A DNA stretch of 38,405 nt, from contig MU004202.1 of NCBI GenBank assembly GCA_010093605.1, positions 569,560-607,964 of the forward strand, in the 5' to 3' direction. Position 1 is the stretch's first letter. The number at the start of each line of letters is the position of its first letter. Below are positions 1-38,405 of this stretch, one piece after another. The translations under genes and the position numbers were made by a program. The notes beneath the pieces are model-generated. The model saw only the letters and a program-made list of their open reading frames with translations, was not told where the DNA came from and made no database searches. This DNA comes from Lophium mytilinum (Eukaryota).

Positions 1-214
1 GATCGTGCCTGCACAGCTTGCCTATCATATCCATGTGATCGCAATGAGGCGTCATGTCGTGCACCGATTCTGAACTCCAGGATCCTGGCAGCAGTATGAC
101 TCCACGCTTTCGATCACGACCGTCCTTCATAGTGTCCTATGCGCCGATTCCCAGATGTTCGGTTAGTCTACCCACTACCTCACCGGAAAGCAGGACCCAC
201 CTCATTCATACATC

Positions 215-2023
215 ATGTCTTTCACGAATCTTTCGCTGGAGCTGGTTAGACAGATAGTGGAGCAAGCTGTCTTGGTTTGCGCTGAGGGGGATGAAATGGG
301 GCGACATGCACTTCATAGGAGGTTCATTGCTGATTCCGCTCCAATTTACGATTCGCTCCAGACATTCGGGCCACCGAGCCCATCTGGCCCAAACAAAACA
401 AAACGGTCATTTGTGGATAGAGATGTAGGTAAATTGAAGCGAATCTTGAGGTTGAGGTTGGTCAATAGTAAGCTTTCCAGTACTATGCCGCTCAGCCAAG
501 TCTAATGAAGGCACTCAGAACTGTTTGCACACGAGGTCGAGCAGGCAGTATGCATCACAGGAATCCTTGACCACACTATACGGACGTTCAGAAACCTTCC
601 CGGCTGGCTGAAGCGTTTGGCTCTGGAGCATGCTGCCATGAAATTGGGGACGAAAAGAAGCCCTGAGTGGACCATTTGAAACCCGCCCCTCATGGTGACA
701 GCGATTCAAGAGACTTCGAAGTATCTGTGTCTGCAGCGCGGCATCCCGTCAGCGGACCAGGAGGCTCGGGATGCCATTACAAAGGCTGTGTGCTGCTATT
801 ATGCTGGCATGGAAGGCCACCTCGAACTGTTCAACAGTGGTCCACTCTCCCAGAACCAAATCGCCCCTGGAGTTGACACATCGAACGACAAAAACATGCA
901 TAGGCTTTTATGCGTGGCGGCATACACAGGCTCTTTCGACCTGTTAAAAATGTTGTGTGAAGAGGCATGTGATGGCAGAATGGATCCCATAGATCTCACA
1001 CACCTCTTGACCGATGTATGCGTCTTGACCGACATGGTCAAACTATCTGCGGCACAGCAACAATATGAGGTTGTGGAGTTCTAATTTCAGGTCCACCCAC
1101 CAGATGCTGCTTTCAAAAGCCATATAGCTTGCGTCATTTGCGAGGCCGCCCGGAACTGCGACTCGAAAATGCTTTCATTAGCCCTACAGCCCCGATGGGG
1201 TTGTCAAATCGACCATCATAGCTCTTCGTGGTTCGAATTCGAGGATGGATTCTCCGACGTCTCTGGAAAGGATTTGTATCGTCAAATCTGGGCCCTTGTG
1301 CTCCGCATAAACATGGAAAGCGACATAGAATGGCCCTGGTATGATTTGGCAGAGCCGAAAGATGCGTTCGACCTCGTAAAGCATACTGTAGCTCTGACGC
1401 GCTATCTTCTCGGCGAGGTTTTGCCCACCGAGGAGCTCTTTCTAAAATACTATCTTCAAGAGGCATGCTGCAGCGGAACGACGAAGCTAGTTAAACTTCT
1501 CCTTGCCCGCGGGGCCAAACCCTGCTGCTTTGATTTAAACTCCGCCATTCGTTCCGGACATCTCGGCATCACGAAGCTTCTTTTGGACCACGGGGTTCGA
1601 ATAGCTCGTCCTCTGGTGGCATACCACGGCTACCAATCCGCAAGTGGCATAGATGGCAGAGAGTCGTATAGAAAAGAGATCATCAACCCTTCCCCGATCA
1701 TCCGCGTCGTTTTACTTGAGCACACGGCTATGCTCTGCCTCCTTCGCAGTTACGGCGTCCGCATAGATCACCCCGAGGTCGGCGGCCTTGCGCTCAAGAA
1801 AGCAGCTGAGCAGGGCTTGGAGTCCATGGTTGAGTTACTCTTGAAGGATGGCGTTCCATTGCATGGGCAGTCGTGTGGGCTCAGCCCACGGGATTGTTGG
1901 GAGGCCGGGGAGGTCAAATTCCGACATGACAGTGTGGGGTCTGTTTTCGCAAAGGTAGCTGGTGTACCCGTGGATGAGCTACCTAACCTTGAGATCTGTC
2001 CGCATTGTGAGCCTCTGGTATAG
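215..2023 (+). pseudogene. F-box-like/ankyrin-repeat protein gene with two in-frame nonsense codons
   Basis: ATG 215; intron 468-518 (GTAAGC...CTAAT...CAG) gives LRLRLVNKLFAHE. The frame then runs to 2023 but is broken by TGA 677-679 and TAA 1082-1084 (ORFs 692-1084 and 1169-2023 share this frame). Ankyrin-like motifs: ACCSGTTKLVKLLLARGA, AIRSGHLGITKLLLDHG, AAEQGLESMVELLLKDG. Confidence 0.7.
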
Positions 2024-2460
2024 TTTCGTTGCGGGTCTGAGGGCTGGGCTGCAGAATTTATTCTCGATACTCCTGAACTAAAGGCAATGCTGTTAGTACG
2101 TGGAGTTGGGTAGGACGCGGTATGCTGATGGTTGATGAAAAGGGAAGAGAAGGGAGACGGATGTGTCTGTTCTCAAGAGTTGTTTTGCACTAGGTCAAGT
2201 CACGTGGGGATATAATCGAAGCATGATCCTCATTGATTGTACGTATAGGTACTTCAGTAGCATAGACAATGACATACGAGTCATTCAGCATTCCGTTCCA
2301 ACAGTACCAGTAAACGCGGGCAGCACGTGGCACTTAGTATTGTTCTCCAGTCCCAAAGACAGCCCTTGCATTACTTCCAAAACCGTCAAAAGTTCTAGCT
2401 CGATATTAAACCCAACAACGACCTGAATCTTGAATCTCAAACCCAACCAGAATCCCGCAA

Positions 2461-3540
2461 CTAATGCTCGAAAATCGCAATCCCCAGATCGCCATCTGCC
2501 ACCGCGCCAAGAATCTCGCCCACATCCTCTCCTCGTTCCTCAAGTACCCATTCTAGAGTTTGACCCCACGTCTCGCCGTTGTTCTCAAACCAGTCCCCGA
2601 GTCGCTTCACAAACATCTCGACCTGCCCCTTGAGTGGCGCGTTCTCTTTCAGCCACATGATCTGCTCCGGGTCCAGCTTCAGCATATCCTCGACAACGTA
2701 GTAGTGCGGAATGTCATCACCCCAGCCCTCGGCGCCCGGCTCGTGGTACGGCGTCGGCATGAACTTGGCCAGCCCGTAACGGGAGTTGAACGCTGATGTG
2801 GAGTGGAAATGATTCGAAAGTACGTTCGGAGACGAGTGGTACTGCGACTGAAAGAGGCTGGACGCATTATTGGGCGGCGGGTAGTTGAGGTGGATGTTGA
2901 AAAGGAGCTGCTGGCTCTCGTTCTCGGGGAACCGCTTCTTGAACTTGCGCGCGATAGTCCCGTTCGACGGGCATACGTTGCTGTGGATGACCTCGCGCAG
3001 CACGGCGTGCACGTCGGCGATCTCAGCAAGCTCAGCCGTGCTCCAGTTGTGCAGCAGCCCCGCGCGTTTCTGGATGGTAAGCTTCATCACACGCGTGTCG
3101 CGAGGAAACGCGCGGTTGTGGAAAGCATGCGTGTATAGCCACAGGCGGTAGAGAGCGCGGCGGACGCGGTAGCGCTCGTTGGTGGTCAGGAGGCGGCGGT
3201 GCTCGAAGTTCGACTTCCATTTCTTGAAGGGGTATATGTCGCACCACTTCTCTGCAACACGGCCAGAGTGTGCAATCTGCTTGAGAAGGGCTATCGAGAA
3301 CGGAACGAATCGAGGAATATGGGCAGGCTGGCTGGCGTTGTGGGTAAGGAGCTGGGTGAGGTCCTTGAGGGGACCAAATTGGGTCTCGGCGGCGTGCTCG
3401 AGGATAGTGAGCTTCTGGGAGGACGAGTATATCTGGCGGAAGCGGTGGCAGGTGGAGGACAGGGCGAGGACGTCGGCAACGGAGGAGCAGGAAAGGAAGA
3501 CGTGCGAAACAAGCTCGGTCGCGAGGTCTTCGAACAACAT
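2461..3540 (-). CDS. F-box domain protein, conserved fungal type (359 aa)
   Basis: Uninterrupted ORF; N-terminus LFEDLATELVSHVFLSC...LSSTCHRFRQI fits an F-box pattern; C-ending codon bias. Confidence 0.8.
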   Translation of the reverse strand: MLFEDLATELVSHVFLSCSSVADVLALSSTCHRFRQIYSSSQKLTILEHAAETQFGPLKDLTQLLTHNASQPAHIPRFVPFSIALLKQIAHSGRVAEKWCDIYPFKKWKSNFEHRRLLTTNERYRVRRALYRLWLYTHAFHNRAFPRDTRVMKLTIQKRAGLLHNWSTAELAEIADVHAVLREVIHSNVCPSNGTIARKFKKRFPENESQQLLFNIHLNYPPPNNASSLFQSQYHSSPNVLSNHFHSTSAFNSRYGLAKFMPTPYHEPGAEGWGDDIPHYYVVEDMLKLDPEQIMWLKENAPLKGQVEMFVKRLGDWFENNGETWGQTLEWVLEERGEDVGEILGAVADGDLGIAIFEH

Positions 3541-4027
3541 GTTGGCGGTAGGTATAGATGTATGGTGTGGAACTAATTGAATTCTTCTTTTTCAACGGTC
3601 TTCTCTTCTTCAATTTTCTGTTTTCTCTTCGATTTCTGGGGTTGGGAGGGCGGATCGGGTCGAATTTGTACACGGACAAGCTTCGACGCCGAAAGGGAGT
3701 TCGGGGGCTCAAATGATTGGGACCCCTCCGTTGGGGCTATAAAAGAAGAATGCAACATTCTTAGACTCAAACTCGGGCGCGACGCAAAGGGCAGAAGCCA
3801 GCCCTGAGGGCAGAGGGGCGTTTTGAGGTATCATGGCTGGTGGAGATGGTGACGGAGCGAAGGGAGAAAGGGGATGATGACTCCTGGCGGTGACGATTGA
3901 CAGGGCCAAGTGGCATACGAGAAGTGGCATTCAATAGCAGAACCCAACGTCCCCTCGTCCCTCTCCTTGTTATATATTCAGTTTTTCGCATTCGACACTT
4001 GATAGACTGGTATTTCTGTTCAATTAT

Positions 4028-4864
4028 ATGATGGCTTCCACCATGAGCTTTCTGCACCCAGCCGCGCCACAGGAAACCCCCCTCCTCTTCCGCCTCCCCA
4101 TCGAGCTCCGCCAGCACATCTACAGCTACATCCTTCCCTCCACCACCTCCTACGCCTCGCATTTTCCGCCCGCCGCGTCCGAGCCCTCCAACAGCGAGTT
4201 CAGCCTGACCTTTGTGCGCGAGACTCTCGGCGCCGGCGTCTGGAAAATGCAGCGGACGCTTCCCAACACCTCGCGCAAAGCCGGCAGCGACATCGTGTGG
4301 CGGCGGGGTTGGACCGCCCTGCTCGCCACAAACCACCAGATCCACGAAGAATGCGTAGACCTGATATACGGGGATAATACATTTGTCATTGATGTGGCCT
4401 ACGACAGCATCAAATTTCGCTATCGCTGGGTGCTGCCAAGTAATTTGACGCCGAGCAAAAGTTATTCGTTCCTAGACCACTTCTCGCAGCGGAATCTGCT
4501 GCGGATTAGGAACTATATTGTCAATGTGGAGCACGTGGATAGCTATACGGGAATGATCAAGTATAATTGCGGCGGGAGGGGTTTGACAGCGGGGATTCGA
4601 CAACAGGTCCAGAATCTGGTCGAACTGCTGTCGCTGGTGCCGAGCCTGCATCACGTGCATGTGCATTTGATCGATGGTGCAATCAGTAGGGTGAGATTCC
4701 CGAGTGGGCGTCTGCATCGCGTACAAGACGAGGAGAACTGTGCAGTGGCGCAGACAGTCTTGGATCCCTTGTTCAGGCTCTACGGGGTCAGGAGGGCGGC
4801 GGTGACGGGCGTGACAACAGAGTACATGACCAGGCTTGAGGAACAGATGACGGGAAGTAGATGA
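4028..4864 (+). CDS. Hypothetical protein with N-terminal F-box-like (LPxELRxxIY) motif (278 aa)
   Basis: Intronless ORF with LFRLPIELRQHIYSYIL and ALLATNHQIHEECVDLIYGDNTF, typical of a large fungal F-box-like family. Confidence 0.8.
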   Translation: MMASTMSFLHPAAPQETPLLFRLPIELRQHIYSYILPSTTSYASHFPPAASEPSNSEFSLTFVRETLGAGVWKMQRTLPNTSRKAGSDIVWRRGWTALLATNHQIHEECVDLIYGDNTFVIDVAYDSIKFRYRWVLPSNLTPSKSYSFLDHFSQRNLLRIRNYIVNVEHVDSYTGMIKYNCGGRGLTAGIRQQVQNLVELLSLVPSLHHVHVHLIDGAISRVRFPSGRLHRVQDEENCAVAQTVLDPLFRLYGVRRAAVTGVTTEYMTRLEEQMTGSR

Positions 4865-5962
4865 ACTAGATTTGAGGTCCGCGTGTCCGGGAAATCCGTG
4901 ACTTGTGACCACTGTCTTTTCGCCGCTCTACATTTCCCTCGACCTTCCCCACAGTCTTCTGCCACTCATACAGTGACACGCCATAAGTCTGGGCACACTG
5001 GTTCACCGGTGCTTGGGGTGCCCCCAAGGATGCAGAGAAACCAAAGGAGATGCCGAGTTTCAAGCAGTGCAGATTAGACTGCTCCTTAGCTCACTAGGCA
5101 CTGACTAACTGGGCTACCCCTCTCAATGGCGTCCAGAGAGCAAGATTGGAGCCGAGCAGTGATAATATTTGTGTGCCCAGACTTTTAGCCTAGCATTATA
5201 TAGGCTGACGAGGGCATTGTAGTGGCTATCCAACGGTGCAGACCAGCGAGAGACATCTCACTGCTACGAGGGCTTGATGCTGTTCTCCATCCCCAGCCCT
5301 ACCACTAACCCACCAGGGGCATCTTTCTATGGCCAGCTCCATCATGACCACGTATAGAGCACCCTTCCCATAATCTGATAGTAGCGAGTACCGTCGCCAA
5401 CTACAAGGGCGTCATCCCTCCATTGGAATCCCTCAACAAGGTGTTTGTTCACCCCACTGGAGCCAACTCCCCCAACTGCCCATTCAAGTCCATTGTCGGT
5501 CGTATTTTCCTGCTCCATTACAATTCTCTCAAAGGCCTTTGAACATGATGGGCATTCAGCTCCGATTTTGACTCGCAAGCTCCATGAAGCGGAAGCAGTA
5601 CTATTTTTGACGCTCTCGCCCACTCGTCCTCCTTGGCTGAGAATCATAGGGCAGCAGCGCGAGGTTCTTATACCCAAGGGGAGCGAGATTTGCGTATCAC
5701 GTGTAAAATCACATGCAACTTTAAGTAGCCAAAATGGCGGTGTGCAAGTGGTACTTAGAGCACTGTGAGTGTTACCTATATAGTTGATACGTTGTTAAGC
5801 ATTACGAAAGGAAAAGAAGGAAAACCGAACAAAATCAGCCCGCAGACCAGGTTAATTAGCAGAATTCTCCACAGATCCCGAGAGGCACCACATGAACCTA
5901 TAATACAGCGTAAGCATCTGCGCGTTAGTCGTATATGATCATCGAGTGGTCAAGCAAGAGCT

Positions 5963-8426
5963 TCACACGATTCTGCTCCGCTTCGCCACCTCATCATTGA
6001 ACTTTTTCTCCGCCATAAACTCGACAGACCCGTTGGAACGCTGTGATTCAAAGTCTAGCTCATGAATGTCTCCATAAAACGATGGAGCGCGTCTTTTAGT
6101 ACCTCGAATGGGTGTCTCTGGAATGGAGTCTGGAATTGCGGCGTCTGGAGGAGTTTCTGGGATCGAATCCGGTATCTGAGCGTTCGGGGGACTCACTGAA
6201 TAAGAGTCGAAGTCGTAATTTTGAATTTGCCTACCGTAGTCGAGATCGGTGTCGTCTAAGTCGACATAGGTGTATGCTTCCTCGGAGTCTGGCACACTCG
6301 CCTGAGTGCCAGCGGAGGCGGCTTCCATTGGAGCAATGTTGAGCTGGCTCATGGATGCAAAGACCGAAGGATGTGATGATAGTCGAGCGGAGACTGACGA
6401 CCCCTGATGCTCCATCTCGTGCTCTTCGGTGATTGTTGGCAATGGAGTGTTAGCACGCCTACCTTGTGAGATGGTCTGTGAGTTGGGCGACGACTGGTCG
6501 CTGCAATCAGAAGGCGCAGCAAAGAATTTGGAGATGACCGAGCTGGGTAGAAATGTCTTCGGTAGTCCGTTGTCCCCGAGATGCGACGTAATCTCCGGAA
6601 CAAGCCGCTCCACCATCTTAAATACTTTCCGTGGTGGCTGCCAGTCCCGAATCGTGTTTTCGTACAACGCGTCGAATGCGGCAGCGTGGTGTTCGTTTGT
6701 GAACCATGGATGTGCCAATGCTTGAGTAGCGGTCATTCGTCGGTCTTCGTGGAGGACGAGAAGCTTTCGGATGAAATCCTTTGGCCGGTGGCCGACATGC
6801 TTCCAGACTTCGCCAGAGTCCAGAATGCTGAGATTGCACTCTGACAAGAGCTGTACAATTCCTGTACGGTTATCGTTCTCGCTACCTGCAAATACATTCT
6901 GTCCAGTAAGTAGAACTGCTACAATGCAGCCTACTGACCACATGTCCACGCTAGCAGAATAGCCTTGGTCGCGAGGAATGGTCCTGTTCTGTTGGAATAT
7001 CTCGCTGTGCTTTCGTCAATGATGATTCCACTGGTACGAAGCTGAATCTTACGGTGCAGCATATTCTATAGTTCCCATCTTCGAAAACATCCGACCTTTC
7101 CACTTTCCTGGGCCTTTCCCTCCCACTGGAAGAGGGATAATCCGTGCGCCGCCGAAATCAGTTACGACGACCCGAGCGGATTCATCGAGCGAAGTCATCA
7201 GGATGTTGTCGGGTTTCAGATCGCGGTGTACGATGCCACGGTCATGAAGATATTCGACTGCTTTCAGAATCTGGCGAGTAATTACGGCCGTCTCCGGGTC
7301 TGACAGACAGCCTTTGGCGCCGATGTATGAATGCAGGTCGCCTCCGGGAATGAGCTCCTGGAAGATGTATCTATAGTCCGGTCAGCGCCGAAAAGCTTAG
7401 CGGTTGGATATACTGACAAGCTATTCATACTCCAAAAGACCTTCTCGATTGTAATAATGTTCGGCTACAAGAAATTAGCTATGTTTAGAGGATCTGATAG
7501 ATTGATCCCACGTGGCGCAAGTCCTTCACAATGTCAAATTCTCTCAAAGCTTTCTTGACTTTCGCGAACCACTCTAGAGGAATGGAGCCTTCATTGGCGC
7601 ACGAATCCTGAGCTTTGGTAGAAGGTGGGGTTGGGCCGACGTTGTCAGACGGTTTAATGGCATCGCATAGGTTTGATGGATTGAGGACGCCGCTGATGTT
7701 TACCATCTTGCAAGCTAGCTGACGATTTGTCTTCCGATGTACCGCAACAAACACCATGCCACCACCGCCGTGACCAAGAGTCCGGTTGGTGATGGTGTAG
7801 CGTGAGCTGAAAAGCTATATAGTGTTAACAATCAAATGCTGTGACCGAAGTGAGTACCCCACACCTGTGTTTCACGCTCTTGGACGTCCTCTAGAATGTA
7901 GTACTCCTCGTCAGCTCGAGTACGATAGATCAGCGATACATTAGCAGATATCCGAAGCTCGTCGTCAGCATCGAGAAGATAGGCGCCCGATTTGCGTGTC
8001 AGACGGATCTTGCTGGAAGTAGTAGATGGGACCTTTTGACAGGCGGTGTAGCTTGGCGTTAGGATTGTACCGTTAGTCGACATGTCCGTTGCATACACCA
8101 GTGGGCCAATGGCCTCGCTTTCATCCCAGATGAGACAATGAATGCGAAGATGCCTGTTGGAGATGCTGGGATCTGCCCAATGCTGACGACTGGGAATGTC
8201 AACGCAGCTCAATTCTGTGAGATAATGGAGCTCTCACCAATGCGCATGGCTTCGACCGAGATAGAAGTCATCATTCTTGCTAATGAGGATGCGACTCTGA
8301 TGCACTGCAAAGGGATCAGCTCTACCTAGTTCCGATCATCAGATTGAGGATGTTACCTTGGCCATTGTTCATCCTCTCCCATACCTCCAGATAAGCCACC
8401 GCCTCCTCCACTTCCTTACTTGTCAT
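5963..8426 (-). CDS. MEK1: FHA-domain Ser/Thr kinase (CAMK group), most like meiosis-specific Mek1; multi-exon
   Basis: ATG 8426 ([15 protein letters not shown]). FHA motifs [11 protein letters not shown] and DMSTNGT. Kinase motifs across exons: [56 protein letters not shown]. Several GT-AG introns. Long acidic C-terminal tail. Confidence 0.75.
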
Positions 8427-8815
8427 CCTCCCTCAATTGCCCCAGAAGACTGCGCTTTTTACAGATAATAACGAGGAAGTTGGGATGAGAGCGAGTGCGG
8501 AGGGCTGCCGTCATGTTGGTGTTTAGTGGGGCAGATCCGCTAGTGCCAAATACAGCTAGCCCATCTCATAAGCGACAGCTCCGCACAAGAGCTCATAGAT
8601 CGCGCTGCTCGACCTCTTTCCTCCATCACCTTCTCACTCATCTCGAAGCGACGTAAGTGCAATCCATCCCGCTCCCAGTCTCTCACCAGGTCTTCCAATT
8701 GCTCTTGTTACCTTGCAGGAGTACTCAATTGCAAGCGGCAGACCTGCCCTCACTTGGGGAACCCCGCCCGTGAGCGCAAATTCGCTGACCTCGCAAAGTC
8801 ACCTAGTTATCGAAG

Positions 8816-8950
8816 ATGAGAGCCAAGTGGAGAAAGAAGAGAGTTCGACGCCTCAAGCGAAAGAGGAGAAAGACGCGTGCTCGTTCGTAAGTCATCACTC
8901 TGCTCCAGAACCTCACTTTTGCAGCTGGCTAATAGCCCTCCAGCAAGTAA
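8816..8950 (+). CDS. RPL41: Ribosomal protein L41 (eL41), 25 aa, exons 8816-8886 and 8944-8950
   Basis: The spliced product is MRAKWRKKRVRRLKRKRRKTRARSK*, essentially the canonical eL41 sequence. Intron 8887-8943 is GTAAGT...GCTAAT...CAG. 5'UTR intron signals: donor GTAAGT 8653, branch GCTGAC 8784, acceptor TAG 8806. Confidence 0.97.
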
Positions 8951-9813
8951 ACGCCTCGCCCCTCAACCTCAGCAACCCCTCAGCCTCCCACACAACCATA
9001 ACGTCACGGCATTCTACAATCGAAATGCAATCAAATGCCGACACCTGATCACACCAACTTGTCTTTCATCACGTCACGCACGACATCCACTCGAGCTTTG
9101 GCAGCATGCGAAACGGTGGAGCGAACCAGGAGTCATCGATGCGGCAACGCAATGAGCTATGAATGCACGGAAGGAGGAGTTTGGGGAAGCTTGTCAATCA
9201 CTCATGTTGGGACGCATTGCAAGGGTTTCTTGAAAATGGCGGATGTGCTCTAAAACCGGCGAGCTTTGTGCGAACCTTTGAGTAGCTTCTTGCTAATGAT
9301 CTGATGTGGATATGCTATACTTCAATGAATTGCATGTTTCCACATACTGATTGCCATGCTACTGTATGATCGTGAATACTGTCTTCCAATGCTGCATGAC
9401 GAGTTTCCACAGGCTACGTATGTCTGATCGGAGACCTCCGAGGTGCCGCAGCAACATGCTTCCTCGAGAGATGGTATCAGACTAGACATACCTCCCTTCA
9501 AGTACACTCCAGGATTGAATCGTCTTTTCATACATTCTCGCTCAGTCAGGTCAGTAGTGTCAGCATCAAAAAGGTTTTTGCCGTTCTCTCTCTTCCATCA
9601 ACATTTAAAAATTCTTCTTCGCCTTACCTAGGCATCGCAATATATCGCTTGCAGCTCCATTACCTCCTGGCACCCTTCCGATTTTCAATCCGTCTCGAAT
9701 ACCCAATCCTACGCCCAACCATAAAAGCCGTAACTCCCTCCGGGGCGTCTTGCACGCCAGCCTAGCTAGCTACCTTCATCGCGCAACCTGCGGCCCCTTT
9801 TTGACGTCGATGC

Positions 9814-10614
9814 TTGCATGAAAAGGGTACAAACACCCAGCCTTTTGAACACCCGCCTGCCGCTGTTTATGGCGCCTCCATACATGTTTTCACACATAAA
9901 ACAGATCGAAAACCCTTAACTGTAGGCTCTGGAGAAAACTTATTGAGCAGTGGGAGACAGGTGCATACACGACCGCACGAGCGTGCCATCGTGTTCATGT
10001 CCAGCGTAGACGTGTAACGTGGAGATGTCACTCGTGTAGTGCTGGTTTCCCATCTTCGTGCTTCCCCGAAGTTCCAACCCTCTGACTTCGCCGCTGCTCA
10101 CGTGCCTAGCACATGACGCCCCAAATCTCTTTGCTTTCTCGGGTATAAAACCCCCCCTCGGCCTTCCTTGAGCTTCTTTCTTCATGGGTCTCGGGGTTTC
10201 GAGTCAAAGATGGAAATATTTCCTTACGATGGTGGGCAAAAAGTGCCGGAAGAGTGGGTCATGTCTGGTTCCAGTGAAAACTCTCCAACCGTAGTGTGTT
10301 CCATGGAGGTTGTGGATCAAACCGCTTATCTTTCCTGCACATGGGCGTGGGGTGGGATTCGGGGAGTCAATGAGAACGGGGGTAGCTGCGTGGAGCAGCC
10401 AAAAGCCCTACGGGATGAGAACCATGACTACTATTGGTGTAAAAGACATGGTCAGGAGTATGATGGAGGAGTGGTGGATGAAGTCCTTACAACAACCAAC
10501 AAGGCAGTGTTCAATGGGGAGATCGGATCGAATCTGGGCGGTCTTGTGGAATGGTGGGAAGGGGCAAGATTGGAGGTGATGATAGTTCTCAGCAACGGGA
10601 ATTTTAAATGGTAG
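9814..10614 (+). pseudogene. Possible decayed gene of unknown family
   Basis: ORFs 9814-10017 and 10168-10614 share a frame, separated by TAA 10015 and TGA 10114. The 3' part looks protein-like, but no family is recognised. Confidence 0.25.
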
Positions 10615-11450
10615 TAATTGAGCGGTCATAGGAGTGGGCATGATGGAGAAGAAGGCGCGGCAGGGACCTTCAGTGCGGAATAGTGGTGATGATTATTGGA
10701 ATTCGATAATCGTCCTCCGCCTCCACACCCATGGGTCGAAACGCTCTGTGTGTTTGCTCCAACCACCTCTGCAGTCATTTGGTGATGTGTGTAACCGTTT
10801 TAAACCATGACCCTTTCTCCATCGCTTCAGTGTAGTCGATGACCAAACCCCTAACTCGTTCTCCCTGGGGGCCTCGTACGTCGAGTGCAGAGAAGGTTTT
10901 ATACAAACATGCAGTAGGGAGCACGTGCTTACACGAGATTCCTACGTGTCCTTTTACAGCGCCAGGCCATAAGTTCGGGGACACGGGTACATCTGTGCTG
11001 TCGTCAGTCTTGCTCGCTAAACACCACTGTAAGGAACACTCTGGTTAGCAGTCACTAGCTAGTAACCACGTCAAAAGCTGCTTAGTATCCCCTACGTTAG
11101 CATTTACATTGCAATTTGAGTAAAGAGCAGCGAGATGGCATCATATCTCGAATCCCACTCATCTGAACAAAGACACGGTTGATCCAACTATGATTATATT
11201 CACTTCACCGGCTTTACATACACCACAACCTATCCTATCCCCAAACCCAACTCCCTCGAAATGCCTAACAGGTCTCTCAAGACCTGCGGCTGATTAAAGA
11301 AAGAAGGAAACAAGACACAAGAAAAGTATGCAACGCTCGTAAATGCAGCAGAGATTGTGGTTTCTCGAGCTCTCAATCTCATGTCCCAGAAGCAGCTCGT
11401 CTCCGATTCTTCCTCTTCGTGACCATTCATTGGAAGAGGTGCTTTTAGAA

Positions 11451-13011
11451 CTAGACGTCTTCCTTCCCAGCCTTCTTACTTTCCACGGAGACTTCGTGCC
11501 TTACAGTCACCGCGTTCCCCTTTGGTCCTTCTGAAGTAGACGGCGATCGCTCCGTCGACCACGCATGTGCGACGACGTTGGGCGAGCCAGAGACGAGCGT
11601 CATGTCGAGTTGAGGATTAGTCGTAGAGGTAGATTGCTCGGAGTCTCGCCACTTGCCGGCTGCCTTTGCTGTTTTCCAGGACTTAGGAAAGTAGAGGTTT
11701 GACGTGTCTTCGGTGTCGATGACGGAGACAGGGAGGATGTTGGGTCGGGCTGATGAATACTGAAATAGGCGCTTGAGACCAAACGGCTTCTTCGTCGCTG
11801 CATTTGCCGGGGCAGGGTGCTTGAGCATCGACTCGGTCGTGGAAGAATGGCCGATCGAGGCACTCTGAGAACCATCGGTAACGGTCGTAGCCTGAGACGA
11901 GGAAGCAAGCGAGCCCTTGGACTTGAAGACCGTCTTCGTTTTCTCTGAAACAGAGAACCAGCTAGTCTTCATCGATACCGTGCTCGACTCTAATGCCTGC
12001 ACCACTTTGCCGAGGCCCAACTTGACCATCCACCCTTTATATAACTGGTATGCTTCTGCGCCGGTGCCGAGGAGGAGGAAGATGAGGAATCCATTTGCGA
12101 TGCGGATCCAAACTTCGTAGCGGACCTTACCTTCGCTAGGAACGTAGAGCATCATGTCGCCTGTATGCTCATGCACGGTATCCCAATCGTAGGGATCGTT
12201 TTCGAAGCGGAGGGCACTAGCGTTATCGTAAAGGATGTAGAAGACCAGCGGCAAAGTGCCTATGCAAATGATGAAGGCAACAGCAAAGAGGCGGAGGAAT
12301 CGAGAGTTGGTCTGGCCGCGGGCTTGAACGAGATGGCTGAACTGGGAGCGATATTTATAGAGGCGGTAGACGAGGATGACTGTACGGGTCAGCGTTTGCA
12401 AATGAGGGGAGAGATCAAGATAGAGGTAGCTTACCGGAGTAGTAGGCAGCAAAACTGTCGATGATCGGCGGCCAGATCCAGACGAAGACAACGGATGCCC
12501 AGCTGGTGTGGAAGCCGGGACCGCAGCCTTGGATGCCGTAGATGAAGTAGCGGATGGTTTGCACAAAGTAGTACATGACCATGGACAGCAAAGGGAAGAC
12601 CCAGCACCAGAGAAGGTCGAAGATGAGTTCCCGGATCCGGTGGGCGCGTGACGGCGCGACGACGATGTTCTTGGTGTCTAGGACTTTTGCCAGCCTTCGG
12701 AGAATGCATGCGAGGCCGCCCGGAAGAGCAACCCAGGCTGCGATGACGAGCCGAGACTCAATGTCGCAGAGCACATTGCCATCCCACCATTCTGCAAGAT
12801 TGTCGCGTGGCCAGATGATCGCGTTGGTGACGTTGATGAGGTTCATGATTATGATCCAGAGGACGAGGCTCGTGGCGGCCAGGTTGCGTTGGTGGCAATG
12901 CCAAATGAGCATTGGGATGTCGAGGACGATGGTGATAGATGAGAGGACAGGTATGACCACCGCAATGGGGTAATAGGGATATTTGATCCGTTCCAAGATC
13001 GAGGAGGCCAT
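11451..13011 (-). CDS. STE3: Ste3-type (a-factor-like) pheromone receptor GPCR
   Basis: ATG 13011; intron 12380-12434 (GTAAGC...GCTGAC...CAG). Ste3 hallmarks NAIIWPRDNLAEWWDGNVLCDIESRL, YYFVQTIRYFIYGIQGC and SRFLRLF; multiple TM helices and a Ser/Thr-rich tail. Confidence 0.92.
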
Positions 13012-14172
13012 CCCGGACGCTGATAAGGAGAAGCCGAGCAAGGTTTTTAGAGCTTTTTCGATCGTCGAAGGCAGGGCTGAGGTGTAGGGCTTGGAGCTTG
13101 AAGTAGATGGCGTCTGATGATCCAATAGCCAATTGGGCAGAGCCTCTGAGCCGACCTGGGTGTTTCTGCCGGTGGCTTGGAGAGAAATTGAGAATGAAGG
13201 AGCAATCGAAGACGAACAAAGATGGAGGACGAGGAATGTGGAAGGAGAAGACGAAGTACGATATAAGACAGAGTAGATAGTAGAAGCGCGTGTGGCCGCT
13301 CAATAGCTCAATAAGGCCAGCTGCCTCAATAAGGTCAATAAGATCATGCAGCAAACTCTCGCGAGAAAGGTCTAAACGGCGGAAAGTTGGATACTTCAAG
13401 CAACGAACATAGTAGTTGCGCTCGAGAATCAAGTCAGAGTAATTGCACTTATTGCATCTCGTCGGACGCCTCAGAATGCCGTGGATTGTGCCCTTTGTAC
13501 ATGGTGGCCATGGTGATGCACTGAGACCGACCCAGATCTCGCTTGACGCTTTTGGGTCTGAATAAGAAGCGGGAAATGTACGCGACTTTTGAATAACAGA
13601 AAGCTGCAGGAGGCACTAGAGACACCTCCTGAGTCTTAATGAGCCTTCAAGACAGTCATGGCTGAACTCAAAGCTCTGGGAAAAGGAGGTTCTTGGGGAG
13701 TGCGCTGGGGACATGTGTGGATGAGTGTTAGTCATTGGGGGTACTTTCTATGGGGATGTCAACTGCTTCGGCTGTGCCATATGTGAGCCAAGAAGTCCTC
13801 TGCTCTCAGATGAAGAAAGCTGCCGCCATCATGGAGGCGATGGTAATTCGGCGTCGTGATGTTTGGTGTTGAGTTCTACAATTGTCCGAAAGGGGAAAGG
13901 TCGACCCGTGACGTAGGTCTTGGCGTTCTGCAGCGGAACTGGAGATGGAGTGTTGATTGGAGCGTAACAAGACCGAATCAACCAACACCTTCTCCGCGGC
14001 CAGCATGGCCTTTGCTTCTTCAGCCGGCGACGACGCTATCGGCACCGCGACTGTTACTCGGGTTCTATACCGCAAGGGCATTGCCCGCGCTGCTGTTCGG
14101 AGGACGACGCGAACACACGACCTCGGCACCGTCATCACTTCTTGAAGCTCCACACTTCCTTCTAGGCAAACT

Positions 14173-15584
14173 ATGGCAAACGCGACTGCAGAAACCTCGG
14201 GCGCGCAGATAAATCCTCAACTGCGCCAGAGAATGCTCAACCGCGCCTCGACATTCGCCGAGGGAGTGCAGCCTGCTCCATCACTACCGCGTCGACGAAG
14301 CTCAGTTCTCTCCGACCTGTCGGAGAGCCGGCATTCCCTGCGCTCGCGCTCTTCGACCGACAATCTCGTTCGATCTGGCTCCTATGATGGCATGGAGAAT
14401 TTGATTCAATCCGAGGAATCCTCCCACTGGCATTCGGCGCCCCTCGCTTTTGCTATACTCCCGGCTGTTGGCGGTCTTCTATTCAAGAATGGCAGCTCCA
14501 TCGTAACAGATGTGCTGCTTCTAGGCTTGGGATCTCTTCTTCTGAACTTTTGTGTCAGGACACCATGGTACTTGCCCGCTCGCATGCCGAAGATGACTGA
14601 GAGGCTAATGATCATAGGGACTGGTATCATGCCGCGCAAGCTGTTCACGTCCTCGACCCGGAACCCGACCTTTACTCTAGCACCATAATTGAGGAGGAAA
14701 GCGACGAAGATGGAGACGGAGAGATCGCTTCGCCGGACCAGACTCCCGCAGACCGGTCTCCGAAACCAGAGCAAAGCAGTACCAACACAAAATCAGTCGA
14801 ACAAGAGGCCGCGGCTGGTGAATTGCGTCGGGAAGAAATTATCGCGTTGTTAGCATGCTTCGCTGGCCCATTGATTGGTGCATACTTGTTGCATGGGATC
14901 AGAAGTCAGCTCACGCGACAATCCGAAGGCCTTGTGTCAAACTACAATCTCACTATATTCGTCATGGCGGCAGAATTGCGACCTATCTCGCACCTTGTCA
15001 AGATGAAGAAAGCTAGAATGCTCCATTTGCAGCGAATTGTCCGACCCGAGTTATCCCCAATTCAAGACATTGCAAAAGCCGATGCCCAGGAACTATCAAG
15101 ACGGCTTGCTGAAGTGGAGGAACGACTAGTAGAGAGCGGGCCCAAGTTCAAAGATGGAAACGTCCTAGAGATCAGTGGTGTAGTCAGGCAGAACATCCAA
15201 CCGCAGCTCGACTCGCTGAATCGAGCAATGCGGCGGTACGAGAAACGGCTTACGGCAATGTCAATTCAGTCGGAAGGTCGCTTTGGGGAACTCGAGATTC
15301 GGATAAAGGACGCCCTGTCCTTGGCAGCATCTGCAGCTAGGACAGGGCAGAAGCCCGGGGTCGTCGCTGTGGCCTTGACATGGGCCAGCAACTTCTTCAA
15401 ATTCTGGCTTCAAACGCTATGGGCTGTCTTTGTCTACCCATTCCAGCTGGCAGCTTCTTGCTCTGCAGCCATCAAATCGTGGTTCGTACGTCCACAACGA
15501 TCAAGTAGGAGAAGAGGGCAGGCGAAGGGCGAAGAGCACGCGTCGATTGCAACCTCTCGAATGCACTCCAGAAGCGGCCGATGA
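14173..15584 (+). CDS. Conserved fungal hypothetical membrane/coiled-coil protein
   Basis: Intron 14568-14617 (GTACTT...GCTAAT...TAG) joins ORF 14173 in frame to ORF 14823 (RTPW|DWY). Hydrophobic segments PLAFAILPAVGGLLF and LLACFAGPLIGAYLLH; coiled-coil region. Confidence 0.85.
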
Positions 15585-16082
15585 CAAGCAACTGGCAGGT
15601 AATTCTTTATATCATTCTTCACTACCACCTATTTATTATTGAGCGTCATTCCAAAATACCGAGAGACTGCTTAACGGGTTTCTTATGCTATCTCTCCCTT
15701 TTTCTCATCTTCCATGCAGGTTCCAGTAATCATCGATACCCCCACGTCTCTGGATCAATTGACACAACTCTTCTCACTCTCATCCATCTGCCAACCAGAA
15801 GCAAAACGAGTGGTGTTACGACCATTGATGTCGGGAACTGAACTAATTCGGCTTGCCGTGCTACTAAAGACGACGGTCTAGCAAGTGCGACATTACCCCA
15901 CTACACTACCCCACCATCGACCCTGCATCGATCAGTAATGTCACCTCGTGATTACATTTGTATGATTCACATTCACCTACTTCTGAAGCTACCCTCGTGT
16001 TTTTGTACAACATCAATCTGCAGTGCGATTATCTGTCTTTTCCTAGCCTGCCACCTAACCTTACGTGCCTCGAAACGTCATC

Positions 16083-17255
16083 ATGCCACTTCCATCCGAC
16101 CTCCACATCGATGTCTCCAAGTTCGACCCGGCCAAGTCCAACCCGAAGACCGAGGAGTTCAACAAGAAGCTCATTCAAATAGCAAAGGGTGGCCCGCGAT
16201 GGTATGAGGTACGTCTGCACCAATCACATCAATTGGCTAGAGCTCTTTATTGACACAGTTCATACAGGTTGGAGCAGCCAAGTACCGCAAGATGCGATGG
16301 AACGGCGAAACCCCACTCCCTAAGCCCGTCGTAATCGAATCCGGAGTCAACGGCACCTTACCCTCGAGAGACCCAGGTCGTGAATTGACATACCGCCTGT
16401 TCAAGCCGGAGAAGGGTGAAGTCAAGGGAATATACATGCACGTTCACGGTGGTGGCTGGGTCTTGCAGTCGGAGGCATAGTACGTCTTCTCACGTATGTG
16501 GAAAGATCGACTCGCTGAACAACGCAGTCAGGATGGCTTGCTGAAGTACATGGCGGACAACACCGGCCTCGCTGTTGTCTCAATCGGATACAGACTCGCA
16601 CCGGAGGACCCATGGCCCGCAGGCGCTGAAGATTGCTACGATGCGGCGGAATATCTCGTTGAGCATGGAAAAGAGAGGTTCGGAGGCGAGCTCATGTTCA
16701 CCGGCGGCGAGGTAGGCTTCTACTTCCACCATCCTTCCAATTCCACATCCAAGCCGGCTAACCCTCGTCACGCAGTCTGCCGGCGGCCACTTCGCCGTCC
16801 TCATTGCCCTTCACCTTCTAAAAACCAAACCTACCTTCGCTTTCCGCGGCCTCCTCCTCCACTTCGGCTGCTTCGACCTCTCCGGCTTCTTGCCCATGGT
16901 CGACCACCACGAGCGCGCCTTGGTTATCGATCGCGACATCATGAAGCGGTACATCGATGTACTGCTACCCAACACGACCATCGAGCAGCGGCGCGACCCC
17001 ACCATCTCCCCCTTCTTCGCCGACCTGAGAGGCCTGAAGTTGCCGCCGGCGCTATTCACCTGCGGGACGGAAGATCCGCTGCTGGATGATACGGTGTTCA
17101 TGAGCGCGAAGTGGATGATGTGGGGGAATGAGGCAGTGGTGAGGATTTACAACGGCGCGCCGCATGGGTTCATCATGTTCCCGCCCGGGACGATTGACGC
17201 CGTGCAGGAGGGGTTGGATGCGAGTACGGATTTCGTGAAGGAGAAGCTTGGCTGA
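16083..17255 (+). CDS. Alpha/beta hydrolase, HSL-like esterase/lipase family; 4 exons
   Basis: HVHGGGW oxyanion motif, YRLAPE, GE|SAGG nucleophile elbow formed across intron ~16712-16775, EDPLLDD and PHGF (Asp/His of the triad). Other introns ~16209-16268 and ~16480-16528. Confidence 0.92.
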
Positions 17256-17750
17256 GCTGGTACGAGGAAGCGTGGGTATGTAAATCGCATGACATAAGTA
17301 TACATAACAAGCTGTACATGGTTGTGTCAATACTTCTTGAGAAGACTGAAGCTAGAAGCATAAGGCATTTCCCAATTTTAATTGGATACGTCCTGGCATT
17401 TACAGCCCTGCGACATCACTTTGGACACTCTCCTTCCACTGTTTGCTGTACATCTAGAAACTTTTCATTCTTCAAGTACGTTGCAAGAGTCGGTGTAGTG
17501 GATTGTAGGGTACCTTTTAACTGGCTGAGCAACTGCGCGTTGAGCTACTACGGACAGTGCTGTCGACCTGAAAAGACCGGAGCCCAAGCAGTGGGATATT
17601 GATGATACGGCTCAAAAGCTGACGCGCTGCAGATGCGGCTTCCCTTTGGCGTGTCTACTATTTGCTATCTAGGCTAGTCCTAACGGTGCTATCGCCCCAG
17701 CCATCTCTCTGCGGCAAGCCGATCCTTTTAAAGCCTAATCTCCTACTACG

Positions 17751-17939
17751 CTAAAGCTTGTAGTAAAAGCATTCGTCACACTTCTCATGTCCGCAACAGC
17801 TGCAGATGCCCCAGTTATCGGAGTTGTCCGTTGCGCAGTCGCTACACCACCATATTCTGCGTCGATGGAGGATAGGCGCCCTCTCGGAGTCTAATAGGTC
17901 TCGCTGTTGTAGGAGCCAGTGGGTAAGTCGATTGAACAT
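17751..17939 (-). CDS. 62-aa Cys-rich protein with a RanBP2-type zinc finger
   Basis: WWCSDCATDNSDNWGICSCC matches W-x-C-x2-C-x3-N-x6-C-x2-C exactly, followed by H-x2-C-x2-C. Confidence 0.6.
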   Translation of the reverse strand: MFNRLTHWLLQQRDLLDSERAPILHRRRIWWCSDCATDNSDNWGICSCCGHEKCDECFYYKL

Positions 17940-18787
17940 ATTGGCGATGCTCGGGAAATGTTAAAGCTCTCGAAAGGTAAGCAAGGACTGGTTGTAAGAA
18001 GATTGAGAGTATATGTAGCGCCAGCGACGCGGTCGAGTGGCCCATCATTACATCGTCGGCGCTGTGGCTTAGCTTTGGAACATTAAGCTGGCTTTTTCGT
18101 GTCACAGTGTCGAACCTTCACCCTCCTCGGATTCGTGGGTTGAGTAGCATTGTTTTGCTTGAATTGAACGTGGACTTCTCGAGTGAGTCGATTTTAGGTA
18201 CAGTGACAGGCCATAAGTATGGGCACACTGCCTTTGGTACCCCAAGGACTTCGACGATCCAAGGCGATGTCGAGGTTCAAGGAGTACAGATCAGACTTCC
18301 TTTTGACTAAGTAGCTGCTTAGCAGTCAGGCTGCCCCCTACAGTGGTATCCAGCGAGCAATACTGGAGCGATCAGTGACAGATCTTTGTGCCTAGACTTA
18401 CGGCATGGTGCTGTACTGTTGTGGCAACAATCTATTCGCCACCGCGCTTTGGCCTCATATTCTACCATCTATCACGTCACTAGTTCAAGCGACAACAAGG
18501 CTGGCTGGAATGGGATTGGTATTGAAACAACGTGAAAAGCGTTCACTGATCACATGTCAAAGGTAAAAATGATGTGAGTAATGTTTCTCAAATTGAACTA
18601 TCTCCATATGATTGTGAAATGTCTGCTTGGGGAAATAGAGTCACCGCTCAAAACATCATCATCATCTCAAGCTAGAAGCAAAGCAAAAGAAAAGAATGCT
18701 CCTTCAAAGGAACCTCACTCACGCAAAATCAAGAAAGACAAGTAGAAAGAAAAGAAAACCTCTACCGATCTCAACTCAGACCATCAC

Positions 18788-20993
18788 CTAATAAGCGGTC
18801 CGCTCAACGACCTTCCCGTTCGCGCCCCGCTTGCTGAAAGTATCATTGCCCCAGACCACATCCGGGGCGTTGCCTTCGGCAAAGCTGGTCTTCTCACCCT
18901 GCTTGCCTGCATTGAAAGGGTCCGCGCTGTACGGAGCCAACGCTGCTGCTTGCGAGAATGCCTGCCATCCGGACGCCTTCTCGATTATATCCTCTGATAG
19001 ACCGCTCTTGATAGCAGTTGCCGTGTTCGAGGCAGTTCGAGTCTTTCGCAGCGGAGCGGGCTTGGTGGAGGGGCCGCCACGCTGGCGGAAGTTCCGCTTC
19101 TGATGGTTCGAGGGAGCGCGACCGGGCTGGACACGCTTGACCTGGGTGGCGGGTGCGGTGTTCTCAAGGCGGACATCTTTCACGACGCGGGTGGTGGGAA
19201 AGGCGGAGTCCTCTAGGCGAACGTCCTGAACGAAACGACTTGGGCGTGGATATTCGGACTGGACACCGTTGGCCTGTCCAGCGATTGCTTTGCGGCCTGG
19301 GCAGTCGAACGACTTGTGTCCACTCTCGTTGCAGTGGTAGCACTTGCCCTTGAACTCGTAATGGCGGGGAGCCCGAACGGGCCTGGGAGAGTTGGCGTTG
19401 TCAGAGGCCTTGCCTGAAGGCTTCTGTAGGCTCGAGTCGGTGGAGGTTGGCTTTAGGTCGGGAGCTTCGGTGGTGATAGGATGAGCATCACGCGTTGGCG
19501 AAACAGAGGAAGAGTGATTGTTATCACGGGATGAGGCATCGTGGAAGGTTGACGGAGCGACCTTCCGTGGCGAAGGCTCGGTTGCTGCCACGTCGCCTGG
19601 CTCAGCGCCTTTCATGAACTCGGCATGCTCAGAAAGATCAAGCTCCGGTTCGGCGGTGATGCAACCACCAGATGAGGTATTGAGCGCAAGAGGCTGGACA
19701 GTTGGTGGTGTAGCGCCAAGATTTCCCTCAGCGTCGAGTTCATCATTATTGGTATCAGGAGGACTATCTTCGTCGTTATCGCCAGAAGTTTCCTGCTTCA
19801 ACAGCGTGGTAGAGCAACCAGAGAGCACTGCTTCAGAGATTTGTAGAAGGGCGGAGGTGACGTTGGAGGACTCGGTCTCACTTGGGCCATTCTCTTCATC
19901 GTCATCTAGTGCTATGTTAGTCTTATAAATATGGATAAGTCTAATGAAAGCTTACCTGCTGTCTCGCCCTCGTTCGTATCCTCTTCGACGCCCTCGTCTT
20001 CCTCGCCTTCGACGTCCTCTTCGATTTTGTATAGAATACCTTCTTCCAACACCTCTCTCTCGGGCTTGCCATCCGAACCGATTGTCAGTCGGTTAAATAT
20101 AGACCGTCCTGCTGATGGTGTAGGTGTCTGCGCGTCGTCGCTCGTGACCTCGTCAAAAGCCGTCCTCTCTTCGGCTTCTGTGATATTTTCTTCCTCCAAA
20201 TTGATGACCATATGTTCGTCGGTCCACACAGAGGAGAGATTGTCGTCCATGGTGCATTCGTCGGTGTCCGACCAGATCGGCTTCTCTTCCAAGTTTTTAG
20301 TGACAAGATGTCTGTCACTGAAGACGGAAGAGAGATTATCGTCCATCGTCCCTTCGCCAAAGCTATCATCCTCTCCGATGGCCTCCAACTCGCCCTTATC
20401 CTGCTCAAGCTCCTCGATCTTGAACGCCAGGATGGCATGCTTGGCCTTCAAGTCGACAAGTTGGCGGCGTAGAGCCTCGCAATCAGTGCACGGGGGTACA
20501 TCGATATAGATGGGAGAGGGTTTTGGTAAAATAGACGAGTCGGATAGTAGGCCATGAGCATCTGCACAGGAGTCGATTAGCCCGACGTCACGAGCCTGCT
20601 TTTCTTTGCAATACATACCAGCATCAGACACAGCCTTCGATTCAGTCTCCTTGACCTTGGTGAAGAACTTGTCGATCGAAGATTGCTTCAGAGAGGGACT
20701 ACGAGAGCGCGTCGATTTTGACGAACGACTCGAGGACTCAGAGCTAAACAAAGTGGCGGCTTCGTGTTGCGCGGCCTTCGCGAGAAGAGCTACAATGAGA
20801 GTTAGGTAATATACTCCAACTAACAGAACTTGGCCTTACCTTTGATAGCTATCTTTTCGAGAAGCTGCTCGTAAGTCTTTCCCGTCCAATCGCAAATAGC
20901 GGCAGGAATCTCCGCATCGTCAGAGAGGTAGGGGGCGGGATCGCATGACGCAGAACGAAGGGGTGGAGAGGGTAAGCCAGTCTTGCTCAACAT
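18788..20993 (-). CDS. Low-complexity acidic/coiled-coil protein with one CCHC zinc knuckle; 3 exons
   Basis: ATG 20993; introns 20790-20839 and 19912-19955 join three ORFs in frame. CYHCNESGHKSFDC = C-x2-C-x4-H-x4-C. Confidence 0.75.
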
Positions 20994-22849
20994 GATGGGA
21001 AGCCAATAAGATAGCAAGGAAGAAGAATTGTGAGAGGGTGGGACAGCAGAAGGGGGCTGTGATACTACAGTGGAGTGCTTGCGGAAAGGTGGTTGGGTTG
21101 TGGTTGTCAAGACACGATGGGGCAAGTCTGAGGAAGGGAGACAGCTCTGGTTGGGGGATGGATTTATATCAGTTGTGGATTGACCGTCACGTGCCTACAG
21201 GTGCAGCTAGTGAATAATTCGACCGAGGACATTCGTCTTGCTCGAACGTTCGAGGGATGTTGTGTCCCACTGAAGAGAATAGATTCACTATCATTAAATC
21301 ACGGCGTTATGTGAGACAGCCAAACGCAGAAGCTTGTTCTCCCAAAACAGCCCCTAATTAAGCATGAAGGCTAAGAAGAGAAATTTAGCAAGTCGGGGCC
21401 TTGTTTTGATTCTCAAAAGACGATGCTGGACGCGATGTGTTTATAGAGATGCAATAACCGTCCTTATACTTGGCACATGTTTAGTGAGTGAATGAGAAGA
21501 TATGGAGCAATACGGCTGGATTTCAGACCGTAGCGACGCGTGCCCAATGATGGAAGGGGGATGTTATATACATGATTTACCATGATTGCTATTAGCACCC
21601 CGGATTGCTACCAGCATTATTTGCTACATGCGATTGTTCTGGTCTAGCAAATACAACCACGGTCTTTGTCAAAAACAATGAGTAAAATCCAGCTGCAGTG
21701 AGGAGCTCTTTGGCATCCTCTTCGGTCGCATTTCGAGACCTCATACTCGCAATGTGTATACTCGTACTAGGAGTGTAATCGCAGGCCGCAAACGTTGATC
21801 TCGCTCTTGTGGACCAATTCTGTCATATAGAATTAGCATGACCACTACGCTCTCTAAGTCGGACGTACGTACATCCCATTGGTAATGCTATAAGCACTTT
21901 AAACACGCAAGTGGGAATTGCCACGGCGCCAGCTACACACAAAATAGTCATGACCCAGTTGGAGTAGTAATGCTTTCCGCATTCTTGGCAATTGCAAGTC
22001 CGAAGGTTGTGTTCGCATTCGTAGTACCCGTGCCAAGATATCAGCTCGTACATGATGGGCGCTATGGTGATGAATTATTGGTGGGTAGGTGGGTAGGGGT
22101 AGGTTGGTGGTCGAGTCTGCTGAGGGGAAGGCTGGAGTCTCGAATTCAATGGTTTCTTTTCATTGTACACAAGGTATGAGCAACGTAGACTGTCGACCTG
22201 AGTATTGTTTTTGCTCGAATTCACCCCGTTGACGTGACTTGAAGCTACTCTCAATGCTGCTGCCGCAGCTTTCACCTCCTTAAGTCCTCATAAAAGGATC
22301 CGACCTTTCATGGAAACTAGCACCACACTCACAAATACCTAGGTACAACCACAACCTTTCGACGCCACCAGGCAAACTTCCTGGCACTCACAATGGCCCC
22401 CTACGCTTTTTACCTTCCAGAAGTTCTCGCCCAGGCCTGCCACCCATATCCTCCTGGGGTTTATCCTATCTTCATCTCCGAGCACGCACCACCCCATCCT
22501 ATACTTCAATTTCGCCGTAAGTTCATCTTGAGTTGTCCTTATCTTGAATCTTGCTGAATGAACAATCCAGGAACCGAGTACATCCAGTACCAGCAGACTC
22601 TCCGCATACAAGCATGGGCTAATCTCCTATCACGGGGTGATACCCCATTCTGGCCCGGGACTCAATCGGCAAGTGGACGTCGCTATGGTAAAGCGTCTAC
22701 ACGTGGTAAAAGTAAGTTTCACCTTACAATGCTCAGCCATTGCTTGGTAACGTGCAGCTGTCTAGGGGAGTATATCTTCGCGTATACGTAGGCACAAGCA
22801 CTGACCGCGAACAGAAGTTCAACCGACCACACCTCCACGGGCTACCTCA

Positions 22850-23416
22850 GTGATCCAGCGTCCCCGCTTGATCCCACCATCGAAACACTGCGCTGCACTT
22901 CCCCCTGAGCTGTGGATCGAGATCCTCTCCAAAGTGGCTGAGGCGGAGGGAGCTGTCTACCTCTGGCAAATTCGCCATGTGTCCCAGGTCTTCCGCTTCG
23001 CAGTCCTAAAGGTACTCACGGATCTTCACCTCCCAAATATCGCCATCGAATTTGTCCGGAACCGCCGCGTAGTTGCTCGCCTGCAGCTCAAGGGGCTGAC
23101 AGGAGAGCACGGAGACCAAAAGGCCACCTTCGGCGTTTGCGCTGACGTCAGTGTCGTGAGCCTGAATTGGGAGAAAGTGGTCGAGGGCTGGGAGCAGGAG
23201 GAAGTGAAAATGCGTAGCGGATGGGCGGAGATGTGGGCTCACGACGAGGGAGGGATGGCATTGGCCTTGAACAAAGAGAAAGGAGAGCTCGAGGTTGGGA
23301 TCGGGGATCTCTTTGACTGGTTCCTTGGAAACGAAGTCAACGCGCATTTCTTCCCCAACATGCCGGAGAAGCCTGAAGAACAGGCTGGTATTCGGGGGAG
23401 GTTTGCATTCCGGTGA
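22850..23416 (+). CDS. F-box-like hypothetical protein (5' end uncertain; may have an upstream exon)
   Basis: ALPPELWIEILSKV...YLWQIRHVSQVFR is F-box-like. Acceptor CTGAC...CAG at 22814 and candidate donor GTAAGT at 22712. Confidence 0.6.
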   Translation: MIQRPRLIPPSKHCAALPPELWIEILSKVAEAEGAVYLWQIRHVSQVFRFAVLKVLTDLHLPNIAIEFVRNRRVVARLQLKGLTGEHGDQKATFGVCADVSVVSLNWEKVVEGWEQEEVKMRSGWAEMWAHDEGGMALALNKEKGELEVGIGDLFDWFLGNEVNAHFFPNMPEKPEEQAGIRGRFAFR

Positions 23417-24179
23417 GTCTCTTCAACGCTGTTTGAGGAGTTCTAGAGTGCTTCCAGACATCCCAGCAAATCACGAACTCGCCAACTTAGGCGATTCGGA
23501 GCCTAGCTCTACGAAGTAGCCCAATGGTAGAGCATATGGATGGGTAAGCGGAGAATGTCTATGCAGGAAGTGCAAAATGATGTGAAGGGATGATCGACGG
23601 ATTATGTGAGTGTGATGAAGTTTAATAGGTGATCTAGAGGATACAGAATGCGAATCTTGTCCCTTCGCACTAGCTAGGAGTCATACAAGACTAATAGCAT
23701 CTTCACAGAGATGGAATTGGTCTGGTCACGTGGTATTATCAATTGGAGGAGTGAAGACGAATAGAGATCTAAGAGGACTTTAGCGATATTGAGAATATTT
23801 AAGAGGGATATGGATCGTGCGTGCAGTAGACTTCTTGATAGTCATCGATCGTCATTCAGTTTCGACACATGATATTGATCTTCGTGGCTCAGACTCCCGC
23901 TCGAGCTCCATGACACATCAAACATCATTCTCATATGTACTAGGATCTAGTATCGTAGACTTAACAAGTTCGGAAGATTTCACTCGCAGCTTAAGAATTT
24001 GAAGTGACTGCGGGACCTATGGCGCCTCTTCAAATTCGACTTGACCGCGGGGTGCGTGTGAAGAGCGTCCAAAGGCGAACCTCGAAAACATTAGGCGAAA
24101 GACTATTCATTGCGTAGTCTCAAAAGAGTCCTTATCTTCTCTCCACTCCCATCGCGTCGTCCATTTGTACAGCTCTCCA

Positions 24180-24857
24180 TTATCTCGCCTCAAACTGCAT
24201 CATTCTCCTCGACCTTATCTTATACATAGCTTTACACCCACAAGCCCTGCACTTCAAAGCCTCACGCACCCTCCACTCCCCGTTCACAATCCCATCAAGT
24301 GCCCTCACTTTCACAAACATATGGCAGTCGGTGCACTGGTACCACAGCTGGCCCTTCTCGAGCGGGATATCTTTCAAGTCCGTGCCTGGGCCAACCATAG
24401 AACGAGGGTCTTGGTCTGGATGATACATCGGGTTCCCAGCTCTGGATTCGGTGTATGTGTCGATTTCCCGCGTGTTTGGTTTGAATCGCTTGGGTGCAGA
24501 GGGGTCGTAATCAAGCTCGACGATGTTGGTGTCGGCCCATCGGGGCGAGGGGGCGTTGCTCGGGTCGTAGTCTTCGCCGAAGGAACGTTCGAGGGCTTCT
24601 GCTTCTGGCGTAGTGGTGGGTTCTCCTTCGTCATGTCGATGATATGGTTCCGGTATTCTAAGCTTCGAATCTTCGTCCAGCCCTTCTGCTCCTTCGCCTT
24701 GTCGCTGTTGTAACGGATATTCTCGATGATCAGCTCCGGGATGCTGCCAAGCTTGTTCTGGCGCTGGTGGCTCCCACGCTGGCTGCTGTGGGCCAGTGGG
24801 GATGTTCTCCGCTCGTGGGTGCTGCATCAGGCTGGTGGGCGGCTGGTTTGAGGCCAT
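24180..24857 (-). CDS. Rpb12/RPABC4-like zinc-ribbon protein with a long N-terminal extension (225 aa)
   Basis: The C-terminus YQCTDC...LKCRACGCKAMYKIRSRRMMQFEAR mirrors the Rpb12 consensus Y.C..C...IRC..CG..ILYK.RT.R.VQFEAR. First ATG is at 24857. Confidence 0.75.
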   Translation of the reverse strand: MASNQPPTSLMQHPRAENIPTGPQQPAWEPPAPEQAWQHPGADHREYPLQQRQGEGAEGLDEDSKLRIPEPYHRHDEGEPTTTPEAEALERSFGEDYDPSNAPSPRWADTNIVELDYDPSAPKRFKPNTREIDTYTESRAGNPMYHPDQDPRSMVGPGTDLKDIPLEKGQLWYQCTDCHMFVKVRALDGIVNGEWRVREALKCRACGCKAMYKIRSRRMMQFEAR

Positions 24858-25140
24858 CGTTAGCGGCGTCCTTCGGTGATGCCCTGCAGGATACACGAGG
24901 GTGGAAGTTAGTTTCACATTGAAGCAAATGGCTAACGTCGACCCAGAAATATCTGATTGAAACAAAGAAATTCCCAACTAAGATTCAGCGCACGATGGAT
25001 GGGGATGGTAGCGGGGCGTATGACAAAGGAATGAAGGCGCCAAGACATTCCTCAGATGCAAATGATCTTGGAACTACAAACATTGAGGCCATCCAGACTG
25101 TTATAACACAGCAACAGACGACAAGTCTGAGCTCACGAGC

Positions 25141-27004
25141 TCATGACTCCGTAAGTAGGATTTGATTTGAAGCGTCCTGCTTCAATTCCACACTGAATCG
25201 GTCATCGAATGGCCACTGTTTCTTGCCCCTACTGTCACATTAGCACTGCGCGAAATAAATCCTCGCAAAATCAAGGACTAATTACGCTTTCGGATTCTTT
25301 GGCATGGGAGTCCACTTGATTCCATAATCTCTGAGCCATTTCCAGTACCAACGCTGTGCGAGGCCCAGTTGGCCGGCAAGGGAAGCCATTCTAGCCATCC
25401 GTTTTGATCTGGAAACTCGCAACTGGGCGTACTCTTCTAACGCCGTGCGAAAATTAGCGTCCGGGGATGCGGGTTGATTGAGAAGGCAATTGGCGAGAAC
25501 GGTGGCGTCTTCAATTGCGAAGGAGGATCCTGGAATGAGATCAGTATAAGAGAAGGATATGACTAAGCCAAAATTTGGAAAGTCTAGACCAAAAACTGCA
25601 CGGGTACCCCCCTCGATCACTTGGCGCCGTCGTGGGAGGTAGCCCGACTAGCCGATATTGAGTCAGTCGAAAGATCTACACCATATGATCTTCAGATTGT
25701 ATTTGGACGCCGAAAACCACCTAGGCAAGAGAGTGCGAAAACTTGAGTTGCCAGGCTGCGGGCTTGGAACGGAGGAAATGTATGAGGGAAATGAGCCTAC
25801 CTTGGCCACTACTCGGAAGCATCAATCTGGAAGCATCACCAATCAACACTACATTCCCGCATTGGATCTCGTTTGCTTGCCAGACTCGCTGCCGGAGCGG
25901 ACTTCGTACAATGCGCTCCGATGCTGCGATCAGTCTCCCGAATGATCCTGTGGCTGGATGGTACACGCCGGCATGACGGCGGAGGATGTCAATTGTCAAG
26001 TCCTTCGAGTAGGCGCCAGCTATGATTCGAAACTCCCAACTAGATGTCGTATTTCCTTTGACCTCGGCGTCAAAAATTTTAGTGCCTTTTGGTGCCGAAT
26101 AATCCGATGGACTCGTTTCTGGAATGATGAGATCCCATCGAATCTTCCCACCCGGCAGCGGCGACGTCGACAAAGTCCCGTGGTCCAGCCAGATTCCGTG
26201 CGTATCGTCTAGAACCTCCTTTTCTACTCCTTCCTCAGCCAGCGGTGCGATCTCGGGCGAGGAGATCCCGTAAATCCCCGTTGCGCCCATAAAATCTGGA
26301 ACCCACCTCTCCTCCGCCGTACTCTCATCCCTCCTCCTCAAAATCGTCCTTCGAACTTCCGACCATGCACCCTCCGCTCCGACCAACAAGCTGACGTCCT
26401 CGCTTTTTCCACCCTTGAAAGACACTCTTACGCCGCCGGCCCCGCTAATCTCTTCTACTTTTTCCAACTTTCTTTTCCAGACCACTTCCCCACCTGACTC
26501 CAATACCTTCTTTAGTAATATTTCTTGAAGATCACGCCGCTCGATGATGCGCATATTCGTACCCAGCTCCGTGCTCCAGGTCGGATCTTGCATGCGATTT
26601 AAACGCACAGCTGTTGCTGGGTACGCTCGCTCTACCGATTCTCCCGGATTCAGAAGAGGAGAGCCATACCCCGAGCGCCAAAAACTAGCTCCCGTAAACT
26701 CTTGGCTCCGTAAGTCGATAGCAGCTCGCAGGCCGAGATCGTAAAGAGGCGCGAGACCATTCCCTGAGAGGGCTATCGCTGCACCGGCTGTTTGGAGGTT
26801 TTCTGCTGGAATAGCAGTGGGTGGAGACGTCGAAGAAGCTTCGGACGCCGAAGGAAGGTGAGCTGGAAATGGATTGGGGGTTTGGTCCCAGAGTATAGGC
26901 GCATACCGTTCGCGGAGGATGGGATGGGCGAGGATTTGTAGGGCAAGGGTAGGGCCTGAGATTGCGGCGCCTACAATGCCGATCTTGTGGCGAACGGCGG
27001 CCAT
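25141..27004 (-). CDS. FAD-dependent monooxygenase (group A, salicylate hydroxylase-like); 3 exons
   Basis: IGIVGAAISG dinucleotide motif, LLVGAEGAWSEVR (DG-like) and VVLIGDASRLMLPSSGQG|SSFAIEDA (GD motif). Introns 25530-25800 and 25232-25285; TGA at 25141. Confidence 0.88.
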
Positions 27005-27674
27005 GAAGACTCGAGCCGAGGAGAAATTGGAAGGATTTATGAAGCAAATGCGAAATACTTAAAAAGCCGGATCAGAAAGCTATTGGAAAAAATGTAGGAC
27101 ACGAGGAAATCAGATTAGATGGAGTAGTAGTTGTGCCACAAATCTGTCGCCTTGGACTGTACAACTGAATTGTAGAAAGGGGGACGCTGTGCAAAGGCCA
27201 AGGAGAGTTTGGAGTATGTGAAAGAATGAATGTGGAAAGGTGCAGAAAGAAAGAAATAGCCGCTGCGTATGAAAGTCGCCTGCTTCTGATCACTAGCCCG
27301 AATTAGTCTTCTAGTGGTACGACATATTGCAGCAGGCATGTCTGATGAAGGAAGTTTGGAGCTGGAGGTCGTCAGCTCCTATAGTTCTAGGTTACGAGTC
27401 AAGGTCAAGAAAAGAATACACGCTACGCGACTAGAGACTAGCTTCGGCGGGGAAGCGAGCTGTCAGGGGAGGACGGAAGGCAGCAACTCCATAAGCTCAA
27501 CTCCGAATCCCGCAGATAACGCAGAGGAAGATGCGATATCGCCGCAGAAACTGCGGTATTGCCGTCCGATTGGAATAAGTTATAGTATCCAAGCCCTCCC
27601 ATCAATGTAAGTGTGCTACGCAGAACATTCCCGTGACTTCTGCAGGCGCCGTATGAGACTCGATTTTCATCGGC

Positions 27675-30600
27675 ATGTCGTTCTATAACCTCACCGACGT
27701 CGCTTCATTTTGCACCGCTCACGCCGACAATGTCTTCGGCCCGGTAGTCAGCCCTGTTTGTCGCCATGGCTTTGATTTTACCTTGTTGTTTGAGCAGTCC
27801 ATCCTTTCAATTGGACCCTCGTCCATCTTCCTTTTGCTCGTGCCTTTGCGACTGTTCTGGCTTTACCGTTCCAAAACTACTGCCAGACCTTCGTTCAGCG
27901 TCTACCTTGGAAAAGCGGTAAGACCTCCGTGATATCTAGCCTCGTAACATCGAAGACCCTCCGGCTTACGAAACCGAATATTCAGGTTGCCATCACTCTT
28001 CTTGTCAGCCTACAATTGGCCCAGCTAATACTCTGGGCATCGAATCCCTCGAGCCGGACTCCGGCTTCGGTACCTTCTGCTGTCCTCTCTTTCGTTTGCG
28101 CACTTGTAATATACCCACTGTCCTATCTGGAACAGACTCGCTCCGTCCATCCCTCGACTCTTTTGGAACTATACCTTATATCATCTTCGGTGCTTAGTAT
28201 CCCCCAAGCGCGCACGCTATTCCTACGACAAGATGACCTGCCTATCGCAGCCATTTTCGTGGCTAGTATTGGAGCTACGCTCCTGCTCTGGACCTTAGAA
28301 GCTCGAAGTAAGACGAAATCACTCAAGGAACCGTATAGAGAGTACCCTCCCGAGGCTACTCGGGGCGTTTGGAATCGAACGTTCTTCTGGTGGTTGAATA
28401 CCTTGTTCGTTTCGGGTCTGAAAAGGCTCCTTTCTATGAACGACCTCTGGAAGCTCCCCCCAAGTATGTCCTCAGAGCGGTTGCGAGACGCTATGCAAAA
28501 ATCTTGGGATCAACGACGTAAGTAACGACTCAAATGCCTTGAAAGTCACAACGCTAATACCTTTCAGCTATGCCAGAAGGACGGCGATCTCTGGTCTGGG
28601 CATCCATCAAGTGCCTCCGGTGGCCCCTCCTCTCTGTCGTAATCCCTCGTATCGCATTGATCGGCTTCAACTACGCTCAGCCTTTCTTGATCAGTCGCGT
28701 AATCAGCTTTGTAGGGCAACCGCGTGCCTCTCAGAACTACAATGACAGTCTTGGCTTGATCGGAGCTGCCGCTCTGATCTACACCGGCGCAGCTGTAAGA
28801 TTATTTGATTCCTCAAAAAGAGGCTAGATTGCTGACTGAACAGATGACTACCGTGCTGTACATGCACAGGCTATATCAGTCAATCACCATGTTTCGTGGA
28901 GCTCTGGTTGGGCTTGTCTTCAATAAAACCCTTGTGCTCCGCGATGGCGTGTATGACGAGTCAGCGTAAGTGTAGTAGCCTATCGAGTATAAGCACTCAA
29001 CTCACACTAATCTCTTCCTGCAGTGCAGTAACGCATATGTCCACCGATATCGATAGGATTGCCGAAGGGATGAAGAACATGCACGAGACTTGGGCTCGCC
29101 TTATCGAGGTGGCAATTGGCATCTGGCTACTCTCAACCCAGCTAGGCGCAGTCTCTATCACACCTATCGTGATAGTAGTTAGTAAGTTACACGCGTCGTT
29201 TCCCTCATTATCCCAGACTCCATGAAAGACTAATGCTGCCTTCAGTCTGCGCCGGGATAAATACATGGGCTGCGAAGCAGTCAAGTATTCGACAGAAAAT
29301 ATGGGGCGCGTCCGTACAAACTCGCATTGGAGGGACCGCTTCCTTGCTGGGTTCCATGAAGAGTGTAAAGATGATGGGACTGGCAGACTTGATGTCCGAC
29401 AACATCTTAGCCGACCGTGTCCACGAGATGGATACAGCGAAAGGGTTTCGATGGGTGCAAGTTTTTGTTAACTCCGTAGGTAAGTGACCCCACAGGCCTT
29501 AAAACGTTTTGCCGTTTCTGACTTTGAAAAGGGTACACTCCTATGATTTTCGCACCCGTCCTCACTTTTGTTGCGTACGAAATCAAAGCACGGATCCAAG
29601 GCTCAAGCTCTCTATCTACGAACCAAGCTTTGACCTCGCTGGCTACTGTCACTTTGCTAACGCACCCTGCGTCTATACTGCTGACGTCCATTCCTGAAAC
29701 TGGCGCTATACTAGGATTGTTCGATCGTGTCCAAGGCTTTCTAGTTGCATCCTCTTGGGAGGACACAAGGGGAAATCTAAGAAACAGTGTCTCTCCAAAT
29801 CAGGACCCATCACAGTCAGAGTCAGACCTAGAGCTTCAAGAGATCAAGGGTTTCCAGCGTCCTTTAGTTTCTTCGTCAGCATTTCCTGGCCGTCCAAAAA
29901 CAAGCGCAATCTTCATGACTGGCATAAGTGTCCGACCTTCGCCGACCTCCACACCCGCAATCACCAACGTCAGTATGCAGCTTCAAGGTTCTTCGACGAC
30001 TATCCTATCAGGACCAGTAGGATCGGGTAAATCTACCCTCCTGAAGGCTATACTCGGGGAACTTCCTTTGGACGCCGGCAAGATTTCTGTGTCCTCTACA
30101 CACGTTGGGTACTGCAGTCAAACACCGTGGATTTTGAATACCACGATTCAACGGAACATCTGCGGTCCCGTCCAGGTTTCCAAGATTGACGAAGCGTGGT
30201 ATCAGACTGTTCTGACGGCCTGTAACCTCGTTCACGACTTGCTTAGATGGGAACAAGGCGATCAAAGTATCCCGGGCTCTGGAGGATTGGCACTCAGTGG
30301 CGGGCAGAAGCAACGTGTTGCTCTTGCACGTGTGCTGTATGCAAAGCCGGATATCGTGCTTCTTGACGACGTATTGAGTGCTTTGGACAACACTACGGAA
30401 CGGCAGGTTACGAACAGTCTCTTTGGCCCCGGCGGCCTCTTCCAGACACTAGGATGTACAGTGGTGCTGGTCACTCATTCTACTCGTCATTTCCATCTCG
30501 CCAATCACATTGCGATCCTTAGCAAAGACGGCACAGTCGCTCAGCAGGGAAGCTTCGAAGAATTAAAAGCACGGGAGGGGTACATCAAAGGTCTCCTCTT

Positions 30601-32434
30601 AGACCCGAACCACGGAACGGACGAGATCGCTTCATCAGCGCAAATCATCACGCAAAAGCGGCCAGTTGTTAAAGGTGTCAGTGCAAACGATGTTTCAGAT
30701 CTGACTCGTAAGACTGGAGATGTTGCCGTTTATAAATACTATTTCAAGACGACCAGCCGATTCGGAATTGCATGCCTTCTCGCCGCCATAGCGTCCTACT
30801 GCTTCTCCTTCTTCTTTCCACAGCTGTGGCTCGTGTGGTGGACAAAGGCGAACGGACATGAGAATGGGAAGTACATCAGTGTCTACGTGTTATTGGCGGT
30901 GATAGCTTGGATATCTAGAGCATCTATGCTGGCGTTTCTACTGCTCTGGGTTTCCCCGATATCATCGATCAAACTGCACCAGATCCTCCTTCGGACGGCG
31001 ACCAGGGCTCCACACTCATTCTTCACGAAAACGGACACTGGAATCACGTTGAATCGATTTAGTCAGGATATTGGCCTGATCGACCGCGTACTCCCGCTAT
31101 CAGCTGCGCGCGTAGCCCTCTCCTTCGTGATCATCGCCCAGGCAGCGCTGATCGCTCAAGGATCCAGTTATATGGGGATCACCCTTCCTTTCATATGTCT
31201 TGCCACTTACCTCCTCCAAAAAGTCTATCTTCTGACATCAAGGCAACTTCGTTTCCTCGACTTGGAAGCCCGAAGCCCTGTATACACCCACTTTCTTGAA
31301 TGTCTAGAAGGGCTATCCACTATCAGGGCCTTTGGCTGGGCAAATGCCGCACAAGAGATAATGATGAAACGTCTCGACATCTCTCAGCGGCCGTATTACC
31401 TTATGTTTTGTCTCCAGCGATGGCTAGCCTTAATCCTAGATCTCATGATTGCCGTAATTGGTGTGATCGTAATCGCACTGGCCGTAAGAGTTCCTGGCAC
31501 ATCTAGCGGCGCTGCTATTGGAATCGCACTCAACAACGTCCTTGGATTCAACCAGTCACTCCGCCTGTTAATCGACAGCTGGACGCAATTCGAGACTTCC
31601 CTCGGCGCCATCGCACGTGTCAAGAATTTCGAAGCTGAAGTGCTCCCCGAAGACAGACCTGAGGAGATAGCAGAAGTACCAGCATCATGGCCAGAGTCTG
31701 GTGCTATAGATTTCGAAAACGTCTCCGCTTCTTACGGCCCCGCTGCACCCGCTCTTAACAGCATCTCCCTTTCTATCACGCCCGGCCAAAAGATCGGTAT
31801 CTGTGGCCGCACTGGCTCCGGCAAATCATCCCTCCTCCTAACCCTCTTCCGCCTTCTCGACCTTTCCTCAGGCAGCATCAGCATCGACGGCGTGGACATC
31901 TCCACGATCCCCCGCGAAACGCTCCGGACTCGTCTAACCTGCATCCCGCAAGACCCCTTCATCCTCCCCACCACCGTTCGTCGGAACCTCGACCCCGCCT
32001 CCGCGTCATCAAAATCCAGTCCAATCCCCGACAACGACCTCATCGCTGCTCTCGAGCGCGTTCATCTTTGGCAGCCCATCCTCACGCGTGGCGGCCTGGA
32101 TGCACAGATGAAAACGACTCCGCTGTCAGCAGGGCAGCAGCAGCTATTCTGCCTCGCACGGGCAATGCTACGAAGGACGAGGATCCTGGTTCTCGATGAG
32201 GCAACGAGTAATGTCGACCGAGAGATGGATCAGCTGGTGCAGGGGGTATTGAGGGAGGAGTTTCGGGAGAGAGGGTGTACGGTTATCATGGTGGCGCATC
32301 GATTGGAGACGATTCGTGATGCGGATGTGGTGGTGAGAATGGGGGAGGGGAAGATATTGGATGTTGGAACCCCGGAGAAGATATTGGGGGAGGCCGGGAA
32401 GATTGGAGGAGGTAAGGGATCCCTGGGAGAATGA
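27675..32434 (+). CDS. Full-length ABCC/MRP-type ABC transporter (TMD0-TMD1-NBD1-TMD2-NBD2); ~7 exons
   Basis: N-terminal FGP...FDFTLLFEQSIL; Walker A GPVGSGKST and GRTGSGKSS; signatures LSGGQKQR and LSAGQQQL; Walker B LLDD and VLDEATS. About six GT-AG introns between 27918 and 29531. Confidence 0.95.
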
Positions 32435-32657
32435 CGGGTCTGCGCTGCTCCAGGCTCTGAGATATAGCTCCCGTCGGTTTCCCCTCGCAAGACTAGGCGT
32501 ACCTATACTAGTATCAAGCCATCGCTAGCAACTTGAGGCGCAATGATAAACCTTTACATCTTGCTCTGGATTTTTTGTTTAGTTCGAGAGGCTCTCAAGG
32601 CTACCTTCACATCGTACCTAGCCAGCTCATATGATAGCATTCCTTTAACGACTTACC

Positions 32658-33620
32658 TCAAGCTTGCCGCCCCTTCGGCTCACCCCCCGCGATAGCATCA
32701 ATCAACGTCTCCACCGCCGCCAACCCACTCCTAACCTGACACTCCACCGTATCTCCACCAACATGCGGCATCATAACCAAATTCTCATGCTCCAAAAACT
32801 CGCGATACACCTCCAACGTCGGCGGCTCCACCTGACACGCATCCAACCCCACCCCCCAAAACCTCTTCGCCCTCAACGCCTCCAACAACGCCTTCTCATC
32901 CACAATCCCGCCCCTCGCCGCATTAATCAAAATCGCCCCCTCCTTCATCCTCCCCATCTCCTCCCGCCCAATCAAACCCCTCGTCGCCGCCGTCAACGGC
33001 ACATGCACCGTTACCACATCCGCCACCTCCAACAACTCCTCCAGAGTCCCCACCCGCTCATGCTCGATCCCCGGCCACCCGTCCGCAGGGAAATACGGAT
33101 CATACGCCACGACCCGCGCCTCCATCGCGCCGCGCCACTTCTTCGCGACCTCTCCACCGATATTCCCCATCCCCACCACCCCCACCGTTGTCCGAAACAG
33201 GCTTTTCGAGAACCACTCCGCCCGCAGCAGCTTCTCTCCCCTGCGAATCGCGCGGTCCATCTCGCACACGCGCCGCGCGACGGCGAGCGCGAGGGTCAGG
33301 GAGAGCTCGGCGACGGCTTCGGCGTTGACGGCGGGGGTGTTGTAGACGCGGACGCCGTGGCGCTTGGCGGCGGCGAGGTCGATGGCGTCGACGCCGACGC
33401 CTTGCTTGACGACGTATTTGAGGTTTGGGGCGGCGGCGAAGTCGGCTTCTGTGAGGGTGGTGCGGGCGCGGATGAGGATGGCGACGGCTTTTTGGGGCCA
33501 GTCGATGTGGGCGGGGTCGGTGAAGAGGATGGGGGACATGGAGGGGTGGGATTGGAGGAGGGCGAGGGCGGCTTCGTTGTAGTGGCCGAGGACGTAGACG
33601 GGGGTGGGGGGTTGGGACAT
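32658..33620 (-). CDS. NAD-dependent D-isomer-specific 2-hydroxyacid dehydrogenase (320 aa, intronless)
   Basis: GVGVDAID, GVVGMGNIG Rossmann motif with following YD (NAD-type Asp), HVPLT..T, INAARG (Arg), VEP (Glu), PHVGG (His). No ACT domain. Confidence 0.93.
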   Translation of the reverse strand: MSQPPTPVYVLGHYNEAALALLQSHPSMSPILFTDPAHIDWPQKAVAILIRARTTLTEADFAAAPNLKYVVKQGVGVDAIDLAAAKRHGVRVYNTPAVNAEAVAELSLTLALAVARRVCEMDRAIRRGEKLLRAEWFSKSLFRTTVGVVGMGNIGGEVAKKWRGAMEARVVAYDPYFPADGWPGIEHERVGTLEELLEVADVVTVHVPLTAATRGLIGREEMGRMKEGAILINAARGGIVDEKALLEALRAKRFWGVGLDACQVEPPTLEVYREFLEHENLVMMPHVGGDTVECQVRSGLAAVETLIDAIAGGEPKGRQA

Positions 33621-34289
33621 GGTGGGTGTGTTGATTATAGAGAGGTTGGGAGTTGAGGTTTAGGAATTGGGGTTTGAGGTCTGAGGCTTGAGGTTTGAGG
33701 TTTGAGGCTTAAAAAATGCGGTATGAAATGAGTATATTTCAGGGTACTATATGTAGTAATATGTCATGCGAGCTGCGGGAATGATTCATCGAGGTGTGGG
33801 GAATAGACCCTGGAGGTTGATAAGGCTTATACCGGACTAGGGCTTGTATGAAGACAAGCTTTGCTGGCGTCATTTGGGAGCGGATGAGGAATCTTGTGCT
33901 ACGTTAATTTGATAGGGGCAAGATGCTCGATACGTGTGTTGTTGATGCAAGACGGGCGGGGATTAAACTCCGCTACGCTGCCGACCTTGCCGAGTGGCCT
34001 CAGTCTAACTTTAATGTAACCGTGAGCCTGGTGGGTCCTCTGCAACACCAAGGTAAACGTCTATAAAGGTATTTGAAGCCCGTGCTGTCTTTCTTATTGC
34101 ATGTTCGTAGTCTCTGCCTCCCTTATAACTTGAGTCTCCTTTTTCTTTCAATCCTCAACTTCTCGTCCATCTCCGTCAACCGCTGACTCACCACCATCTT
34201 TCTCTCTCCTGAAAATTTACACATATTCGATACCCGTCTTCAAGACTCTTCCCCCTATCCCAGCCTCATCCATCAACACCACCACCACC
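33621..34289. promoter_or_regulatory. Shared divergent promoter region (669 bp)
   Basis: Lies between two head-to-head ATGs. TATAAA at 34062-34067 is followed by a pyrimidine-rich tract leading to ATG 34290. Confidence 0.6.
33668..33709. repeat. Six degenerate 7-bp tandem units (TGAGGYT)
   Basis: TGGGGTT TGAGGTC TGAGGCT TGAGGTT TGAGGTT TGAGGCT, just upstream of the dehydrogenase ATG. Confidence 0.8.
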
Positions 34290-35177
34290 ATGCCCCCCGC
34301 AACAGCCCAAATCGCCGCCCTGCGCGCCGCCCTCGCCAACACCTCACGCCCCGCCATCGCCATGGCCGCCCACAACCCCCTGACCGCCAAACTCGCCCAC
34401 GAAGCCGGCTTCTCCGCCATCTGGGTCTCGGGCTTCGAGCTCTCTGCCTCCTATGCCGTCCCCGACGCCTCCATCCTCCCCGTATCCACCCACCTCGAAA
34501 CCACCCGCGCCATGGGCGAAGTGCAGCCCCTCCCCCTCATCGCCGACCTCGACACCGGCTACGGCAACGCCGTCAACCTAACCTACGTCGTGCGCCAGTA
34601 CGAAGCCGCCGGCGCGGCCGCCATCGTCATCGAAGACAACGTCTTCCCCAAGGAGAGCAGCCTGCGCGCCGGGCCGGCGGGCGCGAAGCGCAAGCTGGCG
34701 GGCATCGCCGAGTTTCAGGGGAAGATTGCGGCCGCGAAGGCGGCGAGTAGCGTGTTGGTGATTGCGCGGACCGAGGCGTTGATTGCGGGGTATGGGGAGG
34801 CGGAGGCGTTGGAGCGGGCGGCGGCGTGGGCGGAGGCGGGGGCGGATGCGGTGTTGATCCATAGTAAGGCGAAGACGCCGGATGAGGTAGTGAGTTTCTG
34901 TAGGAAGTGGGATGGGAGGGTGCCTGTTGTGATTATCCCGACGAATTACCCGCAGTTGGGGTTTAAGGAGGCGGGGGAGTTGGGGAAGGTGGGGTTGGTG
35001 ATTTGCGGGAATCATACGGTGAGGACGGTGGTGGAGGCGGTGAGGAAGACGTATAAGAAGATACTGGAGGAGGGCGGGATTGAGGGAGTGGAGGGGGATA
35101 TTGCGAGTGTACAGGAGGTGTTTAAGTTGCAGGGGGATGGGGAGATGAGGGAAATTGAGAAGAAGTTTGTGAGGTAA
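34290..35177 (+). CDS. palA: Phosphonopyruvate hydrolase-like enzyme (PEP mutase/isocitrate lyase superfamily), 295 aa, intronless
   Basis: Blocks AMAAHNPL.AKLA..AGF, SGFELSASYAVPDA, STHLE..RA, IADLDTGYGNAVN...VV.QYEAAGA.AIV.ED..FPK..SLR, EFQGKIAAA, EALIAG.G, KTPDE, PT.YPQL, KVG.VI.GNH and LQGD..MR match, as I recall it, Variovorax PalA/PPH. It lacks the EDK-x5-NS motif of true PEP mutases. Confidence 0.82.
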   Translation: MPPATAQIAALRAALANTSRPAIAMAAHNPLTAKLAHEAGFSAIWVSGFELSASYAVPDASILPVSTHLETTRAMGEVQPLPLIADLDTGYGNAVNLTYVVRQYEAAGAAAIVIEDNVFPKESSLRAGPAGAKRKLAGIAEFQGKIAAAKAASSVLVIARTEALIAGYGEAEALERAAAWAEAGADAVLIHSKAKTPDEVVSFCRKWDGRVPVVIIPTNYPQLGFKEAGELGKVGLVICGNHTVRTVVEAVRKTYKKILEEGGIEGVEGDIASVQEVFKLQGDGEMREIEKKFVR

Positions 35178-35845
35178 GCTTGAGCGGTGTCTGATGAAGT
35201 CAACGCAACACGAAGAGATCCTAGGTATAGAGCTATGTTTGCTGCATTTTTGACATCTTGTCCATTTCAAGTCAACTATCGTTCCTCCACTCCAGACTTC
35301 AAAATTCAGGGCAGTGCCAGCACTGAATATGCCCGCAATTGTAACACTGCTCCCATGTGTACATGTCAGTTTTGCACCGATGGCATCTCCAAATCGCGCC
35401 GCGGGGAACTTGGTAAGTTGGTCGATACAGGCCTGGGTGGTCGTGTGTGCTTTTGTTCATTTTGATAGCTTGCTTAGGAGGTGATTTGCTAAAGGTTTTG
35501 AGACCTGGGAGAGGGAAACGAATTTACTGACCGTTGAAGTCCTATTAGAGGAGTTAGAAAGTATTTATACCCTACAGACAAGCCGCCAAGGTGGCTGTTG
35601 CTGGTCTGGCTGGTACAGTACATACGTTGTCGCCACGCCGCGTTCTGAGCTGGCCTTCTGCAAGGATGCTGTACTCTGCCAACTCATTCAGCAACGACCA
35701 AGAAAGCAACACATGTATTGGCGAGACCTAATCAAACAGTGATTAATCGAACAAATCTGACTATCACGTAGTGTACGTGAGGTACATAATTAAGCTGCTC
35801 GTGCCTTCCTACATATTTCCTAGCAGCAAGACTAATGGGTGAATT

Positions 35846-36038
35846 TACAGGGTATATATTTTGGGGAGGGATAAGCGCACACCCCCTAATTCCTCCACGC
35901 ACGCCCCCTAATTCCTCCACGCACACCCCCCTATCGTCTAATCGTTTTACCACCTTCTAATTAGCTTAGATTACTGCTCTGGAGCCTCTAAGTAGCTTAC
36001 TTAGCTTACGCGTAGTTTCTAAATGCCTACTCTATATG
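35846..36038 (+). mobile_element. Possible left end of a Tc1/mariner-like DNA transposon, truncated
   Basis: TA + CAGGGT start, 22-bp subterminal tandem repeats, TpA enrichment, and an ATG at 36023 cut off by the next repeat. Confidence 0.3.
35876..35931. repeat. 22-bp tandem repeat x2.5 (CGCACRCCCCCTAATTCCTCCA)
   Basis: Units at 35876-35897 and 35898-35919, partial unit at 35920-35931. Confidence 0.9.
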
Positions 36039-37226
36039 TATCACGTCGTTCCTCAGCATTCTCTTGGTAGTCATCGAGGTCAGGAGTCATCACGTGCACG
36101 GACGTCACGTGATCTCCGGGCCGAGGGTTCTTCCGGCGCCCGGGGTTCTGCCGGCGCGCACTCAACTACGTAGCAGGCTCGTGGCCGGAGCCTCTCTCCT
36201 CCACGCAACCTCGTTAATAGAAATACAACCCTTTTCTTAGCCATAAACCTAATACTAGGTTGCGTTATTCTTTAAAACCTAGAAATATAGAAATATAGAA
36301 ACCTTAATTTCTTTTTATATAGCTATACTACTATACGCGTATATATCTATATAGGTACTACTAGCTTTAAGATTTAGCTATATAATTACTTAATTACTAA
36401 TATTAAAACTAATATATTTTCTTTTCTTACTTACTTTAATACTTTCTTTTTCTTTTCTATACTTATATAAAGCCTAGGCCTTACTATAAATAACTAGGTA
36501 TAACTAACTATATTAATATACCTAGTAGATAACTTTATAACTCTAATATTCTATAAAGTAAGAGGGGGGTTAGTTACTAGAACCTTAATAAGATATAGAA
36601 TAATACTTAGAGTAATATCTTTAAGAAAGTAGATAAGAAAGTACTACTAATAGACCTTAACTACTTAGCTTTATATATAAAGAATTAATAAAACTATCTT
36701 ACTAAGTAGTATAAGCACGTTAGTAAACTACTAAATATAGCTATAGTAGAGGCTCTTAATATCTAGAACTTCTATACTATTAGTATAGACTCTTAGATTA
36801 TAGAAAGCCCTATTACTATTATATTATTTCTTAGTATTCTCTTAGTAGTTATTAAGGTTAGAGGTTATTATATATATAGATGTTATATAATCTCTAGGCT
36901 AAGAGTTCTTCTAGCGCCCGAGGTTCTACTAGCGCCCGGGGTTCTACTAGTATATACTTAACTATATAGTAAGCTTATAGCTAGAGCCTCTCTTTTCTCT
37001 ATATAACCTTATTAATAGAAATATAACCCTTTTCTTAGCTATAAACCTAATACTAGGTTGCATTATTTTTTAAAACCTAGATATATAGAAATATAAAAAC
37101 CTTAATTTCTTTTTATATAGCTATACTACTATACGCGCGCGTATCTATATAGGTACTACTACTAGCTTTAAGATTTAGCTATATAGTTACTTAATTACTA
37201 ACCTTAAAACTAATATATTTTCTTTT

Positions 37227-37264
<38 letters not shown>

Positions 37265-37642
37265 CTAAAACTCTCTTCTTATTTTCTATACCTATATAAA
37301 GCCTAGGCCTTACTATAAATAACTAGATATAACTAACTATATTAATACACCCGGTAGATAACTCTATAACTTTAATATTCTATAAGGTAAGAGGGGGGTT
37401 AGTTACTAGGACTTTAATAAGATATAAAATACTTAAGGCAATATCTTTAAGAAAGCGGATAAGAAAGTACTATAGATAGACCTTAACCGCTTAGTATTAT
37501 ATATAAAGAACTAATAGAACTATTTTACTAAGTAGTATAAGTATATTAGTAAGCTACTTAATATAGCTATATTAGAGGCGCTTAATATCTAGAACTTCTA
37601 TACTATTAGTATAGACTTCTAGAATATAAAAAGCCCTATTAT
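36039..37642. repeat. Head-to-tail ~780-830 bp direct repeat x2 (36039-36816; 36817-~37642), LTR-like
   Basis: The copies align throughout and differ mostly by C>T/G>A changes, e.g. tatcacgtcgttcctcagcattctcttggtag vs tattatattatttcttagtattctcttagtag. Both end in aagccctatta. Confidence 0.9.
37227..37262. repeat. (CTTA)9 microsatellite
   Basis: Nine units in copy 2; only two at the equivalent position (36426-36433) of copy 1. Confidence 0.95.
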
Positions 37643-38405
37643 CTTTAACCTTCTTCTAGACCTGCATAATATTAAGAACCTAACTATAAAGCTAGAAGAT
37701 ACTATATTCTAGAGCTTATTTAAGTTCTATTAATAGGTAAACTCTAAGCCGCTTAAAGCCTTTAAACTACTACGCGCTCTAGTTAAGAGTACTAACATCT
37801 ATATTAATAACTATAGCGCCGGCTTAGAGAAATAGAAGAATATATTTATAAACCTTTATAAGTAGTTTAATAATATAGATAAGATTATTATAGACCTAAA
37901 GATCTAGCTTAATAATTCTAAGCTTAATCTCTAGGCTATCTAGGCTTATATATATAAGCTCTAATAATAATAATAGTCTAAGCCTACTAAGATAACATCT
38001 AAAGGGCCCGTTTATTTTAATAATAATAAGCGGCGCAATAATAATATTAACTATTAGTAGATAAATAGCGGAACTAGAGGATAACTACTAGATAGGCCTA
38101 ATAACTATAGTTATAATAGCTATAATAGCTATATAGAGCCTAGCTATACTTCTTCTATACTAAATATAAACCTCTATAGTAGTAGTAACTAAGCCCGCCG
38201 CTCTACCTCTCTATATAATAACTAATTAGATAATTAATATTATAATAATAGCTACTATAATAGCTATACTCTACTATATACTTAGCTACTATTATTAATA
38301 TTCTACTAGCGTAACTACTACTAGCTAGACCTAGTTATATTTAATAGAGAGAATCTAGATATATATCTAATCTAGCGTAGTAAGGTTCTAGCTAAGATCC
38401 GCTAT

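Follow-up and report, generated by a model that had tools for sequence, protein, structure and literature searches.

Two divergently transcribed genes of a Mytilinidion-like ascomycete, coding for a D-2-hydroxyacid dehydrogenase and a homologue of the bacterial phosphonopyruvate hydrolase PalA, could together make up a pathway, not described before, by which phosphonolactate, a natural phosphonate, is used. An earlier note on this DNA had proposed that the products act in succession (phosphonolactate to phosphonopyruvate to pyruvate and Pi), with the dehydrogenase replacing an aminotransferase. As judged from sequence comparison, we give such a two-gene catabolic module somewhat less than an even chance.

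In this module, the dehydrogenase would oxidise 2-hydroxy-3-phosphonopropanoate (phosphonolactate; the D-configuration is expected) with NAD+ to phosphonopyruvate, and the PalA-type hydrolase would then cleave the C–P bond irreversibly to yield pyruvate and phosphate, such that the irreversible step would pull the thermodynamically unfavourable oxidation forward. The dehydrogenase would thus stand in for the aminotransferase PalB, the feeder of bacterial PalA, and the physiological role would be the scavenging of phosphorus or carbon from environmental phosphonates.

Layout and transcription of the gene pair

The window (the whole stretch of DNA analysed, 38,405 bp) has the following features at this locus:

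32658..33620, minus strand: ORF of the D-2-hydroxyacid dehydrogenase, intronless, 320 aa, NAD-type (ORF list, Pfam, RNA-derived contigs)
33621..34289, no strand: divergent intergenic region of 669 bp, a presumed shared promoter that includes both 5′ leaders
33653..33710, no strand: imperfect array of about 8 TTGAGGT heptamers within the 5′ leader of the dehydrogenase gene (Tandem Repeats Finder)
34058..35526, plus strand (taken from the ORF): unspliced RNA-derived contig of 1469 nt
34290..35177, plus strand: ORF of the phosphonopyruvate hydrolase (PalA) homologue, intronless, 295 aa (ORF list, PF13714, tree placement)
36001..38405: low-GC RIP-type block (GC 0.30, TpA/ApT 1.83, (CpA+TpG)/(ApC+GpT) 0.16)

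The head-to-head layout described in the earlier note holds, with the gap at 33621–34289 lying between the divergent ORFs, and what it called the edge of a repeat block corresponds to the GC-poor RIP-type sequence beyond the hydrolase, which sets in about 800 bp past the stop codon. The N-termini of both products align with those of their homologues. In composition the two genes are alike and unusual, with GC3 at 0.82 and 0.83 where six other window ORFs range over 0.54–0.77, and the GC content is 0.64 in both ORFs but 0.47 in the intergenic region. A motif scan of these 669 bp found no CACGTG (Pho4/NUC-1-type) site; CGG-N10-CCG occurs once, at 33957, and TATAAA at 34062, both being motif matches only, with no comparative support.

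Both genes are transcribed. The contigs of run X1 include GT..AG and CT..AC joints in genes neighbouring the pair, and because of these spliced joints they are taken to be RNA-derived; the evidence is from this one run, and the contigs are unstranded and carry no expression level. The contig at 34058–35526 spans the whole hydrolase ORF and extends beyond it by 232 nt on the upstream and 349 nt on the downstream side, with no joint, no gaps and no other letters, and since it is unstranded its direction is assigned from the ORF. Every depth bin of the dehydrogenase ORF is covered by X1 with zero joints listed, and the heptamer array lies inside an RNA contig at 33496–33732. On the dehydrogenase side RNA contigs extend to 33732, and on the hydrolase side they begin at 34058. 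The intronless state previously ascribed to both genes is borne out, as no joint is present in RNA-derived contigs over either ORF.

Identity of the two products

PalA, a member of the superfamily of PEP mutase and isocitrate lyase, converts phosphonopyruvate to pyruvate and Pi, and in excerpts of two papers it is described as rare, mainly proteobacterial and aminotransferase-fed (PMC10574752, PMC3266647). The window hydrolase matches the Pfam family PEP_mutase (PF13714, 8.8e-53) and scores 359.4 bits against the NCBIfam PalA model TIGR02321, below the curated equivalog cut-off of 374.4, whereas its score against the PEP mutase model TIGR02320 (244.2 bits, below the cut-off of 319.55) is 115 bits under that for PalA. 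Among known structures the best agreement is with Variovorax PPH (PDB 2dua, 333.5 bits), with two PEP mutase structures at 234.9 and 197 bits and superfamily lyases and decarboxylases at no more than 83 bits (oxaloacetate decarboxylase, PDB 3b8i, 82). Residues D59, D86, E115, K121, S124, R160 and H191 show no variation across 23 aligned sequences. Other proteins of the fungal PalA clade exceed the TIGR02321 cut-off in all five cases tested (P0031 415.6, P0056 400.1, P0085 386, P0021 416.1 and P0006 409.4 bits), and the shortfall of the window protein accompanies lineage-specific changes at the FPK active-site segment and shortly after it (EDK to EDN, and a 3-residue insertion) that are also present in Mytilinidion resinicola.

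In a tree with a PepM outgroup, the window hydrolase falls inside the PalA group and far from PepM. Bit scores and tree thus agree with the earlier identification of a phosphonopyruvate hydrolase and not a PEP mutase, with the TIGR02321 cut-off narrowly missed, and by these comparisons we class the protein as a divergent member of the fungal PalA clade. Members of this clade occur in three or more ascomycete classes, and one split separates the clade from all bacterial PalA sampled; we therefore infer one ancient inter-domain transfer, in either direction. An arrangement with bacteria nested in fungi, obtained when the PepM-rooted tree placed its root inside the fungal sequences, was rejected as a search artefact because a tree constrained to hold 26 fungal-group rows as one clade scores 12.7 log-likelihood units better (p-AU 0.825, for a group that was defined only after the tree had been seen).

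According to an excerpt of PMC3266647, a single substitution may be what distinguishes PPH from PEP mutase. Ser123 of the window hydrolase ('FPKESSL') aligns with Thr118 of 2dua ('FPKDTSL') and with the Asn of 1m1b ('FPKTNSL'), and either Ser or Thr is found at this site in 23 of 23 aligned sequences, the window Ser being conservative with respect to Thr though not identical. We take the discriminating residues to be Thr118 in PPH and Asn122 in PEP mutase. The PEP mutase signature is EDKxxxxxNS, and the window protein reads EDNVFPKESS at this position, with no Asn.

This missing Asn, the score below the cut-off of the PEP mutase model, the placement remote from the PepM outgroup, and the lack of downstream tailoring genes in the window make it very improbable that the pair works in the biosynthetic direction, in which a PEP-mutase-family enzyme would convert PEP to phosphonopyruvate and the dehydrogenase would reduce this to phosphonolactate, even though the accounts excerpted from PMC8942020 and bioRxiv 10.64898/2026.01.15.699783 recognise PepM followed by a 2-Hacid_dh_C reductase as an early branch point.

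The dehydrogenase matches both 2-Hacid_dh_C (PF02826, 1.5e-48) and 2-Hacid_dh (PF00389, 2.4e-22), and its residues G150-M-G-N-I-G155, D174, R236, E265 and H286 do not vary among 16 sequences and align with PGDH structures. In this family the GxGxxG motif and an acidic residue bind NAD, and Arg, Glu and His act in catalysis. The protein therefore has both domains, the NAD motif and the Arg/Glu/His set that define a D-isomer-specific 2-hydroxyacid dehydrogenase, as the earlier note had named it. Its best PDB matches are 1wwk, 1ygy and McyI (McyI at 159 bits), and with these enzymes of the SerA/PHGDH and McyI type it has in common the catalytic triad and two arginines for the distal anion; in PGDH an unfavourable oxidation is likewise pulled by the next enzyme, in serine synthesis. 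It differs from SerA/PHGDH in its length of 320 aa, in lacking regulatory (ACT/ASB) domains, which PGDH types I and II carry at the C-terminus, in its score against the top NCBIfam match, PGDH TIGR01327 (255.5 bits versus a cut-off of 454, over model positions 40–304 of 525), and in having fixed residues of its own, the orthogroup-specific positions including Y93, W136, F254, V257 and G258. By equivalog score it is classed as PGDH-like but not PGDH.

The two arginines, R51 and R133, correspond in the alignment to R51 and R132 of Mycobacterium tuberculosis PGDH, which we presume to be equivalent to those of human PHGDH. In the human enzyme, Arg54, Ser55 and Arg135′ hold the distal carboxylate of D-malate (excerpt of PMC8081924). 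Their conservation would mark the substrate as a 2-hydroxy acid that bears another anionic group, and is equally compatible with malate, 3-phosphoglycerate or sulfolactate. The two enzymes might accordingly be coupled on other substrates, such as D-malate (to oxaloacetate, then pyruvate and CO2), sulfolactate and sulfopyruvate, or a substituted phosphonolactate. Oxaloacetate decarboxylation is possible for some members of the hydrolase superfamily, among which is the decarboxylase 3b8i at 82 bits, and the window PalA has diverged in the loop beside the active site; the distal-anion arginines are, moreover, common to the malate enzyme McyI and 3-phosphoglycerate enzymes in the sections of PMC11977255 and PMC8081924 that describe them. 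We nevertheless consider coupling on other substrates unlikely, as the hydrolase is far nearer to PalA (333 bits) than to the superfamily lyases and decarboxylases (83 or less) and keeps the conserved PalA residues unaltered. Sulfopyruvate is furthermore an inhibitor of PalA and is not known to be a substrate, which speaks against a sulfonate pathway.

Linkage in fungi and bacteria

The pair is adjacent in M. resinicola, with consecutive accessions (KAF2811589 and KAF2811590), and homologues of both genes are located on equal-sized contigs in three further assemblies (2,461, 11,369 and 120,288 bp), where a shared contig was deduced from equal contig size and equal contig counts, compared by eye. 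A fourth size match (2,330 bp; P0069/P0126) was dropped, as the sources differ and P0069 groups with bacterial PalA. The four linked lineages are diverged, with PalA 66–81% and dehydrogenase 59–68% identical (the window's proteins included), and all five PalA-linked dehydrogenases belong to one 15-row clade (SH-aLRT 100) outside which 28 other fungal homologues fall. By this recurrence the pairing of PalA and dehydrogenase goes beyond chance.

Conserved linkage in fungi was one of the checks put forward in the earlier note, and it came out in part: M. resinicola has the pair and the three further assemblies appear to have it, but 13 of 14 named PalA-bearing fungi have no dehydrogenase among the best 120 homologues on the PalA contig, by the same-contig proxy. 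These 13 are six Fusarium/Neocosmospora, Clonostachys, Phaeoacremonium, Melanomma, Lophiotrema, Coleophoma, Lecanicillium and Mollisia. Conversely, six dehydrogenases of the orthogroup, whose contigs measure 5–1,527 kb and which include that of Capronia epimyces, have no same-contig PalA among the best 120 by the equal-size proxy, so the dehydrogenase is not tied to PalA everywhere. A profile search with fungal PalA sequences gave zero additional same-contig candidates, and divergent PalA members may escape this search, because the M. resinicola protein is absent from its matches. Among the matches listed for distant dehydrogenase homologues in metagenomes (41–58% identity), 0 of 80 loci have PalA nearby. 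At one metagenome locus (L107) a 30%-identical superfamily member is situated about 4.6 kb from a dehydrogenase homologue.

Bacterial PalA homologues occupy many unrelated gene contexts (80 loci examined), with PalB upstream of PalA in four and a 2-hydroxyacid dehydrogenase beside PalA in one (L062), an operon with the order PalA – 2-Hacid_dh – GNAT. None of six further PalA-like loci (in five other genomes, with 1.5-kb flanks) has a 2-hydroxyacid dehydrogenase as its neighbour. The L062-type operon was not met again when relatives of its dehydrogenase were sought in 400 genomes of the same class, the four relatives, in four other genomes, having no PalA within 1.5 kb. In the 38-kb window, a tblastn search with a bacterial PalB (L059) gave no match better than E = 1 for a class I/II aminotransferase of the PalB type, and an aminotransferase domain is absent among the 24 ORFs that are 120 aa or longer.

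The unlinked fungi, the orthogroup dehydrogenase of C. epimyces with no PalA seen among the best 120, and the varied bacterial contexts with so few PalB neighbours would all fit PalA acting alone, with the dehydrogenase a functionally unrelated neighbour that uses an ordinary 2-hydroxy or 2-oxo acid. Against this stand the co-location in four lineages at 59–68% dehydrogenase identity, in one of them on a contig of just 2,461 bp, and the fact that the linked dehydrogenases are all of one orthogroup; fungal gene order seldom outlasts such divergence unless selected. We regard a solitary PalA as possible but rather doubtful, and say the same of its more specific forms, in which phosphonopyruvate would come from phosphonoalanine via general aminotransferases, or toxic phosphonopyruvate would be removed.

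For the phosphonolactate route, with the dehydrogenase taking the place of the aminotransferase, the absence of PalB from the window, the four-lineage linkage and the two arginines speak in favour, whereas the 13 unlinked fungi do not fit. With more reserve than for the module itself, we suggest that the pair could represent an ancestral eukaryotic phosphonolactate-mineralising pathway, in which a dedicated dehydrogenase orthogroup co-evolved with the fungal PalA clade.

Relation to known phosphonate routes

Phosphonates make up a considerable reservoir of organic phosphorus, and to our knowledge what is understood of their degradation comes almost wholly from bacteria. The closest relative of the proposed route is the PalB–PalA phosphonoalanine pathway known from Variovorax sp. 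Pal2 and Burkholderia cepacia Pal6 (described in parts of PMC10574752 and PMC3266647), which has the same C–P-cleaving family and an upstream enzyme that likewise supplies phosphonopyruvate to the hydrolase. As far as those descriptions extend, the fungal pair differs in being eukaryotic and divergently transcribed rather than operonic, and in lacking a neighbouring aminotransferase, LysR regulator or ABC importer within the 38-kb window. With a dehydrogenase in the feeder position, the predicted substrate is phosphonolactate and not phosphonoalanine.

VlpB, a 2-Hacid_dh_C enzyme, has been proposed to interconvert phosphonopyruvate and phosphonolactate (excerpt of PMC8942020). The valinophos-type combination of PepM and VlpB thus resembles the fungal pair in joining a PGDH-like 2-Hacid_dh_C enzyme to a PEP-mutase-family partner for the same proposed interconversion, VlpB being likened by its description. 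In contrast, that system, as portrayed there, has a true PEP mutase and is reductive and biosynthetic, and the hydrolase-clade partner in the fungus would imply oxidation and breakdown. A further parallel is the PhnW–PhnY–PhnA route (2-aminoethylphosphonate to phosphonoacetaldehyde to phosphonoacetate to acetate and Pi; excerpt of PMC3266647), in which an NAD+-dependent dehydrogenase likewise makes the substrate for a specific C–P hydrolase; this route is described there as bacterial, acts on other substrates and uses unrelated families (an aldehyde dehydrogenase and an alkaline-phosphatase-type hydrolase).

Phosphonolactate is known solely as a biosynthetic intermediate in the excerpt of PMC8942020, and our literature search found no paper on its catabolism. 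Even if the pathway interpretation fails, the automatic labels 'PEP mutase' and 'PGDH' mislead for these fungal genes. If it is correct, the pair would constitute the first catabolic route for phosphonolactate in any organism and the first defined C–P hydrolase pathway in fungi; hydrolytic C–P cleavage would be extended to eukaryotes, and phosphonolactate would gain a fate.

Gene layout and transcription

The ORF coordinates bear out the earlier note's description of two genes lying head to head over a 669-bp gap. A transporter gene lies at the far end of the dehydrogenase.

Principal features of the window
32658..33620, minus strand: dehydrogenase ORF, 320 aa; PF02826 (1.5e-48) and PF00389 (2.4e-22), both D-isomer-specific 2-hydroxyacid dehydrogenase domains
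33621-34289: divergent gap between the two ORFs, 669 bp
34290..35177, plus strand: hydrolase ORF, 295 aa; PEP_mutase domain PF13714 (8.8e-53)
~27.9-32.4 kb, plus strand: ABCC-type transporter, convergent with the dehydrogenase
11451-13125: STE3-type pheromone receptor, two ORFs, split probably by an intron

The remaining genes encode an ankyrin protein, a DUF7730 protein, a kinase fragment, an alpha/beta hydrolase, a zinc-knuckle protein, and an FAD monooxygenase; no bacterial pal-type aminotransferase, regulator, or importer was found in the window. From ~36.0 kb to the window end (36001-38405) the GC content is 0.30 with strong RIP-type dinucleotide indices, and this AT-rich block, beginning ~800 bp past the hydrolase gene, confirms the placement of the pair at the edge of a repeat block. 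The GC3 of both genes is 0.82–0.83, versus 0.54–0.77 in six other window ORFs, a likeness that may stem from a common history or from strong expression. The presumed shared promoter includes a motif match to CGG-N10-CCG (33957-33972), the usual form of a zinc-cluster regulator site, and the dehydrogenase leader has a TTGAGGT heptamer array (33653-33710).

One public run covers the stretch, and its contigs derive from RNA, as the ABC transporter gene shows GT..AG joints in them and an upstream minus-strand gene CT..AC joints. A contig at 34058-35526 spans the entire hydrolase ORF with no joint. The spliced ABCC transporter contig extends to 33147, 713 bp beyond the stop codon (32434-33147), and covers the convergent dehydrogenase gene in its 3′ half, reflecting either overlapping 3′ ends or two transcripts merged by unstranded assembly; a further RNA piece lies at 33496-33732, and every depth bin across the dehydrogenase ORF is covered. 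Both genes are thus transcribed and, as proposed previously, intronless, these contigs reporting the presence of a transcript and not its level, strand, or co-regulation. A short contig piece with loose ends on both sides (35863, 35943) coincides with a 22-bp tandem repeat of 2.5 copies (35876-35930), probably a dispersed repeat.

Identities of the two enzymes

The top solved relative of the hydrolase is the Variovorax phosphonopyruvate hydrolase (PPH; 333.5 bits), followed by two PEP mutases (234.9 and 197) and superfamily lyases and decarboxylases (at most 83), and the NCBIfam model for PalA (TIGR02321) scores 359.4 bits versus 244.2 for PEP mutase. This is slightly below the curated TIGR02321 cut-off of 374.4, which is passed by all five other fungal-clade members tested (386–416 bits) and by bacterial members (404–553 bits). 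The shortfall accompanies an EDK to EDN change and a 3-residue insertion right after 'FPKESSLRA' (34629-34682, residues 114–131), in what we take to be the loop closing over the active site; both changes are found only here and in Mytilinidion resinicola, the nearest named relative (93% identity for the hydrolase, 88% for the dehydrogenase). The family-wide conserved residues D59, D86, E115, K121, S124, R160, and H191 are all present. The two activities are presumably discriminated by Thr118 of PPH versus Asn122 of PEP mutase, and the window's PalA has Ser, not Asn, at this position. One review describes the two enzymes as thought to be set apart by one substitution (PMC3266647). On this basis we file the hydrolase outside the PEP mutases, as a divergent member of the PalA clade.

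The dehydrogenase most closely matches short and long D-3-phosphoglycerate dehydrogenases (PGDHs) and McyI, although it scores far below the PGDH cut-off (255.5 versus 454 bits) and is without the regulatory domains. Its NAD motif GMGNIG, D174, and the R236/E265/H286 triad do not vary across 16 close homologues. In the alignment R51 and R133 fall opposite R51 ('VRSAT') and R132 ('WKR') of M. tuberculosis PGDH, which we assume to be equivalent to the corresponding residues of human PHGDH. In the human enzyme Arg54, Ser55, and Arg135′ hold the distal carboxylate of D-malate (PMC8081924). The substrate would accordingly be expected to be a 2-hydroxy acid carrying a second anionic group. This class takes in phosphonolactate, and likewise malate, 3-phosphoglycerate, and sulfolactate. 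Coupling of both enzymes on a different substrate pair, such as D-malate/oxaloacetate, would suit the same arginines but sits less easily with the PalA assignment, and we regard it as improbable.

Linkage in fungi and bacteria

M. resinicola encodes homologues of both proteins with consecutive accession numbers, and in three more PalA/dehydrogenase pairs the contigs of the two genes agree in length, at 2,461 bp (P0006/P0134), 11,369 bp (P0021/P0124, with two contigs each), and 120,288 bp (P0085/P0131). The linked lineages are well separated, with identities of 66–81% for PalA and 59–68% for the dehydrogenase. When 45 dehydrogenases are placed in one tree, a single 15-row clade (SH-aLRT 100) takes in the window's protein together with the four other linked dehydrogenases, which are spread over four of its five sublineages. 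This clade leaves out 28 other fungal and two bacterial homologues; its particular fixed residues include Y93, W136, F254, V257, and G258. The stem branches of the window/M. resinicola lineage are long for both PalA (0.46) and dehydrogenase (0.38).

No PalA was seen near more distant dehydrogenase homologues (41–58% identity) at any of 80 metagenome loci among the matches listed. Thirteen other named PalA-clade fungi have no contig of equal length among the 120 best dehydrogenase homologues (compared by eye), and for six members of the 15-row clade, Capronia epimyces among them, whose contigs measure 5 kb–1.5 Mb, the 120 best PalA matches include none on an equal-length contig; four more are on contigs too short to judge. 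These counts are soft, since both homologue lists are the best 120 and the profile search did not recover even the M. resinicola PalA. Linkage is recurrent but not universal, and probably old.

In the PalA tree a bacterial clade of SH-aLRT 99 stands separate from a group that unites all named fungal proteins and the three linked ones (P0006, P0021, P0085). In a quick tree rooted on PepM the root falls among fungal rows, and constraining the 26 fungal-group rows as one gives a likelihood better by 12.7 units (p-AU 0.825). The simplest reading of these trees would be a single inter-domain transfer of PalA, in either direction.

The bacterial loci compared are the best 80 of at least 570 PalA relatives, ranked by likeness to the fungal protein. 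The classical transporter-PalB-PalA operon is present at four of these 80, and PrpD/MmgE and TctC genes are nearby at about nine; other loci are amid housekeeping genes. Acetobacteraceae-type PalA homologues with PrpD/MmgE-family, TctC, amidohydrolase, and CN-hydrolase genes occur at L019, L021, L030, L031, L046, L047, L048, L051, and L053, and no PalB was found at these nine. At 12 of the 80 a bifunctional class II aldolase/short-chain dehydrogenase gene is directly upstream of PalA, which may represent a second dehydrogenase-fed route to phosphonopyruvate or merely one lineage's synteny. These loci (L002, L004, L005, L007, L011, L013, L014, L016, L020, L023, L039, L040) are all alphaproteobacterial MAGs; the 686-aa product (NF006192, 1021.8 bits) is encoded on the same strand as PalA (e.g. 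L013:5932-7992, PalA 8001-8864), with an aldo/keto reductase ~2.8 kb downstream.

A 2-hydroxyacid dehydrogenase adjoins PalA at only one of the 80 loci, in the PalA-dehydrogenase-GNAT operon of L062. This Enterobacterales MAG locus (L062:7878-10481) is a same-strand trio of PalA (495 bits, TIGR02321), dehydrogenase, and GNAT acetyltransferase, the GNAT start overlapping the dehydrogenase stop. No second case was found among 400 same-class genomes, and of six further PalA-like loci, drawn from five other genomes in a sample of 401, none has a 2-hydroxyacid dehydrogenase within 1.5 kb. Bacterial support for the pairing is thin. That the dehydrogenase is a functionally unrelated neighbour of PalA would accord with this and with the unlinked fungi, but less readily with recurrence across separated lineages; we consider it unlikely, though a serious alternative.

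A possible route from phosphonolactate

The earlier proposal of phosphonolactate catabolism retains the gene identities, the layout, and the absence of a PalB-type gene from the window, whereas the incomplete linkage and a substrate class shared with malate, 3-phosphoglycerate, and sulfolactate weigh against it. Our favoured reading, possible if short of probable, is that the dehydrogenase oxidises phosphonolactate to phosphonopyruvate, which PalA then cleaves to pyruvate and Pi. A PGDH-like dehydrogenase beside PalA would be a chemically sensible pairing, phosphonolactate being one atom shorter than 3-phosphoglycerate, and the irreversible C-P hydrolysis would draw the unfavourable oxidation forward. 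For VlpB, a 2-Hacid_dh_C enzyme, interconversion of phosphonopyruvate and phosphonolactate in biosynthesis has already been proposed (PMC8942020; bioRxiv 10.64898/2026.01.15.699783); a biosynthetic direction for the fungal pair has that precedent but would run against the hydrolytic partner, and appears very remote.

In the literature we found no catabolic route for phosphonolactate, mentions being biosynthetic only. Reviews place PalA in bacteria (PMC10574752, PMC3266647), and where fungal PalA is mentioned it figures only as an annotation (PMC7749757). Not yet a finding, the predicted fungal PalA-dehydrogenase pair merits a bench test.

Follow-up and report, generated by a model that had tools for sequence, protein, structure and literature searches.

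A phosphonopyruvate hydrolase-type gene of probable bacterial ancestry and its dehydrogenase neighbour in the fungus Lophium mytilinum

Organic phosphorus includes a large reservoir of phosphonates, and knowledge of how these are broken down derives almost entirely from bacteria. To our knowledge, there is no enzymology for any fungal phosphonopyruvate hydrolase (PPH). The closest described enzymes are PalA, the PPH of Variovorax sp. Pal2 (EC 3.11.1.3; structures 2DUA, 2HJP and 2HRW), and PEP mutase (Ppm or PepM; Mytilus 1PYM and 1M1B, Streptomyces 5UNC), and a review puts the divergence of PPH and mutase down to one substitution (PMC3266647). The closest described pair of genes is Ppm and VlpB of the valinophos type, in which VlpB, a known phosphonopyruvate/phosphonolactate enzyme, belongs to the Pfam family 2-Hacid_dh_C according to PMC8942020. 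Automated annotation of several fungal genomes already labels PPH-family genes 'phosphonopyruvate hydrolase' or 'PEP phosphomutase', and a 'putative PPH' of Sclerotinia appears in PMC7749757, which is set beside the present family by name only. In the literature searched, we found no paper on the origin of a fungal PPH gene or on a dehydrogenase partner of it, an absence that is no proof, and the literature found documents no fungus that uses phosphonolactate.

Here, we analyse a 38,405-nt stretch of the L. mytilinum genome (the window) that carries such a gene beside a dehydrogenase gene. On balance, we think it probable that the window holds a transcribed fungal PPH that derives from one old bacterial transfer and may act in a dehydrogenase-fed, phosphonate-mineralising module.

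The gene, its setting and its family

The coding sequence of the PPH/PalA family (34290..35177, + strand) consists of one exon that runs from an ATG start to a TAA stop and encodes 295 residues. An unspliced transcript contig covers it (34058..35526, + strand; X1 record 4, 1469 nt, colinear, with no gaps or joints), starting about 232 nt ahead of the ATG and ending 349 nt past the stop. The X1 run is labelled only 'RNA?', and we take it to derive from RNA because its contigs carry eight intron-like joints in neighbouring genes. Specifically, two CT..AC segments (25227-25285 and 25528-25800) are skipped in a FAD-dependent monooxygenase gene (24167..27365, - strand; Pfam FAD_binding_3 on ORF 25724-27004), and six GT..AG segments, from 27916 to 29530, are skipped in an ABC-transporter gene (27531..32434, + strand; Pfam ABC_tran and ABC_membrane on ORF 29543-32431), in a contig that continues to 33147. 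The ABC-transporter gene is convergent with the dehydrogenase gene, and the Pfam matches of the window's ORFs also include an STE3 pheromone receptor, DUF7730 and a protein kinase. On the other side, 1 kb from the PPH gene, an AT-rich block (36200..38405, GC 0.27) reaches the end of the window. Its TpA/ApT ratio of 1.84 and its (CpA+TpG)/(ApC+GpT) ratio of 0.08 count as a RIP signature; elsewhere in the window, the two ratios are 0.63-0.74 and 1.16-1.29. The X1 contigs leave 36025-38405 uncovered, which is uninformative.

The PPH gene is thus physically placed in the host chromosome, with spliced fungal genes on one side, RIP'd DNA on the other and a transcript contig across it; additionally, its Mytilinidion orthologue sits on a 2.06-Mb scaffold. 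A sequence-only reading of this DNA had described an intronless gene among spliced neighbours and near RIP'd DNA and had judged contamination unlikely, and it was right on each of these points. Taken together, these findings support a functional, transcribed gene of the fungus itself and not contamination. No LysR or aminotransferase gene was found among the window's ORFs scanned, the neighbours being a phosphoglycerate dehydrogenase (PGDH)-like dehydrogenase and an ABC exporter-type gene; as the host is a eukaryote, the missing pal operon is not unexpected.

The same reading had held that the protein follows PalA/PPH almost end to end and does not resemble native fungal members of the superfamily, and both statements agree with the searches made here. 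Pfam PEP_mutase (PF13714) matches residues 12-259 with an E value of 8.8e-53. Of the NCBIfam models, TIGR02321 (phosphonopyruvate hydrolase) scores highest, with 359.4 bits over profile positions 5-289 of 290, whereas the rival models for PEP mutase (TIGR02320, cut-off 319.55) and methylisocitrate lyase reach 244.2 and 136.4 bits, respectively. The curated equivalog cut-off of TIGR02321, 374.4, is narrowly missed by the window's protein and by that of Mytilinidion (351.4). All 14 other members of the fungal group that were scored exceed it (384-416), two alphaproteobacterial proteins score 427-438, and a bacterial metagenome representative (P0124) likewise falls below the cut-off at 361.3. Among solved structures, the best sequence match is Variovorax PPH 2DUA (E 7.7e-99, residues 9-294 against 5-289 of 290). 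Much weaker are the fungal-type oxaloacetate acetylhydrolase 3LYE (1.1e-17) and dimethylmalate lyase 3FA3 (7.2e-20), as well as the isocitrate lyase (ICL) structures (3.7e-05 or weaker), and the ICL family, with its cut-off of 26, gives only 16.2 bits. An AlphaFold model of the protein (pLDDT 96) also finds 2DUA as its top fold match (E 4.6e-35, TM 0.91/0.95, rmsd 1.7, 55% identity). In line with these matches, the PPH family forms a clade separate from the mutases (support 100/97; 46 PPH rows against five mutase-type outgroups). An assignment as a putative PPH-type gene, and not a native fungal ICL, methylisocitrate lyase or oxaloacetate acetylhydrolase-type gene, is therefore supported at the sequence level.

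Residues W45, S47, D59, E115, S124 and R160, which are invariant over 90 PPH and mutase sequences, are all kept in the window's protein, and D86, D88, K121 and H191, conserved in at least 90% of the 90 sequences, are also present. We take these residues to be the metal and substrate residues of PPH and mutase, by reference to the structures of PEP mutase and PPH. The active-site gating loop, delimited by alignment and column counts (codons 115-137, EDNVFPKESSLRAGPAGAKRKLA; 34632..34700, + strand), carries Ser123 at the position of Thr118 in PalA and Asn122 in Ppm. Position 123 is S in 40 of the 41 fungal-group rows (26 of the 41 being taken as fungal solely by their clade and signature residues) and in 67 of 71 alphaproteobacterial rows; elsewhere, it is T in 40 of 42 other bacterial PPH rows and N in four of the five mutase outgroups. 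Judged by this conservation, the protein would be a TIM-barrel, tetramer-type enzyme in which a divalent metal on the conserved Asp/Glu set binds phosphonopyruvate, and hydrolysis of the C-P bond would yield pyruvate and phosphate, with the gating-loop Ser replacing the Asn of the mutase.

The alignment also reveals loop changes specific to the lineage, namely K117N (position 117 is N in 2/41 fungal-group rows and 0/113 bacterial PPH rows), D122E and a three-residue insertion, and residues 121-130 form the sole low-confidence block of the model (mean pLDDT 71). With its gating loop altered and modelled at low confidence, the Mytilinidiales copy may have shifted in activity. A stronger form of this idea, that the copy has changed in function or is drifting and is no longer a phosphonopyruvate hydrolase, would also fit the score below the TIGR02321 equivalog cut-off and the long stem branch (0.46). 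We consider it rather unlikely, because the frame is intact and the gene transcribed, the two genera share 93% identity, every residue invariant across the PPH/mutase alignment is retained, and the dehydrogenase partner is kept at 88% identity in Mytilinidion.

Distribution and ancestry of the gene

Among the matches listed, orthologues occur in at least 16 named Pezizomycotina of three classes, Dothideomycetes, Leotiomycetes and Sordariomycetes, a count drawn from the best 120 matches in each of two listings. The closest of those listed is that of Mytilinidion (93% identity), 15 further named fungi lie at 63-68%, and the eukaryotic carriers with names are all Pezizomycotina. The best bacterial identity is 62-67%. 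PPH is scarce in bacteria too, being present in 6 of 401 sampled Pseudomonadota genomes. Bacteria make up 99% of the PPH cluster in the ESM Atlas.

In a careful maximum-likelihood tree (51 rows, LG+C20; 46 PPH and five mutase-type outgroups), a fungal group of 22 rows (91/92) lies inside bacterial (Pseudomonadota) PPH diversity. Its sister is an alphaproteobacterial clade (99/91; sister link 82/78), so that both fungal monophyly and the sister link have moderate support. Three bacterial lineages branch in turn below this pair, and one of them has the canonical LysR-ABC-PalB-PalA operon (locus L065); of 104 bacterial loci, 16 have a PalB-like gene upstream of PPH. V46 is present in 36 of the 41 fungal-group rows and in none of 113 bacterial rows. 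No fungal-group member was found among 80 metagenome loci returned by a scan with P0021, whose own contig is not among the 80, or among 17 bacterial genome loci.

The alphaproteobacterial sister group, together with a FastTree of the top matches in which the fungi form a grade around the alphaproteobacterial clade, might suggest an ancient eukaryotic or a mitochondrial origin of the family, or its passage from fungi to Alphaproteobacteria. This is very unlikely in our view, given the three bacterial lineages below the alphaproteobacterial and fungal pair and the restriction of named eukaryotic carriers to Pezizomycotina among the matches listed; moreover, an identity of 62-69% appears high for a split of mitochondrial age. 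A horizontal transfer of PPH from a bacterium to a fungus, old and not special to this genome, is supported by these sequence comparisons as the probable origin. The model check (TIGR02321 359.4 bits against 244.2 for TIGR02320) and the nested position of the fungal sequences within Pseudomonadota thus sustain the bacterial origin proposed in the sequence-only reading. The recent, repeat-linked acquisition that it implied does not stand, in view of the 93% Mytilinidion orthologue, the spread over three classes and the host-type skew described next.

The GC3 of the PPH gene is 0.83, compared with 0.50-0.77 for the window's other ORFs, and its GC3 skew moves from -0.75 over the initial 40% of the sequence to +0.84 over the final 50%. 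Bacterial PPH genes (n=103) average -0.14 and -0.04 for the same parts, and the C-to-G flip of the window's gene exceeds that of every one of them. Only 12 of 192 bins in the window have an absolute skew of at least 0.45, and nine of the 12 fall within 32201-35200. C-rich 5' and G-rich 3' gene ends are described as a fungal habit in PMC3315797, and the argument from host habit rests on this source and the 38-kb window. The host-type, gene-anchored skew at synonymous sites suggests long residence of PPH in its host. We considered the flip as a sign of foreign origin or of RIP and rejected both readings. Loci L062 and L065 (PPH skew change 0.94) were likewise considered as hidden fungal contigs and rejected, both being dense bacterial operons.

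A recent, lineage-specific transfer into this genome, tied to the neighbouring repeat DNA, would account for an intronless, GC-rich gene that lies 1 kb from RIP'd DNA. We find it scarcely credible: besides the orthologue in another genus, the fungal clade over three classes and the host-type skew at synonymous sites, the top bacterial identity is just 62-67%, and the dehydrogenase neighbour is equally GC-rich and intronless, yet of fungal ancestry. Because PPH is shared by fungi of three classes and bears a host-type skew, its lack of introns and the RIP'd DNA nearby say nothing on its time of arrival. This serves as a warning that intronless genes near repeats are not thereby recent transfers.

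Under the old-transfer reading, the tree suggests that a bare palA-type gene entered an ancestor within Pezizomycotina once, from a bacterium related to the present alphaproteobacterial PPH carriers, and that it brought no parts of the pal operon. After entry, PPH would have been kept in scattered lineages only. Among the matches listed, named fungal carriers are rare and spread thinly, and within the fungi the tree disagrees with taxonomy. In particular, PPH of Mytilinidiales groups with Helotiales (99/87) rather than with Pleosporales, which belong to the same subclass; monophyly of the Dothideomycete sequences is rejected by AU tests (p-AU 0.00135; 0.0072 with taxonomically unassigned rows left free), the tested group being set by taxonomy and the test itself chosen after the tree was seen. 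At least this placement would seem to fit neither vertical descent nor taxonomy.

That PPH, perhaps with the dehydrogenase, moved from fungus to fungus between classes after its single entry, as opposed to descending vertically with many losses, is a serious possibility, though short of an even chance. The grouping with Helotiales, the AU tests and the small number of known named carriers argue for it. Against this, the branches are long (Mytilinidiales 0.46, Mollisia 0.58), so attraction between them is possible; ancient paralogy with differential loss yields the same pattern; and the choice of the AU test after the fact tempers its weight, even though the group was fixed by taxonomy. The retention of PPH by scattered fungi of wood, soil and plants would mean that some fungi possess a predicted, bacterially derived enzyme for hydrolytic C-P cleavage.

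The dehydrogenase partner and a candidate catabolic module

The gene beside PPH encodes an intronless 320-residue D-2-hydroxyacid dehydrogenase of the PGDH type (32658..33620, - strand; Pfam 2-Hacid_dh_C 1.5e-48, 2-Hacid_dh 2.4e-22); this conserved partner and the altered gating loop were both absent from the sequence-only reading. Its best solved relatives are PGDHs (1WWK, 1.8e-49), and it scores 255.5 bits against the PGDH model TIGR01327, below the cut-off of 454. The two genes stand head to head and share a 669-bp region (33621..34289), a putative bidirectional promoter, that contains a TTGAGGT tandem array at 33653-33710. None of the window's 15 sites for CACGTG, the phosphate-starvation signal, falls in this region, a result that is weak either way.

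Outside the window, dehydrogenase homologues (59-88% identity) and a PPH homologue have longest contigs of exactly equal length in at least five cases (2,061,775, 11,369, 77,703, 120,288 and 2,461 nt), so that linkage there is a match of contig sizes and not adjacency read from DNA. A 15-row dehydrogenase clade (SH-aLRT 100) holds the window's protein and every dehydrogenase of a size-matched PPH contig, including that of Mytilinidion at 88% identity. Among the best 120 dehydrogenase matches, no member of this clade comes from the named Hypocreales or Pleosporales PPH carriers. A dehydrogenase-like gene is found in just four of 104 bacterial PPH loci, at 33-39% identity and never within 2 kb. 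Co-transfer of the dehydrogenase with PPH was considered and rejected, since its relatives are fungal and the bacterial PPH loci are without an adjacent dehydrogenase.

We tentatively propose a new fungal two-gene module, which we hold to be possible but rather doubtful, in which a dedicated PGDH-like subfamily oxidises phosphonolactate or a close relative and PPH splits the resulting phosphonopyruvate. In this scheme, the dehydrogenase would convert phosphonolactate, the phosphonate counterpart of 3-phosphoglycerate, into phosphonopyruvate by oxidation, which is the weakest step, and the irreversible hydrolysis by PPH would pull that reaction forward, so that the two enzymes together would form a phosphonate-mineralising module. 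The close relative may be, for example, an oxidation product of 2,3-dihydroxypropylphosphonate.

Alternatively, the protein would be a PEP mutase that, together with the dehydrogenase, makes phosphonolactate as Ppm and VlpB do in the valinophos type, the locus then being a small biosynthetic cluster for phosphonates. PEP_mutase plus 2-Hacid_dh_C is the exact Pfam pair that classifies VlpB-type biosynthetic neighbourhoods in PMC8942020. The active sites of PPH and mutase are nearly identical, the divergence of the two enzymes being put down to one substitution in PMC3266647, and in Phaeoacremonium minimum a phosphonate cluster has been described with a PEP-mutase-domain gene as its key gene (PMC6099105). 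Yet the mutase motif given in PMC8942020, EDKX5NS, is absent from the window's protein, which reads EDNVFPKESS there, with N replaced by S in 40 of the 41 fungal-group rows. The TIGR02320 score of 244.2 lies below the cut-off of 319.55 and contrasts with 359.4 for TIGR02321, and the protein falls inside the PPH clade, with bacterial members in catabolic pal operons. We therefore judge a biosynthetic role unlikely.

If the catabolic module is real, phosphonolactate would gain its first catabolic route and fungi their first defined pathway of hydrolytic C-P cleavage, and fungal 'phosphonate biosynthetic clusters' called from this PEP_mutase-domain gene would in fact be catabolic. The conserved dehydrogenase partner thus provides a concrete hypothesis on which phosphonate these fungi use, and a PEP_mutase-domain gene in a fungus should not by default be read as a phosphonate biosynthesis gene.

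Comparison with known systems

PalA resembles the window's protein in length, fold, clade and active-site set; the two align end to end at 55% identity, and both gating loops carry a hydroxyl residue, not Asn. They differ in that this residue is Thr118 in PalA and Ser here, in a loop with K117N, D122E and three extra residues. Additionally, the window has no LysR/transporter/PalB operon, a PGDH-like dehydrogenase as neighbour, a eukaryotic host and a score just below the TIGR02321 cut-off.

PEP mutase shares the fold (TM 0.92-0.93) and the metal and substrate residues at 38-45% identity, whereas the window's protein lacks EDKX5NS, misses the cut-off of TIGR02320 and does not fall within the mutase clades. 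In the Ppm and VlpB system, as described in PMC8942020 and PMC12871164, the same two Pfam families are adjacent and the same compounds, phosphonopyruvate and phosphonolactate, are proposed; VlpB and the window's dehydrogenase are likened here by Pfam family, not by sequence comparison. Because the window's C-P enzyme is of the hydrolase type, unlike the mutase-driven synthesis by Ppm and VlpB, the direction proposed here would be oxidation followed by cleavage.

The native fungal oxaloacetate acetylhydrolase 3LYE and 2,3-dimethylmalate lyase 3FA3 have the same superfamily fold but are distant (1.1e-17 and 7.2e-20). PhoF of Fonsecaea, a fused PhnY*/PhnZ oxygenase, is a characterised fungal C-P cleaving enzyme whose parts are otherwise known from bacteria, according to the review PMC10574752; it differs from PPH in its unrelated folds, its oxidative chemistry and its aminoethylphosphonate-type substrates.

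Identity and expression of the PPH gene

The phosphonopyruvate hydrolase (PPH) gene of the window is an uninterrupted open reading frame of 295 codons (34290-35177, + strand), whose product belongs to the PEP_mutase family (Pfam, E 8.8e-53). Specifically, the PPH equivalog TIGR02321 is its top curated model (359.4 bits, covering 285 of its 290 positions), compared with 244.2 bits for PEP mutase and 136.4 bits for methylisocitrate lyase. Its best solved relative is PalA, the PPH of Variovorax (2DUA; E 7.7e-99, aligned over nearly the full length), followed by PEP mutase structures (E 8.8e-69 and 3.2e-57), whereas for the fungal-type members, oxaloacetate acetylhydrolase and dimethylmalate lyase, E is no better than ~1e-17 to 1e-20. 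The AlphaFold model, built from an alignment of 90 sequences (pLDDT 96), superposes on 2DUA with TM-scores of 0.91/0.95 and an rmsd of 1.7 Å at 55% identity, and all (near-)invariant residues of 90 PPH and mutase sequences are kept. Taken together, the curated models, solved relatives and superposition uphold the sequence-only reading, which had called the protein a bacterial-type PPH almost end to end and unlike the native fungal members of the superfamily.

Other products encoded in the window include an STE3 pheromone receptor, a DUF7730 protein, a kinase and an ABC transporter. A public run labelled 'RNA?' has contigs that skip eight short segments in the ABC-transporter and FAD-monooxygenase genes, all with GT..AG ends (CT..AC on the opposite strand), so the run derives from RNA despite its label. 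An unspliced transcript contig of 1,469 nt (34058-35526) is colinear with the window without any joint, extending ~232 nt 5' and 349 nt 3' of PPH. PPH is a genuine fungal gene, intronless beside spliced neighbours, as had been noticed from the sequence. It had also been placed beside transposon DNA; an AT-rich block (27% GC) with extreme RIP indices (TpA/ApT 1.84; (CpA+TpG)/(ApC+GpT) 0.08) does run from 36200 to the window end, and may once have been a transposon. A 22-nt repeat (35876-35930; 2.5 copies, 93% matches) lies 3' of PPH, and a transcript contig has loose ends there, at 35863 and 35943.

Probable bacterial descent and history in fungi

Among 2,632 proteins at E <= 1e-20, the best match is from Mytilinidion resinicola (93% identity). 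Two listings of 120 matches and one cluster look-up give at least 16 named fungal carriers, with taxonomy checked for seven of 16, in three classes: Dothideomycetes (Mytilinidion, Melanomma, Lophiotrema), Leotiomycetes (Mollisia, Coleophoma, two Cadophora) and Sordariomycetes (Phaeoacremonium, Clonostachys, Lecanicillium, six Fusarium/Neocosmospora). All listed named carriers except Mytilinidion share 63-68% identity with the window's PPH, a range that also fits the nearest bacteria among the matches listed, which are Alphaproteobacteria (Acetobacteraceae, Xanthobacteraceae, Hyphomicrobiales; 62-67%). Bacteria make up 99% of the nearest ESM Atlas cluster. Few bacteria carry PPH, however sampled: the PPH model, at E <= 1e-80, matches 6 of 401 sampled Pseudomonadota genomes, with four of the six exceeding the cut-off, and a 2012 survey reports the gene in 3 of the sequenced strains it covered (PMC3266647).

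In a careful ML tree (LG+C20, 51 rows, 294 columns), the PPH family separates from five mutase-type outgroups with support of 100/97. The earliest branch is a metagenome lineage (P0124 type); next come a Pseudomonadota clade (96/96), then a third clade (100/99), leaving a final pair (82/78) of an alphaproteobacterial clade (99/91) and a 22-row group (91/92) to which every named fungus belongs. One bacterium-to-fungi transfer would give such a pattern, with the two deciding nodes (82/78 and 91/92) moderately supported; the nesting within Proteobacteria that the sequence-only reading had named as support for transfer is recovered as a fungal group beside the alphaproteobacterial clade within bacterial PPH. 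The first FastTree showed the fungi as a grade. In a larger FastTree, neither the 80 metagenome loci nor the 17 bacterial genome loci contribute any member to the fungal group. Of the 41 fungal-group rows, 26 lack an organism name and are presumed fungal from their placement and signature residues. Additionally, Val46 occurs in 36/41 fungal-group rows versus 0/113 bacterial PPH rows, and Thr72 in 36/39, where 69 of 71 alphaproteobacterial rows have Met. The PPH gene is of bacterial descent.

The transfer is old: the group spans three classes, and the gene's synonymous positions carry a mark of the host. The first ~40% of PPH has a C3 of 0.76-0.80 and a G3 of 0.08-0.12, and the last half a G3 of 0.65-0.80 and a C3 of 0.02-0.08; C-rich starts and G-rich ends are a habit of fungal genes described by McLean & Tirosh 2011 (PMC3315797). 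Third-position skew in the two gene parts is -0.75 and +0.84, against control averages of -0.14 and -0.04 in 103 bacterial PPH genes, whose strongest-skew cases are ordinary operons. Twelve of the window's 192 bins of 200 nt reach |skew| >= 0.45, nine of them in 32201-35200. Across 31800-35200, the coding strands of PPH, of the divergent D-2-hydroxyacid dehydrogenase gene (DH) and of the ABC gene's final exon all change from C-rich to G-rich, with one skew flip in either intronless gene (PPH, DH), in agreement with this fungal habit.

Inside fungi, the gene tree does not follow taxonomy. The Mytilinidiales PPH joins Helotiales (99/87), not Pleosporales of the same subclass, and a tree constrained to keep the four named Dothideomycetes in one group is worse by 38.4 log-likelihood units (p-AU 0.00135); when rows lacking an organism name are left free, the loss is 36.6 units (p-AU 0.0072). 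Fungus-to-fungus transfer, old paralogy with loss, and long-branch attraction are all possible causes of the conflict. PPH is an old, shared, domesticated fungal gene, already named in databases.

Gating loop and bacterial contexts

The gating-loop motif of PEP mutase is EDKX5NS (PMC8942020); in our alignment its N is T in PalA-type bacteria (EDKX5TS) and S in both the alphaproteobacterial and the fungal clade (EDKX5SS). A review attributes the hydrolase/mutase difference to a single active-site substitution (PMC3266647). Based on this account, the motif and the kept residues, the fungal proteins are read as putative phosphonopyruvate hydrolases. The Mytilinidiales form is derived: its loop is EDNVFPKESS followed by three additional residues, with K117N in 2/41 fungal-group rows and 0 bacterial PPH rows. 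This loop is the sole poorly modelled part of the AlphaFold model (pLDDT 71). Against the curated TIGR02321 cut-off, the two Mytilinidiales proteins come narrowly short, and 14 other fungal-group members pass. Transcription and an identity of 93% across two genera speak for a gene under constraint; its specificity may be altered.

A PEP-mutase-domain gene of Phaeoacremonium minimum has been described as the key gene of the phosphonate biosynthetic cluster BGC_137 (PMC6099105). P0020, this species' protein in the PPH family studied here, shows the EDKX5SS motif and scores 407 bits against the PPH model, above its cut-off; if it is the product of that key gene, the BGC_137 call may rest on a hydrolase.

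In bacteria, members of the third clade such as locus L065 have a textbook operon (LysR - ABC transporter - PalB-like aminotransferase - PPH), and PalB-like genes lie just 5' of PPH in 16 of 104 loci. In L065 (3949-12651) and L062, an amidase gene comes after the canonical phosphonoalanine operon (LysR, binding protein, ATPase, permease, PalB-like aminotransferase, PPH); the review does not include it in the operon. In one subclade of the alphaproteobacterial sister group, a class II aldolase and short-chain dehydrogenase fusion of ~685 aa ends 3 nt 5' of the PPH start (L002, L004, L006, L007, L015, L031 and L054; partial in L041, a weaker partial match in L008), and these fusion-carrying loci have no PalB-like gene. 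They look like a second, undescribed bacterial PPH context, which would be fed by an oxidoreductase, not a transaminase.

The dehydrogenase partner

DH, an intronless gene for a D-2-hydroxyacid dehydrogenase of 320 aa by Pfam and curated models (32658-33620, - strand), lies 669 bp upstream of PPH on the opposite strand, and shares its high GC3 and skew flip. Its top curated and solved relatives are phosphoglycerate dehydrogenases. The intergenic region contains a TTGAGGT tandem array of ~8 copies (33653-33710). On the other side, one transcript contig (27531-33147) covers the ABC gene, continues past the stop at 32434 and ends inside the convergent DH, taking in the 3' part of that gene (32658-33147), so the 3' ends of the two genes overlap or abut in the RNA assembly.

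The nearest DH homologues (59-88% identity) form a 15-row clade (SH-aLRT 100) separate from the widespread fungal paralogues. For five of them, the longest source contig has exactly the length of that listed for a PPH homologue (smallest 2,461 nt), linkage beyond the window being inferred from these equal sizes. Of 104 bacterial PPH loci, 61 of them with 3 kb or more of flanking DNA, four include a DH-like gene, which shares 33-39% identity and always lies 2 kb or more away. Judged from the linked DH clade and this near absence in bacteria, the pairing is a fungal invention. One clade member, P0359, comes from the Eurotiomycete Capronia epimyces, and no Eurotiomycete PPH is among the matches listed; either this subfamily of DH extends beyond the PPH carriers, or a divergent PPH escaped the search.

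Phosphonolactate is the phosphonate analogue of 3-phosphoglycerate. By this analogy, and given that the proposed reductase VlpB falls in DH's Pfam family, DH would convert phosphonolactate to phosphonopyruvate, which PPH would convert to pyruvate and phosphate. The opposite reading, that the pair synthesises phosphonolactate, fails, as motif, model scores and clade all stand against it. VlpB, with which DH shares its Pfam family, is proposed in PMC8942020 to act as a reductase of phosphonopyruvate. The novel content of the locus is its conserved DH partner and altered gating loop.
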